A stretch of 43,778 bases of DNA, from the NCBI GenBank assembly GCA_002507425.1, contig DAZU01000114.1, forward strand, positions 701 through 44,478, given 5' to 3'. The notes beneath the pieces are model-generated. The model had not been told where the DNA came from and made no database searches. It saw only the letters and a program-made list of their open reading frames with translations. Positions 1 through 43,778 of the stretch are shown here, piece after piece. The stretch is from Euryarchaeota archaeon UBA53. Lineage in GTDB: Archaea > Thermoplasmatota > Poseidoniia > Poseidoniales > Poseidoniaceae. How positions within the stretch are numbered: the first letter of the stretch is position 1; every line of letters starts with the position of its first letter. Position numbers and translations under genes: made by a program.

Positions 1-651
1 GATGGCTCGCCTGAATTATCATGGCGCAACTCGACTATGTTCACCGCTACCTTTGGTTTGTTATCTGTAGATTATCTGAACGAAACTACAGGTGGATTTA
101 TCACAGGATCGGGAGATAAAGTTGACGCAGGTGGTTATGCAATCACAAACATAACATGTTCTGGTTCTAGTGAGGTTAAAGATATACCAGTGGATGTTTG
201 TTCGGCATCTGTAGACCCAACTACACGAGCAATAACTGCTAAACTAATCAAGTCATACAGCATAGTAGATGCAATGACACCTGCTTTACCTATCTACTTC
301 GGCACGGAGATTAACATGTATGCTGAAGAGTTGTCAGGCCTGATAATAAAGGGCGACTCTACTTCTACTTTCTATCTTGACCTCAGGCCTGAGTTTGAGC
401 GGCATGATCAGCCGACAATGGATGATTTACAACCTCTATTCCAAATTATTCAATCATCTGAAATAGAAGATGATGATGCTGACGAGATGAAGAGTAAAAT
501 CGTAACAAATCAAAATTCGCTCACATATTGGACCAACTTTGACGTCCCAACAGACTATGTCGCACTAATGCTATACCTGGGGTCCATGATCCTGTTTGTT
601 CTAGGAATAATCTCGACATTTACAAAAGAAGATGAAAATCTCGTGGAATGA
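1..651 (+). CDS. C-terminal part of a membrane-anchored secreted protein (5' end probably outside window)
   Basis: Frame 1 is open from base 1 with no stop before the first ATG at 37, so the ORF likely continues upstream. An acidic stalk (EIEDDDADE) is followed by one hydrophobic helix (ALMLYLGSMILFVLGIISTF) and a short charged tail. No family recognised. Confidence 0.5.
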   Translation, partial: DGSPELSWRNSTMFTATFGLLSVDYLNETTGGFITGSGDKVDAGGYAITNITCSGSSEVKDIPVDVCSASVDPTTRAITAKLIKSYSIVDAMTPALPIYFGTEINMYAEELSGLIIKGDSTSTFYLDLRPEFERHDQPTMDDLQPLFQIIQSSEIEDDDADEMKSKIVTNQNSLTYWTNFDVPTDYVALMLYLGSMILFVLGIISTFTKEDENLVE

Positions 652-766
652 AACGGATTAACAGTTGGTTTTGAACTTACTAGCTATGTCGTGAGGTATA
701 CGGCAAGGTAGAGTTTCAACCATGCTAAGATTTTAGTTTTTTTACGCTAAGAAGAGGTATGCGAGA

Positions 767-1714
767 TTATTGTCTAAGTGATTGAATCATAGTGTAACAC
801 ATTGACTTGAGATCATAATGTATCTTGAAGCCCCAATCTATCTCTGCCTGTTTACCATCTGTTGCATCAGGCCAAGAGTCTGCATATCTCTGCCGATGAT
901 CTGGTTCAAAATCACAATCAAATTCTGGAATTATCATTTTTATCTCTTGGAATAACTCTTCGGCTGTGAAACTTAGGCACGCAAGATTATACCCCCCTCT
1001 TACTGAAAGATTTTCACTAGGAGCTTCCATCAATTCGATTGTCGCTCTGATTGCATCGTCCATATACATCATAGGCAGTGTTGTTTTCTCATCTACAAAG
1101 CAAGTATACCTTTTACCAGAAACGGCTGCATGGAAAATTTCAACTGCATAATCGGTAGTCCCCCCGCCTGGCATTACCTTCCAAGATATGAGACCCGGAT
1201 ACCTAAGTCCTCTAATATCTACATCATGAGTCGCATGATAATATTCTGCTAGAAGTTCGCCTGATACTTTTGTGATTCCGTATATAGTGGCAGGATTTAG
1301 AGGAGAATTTTGATTTGCAACCCCTATTACGTCTGACCCGAAGACTGCAATTGATGAAGGTGCGAAAATCCTGAACTTATAGTTTCTAGATAACTCGCAT
1401 ATGTTCAAGAGCCCCCCCATGTTAATTTTCCAACATAGCTCAGGATTATTCTCCCCAGATGCGGACAATAATGCTGCTAAATGGTATACTTCATTTATGT
1501 CAAATTTTTGAATAATCCTTTCTATCTCTTCTTTATTCAAAACATCTAGTTTGTGAAATTTTATCCCTGAACTTTCCAACTTATTCGAATCTCTAATATC
1601 TGTTGCAATAATTGAATCTGCACCATATCTAGACGAGAGAGCTTCTAGAAGCTCCATCCCTATCTGGCCTAGGGCTCCTGTGACTAGGATACGTCTCTCC
1701 AAAGTCTCGCCCAT
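767..1714 (-). CDS. tdh: L-threonine 3-dehydrogenase, short-chain (GalE/epimerase-like) type
   Basis: Rossmann motif ILVTGALGQIG. Collinear by eye with SDR-type TDH enzymes (YGITK catalytic Tyr-x-x-x-Lys, PGGGTTDYAVEIFHAA, LPMMYMDDAIRATIELMEAP, DSWP). 315 aa. Confidence 0.8.
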   Translation of the reverse strand: MGETLERRILVTGALGQIGMELLEALSSRYGADSIIATDIRDSNKLESSGIKFHKLDVLNKEEIERIIQKFDINEVYHLAALLSASGENNPELCWKINMGGLLNICELSRNYKFRIFAPSSIAVFGSDVIGVANQNSPLNPATIYGITKVSGELLAEYYHATHDVDIRGLRYPGLISWKVMPGGGTTDYAVEIFHAAVSGKRYTCFVDEKTTLPMMYMDDAIRATIELMEAPSENLSVRGGYNLACLSFTAEELFQEIKMIIPEFDCDFEPDHRQRYADSWPDATDGKQAEIDWGFKIHYDLKSMCYTMIQSLRQ

Positions 1715-1808
1715 ATAACGAGTAGATTACAGTCGATACTTGAACATAAAGGTAAGAGAAAAATTGCGCTGAGCACGAAAATACAAAGAAATAATTTGTA
1801 TGTGAATT

Positions 1809-3398
1809 TCATTCTGGATTCATACCTTGTAATCCCTGTTCTACCTCTTCAGGTAGTTGTGCATCCATCTGAGCCCATAATACGTCATCTATCCTTAGGA
1901 TGCTTATGGCTGTCTCAGTTGCGCCTGAAATCGCCTGTTTTGTTATTCCAATCGGCTCTAGAATACCTTCAGTTATTGTGTTGATTGGCTCGCCTTTCTC
2001 TAATCCTAAACCCATAAAATCTCCATCCAAATTTTGAGATGCTGTTAGTTTTAGTAAGCAATCGGTGCCATCGTAACCTGCATTCAGGGCGAGGGCTCTA
2101 GGGATGGATTCGATAGCATCTGCCCACGCCTCAATGGCCATTTGTTCGCGGCCTGGGATTGATTCAGCATACCTTCTAAGCCTCCTAGCAATGGCAACTT
2201 GGGTTGAACCCGCACCGGGCAGTAAAACCGGTTCTTCTTGTAACTGACAAGCAACTCCAAGCCCGTCAGCAAAACAGCGCTCAACTTCGCTTAACACTTC
2301 ATCCGTGCTTCCTCGAACAATCAGAGTTGCACCAGAATCCGTTCCGTTCAAAATCCAGTGGTTTACTCCACCACGTAGTTCTTCTTTTGTAGAGGCAAAT
2401 GTCCCCAGATCTTCTTCTGTGGCCCTGGAAGCATCTAACACTAAATTAGCATTGCATGCACGCGAAATAAGGTCGAGATCATTCTTTTCAACACGCCTGT
2501 ATGCAACAATTCCATGGTCCAATAACATCTGTCTTGCTTCATCATCTACTCCATCTTTACAAGCCAATAAATCACAACCAATTCTTACCAAGTTTTCAAC
2601 CTGTAACCTCAATAATTTGGATTCAGATTTTTTAAACGCATCTAACATTCCTGTCGTGCTTATTTTCAGCTTTGCATCAAATTTTGGTTGTTTTTTCTCG
2701 ATACCTCCATCGAGGATCAAGATTTTCCCCTTTTCACCCCTCTCTACCATGTCGGGATGTATCTTGCTTTTCGCAAGGGCTAGACCTGTAATCAGTTCAG
2801 TATCGGTCATGGCACCTCCGTTCTGTTTAGTTATCTTTACTAGGGTAGGGTCTGATCTTTTGTCACTGAGAATTATCTTGCTAGCCTTATGTGATAATTC
2901 AGACAGATGTTTCTCCATGGCATGATCGAGTTTACCAGAGAGCGATGTCCGTATAGCCGAGCGAATTTGTTTTTCATTAGCATCAATCGAAATATCTCTC
3001 AGCGCATCTATTGCATACTTTTCTGCTTGAGAAAAACCTCTAGCTACTATTGCAGGATGGATCCCTTGTCTTACTAACTCCCATGCATTTCTAAGCATTT
3101 CAGCACACATAACAACCGTGGTTGATGTGCCATCCCTTGCAACCTTATCCTGCGTTGAGGATGTGTTGATAATCATTTTAGCGACAGGATGTTCTACCCT
3201 TGCATTCTCTAATACTGTTACTCCATCGTTGGTAACAAGTGTCCTACCCTGATCATCTATCAACAATTTATCAAGTCCTTTTGGACCCAAGGTAGAGCGG
3301 ACTGCCCCTGCAAGGGCTATGGCTGCCTGCACATTTTTTCGGAGGGCTTCTCGGCCGCTGGTCCTTTCCGTAGATTCTAGAATAGTTTCCTCCGCCAT
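1809..3398 (-). CDS. ths: Thermosome subunit (group II chaperonin)
   Basis: Motifs TLGPKGLDKLL, TNDGVTVL and DGTSTTVV (GDGTTT-type nucleotide motif), with size typical of thermosomes. The ORF track starts at TTG 3443. The first ATG (3398, MAEETILE) gives the usual N-terminus. Confidence 0.95.
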   Translation of the reverse strand: MAEETILESTERTSGREALRKNVQAAIALAGAVRSTLGPKGLDKLLIDDQGRTLVTNDGVTVLENARVEHPVAKMIINTSSTQDKVARDGTSTTVVMCAEMLRNAWELVRQGIHPAIVARGFSQAEKYAIDALRDISIDANEKQIRSAIRTSLSGKLDHAMEKHLSELSHKASKIILSDKRSDPTLVKITKQNGGAMTDTELITGLALAKSKIHPDMVERGEKGKILILDGGIEKKQPKFDAKLKISTTGMLDAFKKSESKLLRLQVENLVRIGCDLLACKDGVDDEARQMLLDHGIVAYRRVEKNDLDLISRACNANLVLDASRATEEDLGTFASTKEELRGGVNHWILNGTDSGATLIVRGSTDEVLSEVERCFADGLGVACQLQEEPVLLPGAGSTQVAIARRLRRYAESIPGREQMAIEAWADAIESIPRALALNAGYDGTDCLLKLTASQNLDGDFMGLGLEKGEPINTITEGILEPIGITKQAISGATETAISILRIDDVLWAQMDAQLPEEVEQGLQGMNPE

Positions 3399-3511
3399 CG
3401 GTTTGGCCACAAACCAACCCTCCTTCAAACTGTTGCGTGGCAAAAACGCTTAGTTCATATATGGGTTGTTTTTAGGACTATACAACCGATGGTTAAGTAG
3501 TGGCGAGCGAC

Positions 3512-4213
3512 ATGGCTGAAGATTGGGAAGAAAAAATGATACAAAAAATGGCTGAAGTGTTCAAGAATATGGGTATGCCTGTTGATACAGAACAGCTTCG
3601 CGCCATGCTAAATCAGTTTAGATCTCAGTTTGACGCAATGGGAATTGATCCCGAAAGACTGGCAAAAGGAGATGTTAATTTCAACTTCGATATGTCGAAT
3701 ATTATGAAACTCTTTCAATCTGGAATGCCACTTGATGAAATGTTTTCAAATCTAGGCGTAGATGTCAAAGTTGACGCTGCCCCTGCGATAGTAGACATAG
3801 AAGACGATACTCCTTCAAACGGTATTCTAAAATTACCCGCTGACGACATATACCTCTCAGGTTGGAATATGTCAATCACAGTAGACTTTTCTACCAGATC
3901 CGATTTTAACGAAATTGAAATTGCATTGGCGAGTGGTGGAGATGTTCTGCAGGTTCTTTCTGACCCAACAGACCCTCCACTAGCGCAAATCGAGCTGCCA
4001 CATCAATGCGATGATGTTGTTGATTGGTCCTTAAATAACGGAATTTTGGATATAACTCTAAAGTTAACTCCTCAGGGTTCAGCCCTAGAAATTGAAAAAA
4101 TAGAACTCGATAATGAAATCGAAGATGATAATTCTCCAATTGTTTCAGATGTCAGTGTCGACCTTGCGGATGATGATGACGAAGATGAAGATGGAGGAAT
4201 ACCGATTTTCTAA
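3512..4213 (+). CDS. Acidic Met-rich protein with alpha-crystallin (Hsp20)-like domain and C-terminal I-P-I motif
   Basis: There are 11 Met in the first ~80 residues. The central segment DIYLSGWNMSITVDF...NEIEIAL..GGDVLQV...IELPHQCDDVVDWSLNNGILDITLKL resembles the ACD core and its terminal A-x-x-NGvL-x-I-x-lpK strand. The poly-Asp/Glu tail ends in GGIPIF, like the sHSP IxI anchoring motif. The track start is GTG 3500 and the first ATG is 3512. Confidence 0.5.
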   Translation: MAEDWEEKMIQKMAEVFKNMGMPVDTEQLRAMLNQFRSQFDAMGIDPERLAKGDVNFNFDMSNIMKLFQSGMPLDEMFSNLGVDVKVDAAPAIVDIEDDTPSNGILKLPADDIYLSGWNMSITVDFSTRSDFNEIEIALASGGDVLQVLSDPTDPPLAQIELPHQCDDVVDWSLNNGILDITLKLTPQGSALEIEKIELDNEIEDDNSPIVSDVSVDLADDDDEDEDGGIPIF

Positions 4214-4235
4214 ATCGGAACAAGGAAGTGAATAA

Positions 4236-6122
4236 ATGACAAAAAGTAATGTTATCGGAATAGATCTTGGAACAACCAACTCTTGTGTTGCCACAATAGA
4301 AAATGGCGAGGCTGTCGTTATACCAAACGCAGAGGGTGCTAGAACAACTCCATCAGTTGTTGCATTTTCGAAAGACGGTGGAGATAGACTGGTTGGAGTT
4401 ACAGCAAAAAGACAGGCCGTAACCAATCACGAGAGAACAATGATATCAGTCAAAAGGCACATGGGAACTGAATGGTCTGTTACGGTAGATGATTCTGACT
4501 ACACGCCGCAAGAAGTCTCGGCTTTCATATTGCAAAAATTAAAGGCAGACGCTGAGGCTTACCTTGGGACTAAGGTTAAGCAAGCAGTAATTACCTGCCC
4601 TGCTTATTTTACTGATGCCCAAAGGAAAGCAACAAAAGACGCTGGACGAATTGCTGGACTAGAGGTTCTAAGAATCATTAACGAACCAACTGCTGCGGCT
4701 CTTGCATACGGTGTGGATAAGGAAGAGGATCAAACCATATTGGTGTATGACCTTGGTGGTGGAACTTTCGACGTATCTGTTCTGGAAATTTATGATGTTG
4801 ACGGGCAACCTCAAATTGAAGTAAAGGCAACAGCAGGGAACAATAAACTAGGTGGGGACGACTTTGATGAGGTCCTTATCGATTACTTGGTTGCCGAATA
4901 TAAGAAATCCTCAGGTATAGATCTTTCAAAAGATGTTCAAGCCATGAGCAGACTAAAAGAAGCGGCTGAAAAGGCAAAGATTGAACTTTCTGGAACCGGT
5001 CAGTCCCAAGTAAATCTTCCATTCATAACAATGAAGGATGGACAACCTGAACATCTAGATCTAACCGTATCCAAATCCAAATTTGAAGAACTTATTGCTC
5101 CTCTAGTCGAGAAGACAATGAAGCCGACCAGGCAAGCTATGAAAGATGCTGGAATTTCCAAGGGGGAAGTCGACAAGGTCATTCTAGTGGGTGGTTCTAC
5201 TAGAGTCCCGGCAGTGCAGTCTGCTATTGAGAAGGAAACTGGCAAGTCACCGTTCAAGGGAATTAACCCTGATGAAGCAGTTGCCATGGGAGCTGCCCTT
5301 CAAGCAGGTATTATCGCAGGAGATGAAGGTGTTTCTGACATTCTTTTATTGGATGTGACACCTCTTACTTTGGGAATTGAGACTTTAGGTGGAGTCACCA
5401 CAACCATGATTGAAAGGAATACTACAATTCCAAGCCGTCGCTCAGAAGTGTTCTCAACTGCAAGCGATAACCAGCCTGCGGTCGAAATTCACGTATTACA
5501 GGGTGAGAGAGAGTTTGCCAAGGACAATGTAAGTCTAGGACAATTCCACTTGATGGGTATTCCACCTGCACCACGTGGCATACCTCAAATTGAAGTCACA
5601 TTCGATATCGATGCAAACGGTATTGTCAACGTGTCTGCTAAGGACAAGGGAACTGGAAAAGAACAATCTATCAAGATTGAATCAGATACCTCCCTGAGCG
5701 AAGATGAGATTCAGGCTAAGATTGCAGAGGCAGAAGAATTCGCTGAGGCTGACAAGCGATTGAAGGCTCAAGTGGAAATGAAAAACATGGCTGATCAAAT
5801 TGTTTACCAAACTCGCAGAACCATTGACGAGGCTGGAGAGAAACTCAGTGATGAGGATAAGGAACCTGTCTTATCTAAGGTCGATGAATTAGAAGCGCTT
5901 CTTCAAAATGAAGAAGGTGTTGCAAAGGAACTTGATGAGATCGATGAAGCTGCTGTCCAAGCAAAAGTCAAGGAAATTGAGGAAGGCATGCACGCAATCT
6001 CCGCTAAATTGTATGAAGCTGCTGCAGCAGAAATGGCTGAGCAAGAAGCGGGTGAAGCACCGACTGAGGATGGAGTTGTCGACGCTGACTTTGAAGTAGT
6101 CGAAGAAGACGAAGATGAGTGA
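4236..6122 (+). CDS. dnaK: Hsp70 chaperone DnaK
   Basis: [26 protein letters not shown] and [14 protein letters not shown], with full-length collinearity to DnaK. AGGAAGTG Shine-Dalgarno-like element before the ATG. Acidic C-terminus EEDEDE. Confidence 0.97.
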
Positions 6123-6399
6123 TAACTAGGTTCCTCTGTGAAGGTGCACTTGTATTCCGATGTCTTTGTAGCCGCGAACAGTGAGTAATGGGTTAGGAAT
6201 TGTAGTGTCAATACCTTCCATATGTGAGCAAATGTGAATCGGAAATACTCGCGTCGCAAAGATATGTGGTGAATAGTTTGTTTTTCCTTCTACATGTATC
6301 TACCAACGCTAATTGGATTATGAGAAAATCGCATGCGAGGTAGGAAAAATACACGAATATAGGACAATCTTGAATATACGTCAGTATCGCCTTTTGTAC

Positions 6400-7872
6400 A
6401 TGTCGGACGTAATAGCAATCCTAGACAAGATGCGCGCCTCCAGTGGCCATGCAGATACAGTAGGATTGTCAAATGACGTTATACTAGATTTTGTTTCTAG
6501 AGATAAGAAACTGATACAAGCTGTAGAGGAAGCTGAAACTAAGCAAAAAGAGTTTTCAAACGAATTGTTAATGATGAACGAATCAGACTTAGTCTCTCAT
6601 CTCCAAGAAGACTTTGTTAATTTCTATGCCCCTGCAACAATCAACCCATATGTAGCCTTAGCTGCAAGAGGGCCATGGATTGTAACATCACATGGTGCAG
6701 TTGTTCATGACAATGGAGGGTATGGTATGCTTGGAGGAGGGCACGGTCCTGAAGATATCATAGATGCTATGAGCCAAAACCACGTTATGGCCAACGTAAT
6801 GACTGCCTCAATTTCTCATGCAAGACTGGCCTCTGCACTAAAGAAAGAACTTGGTCACACTCGAGGAAGTTGTCCATTTTCCAAGTTCATATGCATGAAT
6901 TCTGGTTCAGAATCAATGACTGTTGCAATGAGAATTTGCGATGTAAACTCAAAGAAGATGACTGGACCGGGGGGTCGTTATGAAGGCAAACCAGTGAAAC
7001 TACTTGCAATCGAAAGAGCGTTTCATGGCAGGACTGACCGGCCTGCGCAGATTTCTCATTCGTGTATGGGCAAATATGACAAGGTGCTAAAGACATTTGC
7101 TGAAAGAGATAATCTAATTCTAGTTCCCTCAAACAATATCTCAGCTTTACAGGCAGCCTTTGCAGACGCCGAGCAAAGGGGTTACTTCATCGAATCGATG
7201 TCGATAGAACCTGTTCAAGGAGAAGGAAATCCTGGCCAATGTATTGACAGAGATTTCTATGATGAAGCACGTCGGCTTACAAATGAGCATGGCTCAATGT
7301 TAATCGTCGATTCTATTCAAGCGGGTATTAGAGGGCAAGGAACTCTCTCGTTAGTGGACTACGAAGGTTTCCAAGATGCAGAAGCTCCTGACTTAGAAAC
7401 CTGGTCTAAGGCTTTGAATGCCGGACAGTACCCATTGTCTGTTCTAGGTTTGAATGACAGAGCGGCGGAACTATACGTTGTGGGAATATATGGAAATACC
7501 ATGACTACAAACCCAAGAGCTCTAGAAACCGCCGTTGCTGTTTTGGAGAAGATCACACCCGACTTACGACAAAATATTCGTGAAAGAGGAGTTGAGTTTG
7601 TGGACAAATTGAAAGCTCTGGCTGAAGAAATTCCCGGAGTAATTACACGAGTTCAGGGAACTGGTTTGTTGCTTTCTGCTGAACTCGATCCTGAAAAAAT
7701 GAAGGTCGTTGGATTCGATGATGTCGAAGTTTGGTGCCGTAAGCATGGTCTAGGTGTAATCCATGGTGGAATTAATGCCCTAAGATACACTCCGCACTTC
7801 AACATCACAACTGAAGAAGTAGACCTTGTAATAGAAATTACAAGGCGAGCTATTACTTATTTTTCTCAGTAA
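6400..7872 (+). CDS. Class-III PLP-dependent aminotransferase (acetylornithine/omega-aminotransferase-like) with long N-terminal extension
   Basis: MNSGSESM, ERAFHGRT, IVDSIQAGIRGQG (variant of DEVQ-G-GRTG) and the candidate PLP lysine in ETWSKALNAG. The track start TTG 6313 is unlikely, so I use the first ATG at 6400. About 80 residues precede the usual fold. Confidence 0.8.
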   Translation: MSDVIAILDKMRASSGHADTVGLSNDVILDFVSRDKKLIQAVEEAETKQKEFSNELLMMNESDLVSHLQEDFVNFYAPATINPYVALAARGPWIVTSHGAVVHDNGGYGMLGGGHGPEDIIDAMSQNHVMANVMTASISHARLASALKKELGHTRGSCPFSKFICMNSGSESMTVAMRICDVNSKKMTGPGGRYEGKPVKLLAIERAFHGRTDRPAQISHSCMGKYDKVLKTFAERDNLILVPSNNISALQAAFADAEQRGYFIESMSIEPVQGEGNPGQCIDRDFYDEARRLTNEHGSMLIVDSIQAGIRGQGTLSLVDYEGFQDAEAPDLETWSKALNAGQYPLSVLGLNDRAAELYVVGIYGNTMTTNPRALETAVAVLEKITPDLRQNIRERGVEFVDKLKALAEEIPGVITRVQGTGLLLSAELDPEKMKVVGFDDVEVWCRKHGLGVIHGGINALRYTPHFNITTEEVDLVIEITRRAITYFSQ

Positions 7873-9369
7873 TCACTGACCAGTAATCAAGTGATGAAGT
7901 GTTCTGACATGGATGCCAGTTGCTCCAGTTTTCACTAATTTGTTGGTTTTTGCACCCCAAGCGGTTCCAGCGATATCCAAATGCGCCCAAGGAATTTGTT
8001 CATCTGAATCTTTTCCATTGGGAACGAATTGCTTCAAGAATGCTGCTGCAGTGTTAGAGCCTCCCCACCTACCTGCACCGAGGTTTCGAACGTCTGCAAT
8101 CTTAGAGTCTGTCATTTCTTTTTCAAATGCTTTGAAAAGTGGCATAGGCCAAGCAATCTCACCACAATGTTCGCCCGCTTTCTTTATGTTATTCAGTAAT
8201 TCATCATTGTTGGACCACAGACCACTTGCCTCGTGTCCCAGAGCCACAACACATGCACCGGTTAAAGTCGCTAAGTCGATTATATAGGATGGATTGAGCT
8301 TCATTCCTGTATACCACAAACCGTCCGCCAAGACAAGTCGGCCTTCTGCATCTGTGTTCAGAACTTCGACTGTCTTTCCAGAGTATGTCTTGATTACGTC
8401 CCCTGGGCGCTGAGCGTTAGAAGATGGCATATTCTCTGCCATACAAGCGACTCCAATTACCCTGTCTTTATGGCCGGATGCAACGATTGCCTGCATGACT
8501 CCAAATGTTGTAGCTGAACCGTGCATGTCATACTTCATTTCGTCCATGGACGGCGGTGGTTTTAGTGAAATACCACCAGTATCGAATGTTATACCTTTAC
8601 CAACAATGCAAGGACTTGGCCCGGGCTTGTCTCCGTTTATTTCAAAGATAACCATACAAGGCTTTCTTGCAGAACCCATTCCGACCCCGACTAAACCTCC
8701 CATGCCAAGAGAAAGAGCCTCATCGTAAGTGATTACCTTAACGTGAACGTTTTCATGCTCCTCTCCAAATTCAATTGCTTGTTGAGCGTAGGCCATAGGA
8801 TAGAGATCGTTTGGTGGAGCATTTCCTAAATCTCTAGCGAGGTAGACGCCAGTTGCAACTGCGGCGGATAATTCGGCTGATTCTTGAAGAGATTTCGTTT
8901 TGTCATTTTCACATGTCACATGTGCGGTTATTTCCCCACTTTCAGAATCATCATCATCGTCTTTGGATTTGTATTTGTCATACGAGTAATCTCGCAATAT
9001 CATTCCTTCAACAAAAGCACCCATGTGTTCGACCTCAACACCAGCAAATTTCACTGTTAGAGTCTTTCCATGCATTTTCTTCAGACCTGCTGTTATCTTT
9101 GCACCAGCTTCGCGCATTGACTGTAAAGTAGCGTCTTCCATCTTTCCTAAACCTACGAGAATTGCTTTGCCTCCTTCGGTTCCTGCAAGTGTCATAACTG
9201 AGCCAGATTTACCCTTGAAGTCACCTGCACTCAGGACTAGCTCAATTTGACTCTTGAGGGTGCGATGGACCCCCTCTTCTGTGCCTTGCGCCATGCCCTT
9301 ACTATCTTGCCATACTGGAAGAACTAGTGTTCCGTTAATATTTCCGTTAGTGTCTACCATTACCTTCAT
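7873..9369 (-). CDS. pepA: Leucyl aminopeptidase, M17 family
   Basis: Signature NTDAEGRLVLAD and VGKGITFDTGGISLKP. I prefer the start at MKVMVDT (9369) over the upstream ATG at 9417. Confidence 0.9.
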   Translation of the reverse strand: MKVMVDTNGNINGTLVLPVWQDSKGMAQGTEEGVHRTLKSQIELVLSAGDFKGKSGSVMTLAGTEGGKAILVGLGKMEDATLQSMREAGAKITAGLKKMHGKTLTVKFAGVEVEHMGAFVEGMILRDYSYDKYKSKDDDDDSESGEITAHVTCENDKTKSLQESAELSAAVATGVYLARDLGNAPPNDLYPMAYAQQAIEFGEEHENVHVKVITYDEALSLGMGGLVGVGMGSARKPCMVIFEINGDKPGPSPCIVGKGITFDTGGISLKPPPSMDEMKYDMHGSATTFGVMQAIVASGHKDRVIGVACMAENMPSSNAQRPGDVIKTYSGKTVEVLNTDAEGRLVLADGLWYTGMKLNPSYIIDLATLTGACVVALGHEASGLWSNNDELLNNIKKAGEHCGEIAWPMPLFKAFEKEMTDSKIADVRNLGAGRWGGSNTAAAFLKQFVPNGKDSDEQIPWAHLDIAGTAWGAKTNKLVKTGATGIHVRTLHHLITGQ

Positions 9370-9425
9370 TGTCTCACCATACCAACGCAGATGTGTTTGG
9401 CTCTTGAAGATGTGCATGATACGGC

Positions 9426-10853
9426 CTAATCTAGTAATTCGGCCTCGAGAATGGAATTGTCGAGAATTTCTAGAGGCTTTTCTTCTCTAGACCACCAAAA
9501 CGCAAATGCTAGTGCTGATAATGGGATTGCGCCTACCTGCATTGCCCAAATCAGGTTAGTCAGGGATGAACTGGTAGTGTAAGATTTCAATTTCGCTATG
9601 TCGATTGTCTCGTTTACCCATTGTGAGGAGTGAACTACACGCTTCTGGTATGATAATCTCCACTCTCCGCCGTCAAATTCAAATCCATTGCTAGTCAATG
9701 ATTTACTACTTGATGCATTTGAGGTGAAGTTTTCTGATTCCCAAAGCACCTTATCATTATCGATATATTGCAATGTCGCATTTCTAGTACTAGCCCGGCC
9801 CATATTATTGACTGTGAAAGTTACCTCATCGTCATCGATTGATAACGATTCCAAGACTAAGCGCGCTCTCCAGTAGTAAATATTGTTGATGAGGTATCTC
9901 ATCACATCAAGTTCTTCGCCCAATCTCTCGTTGACATCTTCAAACGTGAATAACAGGAATTGATCATCATCTGTCTCAAATGTGAAGGTTGGGAACCCCA
10001 TTACTCCATAACCATAGTCTCGACTTGTTCCACAGTTGGGGTAAAGTCCTTGATTGGCATTCTGAATTGGTATATCTGAGATGTTGCCATTTACATCTTC
10101 TCTTATTCCATGAAACAATTCCCAATCTGAGGGTTGGTCTGGCCATTTACCCCAGGGATACAGCATAATCCACACGCCTGTGTGCATGGTGATATACAAG
10201 TCAGCATCTTGGACATGTGAATTCATGTAGTCTGCGTTAGCTCTAGTCTCAGGTTCACTAAATGGGCCAGAGCCTGGAGCGAAGGGGTCACTTGGAGAAC
10301 AATCATCCCAAAAGTGATCATAATTCCGGTTAAGGTCTATACCCGTTGGCACGGGTTCGCTAACCAGTGGGTTTGCTGCGGTTGTAAGATTTAGATTATG
10401 TCGTGTATCAGCATCATTACCGTCTGGGTTGAGCATTATCAATATGTGGAGTTCTGTATTCTGTAAGACATCTACTGCCTCTTGGTTACCTGCGTTCCAC
10501 TCATTGATATACCATTTTGCCGTGAGCCATGCAAGAGCAGTACCAAGGTATTCGTTTCCATGATGCCCCCCATCTATGTAGATTATTTCCTTTGCATCGC
10601 CGTTGATCTTTGTTTCGTTTGACCAATCAGATAAAACAAGCATCCACAATTCTCTACCAAGATATGACTTGCCGATGCTTGATAATTCAACAATATCTGG
10701 ATTATCATCTGACCAATCTTTCAATTCTTGGGTAAGTGCAAGGTAGCTCATGAAAATATGATTGTCCACCGGCTCTCCTGGCCAATTTTGTTCCGCTACA
10801 ACTAAAGTTGGTGCTACGATGAGCGTTGCAAGAATTATTGCTACCACGCGCAT
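9426..10853 (-). CDS. Surface-tethered M14-family zinc carboxypeptidase (signal peptide plus C-terminal TM anchor)
   Basis: HxxE zinc motif in IDGGHHGNEYLG, DLNRNYDHFW, second His region ITMHTG and catalytic-Glu context FTFETDD. N-terminal MRVVAIILATLIVAPTLVVAEQ looks like a signal peptide, and the C-terminal hydrophobic helix is VGAIPLSALAFAFWW. The track start TTG 10925 is less likely than ATG 10853. Confidence 0.8.
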   Translation of the reverse strand: MRVVAIILATLIVAPTLVVAEQNWPGEPVDNHIFMSYLALTQELKDWSDDNPDIVELSSIGKSYLGRELWMLVLSDWSNETKINGDAKEIIYIDGGHHGNEYLGTALAWLTAKWYINEWNAGNQEAVDVLQNTELHILIMLNPDGNDADTRHNLNLTTAANPLVSEPVPTGIDLNRNYDHFWDDCSPSDPFAPGSGPFSEPETRANADYMNSHVQDADLYITMHTGVWIMLYPWGKWPDQPSDWELFHGIREDVNGNISDIPIQNANQGLYPNCGTSRDYGYGVMGFPTFTFETDDDQFLLFTFEDVNERLGEELDVMRYLINNIYYWRARLVLESLSIDDDEVTFTVNNMGRASTRNATLQYIDNDKVLWESENFTSNASSSKSLTSNGFEFDGGEWRLSYQKRVVHSSQWVNETIDIAKLKSYTTSSSLTNLIWAMQVGAIPLSALAFAFWWSREEKPLEILDNSILEAELLD

Positions 10854-10973
10854 GACATACCCAGCAAATAATCTATCATCAATCTGACTGTTATTTTTTG
10901 TCACATCATCAGTGATTTTTTGCAATATCGAATTAAATAATTCAATTGTAAAATCAATATCGCAATTGAAATA

Positions 10974-12269
10974 TTAGCCCTGTATGTAGCTGAACAAAAT
11001 AGGGACGACGATTGTGGCATCAGACTCAATGATGTGCATCGGAGTGCTTGGGGCTAATTTACCCCAAGTAATCTTCTCACTAGGAGAAGCTCCCGAGTAT
11101 CCACCATATGACATAGTAGATTCTGAAATTTGGGCAAACCATGCCCACATCGGAGCATCATGCTGTAAATCCTGACGTAGCATCGGGACCACACAAATAG
11201 GGAAATCACCAGCAATACCTCCACCGATTTGTAAGAATCCTATGGGACTATCTAAATTCTTATACCAATTTGCTAAATGAATCATGTAGTCTATACCTGT
11301 CTTAATTGCGGATCTTTCTACGTTACCGTTTATGCAATGTGCTGCAAATATATTTCCTAATGTCGAGTCCTCCCATCCGGGGACGTATATTGGAATACCT
11401 GCATCTTTTGCTGCGATTAACCAAGAATCTGTTCGAGGTATGTCCGCATCAAGATGATCTAGTATTGCCATTAGATGTTCGTGAGGAAAAGCAGGTTTGC
11501 TATTCCATTCATCAAGTATCTTGTCTTCAATATGGCGAATTGCTTCTTTTTCAGGAATACAAGTATCTGTTACCCTATTGAACCCTTTTCTGTGCAACTC
11601 CGCTTCATCCTCTAGAGTTAAACTACGCCATGTCTGGATTTTCTTATATTTCGAATGGGCTACAAGATTGAAGACGTCCTCTTCTAAATTTGCACCCGTG
11701 CAAGTAATAGCATGAACTTTTCCAGATCGGATAAGTGGTGCGAGTGAGCGCCCGATTTCTGCTGTACTCATTGCTCCAGCTAGTGTCAACATCAATTTAC
11801 CACCTGATTTTAGAAACTCATCTAAAGATTCTGCGCAGCTACGAAGCGCACCAGCATTAAAATGTTGAAAATGCCTTTTTACAAATTCTCGCATACCCTC
11901 CGTGTCTGACTCTGATACGAATCGTCCAACTTTATTACGGCGATTTATTTTCATGATTGGATACTTTTCTCGAAGGCCTTCTTCAATTACCTCGATTATT
12001 GATTCTGGATCTGTGTCTCCACAGGAGAATGCATCTATTGCTAACATCCCCGACTCTGAATAACAATGAGCAGTGACATGGCTTTCGTCGAGCAGAATCA
12101 CTGATGCAAAACCTGGAGGTGATTGTGTTCCATCAAATTCCTCAATATGTGAATGTACCCTGCGAGCTCCCGACTTATCTACTGCTGCCTCCATCAAGGA
12201 AAGTATCCAGGAACCATCAACTCCAACAACACCAGTACAATCTAACATGACATGAGCACCCTGCGTCAA
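10974..12269 (-). CDS. Fusion protein: SpeH-like pyruvoyl-dependent decarboxylase domain (aa 1-~115) plus deoxyhypusine synthase (aa ~125-431)
   Basis: The N-domain carries QGAHVMLDC, VILLDESHVTAHCY (Glu62/Ser63 self-cleavage context) and AIDAFSCGDTDP, as in small AdoMetDC/SpeH proenzymes. The C-domain carries LAGAMSTAEIG, ITCTGANLEEDV and the catalytic-lysine motif EKITWGK of DHS. It is a single uninterrupted frame. The start is TTG 12269 (keeps the conserved G-x-H) or ATG 12248. Confidence 0.85.
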   Translation of the reverse strand: MTQGAHVMLDCTGVVGVDGSWILSLMEAAVDKSGARRVHSHIEEFDGTQSPPGFASVILLDESHVTAHCYSESGMLAIDAFSCGDTDPESIIEVIEEGLREKYPIMKINRRNKVGRFVSESDTEGMREFVKRHFQHFNAGALRSCAESLDEFLKSGGKLMLTLAGAMSTAEIGRSLAPLIRSGKVHAITCTGANLEEDVFNLVAHSKYKKIQTWRSLTLEDEAELHRKGFNRVTDTCIPEKEAIRHIEDKILDEWNSKPAFPHEHLMAILDHLDADIPRTDSWLIAAKDAGIPIYVPGWEDSTLGNIFAAHCINGNVERSAIKTGIDYMIHLANWYKNLDSPIGFLQIGGGIAGDFPICVVPMLRQDLQHDAPMWAWFAQISESTMSYGGYSGASPSEKITWGKLAPSTPMHIIESDATIVVPILFSYIQG

Positions 12270-12273
12270 ATTT

Positions 12274-13164
12274 TCACCTACCTTTTGCTATGTGGGCTGC
12301 AACTACCTTTGTTGCAATCATTGCAGCCGTAAATTGTGTAAGTGGACTTCCTGCTTGTGGCACGATTTCATTGATATCTGCGCTAATAACGTTGCAATTA
12401 GCAAAAGCATGTTCAATTGTTTCAATTACATGCCAATAAGACAATCCACCAGGAACTGGGGTTCCAGTTGCTGGAACCAGAGAGCCATCTAGTCCGTCAA
12501 TGTCAATTGTTAAGTGAATAGGGCCTTCTATATTCTCAATCGAGGATAACCATTCTGACCAAACATCACTACCCTTGATTGGATGGAATATATCCTTTGC
12601 AAAAGTAGAATGAATTCTTTTATCCGTTTTCATAGTCTGCAATTCGCCAAAGCTGTATGCCCTAATTCCGACTTGGTGAACCCCTAATGCACCGGCATCT
12701 AATGCACGTGAAATGGCGCATGCATGAGAATATGGATCACCATCTAGTTCTTGCCTTAAGTCAGCGTGTGCATCTATTTGGATGAGTGTTACTTTATGCG
12801 GACATCCTCGCAATATTGCTGGTAGCATCCCATGTTCCCCTCCCAAGAAAATTGGGAATGCTCCGCTATCATATTGGCTTTTGGAATATTTTGATATTCC
12901 ATCAAGTTGTTCATTGAGCGTTGCTCCTTTTCCATCCCATGCCTCAACAGTTCGAATTATCTTTCCTGCCGGTAATTCTTCATCTAAGAGGTCATCATAT
13001 AATTCAACTTGAAGAGATGCCGCAATACACTCCTGTGGACCATTGACTGTTCCTTGGCCGTAAGATGTTGTAAGCTCATAGGGGACTTGAGCGATAACGA
13101 TATCTGGGTCTCCTTTCACATCTGGGAGGCCAAGGAAATTTGGCCCCGGAGTAACCTCACCCAT
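12274..13164 (-). CDS. speB: Agmatinase-family ureohydrolase (arginase fold)
   Basis: GGEHGM, IQIDAHADLR and LTIDIDGLD are Mn-binding motifs of the arginase/agmatinase family. The stop is 4 nt from the TTG start of the downstream DHS fusion. The track start is TTG 13209 and the first ATG is 13164. Confidence 0.85.
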   Translation of the reverse strand: MGEVTPGPNFLGLPDVKGDPDIVIAQVPYELTTSYGQGTVNGPQECIAASLQVELYDDLLDEELPAGKIIRTVEAWDGKGATLNEQLDGISKYSKSQYDSGAFPIFLGGEHGMLPAILRGCPHKVTLIQIDAHADLRQELDGDPYSHACAISRALDAGALGVHQVGIRAYSFGELQTMKTDKRIHSTFAKDIFHPIKGSDVWSEWLSSIENIEGPIHLTIDIDGLDGSLVPATGTPVPGGLSYWHVIETIEHAFANCNVISADINEIVPQAGSPLTQFTAAMIATKVVAAHIAKGR

Positions 13165-13305
13165 GTTACAATCGGGATTATTTCTACCTTTGAAGTGCTC
13201 GATTGGCAAGTTATGACCGTTGGGTTAATATGGGACGGTGTCTAATATAGATAATACTCATCGGGTAGAATGTCGAGGGACACTCTTTCGAGACGAGGTG
13301 ATTGC

Positions 13306-13728
13306 ATGGGAATGACAATGGCTGAATTAACAGAAGCAATTAGACAGCATATCGATATGGAAATGGACCCTGAAGTAGCTTGTGGAATGGCTGAGCACGC
13401 ATTAGGGTTCTTCGGCTTTTATGACAGAATAATCGATAACGCACTGGAACCAACTGACCGTAACCTGTTTTACATGTTTCAAGATTATGACTTATTGACT
13501 ACCGAGTCAGAAGAAACGACATTATGGGATGGCAGAGAGTGGAGAATTCACTACTGGAGATTCAAACCTGAGTTAAGAGAACGCGTTGAAGCCTACATGA
13601 ACCGAGAAGTCGAGGTCGTCGAGATTGATCCTTTCGGTGATGTATACGGTGACGGAGGAAGTATTTGGATGAGAGAGGGCGATAAGCCTGTTAATCCAAA
13701 CGCATTTACATCCGACCATTGGGGATGA
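13306..13728 (+). CDS. Hypothetical protein, no family recognised
   Basis: A GAGGTGA Shine-Dalgarno-like element precedes the ATG cluster at 13306/13312/13318. The ORF is compositionally like its neighbours. It is divergent from the agmatinase/DHS operon. The track start is 13270. Confidence 0.5.
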   Translation: MGMTMAELTEAIRQHIDMEMDPEVACGMAEHALGFFGFYDRIIDNALEPTDRNLFYMFQDYDLLTTESEETTLWDGREWRIHYWRFKPELRERVEAYMNREVEVVEIDPFGDVYGDGGSIWMREGDKPVNPNAFTSDHWG

Positions 13729-13768
13729 GCAGAGATACACAAGTCTTGAAGAGGAGCAGGCCCTCCTT

Positions 13769-16717
13769 ATGTTCATGAAAGCCAGAGTTACTATACTGGT
13801 TCTACTGTTTCTGGCCTCCACAATTCCGCTATCCAGCGCAAACGAGACCGACAACGTCACAATTACAACTGACTGGACTAATGACCATGCCTACATCATT
13901 TCTGGTAACGTCGACATATCAGAAATATCAGCGACTCACATTCATTCAGGCGAGCCTCTTGATGTGGGTTTAATTTACGACACTACCGAGGAGAACCTGA
14001 AAATTATTCTCAATACAACAATAGCATACGGAGATGAAATTACAATATCTGCCGGAGAGGTTTCCAGAAGTCTGACTGTTGGGTTTTGGGGGCAACCGAT
14101 AGACGACCATGAGGTGACACTAAACTCTCAATGGACTATGGACCAGCAGTGGGAAAACGAGAACGGCAGCCAAAAGTATATTCTGGCTTTCAACGGACAA
14201 GGGTGGCAGCAAAGAATTGGAAGTTCTCTTGAATCATGGGAGATGGGTAATGGAACTTTACTGCTACTTTCAAGCACAGGTGAAGGAATAACCTCGATGG
14301 ATATCAATCTAACCTCTGTCTGGAAAAATGAAACCTCTTTGGATGGCATAATGACTGGGCAGGTTTTCGATGCTAGGGGAAGTGGAATTATTCAACTTGA
14401 CACGAATAACGAAGATGGAGATATCAAAATTCAAGGCGAAATTAGTGATGCTTGGATTAACCGAAGCATGATTGGAGACATTATCGACGAACGTTTCAGA
14501 CTAGAAGCTAACGGCTCTATTTCACTCTCTGCTGAAGATGAAGATAGTTTGATTGACTTAGATGGTGAAGTTGCGGTTTTGCTTATCGAAACCTGGGATT
14601 CTAACGGCACAAGAAAGCTATCACACACTCAATTTGAGGCAACTGCAGACATGACATTACAAGACAATGAGTCTCGAATGGACTTATCATTAGATACCTT
14701 CGAATCGATTGAAAGGTGGGAGGATGGAGTTAGAACTGACCAGTTTAACAAAATGACTGGCCATGGTTCATTTGGATTGTCTGATTCAGATGAAAATACA
14801 AGTGTCCAGATCAACGGAACCGTACATGACTTCCACACTGAATCAGAAGATGGATTAGTTATTGTTGATAACTTGCACGTCGATGGCAGAATAACTGGAG
14901 ATGCACAAGGCACGTTTGGAGTAGTTAGAGGGATTGAACAGGAAGCTAGGCAAGCAAACAAGACAGGGGTTATGTATGACGTAGTGATTGTTCACCAAGA
15001 GGAATGGTTCAACATTACTGGGATATCTGCGCTTCCAAATTCCAATCTAGGAGCTGGTGCACATCATAATGAGTCTTGGTCTTATGATGCAAAACAAACT
15101 CATTGGGAGAACCGAACGATTCGAACAGTTTGGGAACAGACAGGTCCTGATCCAAGTAGTGGCGACATAATTTACGAAAACTCCCCGATACAATCACAAC
15201 CAGAACCCCCAACAGTTGAAAATGCAATCGGAGATGTTACTGTTAGCAGAGAGACTGGGTTTTCTCCTGTTAGCTCAGTACCTGGAGATGTTTTTACATT
15301 AAATCAGCAGGATGGAATGGAACTGACTGTAACCACAGGGGGTTACATGACAGTACAAATCGATGGGCATCTTGTGGATACTGTTTCTTGGACAGGAAAC
15401 TATTCCGGAGGAGTATTTGGAAATGCATCTGGTAACCTGATCATTGATGGGCCGTTATCTGGATTAAACGTAGAGATAAATCGTGATTTCCAAATAGAAT
15501 TCGGAGATGAAGGAGAACTCGTATTCCTAAGCGAGAATCAATCTGTAAACAGAGTCTTGTCTCCTTCCATTATTTCTGTATATGACAATAGTGAACCCGT
15601 TATTGAGTCTATCTCTCTTGCCCAGGGTGTAGTTACAGGAGAAGGAGGCGCTCCTGGGTATCTAGAGGTCAAAGTCTCGGACATTGATTATAATGTTGAA
15701 AGAGTAATTGTAGATGCGAGTTCAATAGGAATTAACCAGACCATTGCACTAAATGATAGAGGATTAAATGGCGACCTTGTGATTGGAGACGATGTTTGGA
15801 CTACTGAAATACACGTTATGGGGATAGAATTTGGAGAGTTGCCATTAAACATTACAGCAATAGATGCATTTGATGAATCAAGCAATCGATCTGCGAATAT
15901 TACAGTCCTAAACCAAGCTCCTAGATTGACATATTTTGAAGCTGTTCCAACAATTCTTTCCAGAGGAGAAGTTATGATAGTAAATGCAGAAGTCATAGAC
16001 GGCCATGGCGTGAACTCTGTATCCGTGGATTTCAGAGACTTTGGAGGGAACATGACCGATTTGAACAGGGTTGGAGACATCTGGATAGGACAGGTTGAGA
16101 TTCCAAACGGAATGAGTCCTGGAAAGCACATTTTCAAAATGCGAATGGTAGATAACGAAGGATCTGCGATTACTGTGGAAAAGGTCAGCAGTTCTGGACA
16201 ACATCACCTACCATTGAGCAGTGACCAAGAACTAGAAGTTACGGTAATGAATGAGGCGCCAATCATAAATGTAGGTGAAACTAGGATAATTGAGGTTGGC
16301 GATGATCAGGTAGAATACACTCTTACAGTAGAAGTATTAGATCCAGATGGCCTCTTTTGGGTTAAGACCAATTTAGACTCTCTAGCGCCCCCTGGAGAGT
16401 CAAATTCATGGCTGTCAATGTCATCAAATGGAAATGGAACTTATTCTATACAGCTTACTGTAAAGACCTACATCGCTTTAGGAACATATGAAGTTAGAAT
16501 TAAAGCAATGGATTCATATGGAACTCAAACTGGAGAGGAATCATTGTCCATCACACTGAAATCTCCTAGCAATGATAATGTTGACGTAAGTGAGTCTGGG
16601 ATGGTGACCATCATTGCCGGAATCGGCTTGGGACTATTATTAATCGTTGGAGGCATTTTGTATGTAATGAGAGGTTCTGACGAGGAAGGTGGCCTTGGCG
16701 GCTTTGGTAACATTTGA
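13769..16717 (+). CDS. Large secreted surface (glyco)protein with C-terminal TM anchor and three tandem Ig-like modules
   Basis: Signal-like N-terminus MFMKARVTILVLLFLASTIPLSSANE. More than 25 N-x-S/T sequons. Three ~100-aa modules lie near the C-terminus (VKVSDIDYNVERVIVDASS / NAEVIDGHGVNSVSVDF / LTVEVLDPDGLFWV). TM helix VTIIAGIGLGLLLIVGGILYV, then a short tail. Confidence 0.8.
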   Translation: MFMKARVTILVLLFLASTIPLSSANETDNVTITTDWTNDHAYIISGNVDISEISATHIHSGEPLDVGLIYDTTEENLKIILNTTIAYGDEITISAGEVSRSLTVGFWGQPIDDHEVTLNSQWTMDQQWENENGSQKYILAFNGQGWQQRIGSSLESWEMGNGTLLLLSSTGEGITSMDINLTSVWKNETSLDGIMTGQVFDARGSGIIQLDTNNEDGDIKIQGEISDAWINRSMIGDIIDERFRLEANGSISLSAEDEDSLIDLDGEVAVLLIETWDSNGTRKLSHTQFEATADMTLQDNESRMDLSLDTFESIERWEDGVRTDQFNKMTGHGSFGLSDSDENTSVQINGTVHDFHTESEDGLVIVDNLHVDGRITGDAQGTFGVVRGIEQEARQANKTGVMYDVVIVHQEEWFNITGISALPNSNLGAGAHHNESWSYDAKQTHWENRTIRTVWEQTGPDPSSGDIIYENSPIQSQPEPPTVENAIGDVTVSRETGFSPVSSVPGDVFTLNQQDGMELTVTTGGYMTVQIDGHLVDTVSWTGNYSGGVFGNASGNLIIDGPLSGLNVEINRDFQIEFGDEGELVFLSENQSVNRVLSPSIISVYDNSEPVIESISLAQGVVTGEGGAPGYLEVKVSDIDYNVERVIVDASSIGINQTIALNDRGLNGDLVIGDDVWTTEIHVMGIEFGELPLNITAIDAFDESSNRSANITVLNQAPRLTYFEAVPTILSRGEVMIVNAEVIDGHGVNSVSVDFRDFGGNMTDLNRVGDIWIGQVEIPNGMSPGKHIFKMRMVDNEGSAITVEKVSSSGQHHLPLSSDQELEVTVMNEAPIINVGETRIIEVGDDQVEYTLTVEVLDPDGLFWVKTNLDSLAPPGESNSWLSMSSNGNGTYSIQLTVKTYIALGTYEVRIKAMDSYGTQTGEESLSITLKSPSNDNVDVSESGMVTIIAGIGLGLLLIVGGILYVMRGSDEEGGLGGFGNI

Positions 16718-16776
16718 GATAATCGAGTAATTGCCGACAAGCGTTTATACCCCCTTCCAATCCGATGGTCTACTTA

Positions 16777-16848
16777 GCGAGAGTAGTGTAGTGGTTATCA
16801 CCGAGCGTTGCCAACGCTTGAACCCGGGTTCGAGTCCCGGCTCTCGCA
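16777..16848 (+). tRNA. tRNA-Gly (GCC)
   Basis: Hand-folded cloverleaf: acceptor GCGAGAG/CTCTCGC, anticodon stem GAGCG/CGCTT with loop TTGCCAA, T-arm CCGGG-TTCGAGT-CCCGG. 72 nt, with genomically encoded CCA at 16849-16851. Confidence 0.9.
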
Positions 16849-16866
16849 CCACGTTAACCAACAGAT

Positions 16867-17340
16867 TCATTTTCGCAACATCATCACAACGTGTTTTTTA
16901 CCACTCTTTAATTCTCCAACCCTTGCAAAACCATGTCTTTCGTGGAATCTAATTGAGCCTGGGTTTGGAGGTTGTAAATTAACTTCTGCCGTTATAGGAA
17001 TCGACTTGTTGTTGGCTATTCTAATTATTTCTGAATACAACTTGGATCCAATTTCTCGGTTCTGATATTCCTTCGCAACAGCAATTCTATCCACATACAA
17101 AAAATTAGTATATTTTTCATTAAACCATCGATAATTTGGACTTCCATAGCGAGTTTCAGGAGGCAGACAGATAACAAATCCGATTAATTTTCCTTCAACA
17201 AATGCTCCAAGGGAAATCTGCGAAAATCCTAACAGTTGCTCGATTTCTTTCACACTCACTATCCCCGTTCCCGGTAAGCCGTCTTGATTAATTTCCCAAA
17301 TTGCAGTAGAATCCAAAATTTTGAGATGTTTTATATCCAT
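16867..17340 (-). CDS. GNAT-family N-acetyltransferase
   Basis: Acetyl-CoA motif A context VDRIAVAKEYQNREIGSKLY. SPNYRWF and FHERHGF segments are typical of a small GNAT subfamily. 157 aa, with its start 2 nt after the stop of the upstream gene. Confidence 0.8.
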   Translation of the reverse strand: MDIKHLKILDSTAIWEINQDGLPGTGIVSVKEIEQLLGFSQISLGAFVEGKLIGFVICLPPETRYGSPNYRWFNEKYTNFLYVDRIAVAKEYQNREIGSKLYSEIIRIANNKSIPITAEVNLQPPNPGSIRFHERHGFARVGELKSGKKHVVMMLRK

Positions 17341-17342
17341 AA

Positions 17343-18029
17343 CTAAGCCCTACCTGTTGTGATGACATCTGCTATCAGTGTCATCAACATTGTTCGCATT
17401 TGAACCATTGGCCTCCATCCATCTCCAGTCAATTCAATTAGAGTATCGTGCAGTTTGGTTAGATCTGGTCGTTGATTCCCAACACTTGATATCGGTTTAG
17501 GTCCCATTCCTGCAATTTCATGTCCAAAAAGAGTCTCGGCAGTAAATTCTCCAGACTGCCCTTGATTCGTTCTCTGCCACAACATATCAAATTCTGCCTT
17601 GGAATCCTGTGACGACCATTCTCGTCTTCCGCACATTTCTACCGAATTTAATTTGATTCCTGCTTTTGCTATGTGGGCAATTGCATGAGCTGCATCCAAA
17701 ACACTTACCCAGAATCTAGGCCTACCTACGTATTCTTGGCCCGCCAGCCAGTGTTCAATTTCCGGCGCTAACCACCTATCAATTCGGGTTGGGATTAAGT
17801 CATGTACAATTATATCTTTGCCGACAACAATATCTGCTTCTGTACTATCAAATGATAATGAGAAACCATCTCCCTCTGTAAAAATTTTAGATTTGGTATA
17901 TTTTAACACAGAATGGTTTCTAACCACGTGGCTTCTCTCAACCGCAATCACGTCTACATCAAGGGAAAGCAGTTTGTCTATGACTGCTTCTCCTAACGAA
18001 CAAGTAGCTCCAATCACTTTTATCGCCAT
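17343..18029 (-). CDS. Rossmann-fold NAD(P)-binding protein (atypical SDR/NmrA-like)
   Basis: N-terminal KVIGATCSLGEAVIDKL resembles the GxxGxxG dinucleotide-binding motif. No catalytic motif recognised. Tightly coupled to the GNAT gene. Confidence 0.45.
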   Translation of the reverse strand: MAIKVIGATCSLGEAVIDKLLSLDVDVIAVERSHVVRNHSVLKYTKSKIFTEGDGFSLSFDSTEADIVVGKDIIVHDLIPTRIDRWLAPEIEHWLAGQEYVGRPRFWVSVLDAAHAIAHIAKAGIKLNSVEMCGRREWSSQDSKAEFDMLWQRTNQGQSGEFTAETLFGHEIAGMGPKPISSVGNQRPDLTKLHDTLIELTGDGWRPMVQMRTMLMTLIADVITTGRA

Positions 18030-18332
18030 CGATTAGTGCTAAAAGTATTGTCTAAAAGAATTTATGATTCGTAAAAGTTTCAATTGCGTTTTTGAATTTT
18101 CTATTGATATTTTTACATTGTTTATCGACATATTCAAATTTTATGCGACATCAATTACGAATGTATTTTTATAATGACGATAAAAATCGAAATTATTCTA
18201 TTTTTCCAATTGGCCTAGAATATATTATGCGTCAAACTCAATTGGAAAAGTGTTATTTTTTTCAGTCAAGTATAATAGTCGTCACTGTTGAGGCCCTATT
18301 AACCAAAGACAAATGGTCAAGGAGATGGGAAG

Positions 18333-18923
18333 ATGCAAAATAACGAATATGACATTCAGGAATTACTCCAAAGGGATGTTTATGTAAATGACACAAAAGT
18401 AGGGGTGATTGTCGGTGAAAGACACCACCCTAATGAAGCAAGAGTTAGATCAATGCGCATTATGGTAGAGCCTGGCGTTGCTGATGAATTTATGAGAAAG
18501 CCGGCTGAATTAGCGCCGCTTCACAAAGAATTAATCCACAGTATCAGGAATGATGGATCGGTAAAATTATCCAAATCTATGCGTGAACTACAACGAAGAT
18601 GGAGAAACACTGTCCGCATAGATGAAAAATTGTATGCACCAGATGAAATGATGGACAGAGCCGTCCTTGATAATCAAGGAATGGAGATTGGAGTTATTAC
18701 AGAGCTTGTGAAGATAAAGAGAACGTATAGAGCAGTAGTTGTGAAAACTCGGATTGGAGTTCAAATGCAATATGGTATTGATTCAACAATAAACATACCG
18801 ATTACTGCGCTTGCTAGAACAAGAGAACGTCTGGACGAAGTCGTCCTTTCAAGAACTTTTGATAAGTTACTCGGCCTGCCTTCTTACATTCAGGCTAATG
18901 ACCCCGACGCCACGGTTGAGTGA
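18333..18923 (+). CDS. Protein with two PRC-barrel-like segments
   Basis: Two segments fit the PRC-barrel pattern (V-x-d-x-x-G-x-x-iG-x-v ... vvv): RDVYVNDTKVGVIVGE...RIMVEPG and RAVLDNQGMEIGVITELV...AVVVKT...INIPITAL. AGGAG precedes the ATG. Confidence 0.5.
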   Translation: MQNNEYDIQELLQRDVYVNDTKVGVIVGERHHPNEARVRSMRIMVEPGVADEFMRKPAELAPLHKELIHSIRNDGSVKLSKSMRELQRRWRNTVRIDEKLYAPDEMMDRAVLDNQGMEIGVITELVKIKRTYRAVVVKTRIGVQMQYGIDSTINIPITALARTRERLDEVVLSRTFDKLLGLPSYIQANDPDATVE

Positions 18924-18972
18924 TACATACCGTCGTCTTTATGATGGGATGGCCGGTCGCTGACTTACCTTT

Positions 18973-19046
18973 GCGCGGGTAGCTTAGTCGGCTGGAGCAC
19001 CCGGCTGATAACCGGGAGGTCGCAGGTTCGAGTCCTGCCTCGCGCA
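18973..19046 (+). tRNA. tRNA-Ile (GAU)
   Basis: Acceptor GCGCGGG/CTCGCGC (one G-U pair), anticodon stem CCCGG/CCGGG with loop CTGATAA, T-arm GCAGG-TTCGAGT-CCTGC. 74 nt, with encoded CCA at 19047-19049. Confidence 0.9.
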
Positions 19047-19153
19047 CCATGAACAAGCCTTACTTTCAGAGGCTAAAATCGATAAAATGTGCTTTTTATT
19101 CTCGCCATAGATAATGAGAATCCTCATTTAGCACCCCTGTGAGCCACTACAAC

Positions 19154-20089
19154 ATGGTAGTGGTGTCTGGCAGTAACTCTCAGAGCCTTGCCGAAGACCT
19201 TGCGAATGAGTTGGGTTGGGAACACCACTCTCTTGAAGCCAGAAGATTTCCGGATTCCGAGGGATACATCAGAATACCAGAAGACGCAATTGAGGCTGTG
19301 CGAAAAGAACCGGTCGTTTTAGTTTCGAATACATTTCCCGATGCTGGAATTGTAGAAACCCTGCTCTTACTAGAGGCCTTGAAGGATGTAAGAGAGGGTA
19401 GATTGGAGAATCTCAAAGGAATTGGGCCACAAAAGTTAGATTCTGTCGGATCTGGAGTAATTGTTGCTATTCCATATTTCGGATATTCACGACAGGACAA
19501 GAGATTCAGGCCTGGAGAAGCAATAAGTGCTAGAGCAATAGGAAAACTATTAGCAGACCATTGTGATGGCATCGTTGTTTTCGATTTACATGCTCCTGAA
19601 GCGCTAAAGGATATGTCGATACCTGTCGCTTTCACCTCTGCAATGCCAGAGATAGCGGAACATCTGCAAAAAGAAATTTCTCCTGACTTCATATTATCAC
19701 CTGACAAAGGAGCGATAAAAAGAGCCAGTGAGGTAGCAAAAGCAATCAATAAGCCTTTTTCGTATTTAGAAAAAGTGAGAATTGATGCTCATACCATAAT
19801 TCACAAAGCAAAGGACTTGGACGTCAAAGGAAAAGTTGTAGCGATTGTGGATGATATGATTGCAACAGGGGGAACTATTTGCAAGGCTGCTGATGCATTA
19901 AGAAGCCAGGGAGCCATCGAAGTACATGCAGCATGCACTCATGGATTATTTACTGGCGGAGCCATCGACAGGTTGAGTAATCATGTCGATGGAGTTCATG
20001 CAACTTCTAGTCTTGCAAACAGTAGAGCGGTAATTTCAGGCGGTGCAGCATTGGCTAGAGGTGTCCGCCAACTCTTGCAAAACCAGTAA
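19154..20089 (+). CDS. prs: Ribose-phosphate pyrophosphokinase (PRPP synthetase)
   Basis: PYFGYSRQDKRF and the PRPP-binding loop IVDDMIATGGTI. The track start is GTG 19139. ATG 19154 (MVVVSGSNS) matches the usual N-terminus. Confidence 0.9.
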   Translation: MVVVSGSNSQSLAEDLANELGWEHHSLEARRFPDSEGYIRIPEDAIEAVRKEPVVLVSNTFPDAGIVETLLLLEALKDVREGRLENLKGIGPQKLDSVGSGVIVAIPYFGYSRQDKRFRPGEAISARAIGKLLADHCDGIVVFDLHAPEALKDMSIPVAFTSAMPEIAEHLQKEISPDFILSPDKGAIKRASEVAKAINKPFSYLEKVRIDAHTIIHKAKDLDVKGKVVAIVDDMIATGGTICKAADALRSQGAIEVHAACTHGLFTGGAIDRLSNHVDGVHATSSLANSRAVISGGAALARGVRQLLQNQ

Positions 20090-20174
20090 ATTGGAAATCT
20101 ACTTCCGACCCGTGGTGTTTATATTCGCGAGGCCGTGCGCAGCGTTGCTTCACATAAGCATGAGAGTGATTTCA

Positions 20175-20546
20175 ATGAGTGCACACGTGTCTTTTGAGAC
20201 CCCGAACGATGTCGCAGACAAGATCTACGAGATGGTCCAGGCTAACAACAACGGAAAAATGAAAAAAGGATCTAATGAGGTAACTAAAGCCGCTGAAAGA
20301 GGGACTGCAAAGTTCATCATCATGGCAGAGGATGTTAATCCACCCGAGTTACTAGCTCACATTCCTTTGATATGCGCAGAAAAGGGAATACCATACGGAT
20401 ACGTCCCAAGCCAAGAATTTCTAGCAAAGGAAGCTGGCATGCCGAATGGTGTGAAAACCGCTTCCCTTGCTTTACTCGAAGTTACCAAATCCGCCCAAGA
20501 AAAATTCAGCGAAGTCGTTGAGTTGGTCAAAGGGCTTTCAAGTTGA
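20175..20546 (+). CDS. rpl7ae: Ribosomal protein L7Ae
   Basis: KKGSNEVTKAAERGTAKFIIMAEDVNPPELLAHIPLICAEKGIPYGYV is a typical L7Ae/L30e core. The track ORF (20043) overlaps the prs 3' end, so I use ATG 20175 (MSAHV). TTTATATT (20118-20125) is a plausible TATA box. Confidence 0.93.
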   Translation: MSAHVSFETPNDVADKIYEMVQANNNGKMKKGSNEVTKAAERGTAKFIIMAEDVNPPELLAHIPLICAEKGIPYGYVPSQEFLAKEAGMPNGVKTASLALLEVTKSAQEKFSEVVELVKGLSS

Positions 20547-20574
20547 AAATGCAACTGCCTTGGAGAGATGAAAA

Positions 20575-20799
20575 ATGTCGGAAGAACTAGGTGGATGGCC
20601 TGCTGAGGTCGTTGAAGTTGTTGGAAGAACTGGAATGACTGGAGAAGCTACTCAAGTAAAAGTTCGTGTAAATGATGCACCTAATCCTAGAGATGTAGGA
20701 CGAATCATAACAAGAAACGTTGTAGGGCCAGTAAGAGTGGGCGATATTCTGATGCTAAGAGACACCGGAAGAGAAGCCCGCAAACTGAATTACAGGTGA
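20575..20799 (+). CDS. rps28e: Ribosomal protein S28e
   Basis: [16 protein letters not shown] ... [26 protein letters not shown] matches S28e. GGAGAG lies upstream. Confidence 0.93.
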
Positions 20800-20803
20800 T
20801 GAA

Positions 20804-20992
20804 ATGCCAGAACAAAGAATTTGCAGTTTTTCGGGAGAGATAATTGAACCAGGCACTGGATTGATGTTCATCAGAAGAGACGGAACTGTCCAGTGGTTTG
20901 CTAATAGTAAAGCTAGGAAGAACGCCGTTAAATTGAAGCGAAATTCTCGAACTGTAAAGTGGACTCGCCACTATGTAAAAGGCGGAATTTGA
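20804..20992 (+). CDS. rpl24e: Ribosomal protein L24e
   Basis: CSFSGEIIEPGTGLMFIRRDGTVQWF.NSKARKN is the L24e pattern. It starts 4 nt after the S28e stop. Confidence 0.9.
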   Translation: MPEQRICSFSGEIIEPGTGLMFIRRDGTVQWFANSKARKNAVKLKRNSRTVKWTRHYVKGGI

Positions 20993-21065
20993 GTATTACA
21001 AACTCCTGTTTGCAATCGCTGCGCTCATATAGAGTATGTTAGTCGGTTGAATTGGTGGAATATCT

Positions 21066-21512
21066 ATGCAGACTACGTATATCATGGTCAAGCCTGATGG
21101 AGTGCAAAGAGGGCTTGTTGGAGAAATAATTCAAAGATTTGAGAGAAAGGGCTTGAAACTTGTAGGACTAAAGCAAATCATCCCGGGTGAGAAAATTGCA
21201 AGAGAGCATTATGCCGTTCACTCTGAAAGGCCATTTTTCCCAGGGCTGATTAAATTCATTACATCAGGACCGGTAGTTTGCATGGCTTGGCATGGTAAGG
21301 ATGCAATCAGTGTCGCAAGAAATCTAATTGGACCAACAAATGGAAGAGAAGCTCTTCCCGGAACAATCAGAGGAGATTTCGGAATGGATATTGGATATAA
21401 CATGATTCACGGATCCGATGCCCAAGAAACTGCGGAATTCGAATTAGGACTATGGTTTCCAGAAGGAATCAATGACTGGAAACAGGATAGTCAATCTTGG
21501 GTTTACGAGTGA
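21066..21512 (+). CDS. ndk: Nucleoside diphosphate kinase
   Basis: [24 protein letters not shown] and the active-site NMIHGSD motif. Confidence 0.95.
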
Positions 21513-21558
21513 TTAATTTCCTAATTGCAAATTTAAAAATCCAATTGGAGGATTTAAT

Positions 21559-23397
21559 ATGGATAACCAGGATAACATTGAGGAAGAGGCCCTGCCTGAA
21601 ACCCAGAAAACGTTAGGTTGGCAGAGGCAGCCAATCGTCTCAGTGTTAGGTCATGTCGATCACGGGAAAACAAGTGTTCTGGACCACTTCAGATCACTTG
21701 GTAGCGAGCGTCAAGCTAGTGTTATGGACCGTGAAGCCGGTGGGATAACGCAACACATAGGTGCTACTGAGATACCGGCAAAAATTCTTAATGAAACATG
21801 CTCCATGATGACAGGAGGAAAGGATTTCAACAGTCCTGGTCTTTTATTCATCGATACTCCTGGACATCACTCATTCACAAGCCTTCGAAGTAGAGGCGGA
21901 GCACTCGCAGACATTGCGATACTTGTTGTTGATGTGATGGAAGGATTGCAGCCACAAACTATCGAGAGCTTGAGGATTTTAAGGGATAAAAAAACCCCAT
22001 TTGTGGTCGCTGCAAATAAAGTGGACAGAATACATGGATGGATGACAAAAGAGGGGCGATCATTTATCGATTCATGGTCAGAGCAAAGAGATGATGTCAA
22101 ACAATTTTTTGAAGAAAAATATTGGAAATTACTGGGACAATTTAGCGAACATGGATTCAATATTGAGAGGTATGACAAGATTAGGGACTTCAAATCTAAT
22201 TTGGCCATGGTGCCCTGTTCTGCTAAAGACGGAGAAGGTTTACAAGACCTGTTAACTGTAACAGTTGGACTCGCTGAGAGATTTTTAGAGGATAGATTGC
22301 GAGACACATTAGGTAATGGTGAGGCAACAGTTCTTGAAATGAAAGATGAGAGAGGGTTGGGAAAGACAGTGGATGTTATTCTAAATAGGGGCGAATTAAA
22401 CGTCGGAGATAGTATAACACTGGTTGGCAGCGATGGACCTTTTTCTACCCACATAAAAGGAATGTTTAGACCAAAAGGTATGGCTGAGATGCGAGATGCA
22501 GGAGATAGATGGGAAGCTTGTGAGAAGGCTGTTGCTGCATGTGGTCTGAAAATTATTGCACCCGGCCTTGAGAACGTTCTGGCTGGAACTACATTACGTC
22601 AGACTAACACCACGAAGGCTAAAGATTTAGCAAATCAAGAGGCTCGAAAAGAGGCAACAATTTCCGTAGGGATTGCAGAAGACGGTGTTGTGATTAAAGC
22701 TGATACAGTTGGGGGGCTTGAGGCACTAGCCTTCGAGCTTGGAAAATTGGAGATACCAATACGCATGGCAACCGTCGGCCCAGTTAACAAGAGAGACATC
22801 ATAACGGCACAATGTGCTGAAGACCCTCTGAATCAGATAATCCTAGGTTTTTCAGTAAAAGGCAATTCAGAAGTCCAGCCAAAATTATCAGGCGATGATG
22901 CTGAAATAAAATTCATACATGCAGACATAATTTACAAGATAATAGAGGACTTTGAAACTTGGAGAGAAGAAACAAAAGCAAGTATCGAAGCTGCCGCAAG
23001 AGAGAATCTGGTTTATCCTGGCCACTTACTATATCTCGAGGATCACACTTTCAGGAACAAGGGACCAGCAATTGTAGGTATGAGGGTTTTAGGTGGTAGA
23101 GTGCATATCGGGCAGAGAATCATGAAACTCGACGGAACCCAAATCGGACAGATAAAGAGCCTGAGAACAAGAGGTAGTGAGGATGTTAAAGAGGGACGAC
23201 AAGGCGAGGAATTGGCTGTCGCAGTAATGGGTCCAACCGTTGGCAGACACATAGATGAGGGTGACGAATTTTGGGTAGATATTCCCGCATCCCATGCTAA
23301 AAGGCTAAGAAAATTAGACCTAACCCCCATTGAGGAAGAAATTTTAGAACAAATTACGCTCCTTCACAGGAAAAACGACCACTTTTGGGGGAGATAG
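21559..23397 (+). CDS. infB: Translation initiation factor aIF5B (IF-2 family GTPase)
   Basis: G1 GHVDHGKTS, G3 DTPGH and G4 NKVD. 612 aa with no intein-sized insertion. GGAGG lies before the ATG. Confidence 0.95.
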   Translation: MDNQDNIEEEALPETQKTLGWQRQPIVSVLGHVDHGKTSVLDHFRSLGSERQASVMDREAGGITQHIGATEIPAKILNETCSMMTGGKDFNSPGLLFIDTPGHHSFTSLRSRGGALADIAILVVDVMEGLQPQTIESLRILRDKKTPFVVAANKVDRIHGWMTKEGRSFIDSWSEQRDDVKQFFEEKYWKLLGQFSEHGFNIERYDKIRDFKSNLAMVPCSAKDGEGLQDLLTVTVGLAERFLEDRLRDTLGNGEATVLEMKDERGLGKTVDVILNRGELNVGDSITLVGSDGPFSTHIKGMFRPKGMAEMRDAGDRWEACEKAVAACGLKIIAPGLENVLAGTTLRQTNTTKAKDLANQEARKEATISVGIAEDGVVIKADTVGGLEALAFELGKLEIPIRMATVGPVNKRDIITAQCAEDPLNQIILGFSVKGNSEVQPKLSGDDAEIKFIHADIIYKIIEDFETWREETKASIEAAARENLVYPGHLLYLEDHTFRNKGPAIVGMRVLGGRVHIGQRIMKLDGTQIGQIKSLRTRGSEDVKEGRQGEELAVAVMGPTVGRHIDEGDEFWVDIPASHAKRLRKLDLTPIEEEILEQITLLHRKNDHFWGR

Positions 23398-23496
23398 TTT
23401 TCATCATTATTCTCATCTAGTTTACGACTTGGGGACGCAATACTTTGAAGTATGGTAGGTTTTGGTTGTCGTTTTGTACCAAGAGAGGTTAGTAGT

Positions 23497-24504
23497 ATGA
23501 ATGCGGGATTCCAGACAGGGGCACCAACAGGTGACCACCGAACAAAAGACCTTATCGCTACCGTTTCGTCTATTACGAACTCACTAATGGGTGAGGTATC
23601 GAAAGTAATTATCGGAAAGAATGAAAATTTGAGAAGAGTTACAGTAGGAATTCTATCAAACGGAAACATGCTCCTAGAGGATTTTCCCGGACTTGCAAAA
23701 ACCCTTCTTGCAAACACATTTGCAAGGGCCTTAGGATGTAAGTTCAAGCGTGTCCAGTTTACTCCCGACCTGCTTCCAAGCGATATCATGGGTACATACA
23801 TGTATGATCAAAAATCTGGTGAATTCAAACTTAGAGCTGGACCACTGTTCTCCAACATACTCCTCGCTGACGAAATTAACAGAGCTCCTCCGAAAACGCA
23901 GGCAGCACTTCTTGAAGCAATGGAAGAAAAACAGGTAACAATCGAAGGTATCACACACAAACTACCTGCACCGTTTGTTGTTCTTGCTACACAGAATCCA
24001 ATTGAACAAGAGGGAACATATCCACTTCCAGAAGCTCAGATGGATAGATTCCTAATGAAGATGAGTATGGGTTACCCTGATCGTGCAGAGGAAAAAGCCA
24101 TTCTCGCTCGAAGAAAACTTCGAGGAAAGGACCAGCACGATGTTGAACAAATAACATCACCAAAAAAAGTCGTTGCTATGCAGAAAGCTCTTGAAACAGT
24201 CCATGTTGATCCAGCAATACTTTCATACATCGTAGAAATTGTTCAGCGAACTAGAGAAGACCATAGGGTTGTGAACGGAGCTTCACCTCGTGCGAGTCAA
24301 TCATTGTTCAAGTCGGGTCGCGCTGCGGCTGCGATAGATGGTAGAGATTATGTTATACCAGATGATATCAAAGGTATAGCACTTCAGATTATATCCCATA
24401 GAATTGTCATGAAACCCGAGGCTAAGATTCGGGGAATCACTGGTATGCACATTGTAAGAAAGATACTTTCCGAAGTTCCCGTACCTGTTATACAACAAGG
24501 ATGA
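23497..24504 (+). CDS. MoxR-family AAA+ ATPase
   Basis: Walker A variant LLEDFPGLAKT, Walker B plus sensor LLADEINRAPPKTQAALLEAMEEKQVTI, and VLATQNPIEQEGTYPLPEAQMDRF. GAGAGGT precedes ATG 23497. The track start at 23452 is also possible. Confidence 0.9.
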   Translation: MNAGFQTGAPTGDHRTKDLIATVSSITNSLMGEVSKVIIGKNENLRRVTVGILSNGNMLLEDFPGLAKTLLANTFARALGCKFKRVQFTPDLLPSDIMGTYMYDQKSGEFKLRAGPLFSNILLADEINRAPPKTQAALLEAMEEKQVTIEGITHKLPAPFVVLATQNPIEQEGTYPLPEAQMDRFLMKMSMGYPDRAEEKAILARRKLRGKDQHDVEQITSPKKVVAMQKALETVHVDPAILSYIVEIVQRTREDHRVVNGASPRASQSLFKSGRAAAAIDGRDYVIPDDIKGIALQIISHRIVMKPEAKIRGITGMHIVRKILSEVPVPVIQQG

Positions 24505-24586
24505 TTGCTCCTCACAAAATGCTATCCTTTACAGGGGAGGACTTTACTGGCTGGTTTACCGAGTGTTAAGGAAAGGAGGGGTATGA

Positions 24587-25555
24587 TTGAATCCATACAA
24601 GATGGTTGTCGCAGTTGCTAATCAAAAGGGCGGATGTGCGAAAACAACAACAGCAGTCAATCTTGCTGCTGCATTATCAAAGGGTTCCAGTAAATTCAAA
24701 CTTCCACCATCTAAAGTGCTGTTAATTGATTTAGATCCACAGGGTAATTGTGCGACGTCATTTGGCGTTGAGAAGAAGAAAATAAAGAAAACCGCATATG
24801 ATTTACTAGTTAATGATGGGGGAGAAGACCTACCTTTGATGGAGGAATATCTGATATCACCTGAAGAACTTACAAACTCCATGAAGAAAGCCTGGAGTAA
24901 GCGTAATGAAAACGCAAAGAGGATTCCAAATGACTTGAGAGTTGACAATTTATGGCTTCTACCAAGCGATATACATCTTTCTGGTGCAGAAATCGAATTA
25001 AGTCATAGAATTGGTCGTGAAACTAGGCTCAGAGAGGCCCTTGCGCCTGTAATAGACAAATTTGACCACATAATTATCGATACGCCTCCTTCCTTGGGTT
25101 TATTATCAATCAATGCATTGTGTGCAGCAAATTGGGTGTTCATTCCTGTACAGGCTGAATACTATGCTCTAGAAGGTTTCAGCATGCTAATGAATAGCGT
25201 CAAAATGATTCAGAAGAGAATTAATCGCAATTTGAAGATTTTTGGTGTTGCAATGACAATGGTGGACCAAAGATCCAAATTATCGCTCCATGTTTGTGAT
25301 GAAGTAGAGGCTAAAATTCCTCGTAAGGTGTTCAAGACACCAATACGAAGACTGGCTAAGGTTGCAGAGGCAGCTTGGACGGGCGCTCCAACTGTCATCC
25401 TAAACAAGCCTAGTAACAGCGGTGCTGGAGCTGGCAGCAGAGAATATTGGTCTTTGACAAAAGAGTATCATGAAAGGGTTCTAGAAATGAGAAGGCAGTT
25501 TGGTGTAACTGAACATCCAAGATTACTATTGGAAAAACAAGGCCGAGAGTTCTAA
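24587..25555 (+). CDS. Soj/ParA-type partition ATPase (SegA-like), with an internal insertion and C-terminal extension
   Basis: Deviant Walker A VANQKGGCAKTTTAVNLAAAL, LIDLDPQGN, IIIDTPPSLGLLSINAL and PVQAEYYALEG are collinear with chromosomal Soj. GGAGG lies 7 nt before TTG 24587, and ATG 24602 is the alternative. About 35 extra residues fall between the LIDLDPQGN segment and LLPSD. Confidence 0.88.
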   Translation: MNPYKMVVAVANQKGGCAKTTTAVNLAAALSKGSSKFKLPPSKVLLIDLDPQGNCATSFGVEKKKIKKTAYDLLVNDGGEDLPLMEEYLISPEELTNSMKKAWSKRNENAKRIPNDLRVDNLWLLPSDIHLSGAEIELSHRIGRETRLREALAPVIDKFDHIIIDTPPSLGLLSINALCAANWVFIPVQAEYYALEGFSMLMNSVKMIQKRINRNLKIFGVAMTMVDQRSKLSLHVCDEVEAKIPRKVFKTPIRRLAKVAEAAWTGAPTVILNKPSNSGAGAGSREYWSLTKEYHERVLEMRRQFGVTEHPRLLLEKQGREF

Positions 25556-25566
25556 GTGTAACTGAA
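25503..25566 (+). repeat. Exact 11-bp direct repeat GTGTAACTGAA (25503-25513 and 25556-25566) straddling the parA-like stop codon
   Basis: Read directly from the sequence. The spacing is 53 bp. A degenerate third copy GTGTAAG lies at 25661, which is 105 bp further on. Confidence 0.6.
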
Positions 25567-25629
25567 ATATGCAGTAACAAGTATTCATCTCACGCGGGTT
25601 TCAAGTAGTGCAAAGTTCCATCACAACAT

Positions 25630-25875
25630 ATGGCAGCAGGAGAAGGTATGACCTCTGTATGTGTAAGTTATGAAGTGCGCAGACAACTAAATACACTCAG
25701 AACGATGAATGGACACAAAAGTGTTGATACATTTCTCGCCGAGATGATTAGATCTTACAAATTATCGACGATGAATGGGGAACTAGATTCTCTTAGAGAA
25801 CAGATGAAAGAGGTTGCAGATGTTAGCGCAGAGCATCTTGTTCAAAGGCTCAACTTAGCTCCATTCAAAATTTGA
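25630..25875 (+). CDS. Ribbon-helix-helix (CopG/Arc/MetJ-like) DNA-binding protein, candidate partition adaptor
   Basis: TSVCVSYEVRRQLNTLRTMNGHKSVDTFLAEMIRSY fits the strand / helix A / G-x-S turn / helix B pattern of RHH folds. GGAGAAGG precedes the internal ATG 25648, which may be the true start. Confidence 0.5.
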   Translation: MAAGEGMTSVCVSYEVRRQLNTLRTMNGHKSVDTFLAEMIRSYKLSTMNGELDSLREQMKEVADVSAEHLVQRLNLAPFKI

Positions 25876-25884
25876 GGTGTTTGA

Positions 25885-26145
25885 ATGGATTGGAAACCGT
25901 CCGGTTACAAATTATCCACTCAGGACCTTGTCCATGCAATATTTGACAAGCACAGTGATGCTGGAAAAATGCTTATCAAAGCATGTTCGGGAGATATTGA
26001 ATTATTTGCTGCCCACAAAAGTTGGAATGCGATTTTGTGGTTGATTACAAGCATGATAAAAGCTGATGGTGAGTCTGTTTATTCTGGTGCGGAATTAGGC
26101 AAATTAAAGTCGAGTTTACCCATTTCATGGCACAAAAAGGTTTGA
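25885..26145 (+). CDS. Hypothetical 86-aa protein, third gene of the parA-like cluster
   Basis: GAGGTG lies 6 nt upstream of the ATG, and the gap to the RHH gene is 9 nt. No family recognised. Confidence 0.5.
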   Translation: MDWKPSGYKLSTQDLVHAIFDKHSDAGKMLIKACSGDIELFAAHKSWNAILWLITSMIKADGESVYSGAELGKLKSSLPISWHKKV

Positions 26146-28593
26146 TCACTTTTCTTGGTTAGCAAGCCACTGTGCTCCGTACCATTTCCATTGTTCCATA
26201 CTCCAGCCTTCGGGTAGACCCTCGGCTGGTAATGGTGGTGCTACTGGCTCCTGCTTAACTTCTTGAGATTTAGTTGCTGATTCAACCTCTGACTGAGCAT
26301 CATCTTCAATTCCTGCTAGTTCTTCAATGGATGAAGATTCTTCCATGACACCCAACGATTCAGATTGCACTTTATCTGACTTGATATCTATATCACCAAA
26401 TCCATCTTCGACACTTTCTGTATTTTCAGAGATTGACATTGGTTTAACATCATCATCCCAAAACTTGCCGGATTCTACTCCTCCAACAGCAGATAACCCA
26501 GCCTTTCCTTGGAGAGCCTCTGTTTCTGCGCTATTATCCTCAGAAACATAAGGAACGCCATAGGTTTTGACAAGTTCTTTCCTCTTCCTCGCTTTTCCAA
26601 TTGCTGCAACTAGAAGGATAACTGCAACAACAGATATGAATGCAATTCCAAGAACTGGCGCAATTTCAAGCGCCTTGTCAACATAGTCATCACTCTTTGA
26701 GGATTCTGCATTATCATCAGATCCATCTACCCATTCATAATAACTCTCTACCGAATTACCATCCTGTGTTTGCTTGAGAACATACTGTTGATAATCAGAG
26801 TCTCTAATTCCTAAACAGTCCTCTGATACATCGTTCAGAACTATTTCACAATGGTCGGTTTTGGTCTGAATAAGTTTGTTGGAGTCATTATAATCCATAC
26901 TAAATCCGACCTCGTCTCCATCGCTATCCCGGTAATCTCGTTTATCGTTTGGCAGGTCATCTCCGAAATCATAGAATCCGTCTCCATCAGTATCAATACA
27001 TCCAAATTTCTCAATCACAACAAATGTTAGAGACATACTACCATCGTTTTGCATTTCTGGAACGTATGCTTCAGTAGAATTACCCCACTCCAATGGACAA
27101 GTATCTGGATCGTTTCCTTGCAGGTTATCACCATATCCATCTCCATCAGTATCAACCCACTGAGAGTCATCATAAATGGCAAAATCTGCGCCATTAGCGG
27201 TAGTCCAACTCTCGTCAGGGTCTGAATAACCATCTCCATCTGAGTCCTTGCAGCCCGTTCTGTCTAATGTTGAGAATCCATTTTGGTATGGACAGTTATC
27301 TCCATTAAATCCAGTTTCTTCGTCACCAAAGCCGTCTCCGTCTGTATCCTTCCACTGTGTTGGCTCGTCAGGGAACCTATCTCCGCCCTGCTGGTTTTTG
27401 TTATCTCCGTATCCATCACCATCTGTATCTGTCCACTGATAGGAATTATTTGGAAATGCGTCCGATTGGTTACCATCCGAATTATCTCCATACCCATCAC
27501 CGTCTGTATCTGACCATTGTGATTGATCGAGCGGGAATGCATCAGGATTGTTGCCATCACCATTGTCTCCATACCCATCTCCATCTGTATCCTCGCTTTG
27601 AGTTGAATCCTCAGGGAAAAAATCTAGGCTATCTGTTACTCCATCTCCATCTGTATCCAAATCGTAGAGCCTGATTTTGGAAGATAGAGAGAAAGCTGAA
27701 ATGATGTATAATTCACCTGAATTACCATAAACTCCCATCATAACCCTACCTGCAGCATTAAAATCTGAGGTTTCAGTGAAAGTTGTTGCATTAATCACGT
27801 GAAGTTTCCCGTTCTGCGTCCCAACCATAATCTCTCCGCCAGCACCTACGTTAATCGAGATAATAGTCTGTGAACTAGAGATTGATGTGGACTCCATAGA
27901 CCAATCAGTGAAATCATATCTAAACAAATCACCGTTTGCGCATCCTACCAGAATATTCCCATTGCCGTCGTTGATAATCTTACTTGGATAAGACGTGAAA
28001 TCCGATAGACTGGTCTGTAGAATTCCATCTTGACCAGATACCTTCACTAGGTTGTCTCTACCACCTGTGACGATTCTATCCTCTGAGATAATTGTCATAG
28101 AAGTCATTGCTGTGTTGTGGGTAGGAGTGGCAGTCATGGTCCAACCGTTGTTATCATATTCCTTGGCTCTGCGCTCTCCTCCAAAGTAACCTATCCAGAT
28201 ATTACCCTCTGTGTCCCATACGACATAATCAACAGAATTTGAAGTATTGATAGATTTAGAGACTATTCTAAGTTCTGTATTGATTACATAGACGCCTTCT
28301 GAATGGGCTACTGCGACCTGTAAGCCGGTAGCATCAGGAGTCGCAGAATTGGCTGTTACATTAAGCTCGATTGACCATTGAGTTATCAGTTGGCCACTAC
28401 CCCAAAAATGCTCAGAGATGTTCCCTGTATTTGTGACAGTTAACAATGTAGATGATGAGGAGAAGGAAGTATGAACCAGACGATCGTCTAACGTGTCGAT
28501 TACTCCAACATCTAGCAAATTTGTCTCTGCTTCAACTTGAGGTAAAACCGGTAAAACCAACAAAGCAAGTAATACAGCAAGGACCTTCCTCAT
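26146..28593 (-). CDS. Type-I membrane protein: signal peptide, beta-propeller-like ectodomain, thrombospondin type-3 (Ca-binding) repeats, TM helix, ~170-aa acidic cytoplasmic tail
   Basis: MRKVLAVLLALLVLPVLPQVEAE is a signal-like N-terminus (ATG 28593; the track TTG 28677 overlaps the upstream gene). Repeated G-x-I-x-VG..NG blades. Eight DxDGDG motifs plus one degenerate (DSDGDE). TM helix PVLGIAFISVVAVILLVAAIG followed by KARKRK. The tail ends PPLPAEGLPEGWSMEQWKWYGAQWLANQEK. Confidence 0.8.
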   Translation of the reverse strand: MRKVLAVLLALLVLPVLPQVEAETNLLDVGVIDTLDDRLVHTSFSSSSTLLTVTNTGNISEHFWGSGQLITQWSIELNVTANSATPDATGLQVAVAHSEGVYVINTELRIVSKSINTSNSVDYVVWDTEGNIWIGYFGGERRAKEYDNNGWTMTATPTHNTAMTSMTIISEDRIVTGGRDNLVKVSGQDGILQTSLSDFTSYPSKIINDGNGNILVGCANGDLFRYDFTDWSMESTSISSSQTIISINVGAGGEIMVGTQNGKLHVINATTFTETSDFNAAGRVMMGVYGNSGELYIISAFSLSSKIRLYDLDTDGDGVTDSLDFFPEDSTQSEDTDGDGYGDNGDGNNPDAFPLDQSQWSDTDGDGYGDNSDGNQSDAFPNNSYQWTDTDGDGYGDNKNQQGGDRFPDEPTQWKDTDGDGFGDEETGFNGDNCPYQNGFSTLDRTGCKDSDGDGYSDPDESWTTANGADFAIYDDSQWVDTDGDGYGDNLQGNDPDTCPLEWGNSTEAYVPEMQNDGSMSLTFVVIEKFGCIDTDGDGFYDFGDDLPNDKRDYRDSDGDEVGFSMDYNDSNKLIQTKTDHCEIVLNDVSEDCLGIRDSDYQQYVLKQTQDGNSVESYYEWVDGSDDNAESSKSDDYVDKALEIAPVLGIAFISVVAVILLVAAIGKARKRKELVKTYGVPYVSEDNSAETEALQGKAGLSAVGGVESGKFWDDDVKPMSISENTESVEDGFGDIDIKSDKVQSESLGVMEESSSIEELAGIEDDAQSEVESATKSQEVKQEPVAPPLPAEGLPEGWSMEQWKWYGAQWLANQEK
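26890..27670 (-). repeat. In-frame tandem coding repeats (about 78-81 nt period in 27320-27660) encoding DTDGDGYGDN thrombospondin type-3-like units
   Basis: The plus-strand string CCATC(A/T)CC(A/G)TCTGTATC recurs near 27330, 27410, 27495, 27575 and 27645, with related copies at 27135 and 27230. Several reading frames stay open here because of the repeat. Confidence 0.8.
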
Positions 28594-28657
28594 ATCACGT
28601 GCCAATAATTGATGACGTATCAAGGGCTCGGAATAGAGCATTTGTTTAGTTTTCACG

Positions 28658-31252
28658 CTACTCTTCTTTTTCTTCAATGTTTAAAGTAGTGTTTGGCGAT
28701 TCCACAGGTTTCAATACAGTAACCGGCCTTAGTGTTGTGGTTTCGGTTTTGTTAGAACTGCTTCCTGGTTTCATTCCCGGCTCTGATGACGGTGGAGGCC
28801 CTCGGGTTTTAATCGGAGTTAGGACCGCTTTAGTTACGGGTTTTAGCACAGTGGTTTGTTCAACTGCCTCCAGTTTCTTAATGGGCATCAGAGTTGCTGT
28901 CGTTACCGGTTTAATTTCAGATTCCTCAATATCGACTTTTTCTTCTGAAATTGCTTCATCTTGTTCTTCTTCTATGATTACTTGTGGCTCTGTAACCGAT
29001 TCTTCTGCATCCACGCTTGAAATATCTTCTATCAATTCCTCTGGTTCGATTTCCTCGATTTCGGGCTTTACGTCCAATATACCAGACACATCAAGTTCTG
29101 GTTTCTTCACAATTTCTTCTCTAACTGGTTCGACTATTGGCTCAATAGCAGTTGGTAGAGATACCACTGGTTGCTGAATTGGCTGACGAACTATCTTTGG
29201 ATGGATTGGTTGCGGCAAATTAACTGTCCCTGTTGACGCTTGCAAATTACCAATAGGAGCCTTGACTGGGCGAGCCAAAGGTTGGGCTCCACTAAGTGAT
29301 TTAGCCGCAGACCTTGGTGCCCTCATGCCCGCCAATCCCAGGGAAGGCGCATGCTGAGCGGCCGCTTGTGCTAAGGCACCACGTGGTGCTCTGCCCGCTG
29401 CGGCTCCGAGCGAATCAGGTCTTGCACCCAAAGCGGATGGATCAAGGCCAACCTGGATTGGTTTTGCTTGGGTTCCCTTACCCGATATTGCCTGCAGCCA
29501 AGATTGTCTCTTCTCTGCTCTGCTGTCTTGCGATTGCAATGTATCAAATTCAGACTGTTGTTCGGCTAATCTGGCCTCATCAGCTTCTATCTCACTCTGG
29601 ACTTTACCCTCTATTGATTCCCTCATTTTTGATTCTGCCATTTGACGGAAATCATCCATTTGCTGGGTTAAGGAAGATAATCTGTCGCGAATTTCTGCCC
29701 TTTTCACACCAAGTTGAGCTTCAATCTCAGCGCGGATATTTGCTTCACGCTTTCGAACCTCAATCATGGCTTTGTTTCTCATTATCTCCTCTCGCTTGTC
29801 TAATTGCCTTTCAAGCTGAGTTGCAACTTCGTCCTCTTTCCTTGCTCTGAATTCTGCAAGACGCTGCTCCATCTCAGCCTCCAATTCTAGAACAGTTTCT
29901 TCTTTGAGCAGATCTAAATCTGTTTCTTGAGTTAATCTTTCATTCCTCAGACGGCCATCAATCTCTGACATAATCGCTTTCCTTGCAGCGGTTTCTCTGG
30001 CTTGGAATTCAAGTTCCAATCTTTCTGACCAATCTGTTTTCTTCGCATCATACTTGCTTGACATTTGATCGTGTAATTCCGCTTCTCTCTCGTATCTAAA
30101 GCGAGCTAGTCGGTTCTGTATCTCTGCCTCCCTTGCATTTCTGTATGCTGCAAATTCTTGGTCCATTCTTGCTTCTAATTCAGATTCAATTTCAGATTCC
30201 AATGATTTCGATATATCATCGACAGCTTTGGAAAATGTCAAATCATATTTTTCTCGCAGTCGGCTTTTACGTTCAGCCAGTTTTTCAGACTGCTTTTGTT
30301 CAATTTGACGTTCGACCTCACCGCGCAACTGCTCTTTGCGCCTCGCAACAGCTAATTCAACGTCCTGTCTCATCCTTTCTTCCAATTCTTTGGTTTCTGA
30401 TTTCAAACGATTTTCTAAATCTTCCTGTATGGAAACTGCGATGTCCTCTTCTAGCCTAAGGCTGCGTCTTTCATATTCAGCCCGCATTGCAGCCTCCCTC
30501 TGTTTTAATCTCAATTTCAGCTGCTGCTCAAGACGAGTTCTTATCCCGCGACGTAATGATTCTTCTCGCTCCGCTAACTTTTGTGATTGAGTCTCTTCCA
30601 ATTTTTGGACCTCAATAGACTCCATATCCAAAAATCGACTTTCCATCTCATTTTGTATTGTAGCCTCTAACTCACGAATTTTCTTTTGTAGCGATTGGTT
30701 AAATTCAATTTCTAATCTTTCCCTTTGCAATGAAAGCCTTTGCCTATGCTCTTCTGACAACTGTCCTTCAAGTTGAGAAATTACTGAAACTCTGTGTTCC
30801 TCGACCTTGCGTTTTTGTTCTACCTCTAATAATTCCGTTAACGAGTGGATTTCCCTCTCCAATCGCATCTCGTGCATTTCTCTGAGTCTAATCTCTTCTC
30901 GAGTCAAGGTCTCAGATTCAAGTTTAGATAGCTCATCTTCCATTTGCTTTCGTAGGTCTCTTTCAAATGACTCAAGGGTCATTTGATGTTGCGTATCGAG
31001 TTCTGACGCCATGTTATCTTGCATAACGGAAATTCGCTCTGCAAGTGCCTCTCTGCGTAACTTTGCCTGTCTTCTGATATTCGCACGAAGTCTTTCCTCT
31101 TCGCGGAAACGAGAACTTTTCATCATGGTTTGATCCAAAGTGGGACTGGGTGTGGACGTCAATTGTGACCTTAATTTTGAGAGGTCCATATGACCTGATT
31201 CCCCTCTAATATCACTACTTTTCGCTCCTGAATTGCTAACGCTAGCACTCAT
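28658..31252 (-). CDS. 864-aa coiled-coil protein with Ala/Gly/Pro/Arg linker, acidic segment and C-terminal T-x-L-K-P-V repeats
   Basis: Residues ~45-585 are almost pure E/R/K/L/Q heptad-like sequence with recurring modules (ELEARMDQEFAAYRNAREAEIQNRL / ELEAEMEQRLAEFRARKEDEVATQLERQL / ELEERMRQDVELAVARRKEQLRGEVERQI). No Walker motifs and no TM segment. It has its own upstream spacer containing TATAAAT. Confidence 0.8.
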   Translation of the reverse strand: MSASVSNSGAKSSDIRGESGHMDLSKLRSQLTSTPSPTLDQTMMKSSRFREEERLRANIRRQAKLRREALAERISVMQDNMASELDTQHQMTLESFERDLRKQMEDELSKLESETLTREEIRLREMHEMRLEREIHSLTELLEVEQKRKVEEHRVSVISQLEGQLSEEHRQRLSLQRERLEIEFNQSLQKKIRELEATIQNEMESRFLDMESIEVQKLEETQSQKLAEREESLRRGIRTRLEQQLKLRLKQREAAMRAEYERRSLRLEEDIAVSIQEDLENRLKSETKELEERMRQDVELAVARRKEQLRGEVERQIEQKQSEKLAERKSRLREKYDLTFSKAVDDISKSLESEIESELEARMDQEFAAYRNAREAEIQNRLARFRYEREAELHDQMSSKYDAKKTDWSERLELEFQARETAARKAIMSEIDGRLRNERLTQETDLDLLKEETVLELEAEMEQRLAEFRARKEDEVATQLERQLDKREEIMRNKAMIEVRKREANIRAEIEAQLGVKRAEIRDRLSSLTQQMDDFRQMAESKMRESIEGKVQSEIEADEARLAEQQSEFDTLQSQDSRAEKRQSWLQAISGKGTQAKPIQVGLDPSALGARPDSLGAAAGRAPRGALAQAAAQHAPSLGLAGMRAPRSAAKSLSGAQPLARPVKAPIGNLQASTGTVNLPQPIHPKIVRQPIQQPVVSLPTAIEPIVEPVREEIVKKPELDVSGILDVKPEIEEIEPEELIEDISSVDAEESVTEPQVIIEEEQDEAISEEKVDIEESEIKPVTTATLMPIKKLEAVEQTTVLKPVTKAVLTPIKTRGPPPSSEPGMKPGSSSNKTETTTLRPVTVLKPVESPNTTLNIEEKEE

Positions 31253-31353
31253 AGGATCCCCATCCGCTAATATATCCAGCTCTCATAATAGATAAGGAAC
31301 GCGATGTAAATCACTGTGCGCGCCACGATTTATACGACATTTCGCATCTACCA

Positions 31354-32238
31354 CTAGTCATCCTCATCCGACCTCATTTCGCTTTTTACAATGTAAGGTC
31401 CGAAGATAATGTAAATCAACATCAAAATCAATGAAATAGAGAATAATAACATCGTGAATGCTGTTCCATCCAAATCACTTGCAAAGTCGTCCTTTTTTGT
31501 AAATGACATTGCGTGAATAACTGCAAACAATACAGCTGCAAATTGTATTGCCGATAAGCGCAAAGGAAAACCAGATTTCAATTTAGACATCTTTCTATCT
31601 GATATCATCAAACCTCCACTTATTACCAATATTGGCAAAATCGTGAAATCAAGATACGGATGATCGCCCTCACCAAAGCAAATAGCACAATTTGACTGAG
31701 AAAGATCAGGACCTATCCCTGAGGAGGGTTGAAGCCATATCAGACCCGCAACGGAAATAATCAACATTGCACTTGCTGGCGAGGCTAAACCGTAAAAATA
31801 AGGAACGCTACCTCCTTTCTCGTGTTGGAATCTAGCAAGTCTTAGCATTCCACAGGCAATTAACCAACAGCAAGCGATTGCAAGGCTGATAGTCCAAATC
31901 GGGCTTGCTTCTCCCCACCTTCCAAACATGACGAATACCAATAATGCTGGAGCAACGCAAAATGAAATGCAATCAGACATTATGTCAAGAGAGCCACCTA
32001 ATATCTGCCTCTTAGAATACCTTCGTGCTATTGGTCCATCAATAATATCTCCGAGCGCAGAGAGCAGAATACACAACATTGCACCCCAAACGTAATCAGT
32101 TTTGATTCCTGCATCATATGGATTAGCTGATATATCCTCTACCGCTAGTAACAACAGAAATATCGAACAGGTCCCAAGTATGCCATTAGAGATGGTAATA
32201 TAGTCTGCTAAACCCATCATCCTGTATGTGGTTTTCAT
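31354..32238 (-). CDS. pssA: CDP-alcohol phosphatidyltransferase, archaetidylserine synthase-like
   Basis: Family signature D-x2-DG-x2-AR-x8-G-x3-D-x3-D in GDIIDGPIARRYSKRQILGGSLDIMSDCISFCVAPA. The G-x-x-LD-x-x-x-D-x-x-SF-x-x-APA context resembles PssA. Multiple TM helices. Confidence 0.75.
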   Translation of the reverse strand: MKTTYRMMGLADYITISNGILGTCSIFLLLLAVEDISANPYDAGIKTDYVWGAMLCILLSALGDIIDGPIARRYSKRQILGGSLDIMSDCISFCVAPALLVFVMFGRWGEASPIWTISLAIACCWLIACGMLRLARFQHEKGGSVPYFYGLASPASAMLIISVAGLIWLQPSSGIGPDLSQSNCAICFGEGDHPYLDFTILPILVISGGLMISDRKMSKLKSGFPLRLSAIQFAAVLFAVIHAMSFTKKDDFASDLDGTAFTMLLFSISLILMLIYIIFGPYIVKSEMRSDEDD

Positions 32239-32249
32239 ACAATAATCCC

Positions 32250-32648
32250 TCAGAACTTTACCTTAAATGAAACGTCACACGCTGGGCATAATACCTCTCT
32301 CTCACCCGGGCGCTTGTTCATCCGTAATTTTCTATCACACGCTGGGCAACTTATCTCAACTTTTGGCTTATGTGGATTTAGAACAAAGTGAGAGCCACAC
32401 GCTGAGCATTGCAAATTCGCAGGCCTTTTATCCACTCCCACAACTAAAATTTTTGAGCAGTCAGGACAACTAACCTTCTCCTGTCGCCATTTCTTTCTGG
32501 TTCCTTCATGTTCAACTTTTACATCGGATTTGCACATAACGCAATGAATAATTCCCAACCCATTAGGCAAGAGTTGGTCGCACTTTGGACAAGACAAGTC
32601 GGGTGCCCCAATTTTTGATTCAATACCAGGTGTCTCTTCTTCTAGCAT
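32250..32648 (-). CDS. Triple zinc-ribbon protein (six CxxC pairs)
   Basis: Three repeats of CPxC ... CxxC (CPKC/CVMC, CPDC/CSAC, CPAC/CPAC), 12 Cys in 132 aa. On the plus strand the 14-mers TCACACGCTGGGCA (32275 and 32335) and CCACACGCTGAGCA (32395) recur at exactly 60-bp spacing. Confidence 0.65.
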   Translation of the reverse strand: MLEEETPGIESKIGAPDLSCPKCDQLLPNGLGIIHCVMCKSDVKVEHEGTRKKWRQEKVSCPDCSKILVVGVDKRPANLQCSACGSHFVLNPHKPKVEISCPACDRKLRMNKRPGEREVLCPACDVSFKVKF

Positions 32649-32687
32649 AATTAACCAAATCCTGTATTAGAATATCATTGTGAAATT

Positions 32688-33116
32688 TTAGTTCTTTCTT
32701 CCTATTATCTCTAAACTTTCCAGACTCACAGTTTCGAGAGAGAGATTGGATCCAGAAAGGTCTAATAATTCCCTTAGCATTGTTCTTGCTGCCGCTTGAA
32801 CTCTGGGATTTGATAAATCAATTGACCCAAGTGAATTATTAGCAGTCTCAATCGAACCATCGCTTGGTAGTGGTACTCTATCTATTACACACCACCATCT
32901 AGTTCTTCCTTGATCTCTATGATTCATTACCAAACCTAGAGATTCTAATTTCCTCAAGTGATGATAGAGATTGTATCTGTCAACGCCAACAATTTTCTGA
33001 AGTTGGACAGTAGTGTATTCATCAGCATCAAGAAGAGCGACATACAGCGCTCTGCGAGTTGGATGCATCAGAGAAGTGCTGACCGGGTCTGCATGAATCC
33101 TAGCCATATCTATCAC
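32688..33116 (-). CDS. ArsR-type winged-helix transcription regulator
   Basis: HPTRRALYVALLDADEYTTVQLQKIVGVDRYNLYHHLRKLESLGLV is the ArsR/SmtB HTH pattern. No CxC or His-rich metal site is evident. There is a C-terminal extension of about 55 aa. The start is GTG 33116 or ATG 33107. Confidence 0.75.
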   Translation of the reverse strand: MIDMARIHADPVSTSLMHPTRRALYVALLDADEYTTVQLQKIVGVDRYNLYHHLRKLESLGLVMNHRDQGRTRWWCVIDRVPLPSDGSIETANNSLGSIDLSNPRVQAAARTMLRELLDLSGSNLSLETVSLESLEIIGRKN

Positions 33117-33128
33117 CGTTATTATGCC

Positions 33129-35807
33129 CTAATGGTTATGAGGCTTGAAGGTAGCGTTTACTTTTGGTTTGTTAATGGTGAATAATGTGCGATATGATTC
33201 GACTGTTCCGTTCCAAATAGAAACTGCTATGTCTTGTATCAGTTTTACTGTTCCTCCACTACCCGAAAGCCTTGCCCCGTTGACAATTACTCCAATCACA
33301 CTTAATTCATGAACCAGAACTCCGAAAGCCAAATTGTCGTATAAATCTACTAACACTCCGTAAACTAATGCCAGTGTGATTGCAACAGAATAAACAATAT
33401 TCCACATCAAAACAGAGTTTGTTTTTCTTGAGTGGTTAATTAACTGAGAAATTAATCTAGGATCTTCACCCGGAACTAATACATCGGCTGCTTCTAGATT
33501 GGTTGATTCTCCACTGCCAATCGCAATTCCTACGTCCGAGGCTGCCATGGCAGCTGCATCATTAAATCCGTCTCCAATCATCATCGTGATGTGAGTCTTG
33601 GACCTTTCTTGCACCCACCTTACTTTTGCTTCAGGAGTCATATCTCCCCTTACTGCCGACTGTGGCATACCAATTTCTCTCGCCATATTATTGACCGCAT
33701 CTTGATTATCGCCCGATAGGATTTCTACATTAATACCCTGCTCATATAGAGTTTTTATTAACTCGGGACTGCCATCTCTTATGTCATCATGAATGAATGT
33801 AAATAATGCGACTGGTTTCCCTTCTTTTGTTAGTAAGCTTGCTCCATGTCCTTCTTTTTGCGCTTCTTTTAATGCGGTCAAAAGTTTCCCAGTTAGCATG
33901 GACTCATTTGCTCTAACAAAAGCGACATCTGCACCATTTAATTTGGCATATACCCCATCCTCTCCGTCGGTTATACTCGATACGTTCAGTGGCTGGATGT
34001 CTTCTTTCGAAGCATAGGATATAATTGACTGTGCGTATGGGTGATTAGACGAGGCCTCAATACCAGCAGCAAGCCCAATTGCAGATTCTCTTTTACGACC
34101 CCGAGATAGAGTAATTTTACCTATTCTAGGCTTCCCTGAGGTAAGTGTTCCTGTTTTGTCAATAAGGGCTAGATTGACTTTTGAAAGAGATTCCAACACA
34201 TCACCACCTCTTACAATCGTACCGTTTCTTGCTGCTCTAGCAAGACCTGCTGCATGGGGTATTGGTGAGGCCAATAATAAAGCACACGGGCAAGCAACTA
34301 CCCACAGAAGTAGTATCAGTTTTGGGTCTGCCCCAGGTTGAATCAACCATGCTAAGAAAGCGCCTATCAAAACAACAGGAATCCATATTGCAGTAAAACT
34401 TTCTATTGCCCCTTGTAATCGAGTAGGCTGTTCTTTGAATTCGTATACCTTGTCAATCAACCCTGACAATCTTGTATCATCTCCTACCGCCGTGACGTCA
34501 ATCTTTACAGGACCTCTTGCCAAAGTCAAACCTGCTTGCAATTCATCGCCCACAGCCACCTCAACTGGTACGGACTCACCAGTAAGTGGGGCTCGATTTA
34601 TTGAACCAGATCCAGAAATAATAACACCATCAGCAGGAATTAATTCTCCGCTGCGAATTTCTAGATGGTCCCCTTTGATGACTAAGCCAATTGGAATTTC
34701 CTCACCTGTAAATGTATTGAATGCTTCAGGGGTTATGGGCTGGGGGGTGCTAACAATACTAAATCCTCCACTGAACTTTTTTGATACTCTCCTTGCCATA
34801 CGTGGTATACGATCTAAGCCACCTTGCATTGCCTTCCTAGATTTTACTAACCCCTCTTCCTTCATATGTTCTGTCCAAGCTACCAGAATGATAACCATTA
34901 GAGCCTCACTCCAAGCCTCTAGTATGGAAGCTCCAATAACCGCAAGTGATGTTAATAATTGGAATACAAGTTGGCGATTTTTTACAGAAGCCCAAGCCTG
35001 GTTCATCATCTTGTAACCTCCGAGTAATACTCCGCTTAACCCGAAGGCTCCAACTAACCACCTGTTACCTGAAAGGGACTCGGAAATAATTACTAAAACC
35101 AACATTACAAAAGAAAACCCGGCTCCTATCATCCTCCATTGCGAAGGAAGAATTCTTTTTCCTGTTTCTTCTTTCAATTCATAATTCCCACCGATTATTT
35201 GTTTCAAAGCGTCTTCCATTACTATACGTAGGTCATTGGCGGGTTCTGGTAGCATTTGTAAGATAATTTCCCCTTGCTTGTTAACCTTGCAATCCAGAAC
35301 ACCTGGCTGCCGTTTGAATATCCTTGGTAACCGTTTGATAGTAACTGAATGACGACTAGCGACATCTGATGCTTTTACACCTGATATCTGCATGTAAGGA
35401 AGGTTCGGAGGATTACCTAGAGAGCTAAGAATTGCAGAAGCTTCTGAGGCACTGCCTTTCTCAAAATTTACGTCTAAAGTCACAGTACCCTCAGTAGCAC
35501 TAATCATTGATCTATCTACTTGTGGGAGACGATTCAATGCACTCATCGCTTTGTACGCACAATCCGGACAATCCATGTCTTCAATTGGCCACATAACTGT
35601 ATAATTTCCCGCAAATTCTTCGACAATTGTCATATCAACTACTTCAGCATCTATTGTATTGCTTGACTGCGTAGGGTATGATCCAGATGATTGTAGGTTG
35701 ATAGGAACTGGCTTACTAGACGATTTCTGAGGTTTTTCCATCTCAGAGGATTCATCGTCCTCGAGGGATAAGAATTCAGACGAATCTTCCTGCACAAACC
35801 CATGCAA
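33129..35807 (-). CDS. Heavy-metal translocating P1B-type ATPase
   Basis: N-terminal HMA-like domain with DCPDC, TGES (PLTGESVP), TM CPC (VVACPCALLLASP), DKTGTLT, HP motif SSNHPYA and GDGFNDAAAMA. It begins with a ~70-aa acidic/Ser-rich extension. Internal Met residues at about aa 23, 59 and 72 are alternative starts. Confidence 0.93.
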   Translation of the reverse strand: MHGFVQEDSSEFLSLEDDESSEMEKPQKSSSKPVPINLQSSGSYPTQSSNTIDAEVVDMTIVEEFAGNYTVMWPIEDMDCPDCAYKAMSALNRLPQVDRSMISATEGTVTLDVNFEKGSASEASAILSSLGNPPNLPYMQISGVKASDVASRHSVTIKRLPRIFKRQPGVLDCKVNKQGEIILQMLPEPANDLRIVMEDALKQIIGGNYELKEETGKRILPSQWRMIGAGFSFVMLVLVIISESLSGNRWLVGAFGLSGVLLGGYKMMNQAWASVKNRQLVFQLLTSLAVIGASILEAWSEALMVIILVAWTEHMKEEGLVKSRKAMQGGLDRIPRMARRVSKKFSGGFSIVSTPQPITPEAFNTFTGEEIPIGLVIKGDHLEIRSGELIPADGVIISGSGSINRAPLTGESVPVEVAVGDELQAGLTLARGPVKIDVTAVGDDTRLSGLIDKVYEFKEQPTRLQGAIESFTAIWIPVVLIGAFLAWLIQPGADPKLILLLWVVACPCALLLASPIPHAAGLARAARNGTIVRGGDVLESLSKVNLALIDKTGTLTSGKPRIGKITLSRGRKRESAIGLAAGIEASSNHPYAQSIISYASKEDIQPLNVSSITDGEDGVYAKLNGADVAFVRANESMLTGKLLTALKEAQKEGHGASLLTKEGKPVALFTFIHDDIRDGSPELIKTLYEQGINVEILSGDNQDAVNNMAREIGMPQSAVRGDMTPEAKVRWVQERSKTHITMMIGDGFNDAAAMAASDVGIAIGSGESTNLEAADVLVPGEDPRLISQLINHSRKTNSVLMWNIVYSVAITLALVYGVLVDLYDNLAFGVLVHELSVIGVIVNGARLSGSGGTVKLIQDIAVSIWNGTVESYRTLFTINKPKVNATFKPHNH

Positions 35808-35809
35808 TT

Positions 35810-35826
35810 ATTCATCGATGATGAAT
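35810..35826. promoter_or_regulatory. 7-3-7 inverted repeat ATTCATC-GAT-GATGAAT, candidate operator in the ATPase / HAD divergent spacer
   Basis: A perfect 7-bp-arm inverted repeat read directly, starting 3 nt upstream of the annotated ATPase ATG (35805-35807 on the minus strand) and 45 nt upstream of the HAD ATG. The ATTCA/TGAAT half-sites resemble ArsR/SmtB-family operators as I recall them. Confidence 0.3.
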
Positions 35827-35870
35827 GCTCGCATAGTAAGCGTATTGAACAACAACCCCGAGGGATTTCC

Positions 35871-36593
35871 ATGAAGTGGTTACCAGATAATTGGAAACCT
35901 AAAGCAATCGCTGTTGACATAGACGGAACTATCACAGATTCAAACAAGAAGATCCATCTCGGCGCAATCAAGGCACTGCGAGAATTAGAGGATGCCGGAA
36001 TTCCCATAATTTTAGCAACTGGTAATGTTAGAGGTTTAACATATGGGCTATGGCGGTTTATTGGTGCGAGTGGGCCAATGGTTTGTGAAAACGGAGGAGT
36101 TGTTTGGCACCCTAATTGGGGAAAGCCAATAGTTAGAGCGAGTGGAGAGCGCGCCAAAGAAGCTGCAAACTACCTTTCAACAGTTGTAAACATAGATGCT
36201 GATGGGATACACACAAATGATTGGCGAGAGTCTGAATGGTGCTTGTTCCCTGATGAAGACTTGATTTCGATAACTAGATGTATCGAAGAAAGTGAATATA
36301 GCGATTTATCGGTAGTGAAGACGGGGTTTGCTATTCACCTTATGGAGCCACACTTAGATAAGGGCTCAGGCCTCAAGATAGCATTAGAAAAAATGGGCTT
36401 GTCTGCTGAAGAGATCTTAGCGGTAGGAGATGCTCCCAACGACATACCAATGTTTGCGATTGTAGGTCACAGCGTAGCTGTTGGAGGATGTTTCAAAGAT
36501 TTGGCAGACGTAGCTGACGTGGTTTCTCCATATCCGCACGGTGACACATTTAGACCCCTAGTAAACGCAATCCTCCGTGACATAGGTTACTGA
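35871..36593 (+). CDS. HAD-superfamily phosphatase (Cof-type; archaeal phosphoglycolate phosphatase-like)
   Basis: Motif I AIAVDIDGTITD, LATGN and motif IV GDAPNDIPMF. ATG 35871 gives about 240 aa, as in archaeal PGP. The track start at 35802 overlaps the ATPase start. Confidence 0.8.
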   Translation: MKWLPDNWKPKAIAVDIDGTITDSNKKIHLGAIKALRELEDAGIPIILATGNVRGLTYGLWRFIGASGPMVCENGGVVWHPNWGKPIVRASGERAKEAANYLSTVVNIDADGIHTNDWRESEWCLFPDEDLISITRCIEESEYSDLSVVKTGFAIHLMEPHLDKGSGLKIALEKMGLSAEEILAVGDAPNDIPMFAIVGHSVAVGGCFKDLADVADVVSPYPHGDTFRPLVNAILRDIGY

Positions 36594-36614
36594 TATTCAT
36601 TAGGGAACTGGGAG

Positions 36615-36696
36615 TGCCGGAGGTAGGATTTGAACCTACGAAGCATTTCGCAGCGCATCTTGAGTGCGCCCCCTTTGACCACTCGGGTACTCCGGC
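36615..36696 (-). tRNA. tRNA-Leu (CAA)
   Basis: The reverse complement folds by hand: acceptor GCCGGAG/CTCCGGC, anticodon stem GCGCA/TGCGC with loop CTCAAGA, long variable arm (CGAA-ATGC-TTCG), T-arm GTAGG-TTCAAAT-CCTAC. No encoded CCA; ACTCCC follows the acceptor stem. Confidence 0.88.
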
Positions 36697-36724
36697 TTTG
36701 GTTGTCGGCTGAGTTCATTAAACA

Positions 36725-39700
36725 TCATTCTTCCTCATCATATTCATGATACTGATTCCGTCTGATATAGGCGATTATGAGAATAAGTGCTGAGACGAAA
36801 ACTGATAATACGGCGAGGGATAAGATGGTGCTTTGAGATGCAGCAGAGTCGTCAGATCGTTGTTTAATGTTAGATATTGGAATAATCACATTTTCATCAC
36901 CGTCGATTTGTATAAAGAGTCCCAAATCTCCGGTTTTCCAAGCTTCTATCTCAAATTTATGGACACTACTAGCGCCGGATTTCAATGAAATATTTACTGT
37001 TTCAAAACTTCTATTATTCTCTCCAAACAATGTCAGATTTGACATTCCATCCATGACTCCAATGTTGGTAACAGTGCACTGGATAGTGATTATATCTCCT
37101 ATTTCTGGACGATAAGGATTGGCAACTATCTCAGCAATTTCTGGCTCATATGCGATCCACCTTACAACGGTTTCAAACGGATTTGCCTGATTAGTACCAA
37201 CACCAACAGCCTCCCTTCCTGCGGCGTCTGTTGCTGTAAACCAGATAATAATTGAATCTCCTTTTTGTAAATTCAAAGATGTGTTCATATCTACATTTCC
37301 AGAGTATAAGCTTGAAGAATCACTTTGAAATTTCACAGGAATCGTATCGGTCCCTTCCGATCCATCTATTATACGTCCATTGTTTACAAATTTCCAATTT
37401 ATAGCCACAGAGGATAATGAAAAACCGGCGTCATCATGCAGTGTTACTTCAACGGGAACATTTTCCAATCCGTCCGAATCTATGCTCACTAAGTTCCCCG
37501 GTGCAAGAATAAGGGTTGGAGGAGCGTTGTCGATGAGTATATTCATTTCGTCCCCAGTTCTATTATGACTTGAAACGCCGTCAATTTCTGCTAGTAATTT
37601 TATCTGTGTTCCATAAAACGCTGAATCAATAACGAATCGATTAGTTGATTTACCATTTGCATTGAAATTCCCAACCATAGATGAAGTATCATTATTTCCA
37701 ATTAGTTCAATGGTATATGATGCACTAAACGGTAAATTTTCAGCCGGTATGTTCAAGCCCCTATGAAACGCACAAACCTCGATATCCACAGCATCCTGTG
37801 CATGGATGTATAGTATGTCGTCCACAAACTCTCCAAGAGGGGCGATTTTGTCTATTGCATCTAATATCTTAAGATCTAATCCCTGATAAAGTTGCCAAGA
37901 AAAAAGGCTGATTGAAGAAAATCCTTCCAACGGTGCATTCTCATCCCAAAAATTCAGAGATGGGGTTTTCATTCCTTCATCTATGTCATCGATTAAGTCC
38001 CACCTCAATTCAAATAAAATTTTTACATCCCAAGTATTTACCTGCCACCTCTTTGAGAGTTCAACTCTTGGGGATCTAATGAAACATCCAGAATCATATG
38101 ATATCTCTCCATTCCATGGGGTCCACTCAATATCACAATAACCATGATTTTTTGACAGATCAAGACTCACACGATCTATTGAATCAATACCGTTTTGGTC
38201 TGACAATGTAAAATTAAATTCATGGGTATTTCCTGACAGCAAAAATCCGTTGACCAGATTTAATCCAATAGAGTCTCCGTTCACAATTGTAGAATACCTA
38301 GGCTGAACATATACAGTTGCATAGGGATTTGTTGAATTACCGCCTTCTAATAATTGGTTTCCAGCAAGATCTTTGCCTTCTACATAGATATCTAAATACC
38401 CATCTTGTTGGTTTGGAAGAGGAATACTTGATTCATCGATAAGGGGTATGTCAATGACGACATCGGTTGAGTCGATTGGAATAAGAAAATCAATGGATTC
38501 CCACCCTCGGCCGCTTCGGTTGTACCACAATTGCATTGTAGCTGGTAGACCATTATCATCCTGTAAATGGAGTATTAGCGGTATATCTTGACCAGGATGC
38601 CAAACATGTCCATCAGCAGGCTGATTTCCACCAGGGGCTGCAATTTGTAATGATACAACCCTTGAGTTATTATCGTCAAAGATAAAACTCGCTCGTTGGA
38701 ATTGCGATGTTGCGTCACTCGCAGTATTTTGATTGTTATTACCAATATTAATCAACTTAGGAACTATGTAAACAAGTTCTCCACTGTCAAACACATACTC
38801 GGGAATTTCAATAGTCAAGTTGAATTTCCCATACCGATCTATGTTTGCGGAAAAGTTGGACAAAATATTTCCTTCAGATTGTAAAGATATTATGACATCG
38901 ACTTCGTTGGGCATAGGGTTATCGTTGTTTACCCCTGAATATCGTACCTCTCCCTGAATAACAACCTCGCTTGATGGTTTTACATTCAAAGGCCACAAAG
39001 GCTCACTTATGTCATGAAGAGGCCTATCTTGCGACCATGCTCTTAGAGAGATAACTTCGAGATCGTTCGTAGATGCGGCATATTGAGCATTCCCTGTAAT
39101 GCCTACTGCTGGACCAAGATACAGCCCCTCAGCATTAATTGCATATACCAACCAGTAAATTCTCGGATTGTCGTCTAACATCCAATTTGATTTTAAAGAC
39201 CAAGTTGCATTCATCCCATCCCAACTAGAGTTTTGCACATCTAGAGTAATTACACCCGCTCCTGAATTTTGGATAAAGCGTCCACCACTGTCCAAATTAT
39301 CAATAGTAATTTCCGCAAACGAATCTTGTTGTGAGTTGCTAGATGATAATACCAATTTCACAGATGATAGAGAAGGTGTATCTTTTAATGATTCGTGATG
39401 AGACACTGCAACTTGAGTTCGGCCCGGGATAAAGGTCTTGTTGGGAAGGGTTATCCATCGGTCTTCAATCGTTTTTTCGTAATCGACTTGCCCATCAAAG
39501 AAAACTCCGCCTCTGTCTGCTGAAATTTTTACCGATAGAACAGACATTGTTTGTTGATTTGGAATAAATAAATCGCTGAGTGATGAATTAATATCTATCG
39601 AATGTTCAAATCCAGAGATATAATTCAGGGAATACAGATTGAAAAAACTAGAGTTTGAAGATGTGAAGCGAATTTCCAATTCCGTCATTTGATGAGAAAA

Positions 39701-42688
39701 ACCATTGGCATGAATCTCAACATGATACTCACTGTATGATGCTAAACTTGATCCATTAGTTTCGAAGTTTATTCCTCCACGATAGCAATTGTAAGATACT
39801 GCGCAATTCCAGGATTGATTAGATAGGTTGCGAGAAGGTAGTAAGACCGAAAATGATAGATTATGATGATATTCAACCTTGAATCCGAGATTGTTGGAAA
39901 GATTTTGAGTGATTCCATCTACTTTTAGCGAATGCAGGCGGTTGGTGAGGTGGAAGTCTCCTTGCCAAGCCCAATCAACTTGACCATCTTCACCCAAATC
40001 TATGGATGGATTCAAAGGAGCTAAAAGTGTCACTGGCTCAATTTTTATCCATTCAAATATCTCACCTGATTCGATTTGAATCTCGATTGATATGTCTTGG
40101 GCGGGGCCGAATGGATTAGCCATGTTCTCTCCACACTCTGCTTCGTCTATGATAAAGCTAGATCCGAGGCTGCTACTCGGACTTGTCGGACCCAAGAATG
40201 GAACTTTCCCTGGGATAGATTTGATACGGGCGGAAATATTGCCAACACAGTCGAGATTCACACTGTCGAATGTCCTCCAATGAGGCAATTCGATTGTAAA
40301 TGTATATTCTGAATTTTGAGACACTGGTTGGTCTTGATCAAATATCCAACTGGGCAGATTATCGTCAGCAGCGCGCAACAAATCATGATTGAAATATTCG
40401 GTAATTCCGTGATGGAGTATTTTTACTCTAGGAGTTAAAGTCTCGTTATTTGAGCTGAAATAAAGTCTAAATCTCAACTCAGGATACTCCCATGCAGCGA
40501 CTTTTAGATTAAATGGTAATGTTTTATTTTGGTGTCCTTCGATGATATTTCCCGATGCGTCCAAAACATCAACTGTGAGATTAGTTCCATGGGGTTGTTC
40601 ATACAGGGATGTTAATCTAGCCCAGCCCGAATTACCGGCTGTTATTGGAGGACTGGTCCAAACGCCTTGCGACCTAAATCTGTCAATAACAATACCTGCA
40701 TCGTCAATGTACCACCCATCTTCCTCAACATATGTATCGGAGAAGAATGAAAATCGAATTCTTACATCATTGCCAGCAAGATGGGATATGTCACCGCTTA
40801 TCCTTGAAAAAGTGTGATTTAAGTTTGAATTACCGCAACCATTAGCAACGGTTGAACCGTCAAAAATTCCCATTCCATGGAATGGCGAATTCGGATTTAC
40901 TTGGGAAACTATCTCATAGAAACCTGTTATGTTTTGGCCAAAAGGTTGCCAGGTCAATCCATCATCTATTGAAGTAAAAATTGTTCCTCCATCCCAAGCA
41001 CTTTCTGTGCAAACCCAGTGGTTAAATGTTAATCTTGCAGTAGCATCAGATGGTATCTGATAGAGGGGTGAGACTAAGTGAGTATACACATTGTTTGTAT
41101 ATTGTCCTTCAAGGTTTATTCCCACACCGTTGTAACCACTCGGCCAAACCGAAGAATTTGGTCCGTATCCATCATCATTTTCGATTTCGCCTCTTTCCCA
41201 CTTTGATTCGCCTCGTACATGGTCAACTCGCCATCCTTCTGGCAAGCCTTGAATTTGATCGAATGTTTCTGATATTGCCCATGGTCCATTGTGACCACTC
41301 CAGTCTATGTAGGCCCAATCGTTGCTGCTTCCTGAGTTATACTGCAAATATTGGCTTGAGTTGTCTGTGAAATTTTGTAATAATCGAACCAGACTATTTT
41401 GTGTACCCATCGCTGACAAGACCTTGAGGTCATCAATCATTATGCCTTCCCAGCCATCAATACCACTACCTCCGTAATTTATTGACGAATCTGTTTGGAC
41501 TTGGAATTTCAAAAGGCTGCTAGGTGCATTAGGGTGTCCAACAATCCATGGAGGGAGCGGGTGGATTAGTTCTCTCCAACCATAGGATTGCTGTGTAAAT
41601 GTCGAACCTCCAGAGACTGTACTTTGGCCCGGAACACCAGGAAGAGGACTTATTACCGACCAAGTTGAGCCATTATCTTGAGAAATCATAACGTTTAGAT
41701 TGTCTGAATTTCCACCTTGGATATCCCAATTAGCCCAGTATGTAAGCTCTAATGGATTTGTTAATCCAGACAAGTCCACTGGTACCATAAGAGTCCCATT
41801 TGCATTACTCGAGTATTGTCCGGATGTATTACCATGAAACCATGCTCGAAGTGGTTCACCATCATTTGATAGGTTAAATGTATCAATAAACAAGCCTACA
41901 TCTGCGGATGAATTTTGTGAGGATTCAACATAGAACCTAAATCCAATCTCGTTAGCACTTTGTGAAATGTTGTCTAGTGAGTATTCCTGCCTTTGCCAAG
42001 TTTGACTGAATCCTGACCAATTATCAATAGAAACCCATGTTTGTCCATTATCTATGGAATATTCAAGGCCAAATTCGTCATCTGAATCAAAACTATTCCA
42101 TCTATCGAATGATAAAGAGAAATTTCTCACCACATCGGGAATTTCCCAAAACTGGGATCTCACGTATCCTGTTGTTCCAGGAGGTATCGTTCCATTACTA
42201 CCTGCTGCATAATCACCTGAGGTTGCGTTTTGCGGACCGTAATTCACAGAAGAAAGGTTAACTGGTATCCACAAGGAGTCACCCTGCGTGCTCCAAGAAC
42301 TAAACTGCGGAGTTATAGATTCAAAATCTGTCATCTCACCATATGTTGAAATCGGTGCTAAAGTAAGATCACCATTGGATGTCAAATATGATGTCCCATC
42401 TGAAATTCCTGAAGAAAATCCTCCCAAATCATATGCAGACCAGGATGAACCGTTATTTTGTGAAGGTATCCACTTTGGGGCTATACTGAACTGTGATCCA
42501 GTAATTGTTGAATTTGTAGGAATTTCAAACCCTTCATACGTGGAGTTAGAATGTGAAATACCTGCATCATCTGGAGAACTATCTGGGCCCTGCCATGTTG
42601 CAATGTCAGCCGCTGCCCATGGGGATAGGACCATCAAAACAGCAAGATAGATGGCTTGTCTGATCGGGTTCACCGAAGGTGAACTCAA
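36725..42688 (-). CDS. Giant (1987 aa) secreted surface protein with signal peptide, three Asp-box-containing beta-sandwich modules and C-terminal TM anchor
   Basis: N-terminus IRQAIYLAVLMVLSPWAAADIA. Asp-box (S-x-D-x-G-x-T-W) motifs SIDNGQTW, SQDNGSTW and SIDDGLTW, each followed by a (W)-x-IDD module end. Very many N-x-S/T sequons. C-terminal helix ILSLAVLSVFVSALILIIAYI then RRNQYHEYDEEE. The start codon is TTG 42688, with GTG 15 nt downstream also possible. Confidence 0.85.
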   Translation of the reverse strand: MSSPSVNPIRQAIYLAVLMVLSPWAAADIATWQGPDSSPDDAGISHSNSTYEGFEIPTNSTITGSQFSIAPKWIPSQNNGSSWSAYDLGGFSSGISDGTSYLTSNGDLTLAPISTYGEMTDFESITPQFSSWSTQGDSLWIPVNLSSVNYGPQNATSGDYAAGSNGTIPPGTTGYVRSQFWEIPDVVRNFSLSFDRWNSFDSDDEFGLEYSIDNGQTWVSIDNWSGFSQTWQRQEYSLDNISQSANEIGFRFYVESSQNSSADVGLFIDTFNLSNDGEPLRAWFHGNTSGQYSSNANGTLMVPVDLSGLTNPLELTYWANWDIQGGNSDNLNVMISQDNGSTWSVISPLPGVPGQSTVSGGSTFTQQSYGWRELIHPLPPWIVGHPNAPSSLLKFQVQTDSSINYGGSGIDGWEGIMIDDLKVLSAMGTQNSLVRLLQNFTDNSSQYLQYNSGSSNDWAYIDWSGHNGPWAISETFDQIQGLPEGWRVDHVRGESKWERGEIENDDGYGPNSSVWPSGYNGVGINLEGQYTNNVYTHLVSPLYQIPSDATARLTFNHWVCTESAWDGGTIFTSIDDGLTWQPFGQNITGFYEIVSQVNPNSPFHGMGIFDGSTVANGCGNSNLNHTFSRISGDISHLAGNDVRIRFSFFSDTYVEEDGWYIDDAGIVIDRFRSQGVWTSPPITAGNSGWARLTSLYEQPHGTNLTVDVLDASGNIIEGHQNKTLPFNLKVAAWEYPELRFRLYFSSNNETLTPRVKILHHGITEYFNHDLLRAADDNLPSWIFDQDQPVSQNSEYTFTIELPHWRTFDSVNLDCVGNISARIKSIPGKVPFLGPTSPSSSLGSSFIIDEAECGENMANPFGPAQDISIEIQIESGEIFEWIKIEPVTLLAPLNPSIDLGEDGQVDWAWQGDFHLTNRLHSLKVDGITQNLSNNLGFKVEYHHNLSFSVLLPSRNLSNQSWNCAVSYNCYRGGINFETNGSSLASYSEYHVEIHANGFSHQMTELEIRFTSSNSSFFNLYSLNYISGFEHSIDINSSLSDLFIPNQQTMSVLSVKISADRGGVFFDGQVDYEKTIEDRWITLPNKTFIPGRTQVAVSHHESLKDTPSLSSVKLVLSSSNSQQDSFAEITIDNLDSGGRFIQNSGAGVITLDVQNSSWDGMNATWSLKSNWMLDDNPRIYWLVYAINAEGLYLGPAVGITGNAQYAASTNDLEVISLRAWSQDRPLHDISEPLWPLNVKPSSEVVIQGEVRYSGVNNDNPMPNEVDVIISLQSEGNILSNFSANIDRYGKFNLTIEIPEYVFDSGELVYIVPKLINIGNNNQNTASDATSQFQRASFIFDDNNSRVVSLQIAAPGGNQPADGHVWHPGQDIPLILHLQDDNGLPATMQLWYNRSGRGWESIDFLIPIDSTDVVIDIPLIDESSIPLPNQQDGYLDIYVEGKDLAGNQLLEGGNSTNPYATVYVQPRYSTIVNGDSIGLNLVNGFLLSGNTHEFNFTLSDQNGIDSIDRVSLDLSKNHGYCDIEWTPWNGEISYDSGCFIRSPRVELSKRWQVNTWDVKILFELRWDLIDDIDEGMKTPSLNFWDENAPLEGFSSISLFSWQLYQGLDLKILDAIDKIAPLGEFVDDILYIHAQDAVDIEVCAFHRGLNIPAENLPFSASYTIELIGNNDTSSMVGNFNANGKSTNRFVIDSAFYGTQIKLLAEIDGVSSHNRTGDEMNILIDNAPPTLILAPGNLVSIDSDGLENVPVEVTLHDDAGFSLSSVAINWKFVNNGRIIDGSEGTDTIPVKFQSDSSSLYSGNVDMNTSLNLQKGDSIIIWFTATDAAGREAVGVGTNQANPFETVVRWIAYEPEIAEIVANPYRPEIGDIITIQCTVTNIGVMDGMSNLTLFGENNRSFETVNISLKSGASSVHKFEIEAWKTGDLGLFIQIDGDENVIIPISNIKQRSDDSAASQSTILSLAVLSVFVSALILIIAYIRRNQYHEYDEEE

Positions 42689-42748
42689 GGTTTAGATGTT
42701 TGAATCTTCGTCTTGGTTGTATTGTAAAAACAATTGAAGGGTTGATAG

Positions 42749-43762
42749 ATGGCCCGCGCCACGGTATTATTCATGGCCGAGCGTAAATTGCTTTCACCTG
42801 CTCAGGCTAAAGAGGTCGAGGAACACCTTTTCTCAACTCTTCGACAGCAAGCAGGTAGAAGTGTCCCAATGCCTCTACCCCGAACTGAATTTTGGGATAA
42901 CATTGGACTTTTATTGGACACGATTGAAATGGAGATTCACGAAGTCTACCGAACTGTCGGACCATCTCTAAAATTACAGACGCTCCAGAAAAGACAAGCA
43001 AATATCCGCAGAACAGCATCCGAATTGGCGAGGAAGCGAATAGTTGCTTTAGTCCAGCACTCTGCAAGTATTGCACTTAGATCTGAAGGGGGAACACAAG
43101 GACAAGATCTAGCTAGTCTAGATTGGTCTCGTCATGACCCATCAGAAAGGGAATTCTATGCAAACGCAACTGAACAACTAAACAAATTCAAACACAGTGT
43201 TAACTGGAATGGCATACAAATGGGGTTGGCTATTGAGGAGTTAACAGAGTCCCTAATCGTCGCACCGGGGACAACACAACTAGACTCGTACACTGACCAA
43301 AAAGGGGGGCTTACCGGTAGTGGACCTCCGCTAATAGCCCTTGAGGACAACGAGGAACCACTAATCGATCCAGAAATAGATGAGGAGGAAATTTTAGCAA
43401 AAACAGATGAGTTTCCTGAGTTGGGTGCTTCTGTGGAACGAATTGAGAATAACCCTGTTGAGAATTCAGACGTAGAAATCCATGCGGCAACAATGGAGTT
43501 AGCTCCCTCAAGAAAGAAGAAGGAAATGGATTTTGACGCTTGGGCAGAATCCGAAATTGCTGACACTGAGACACACAACGAAGCGTCTGAGAGTGAAAGT
43601 CAAGGAGATTTATTGAGGGTTCGTATACTCAAAACAATGGATGAACCAATCATAACCAGCGATGGAGAGATTGAATTGGGAGCGGGAGATGTGTTATTCC
43701 TTGACAGAATGACAGCAGATTACTTGATTGAATCTGGATTTGCTGAGGATGCCACCATATAG
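42749..43762 (+). CDS. GINS-like replication factor subunit (Gins51-type order, A then B domain) with ~100-aa acidic insertion
   Basis: The N-terminus PLPRTEFWDNIGLLLDTIE ... ELARKRIVALVQHSA resembles the GINS A domain (L-x-dFy ... R-x-KI). The C-terminus LRVRILKTMDEPIITSDGEIELGAGDVLFLDRMTADYLIESGFAE resembles the B domain (V-x-v-x-d-x-p-x-x-G-x-D ... GD-x-x-x-lP-x-x-A-x-x-Li). The assignment is by eye only. Confidence 0.45.
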   Translation: MARATVLFMAERKLLSPAQAKEVEEHLFSTLRQQAGRSVPMPLPRTEFWDNIGLLLDTIEMEIHEVYRTVGPSLKLQTLQKRQANIRRTASELARKRIVALVQHSASIALRSEGGTQGQDLASLDWSRHDPSEREFYANATEQLNKFKHSVNWNGIQMGLAIEELTESLIVAPGTTQLDSYTDQKGGLTGSGPPLIALEDNEEPLIDPEIDEEEILAKTDEFPELGASVERIENNPVENSDVEIHAATMELAPSRKKKEMDFDAWAESEIADTETHNEASESESQGDLLRVRILKTMDEPIITSDGEIELGAGDVLFLDRMTADYLIESGFAEDATI

Positions 43763-43778
43763 AGTATAACACTAACAC

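Follow-up and report, generated by a model that had tools for sequence, protein, structure and literature searches.

The closest described counterpart of the locus reported here is the speB–speDA–speY cluster of the marine group II archaea, found in the marine group II/III clone KM3_15_H06 and in Ca. Poseidoniales isolate 70165, which has the same gene families, taxon and gene order as the window (the whole 43.8-kb stretch of DNA that was analysed); there, SpeDA and the deoxyhypusine synthase (DHS) homologue are encoded by separate genes, whereas in the window they form one ORF (PMC10407285). Focusing on these genomes because speE is absent from them, Li et al. (2023) showed that the marine group II speD homologue is an L-arginine decarboxylase (SpeDA) without AdoMetDC activity; the purified homologues acted on L-arginine with kcat/Km values of 64 and 180 M-1 s-1, did not use ornithine or lysine as substrates and failed to restore spermidine synthesis in E. 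coli without speD, and the assayed proteins, AIF02979 and DAC51064, belong to a SpeDA clade of marine group II, Solirubrobacter and Gimesia (PMC10407285). The SpeD-derived arginine decarboxylase (ADC) of Saccharolobus solfataricus is also an AdoMetDC paralogue turned pyruvoyl enzyme, but it is of independent origin (phylogeny in PMC10407285), unfused and without a link to a DS gene. The joining of a SpeD-fold pyruvoyl domain to a neighbouring polyamine step is likewise known from the SpeD–SpeDC fusions of Omnitrophota and Desulfotignum (PMC10407285), in which the processed chain remains on the second catalytic domain, as would be the case after the cleavage predicted for the window; however, both halves of those fusions are SpeD homologues, whereas the partner in the window is an unrelated NAD-dependent enzyme of the DHS fold.

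In bacteria, a DHS-fold enzyme, SpeY, is similarly encoded beside an ADC and a speB homologue in the diagmatine pathway (PMC13625781; Thermus thermophilus work cited there). This type of cluster was shown in 2026 to give homospermidine from two agmatines: the SpeY enzymes that were assayed (from C. aerophila, W. algicola and C. corticalis) represent cluster types in which SpeY made N1,N9-bis(guanidino)homospermidine (G44G, 'diagmatine') and SpeB was specific for G44G (Li et al. 2026; PMC13625781). The window differs from the bacterial pathway in its archaeal host and in a predicted ADC that is of the SpeD fold and covalently fused, and its DS domain is 55–59% identical to bacterial members found in PvlArgDC–speB–DS and AR-fold ADC–speB–DS clusters. 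The homospermidine route is thus already known, and the fusion alone appears to be undescribed. The features of the locus are as follows.

13270–13728, plus strand: DUF6015 gene, adjacent to the operon and divergent from it (PF19479, 334 bits)
12274–13209, minus strand: speB-like ureohydrolase of 311 amino acids, first operon gene (Pfam Arginase, PF00491, 162 bits)
12270–12279, minus strand: gene junction, with the speB stop TGA (12274–12276) within AGGTGA, then 4 nt and the TTG start of the fusion gene (12267–12269)
10974–12269, minus strand: SpeDA–SpeY-like fusion ORF, 431 amino acids plus stop, uninterrupted
11916–12269, minus strand: N-domain, amino acids 1–118, class 1b AdoMetDC-fold pyruvoyl proenzyme, predicted SpeDA (PF02675 and alignments)
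12081–12086, minus strand: Glu62–Ser63 codons GAA AGC, predicted serinolysis site (read from the sequence)
11865–11915, minus strand: interdomain linker, approximately amino acids 119–135 (lowest pLDDT of the model, 68–75)
10977–11864, minus strand: DS domain, amino acids 136–431, deoxyhypusine synthase fold, SpeY-like (PF01916 and Foldseek)
11205–11207, minus strand: Asp355 codon, in GGGIAGDFP, at the His288 position of canonical DHS (alignments)
11058–11060, minus strand: Lys404 codon AAA, catalytic lysine of the EKITWGK motif, corresponding to Lys329 of the human enzyme (alignment to solved DHS)

The preliminary description of this DNA had proposed that one uninterrupted 431-residue ORF carries both domains, and the stop-free ORF does contain all of the motifs then quoted, namely QGAHVMLDC, LLDESHVTAHCY, AIDAFSCGDTDP, ITCTGANLEEDV and EKITWGK. 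Both halves gave significant profile matches (AdoMet_dc, PF02675, amino acids 7–108, 61 bits with a cut-off of 25, E = 1.4e-16; DS, PF01916, amino acids 137–428, 139 bits with a cut-off of 27, E = 3e-40), and the AlphaFold2 model of the fusion protein is confident for both domains (mean pLDDT 88.8, pTM 0.76). A survey for the same arrangement found the continuous two-domain ORF in 94 sequences, each representing one 90%-identity cluster (drawn from ENA, JGI, NCBI, Tara and Logan assemblies), with identities ranging from 99% down to 52%. Because these representatives from independent assemblies have the same ORF, the fusion is, on comparative grounds, genuine and not an assembly error, a missed stop or a frameshift. 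An artefact of this kind, or a decaying gene in which one of the fused domains is inactive, is scarcely credible: database entries with the DS domain only (272–345 amino acids; P0080–P0082, P0096 and P0097) are nested among the fused forms and might be taken in this sense, but a single 90% cluster contains both 431- and 326-residue calls of near-identical sequence, which points to gene-calling differences, and every catalytic residue is invariant in both of the confidently modelled domains. The set Glu62/Ser63/His68/Cys83 is complete in all 94 fused representatives, so that the Ser63 site is kept throughout these relatives, and the catalytic lysine of the E-x-x-S/T-W-G/N-K motif, Lys404, is present in 93 of them, the remaining one having an alignment gap there.

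The agmatinase-family gene ends 4 nt before the fusion gene, as originally noted, and the AGGTGA motif and its spacing at this junction are kept in six other loci (L001–L004, L014 and L015); from this arrangement we infer that speB and the fusion gene may be translationally coupled. Judged by conservation, the start of the fusion gene is the TTG and not Met8, which many gene callers choose: Gly4 and His6, upstream of Met8, are conserved among the fusions, the codon homologous to the TTG is ATG in L013 and L014, and the (A/G)GGTGA motif containing the speB stop is itself conserved. The linker between the two domains differs in length by 0–34 residues between fusions.

The assignment of the N-domain to the small AdoMetDC/SpeH-like proteins is borne out by its alignment to T. 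maritima AdoMetDC (1tlu), in which Ser63, His68 and Cys83 are matched (it also matches 2iii); the roles of these three residues are known from the T. maritima enzyme (cited in PMC10407285), and Ser63 is predicted to become the pyruvoyl group after cleavage. The proposal that the domain supplies decarboxylated AdoMet for spermidine synthesis, on the other hand, was not upheld. A proline that is completely conserved in true AdoMetDC separates AdoMetDC from ADC (PMC10407285); its location in the HTWPE motif is an alignment reading made here, and on this reading HTWPE has become HCYSE in the N-domain, with Ser71 found in at least 90% of the fusions. The N-domain is 50–77% identical to stand-alone Poseidoniales speD homologues, which include AIF20807.1, DAC25352, DAC25276, DAC60406 and DAC28102; the source name of AIF20807.1 has the prefix 'KM3_', as does KM3_15_H06, the clone of the assayed protein. 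The link from our sequences to the assayed AIF02979 and DAC51064, as well as to the assayed C. aerophila and W. algicola enzymes, is drawn through shared genus or family, cluster layout and the descriptions given in the papers. No Spermine_synth domain, the mark of a spermidine synthase, was found in the Pfam-scanned ORFs, which together account for most of the 43.8 kb of the window. Taken together, the arginine-decarboxylating unfused orthologues (PMC10407285), the serine in place of the proline and the lack of a spermidine synthase in the window are in favour of arginine rather than AdoMet as the substrate of the N-domain.

The same evidence bears on the literal reading with which the analysis began, namely that the N-domain is an AdoMetDC feeding spermidine synthesis and that a canonical DHS domain then uses the spermidine on aIF5A. 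The Pfam names of both domains agree with it, as does TIGR03330, the sole NCBIfam match to the N-domain, but TIGR03330 scores 64 bits, under its cut-off of 75.65, the diagnostic proline is missing, the assayed marine group II orthologues lack AdoMetDC activity, a spermidine synthase is absent from the scanned ORFs as speE is from the genomes (PMC10407285), and the DS domain lacks His288 and falls below all of the DHS equivalog cut-offs. We consider this reading very improbable.

The DS domain had been described as deoxyhypusine synthase, of which the fold and the catalytic lysine stand and the assignment to the canonical type does not. With canonical DHS (human DHPS, 8put, 7cmc and HVO_B0182) it has in common the fold, the GGG motif of the NAD site, the catalytic lysine and the E-x-x-x-W-G-K motif, and Foldseek comparison with the human, P. 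horikoshii and 8put enzymes gave target-normalised TM-scores of 0.68–0.78. In contrast, it is only 16–21% identical to them, has insertions after the Gly-Asp-Phe motif and shows no aIF5A linkage. This motif replaces the human Lys-His-His (GGGxxKHH), which contains His288, the 'invariant' proton-shuttling catalytic histidine of canonical DHS (PMC7226451); in a motif census, G-D-[FY] was present in 173 of 175 sequences, the two exceptions being outgroups. The NCBIfam DHS equivalogs matched the domain with 58–103 bits, none reaching its cut-off (304–434), whereas HVO_B0182, at 520 bits, clears the NF003052 cut-off of 380. Judged by alignment and profile scores, the DS domain falls outside the canonical deoxyhypusine synthases.

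The SpeY-type models were not reached either (NF001980, 123 bits against 450; NF002699, 89 against 500). The bacterial members of the subfamily likewise miss both cut-offs, whereas L012, of the Thermus/Nostoc type, passes NF002699 with 592 bits; the subfamily, with G-D-F where NF002699-type SpeY has K-N-F, is therefore a lineage separate from the Thermus/Nostoc type. A subfamily HMM gave 464–510 bits for its bacterial members as against 81–116 for one canonical DHS and one NF002699 SpeY. The signatures TGANLEED and GGGIAGDF of the DS domain recur across the species-representative genomes, in at least 591 loci, and among the best 80 of these loci most are bacterial, with 55–59% identity to the DS domain. 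The bacterial subfamily genes follow PvlArgDC–speB in Caldilineaceae and Chloroflexia, an AR-fold decarboxylase–speB pair in Flavobacteriales and a SpeA-type ADC–speB pair in Protochlamydia; an ADC and speB stand beside the DS gene in the bacterial loci L036, L049, L064 and L077, and in metagenome-assembled genomes of the genus Caldilinea and of Caldilineaceae, and in one of Flavobacteriales, subfamily genes are arranged as in the published clusters. The DS domain is therefore predicted, by analogy with these clusters, to be an NAD-dependent agmatine–agmatine coupling enzyme.

For the first gene of the operon, TIGR01230 (agmatinase) matches the product with 158 bits, under the cut-off of 174.3, the binuclear-metal ligands His126, Asp146, His148, Asp150, Asp236, Asp238 and Glu281 are invariant (alignment A6), and the best solved relative is 3pzl, an agmatine ureohydrolase; by analogy with the bacterial SpeB, the enzyme is predicted to be a G44G ureohydrolase.

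With moderate confidence, we propose that the two-gene operon of speB and the speDA–speY fusion converts arginine into the triamine homospermidine, following the 'diagmatine' route that depends on agmatine; the catalytic residues of all three operon enzymes are conserved. The 431-residue proenzyme would cleave itself between Glu62 and Ser63, giving a β chain of approximately 6.6 kDa and a pyruvoyl-headed α chain that runs via the flexible linker into the DS domain. The N-domain would convert L-arginine to agmatine, as do the assayed unfused orthologues, and the DS domain, acting as the assayed bacterial SpeY does, would oxidize agmatine with NAD, carry the 4-guanidinobutyl group on Lys404 and hand it to a second agmatine to give G44G, from which the upstream ureohydrolase would finally strip both urea groups to leave homospermidine. 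The fusion would set a 1:1 ratio of the two enzymes and would bring a slow arginine decarboxylase, whose Km is in the millimolar range, close to an enzyme that consumes two agmatines in each turnover.

A different acceptor could apply, since the archaeal DS sequences group in a clade of their own next to their bacterial counterparts (in a neighbour-joining tree only), and a role of the DS domain on aIF5A is possible. In this alternative, the N-domain would again provide agmatine, the DS domain would move the 4-guanidinobutyl group to the conserved lysine of aIF5A and the speB-like enzyme would remove urea to leave deoxyhypusine, either alone or alongside homospermidine synthesis; the archaeal enzyme would then be the kind of ancestor that gave rise to bacterial SpeY. 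Archaea are thought to require modified aIF5A, and hence a DHS, the AdoMetDC/spermidine synthase route is apparently absent from these archaea (PMC10407285), and the DPANN archaea retain subfamily members in spite of their very small genomes. Agmatine-dependent modification of aIF5A is also the model preferred by Prunetti et al. for Haloferax volcanii, which is without spermidine and in which an essential agmatinase-like gene clusters with DHS and aIF5A, the DHS of the model using agmatine (PMC5178350); whether archaea have an agmatine-dependent DHS was raised as a question by Li et al. 2026 (PMC13625781). However, the Haloferax reaction was never demonstrated in vitro (PMC5178350) and the examined Haloferax DHS paralogue is of the canonical KHH type, unlike the DS domain. 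Linkage of aIF5A to agmatinase is reported for approximately 62% of Euryarchaeota (PMC5178350), whereas no aIF5A gene lies near the operon in the window or in any of 251 loci. Furthermore, the subfamily is mostly bacterial among the best 80 of its at least 591 loci, and the same two-domain fusion was found in a bacterium. To our knowledge, bacteria lack aIF5A. The original suggestion that the operon supplies substrate for aIF5A modification thus fares poorly against the failed DHS cut-offs, the Asp at the His288 position and the grouping with hundreds of bacterial proteins from ADC–speB–speY clusters, members of the subfamily with 55–59% identity being present in hundreds of bacterial species, and we regard agmatine-dependent deoxyhypusination as possible but lean against it. 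The more specific idea that Poseidoniales, and perhaps those DPANN archaea that have the same gene set, have no canonical DHS and that the SpeY-type fusion enzyme, fed by its own ADC, modifies aIF5A in its stead seems doubtful to us.

Public records label such proteins 'deoxyhypusine synthase' (for example HIL65960.1, RAH14750.1 and MBT3772016.1), a label that would mislead attempts to reconstruct how the most abundant archaea of the surface ocean modify their translation factor or metabolize polyamines, and the G-D-F subfamily, with at least 591 loci in the species-representative collection, has no curated NCBIfam model that covers it. As a natural 'Rosetta stone', the fusion links a SpeD-derived ADC with an enzyme of the DHS fold, which lends support to agmatine dependence in this DS subfamily; as a single polypeptide, it is suited to the study of a possible agmatine hand-over between active sites. 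The fusion clade also sharpens the question, posed in 2026, of an agmatine-dependent DHS in archaea: should modification of aIF5A prove to be the function, this would be the first sequence-defined enzyme of that kind, the unproven Haloferax model would be confirmed and the archaeal ancestor of bacterial SpeY would be marked.

The unfused relatives have the same operon order, speB–speD homologue–DS, and the fused and unfused loci agree in their neighbours, with DUF6015 followed by the Arginase-family, AdoMet_dc and DS genes and these in turn by M14 and M17 peptidase genes. In L005, the speD-homologue and DS ORFs are in one frame and are separated at the linker position by a single TGA, and the speB homologue lies downstream on the opposite strand; the fusion probably originated when the stop that separated two neighbouring genes, overlapping or abutting, was lost. 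The context of speB, AdoMet_dc and DS is found in the window, in L001–L010 and in the archaeal loci L013–L021, L025, L039, L067 and L078, and among the archaeal loci examined speB was not detected beside the speD homologue or DS gene in L018 and L078 only. The bacterial AdoMet_dc–DS fusion (L251) has an arginase-family gene next to it, and RND efflux and UvrA genes are encoded on the same contig. The divergent DUF6015 gene, whose membership of the system is uncertain, is located likewise in L006, L009 and L010.

The preliminary description had reported a single uninterrupted two-domain ORF and an upstream ureohydrolase gene ending 4 nt before it, and both observations were borne out: the frame is continuous, all of the quoted motifs are present, and the two halves each match the expected Pfam profile with a score well over the gathering threshold.

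Features of the fusion and of the gene preceding it
10974..12269, minus strand: fusion ORF, 431 codons without an internal stop (ORF reading)
aa 7–108 of the fusion, minus strand: AdoMet_dc domain (Pfam, 61 bits, E 1.4e-16)
aa 137–428 of the fusion, minus strand: DS domain (Pfam, 139 bits, E 3e-40)
12274..13209, minus strand: speB, Arginase family (Pfam, 162 bits), immediately upstream of the fusion

The speB stop codon TGA (12274–12276) is separated by 4 nt from the TTG start codon of the fusion (12267–12269). Many gene callers choose Met8 instead, giving a 424-aa version, but TTG is the better choice for the window's fusion because Gly4 and His6 are conserved and match the solved AdoMetDC in the alignment, because the homologous start codon of the downstream gene, which is also TTG in the related locus L015, is ATG in loci L013 and L014, and because a conserved (A/G)GGTGA motif holding the speB stop (12270..12279 in the window) lies 4–6 nt upstream in the window and six relatives (L001–L004, L014 and L015).

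A search of a clustered protein collection returned two-domain relatives of 424–487 aa, with identities from 99% down to 52%, from ENA, JGI, NCBI, Tara and Logan assemblies, and fused forms made up 94 of 148 aligned sequences. Glu62, Ser63, His68 and Cys83 are retained in all 94 fused sequences, so that a degenerate N-domain, for which loss of Ser63 had been named as the sign, is rejected; Lys404 is retained in 93, with an alignment gap at this position in the remaining one. The segment from Arg116-Phe117 to His136-Phe137-Asn138-Ala139 shows length differences of as many as 34 residues among the fusions and is the region of lowest confidence in an AlphaFold2 model that is confident elsewhere (mean pLDDT 88.8, pTM 0.76), and thus behaves as an interdomain linker. 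The variability of this linker, together with the many independent two-domain relatives, excludes a missed stop in the window's assembly for practical purposes, on the basis of assemblies rather than reads.

The origin of the fusion is evident from its unfused relatives. Two DS-only relatives (P0102 and P0117, with approximately 60% identity) are encoded in the same operon and among the same neighbours as in the window, in the order divergent DUF6015, Arginase family, AdoMet_dc (127–138 aa), DS (315–319 aa), M14 and M17 peptidases, HSP70 and Cpn60, with the AdoMet_dc and DS genes of the unfused loci abutting or overlapping by 1–8 nt. In L005 (Poseidoniales UWMA-0357, 6300–6440), speDA and DS share a reading frame with one TGA between them ('...GRFLN* GVMMRRFIDENLHHFNAG'), an intermediate that lies a single mutation away from the fused form. 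Given the shared operon and this single in-frame stop, the window's fusion arose via stop loss between adjacent genes. Fused and unfused forms are interleaved in a neighbour-joining tree, a hint that fusion or fission occurred more than once, such a tree being too weak for counting events; eight fused loci (L001–L004 and L013–L016) and ten unfused loci were found in archaeal species representatives among the matches listed.

The preliminary description had left the choice between AdoMet and arginine as the substrate of the N-domain open within a SpeH frame; arginine is now favoured, and the AdoMet frame did not survive. In 2023 this same arrangement, a cluster of a speD homologue, speB and a DHS homologue named speY, was described by Li et al. 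(PMC10407285) from 'uncultured marine group II/III euryarchaeote KM3_15_H06' and 'Ca. Poseidonales archaeon isolate 70165'. Both purified marine group II speD homologues decarboxylated L-arginine, with kcat/Km values of 64 and 180 M-1 s-1 and a Km of 2–3 mM, and accepted neither ornithine nor lysine; neither rescued spermidine synthesis in a speD-deficient E. coli strain, and the enzyme was named SpeDA, which does not conserve a proline found in every true AdoMetDC (PMC10407285). In our alignment to the T. maritima and A. aeolicus AdoMetDCs, HTWPE contributes the sole proline of the stretch that runs from the processing serine to the catalytic cysteine; the window reads HCYSE at this motif, with Ser71 present in at least 90% of the fusions. 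The N-domain scores 64 against the TIGR03330 cut-off of 75.65, and shares 50–77% identity with stand-alone Poseidoniales speD homologues. The proteins AIF20807.1, DAC25352, DAC25276, DAC60406 and DAC28102 were identified by cluster look-ups as database neighbours of the assayed SpeDA accessions AIF02979 and DAC51064. Judged from taxon, operon and identity to these database neighbours, the N-domain is probably orthologous to the assayed SpeDA. An AdoMetDC function was rejected on the missing HTWPE proline, the sub-cut-off TIGR03330 score and the activity of the assayed SpeDA relatives on arginine. Where the window was scanned with Pfam, no spermidine synthase gene was found. A 328-aa protein that also matches the N-domain, P0366, contains two AdoMet_dc stretches and may be a SpeD–SpeD type fusion like those in PMC10407285.

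The DS domain has the DHS fold, with Foldseek target-normalized TM-scores of 0.68–0.78 to the human, P. horikoshii and 8put DHSs, and retains the catalytic lysine motif (Lys404); to this extent its earlier designation as deoxyhypusine synthase stands, but its identification as a canonical DHS does not. The best solved DHS matches it with only 42 bits, and the five NCBIfam DHS equivalogs score 58–103 bits against cut-offs of 304–434. The SpeY-type models give 89 bits against 500 (NF002699) and 123 bits against 450 (NF001980), so that NCBIfam scoring assigns the domain to neither a DHS nor a SpeY equivalog, all scores being far under the cut-off. An alignment mixing canonical DHS, NF002699 SpeY and the window's DS domain lacks any conserved stretch. 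In canonical DHS, human His288, the first His of GGGxxKHH, is the invariant proton acceptor and donor (PMC7226451). The window reads GGGIAGDF at this position, whereas KHH is present in canonical 8put, in T. vaginalis 8qzw and in HVO_B0182 of Haloferax, a protein that passes NF003052; in Trichormus, a certified NF002699 SpeY reads KNF where the window has GDF.

Sequences carrying this G-D-F signature form a widespread subfamily. With a single genome representing each prokaryotic species, a scan for the motifs [CSV]TGANLEE[DS] and Q[IVL]GGGI[AS]GD confirmed at least 591 loci. Among the best 80 of these, Poseidoniales members show 54–81% identity, and bacterial members show 55–59% identity and come from Acidobacteriota, Verrucomicrobiota, Gemmatimonadota, cultured Chryseobacterium and Chitinophaga, Rhodopirellula, Bdellovibrio, Caldilineaceae, Protochlamydia and delta- and gamma-proteobacteria. 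Two more genome scans added many members, including gut Bacteroidales/Alistipes, Solirubrobacteraceae and Planctomicrobium, and a full-library representative search yielded mostly fragments belonging to it. A subfamily HMM, built from the archaeal members and the database sequences closest to them, which are partly of bacterial or unknown origin, scored bacterial proteins at 464–510 bits, the same range as archaeal proteins, and gave 116 bits to NF002699 SpeY and 81 bits to the canonical Haloferax DHS. G-D-[FY] is present in 173 of 175 aligned sequences, the exceptions being two outgroups, and the NCBIfam scores of the bacterial members stay below threshold in the same pattern as those of the window. 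Bacteria contain EF-P and lack aIF5A, and the general function of the subfamily therefore cannot be aIF5A modification.

The gene context of four bacterial members is as follows.

Bacterial loci with a subfamily DS gene
L049 (Caldilineaceae): PvlArgDC, Arginase family, DS, on one strand in this order
L064 (Chloroflexia): PvlArgDC, Arginase family and DS at one locus, the Arginase-family strand being ambiguous between readings
L036 (Flavobacteriales): 488-aa AR-fold decarboxylase without a helical bundle, followed by Arginase family and DS
L077 (Protochlamydia): SpeA-type ADC, followed by Arginase family and DS

Two of these layouts match the Caldilinea aerophila and Winogradskyella algicola clusters reported by Li et al. 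(2026, PMC13625781), in which the speY genes convert agmatine to N1,N9-bis(guanidino)homospermidine (G44G) and the SpeB proteins hydrolyse G44G and not agmatine. Genome scans placed the subfamily in Caldilinea-genus and Caldilineaceae MAGs, and cluster layout and genus- or family-level taxonomy suggest a tie between the subfamily and the assayed SpeY.

On these grounds, we consider it reasonably probable that the window's operon makes homospermidine from arginine. The domains, their residues, the operon, the origin of the fusion and the spread of the subfamily across taxa are shown by the evidence above, and the reaction steps are inferred. Self-cleavage between Glu62 and Ser63 would leave the pyruvoyl-bearing alpha chain attached to the DS domain; the N-domain would convert arginine to agmatine; the DS domain would join two agmatines to form G44G, via NAD and an imine on Lys404; and the speB product would cleave G44G to homospermidine and two urea. 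In the speB product every binuclear-metal ligand is conserved, the closest relative of solved structure is an agmatine ureohydrolase, and its score of 158 lies just under the agmatinase equivalog cut-off of 174.3, as one might expect of a relative with a shifted substrate. Plausible benefits of the fusion are a fixed stoichiometry and a high local concentration of agmatine for an enzyme that would use two per turnover, beside a decarboxylase that is slow and has a Km in the millimolar range, free agmatine being easily diverted (PMC13625781). Strict channelling is unlikely, since archaea require free agmatine for the agmatidine modification of tRNA-Ile (PMC5178350); if, as stated by Li et al., these genomes contain no other ADC, the N-domain must also supply agmatine for agmatidine.

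The preliminary description had instead seen the fusion as tethering substrate supply to aIF5A modification. In Haloferax volcanii, aIF5A is deoxyhypusinated although spermidine is absent, the DHS shows no activity on spermidine in vitro, and an essential agmatinase-like gene is clustered with DHS and aIF5A; the model favoured, but not demonstrated, by Prunetti et al. (2016, PMC5178350) has agmatine as the donor to aIF5A and the agmatinase-like protein as the enzyme that then trims the product, and Li et al. (2026) raised the existence of an agmatine-dependent DHS in archaea as a question (PMC13625781). The three activities predicted for the window are exactly those required by this model, the archaeal DS sequences group as a single clade next to those of bacteria in a neighbour-joining tree, and subfamily members are retained in DPANN archaea. 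However, the subfamily is mainly bacterial, the Haloferax DHS paralogue examined is of the KHH type, and across the window and 251 loci the operon has no aIF5A gene in its vicinity, so that a link by gene neighbourhood was rejected and the tethering proposal is disfavoured. Moreover, a fusion of these two domains also exists in a bacterium: L251 (8001–9362, P0289 = MEC8460675.1), from a 'Pseudomonadota bacterium' MAG, encodes a 453-aa AdoMet_dc–DS fusion with 45% identity to the window's protein, adjoining a divergent arginase-family gene on a contig also carrying RND efflux and UvrA genes; it appears to be a singleton in the protein collection. An aIF5A role of the DS enzyme, sole or additional and agmatine-dependent as in the Haloferax model, is thus rather unlikely, and we regard it as improbable that the fusion is the archaeal aIF5A enzyme and uses agmatine, the sole reading that, if true, would make the fusion important.

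With homospermidine as the preferred product, the pathway, the neofunctionalization of SpeDA and the marine group II cluster are already published. The known cluster has SpeDA and the DS homologue as separate genes, whereas in the window the same families are covalently fused; this fusion is not mentioned in PMC10407285 or PMC13625781, where 'fused' and 'fusion' are used for other proteins or for a synthetic TBLASTN query, and no description of it was found elsewhere in the literature searched, nor was anything on Poseidoniales and hypusine, polyamines or homospermidine beyond PMC10407285. The natural fusion lends support to a functional link between SpeDA and DS, points to a widespread DS subfamily uncovered by any curated model, and indicates that abundant ocean archaea carry a 'deoxyhypusine synthase' annotation in need of correction.

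Several further observations concern the surroundings and relatives of the operon.

Other features of the window
13270..13728, plus strand: DUF6015 gene (PF19479, 334 bits), divergent, upstream of speB
6313..7872, plus strand: class-III aminotransferase, 519 aa, between HSP70 and M17 peptidase
13769..16717, plus strand: large ORF, 982 aa, with no Pfam match above threshold
36725..42688, minus strand: large ORF, 1987 aa

DUF6015 is also divergent upstream of speB in unfused Poseidoniales (L006, 6135–6533; L009, 5841–6275; L010, 55–489) and might be a regulator or partner of the operon. In the syntenic locus L006, the place of the aminotransferase is occupied only by a 180-aa ORF on the opposite strand. 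L006 and L009 each have an ORF of about 1030–1040 aa close to the operon, likewise without a Pfam match; the 982-aa and 1987-aa ORFs are probably surface or secreted proteins. The DS gene of a Ca. Methanomethylophilaceae archaeon contig (L167) is nested among gut Bacteroidales/Alistipes with a branch length of almost zero, likely through mis-binning or very recent transfer. Two proteins from metagenome contigs, P0288 (756 aa) and P0401 (538 aa, cut), combine AdoMet_dc, an NNMT/PNMT/TEMT-type methyltransferase and a subfamily DS in a single chain, an architecture that suggests a methylated polyamine product.
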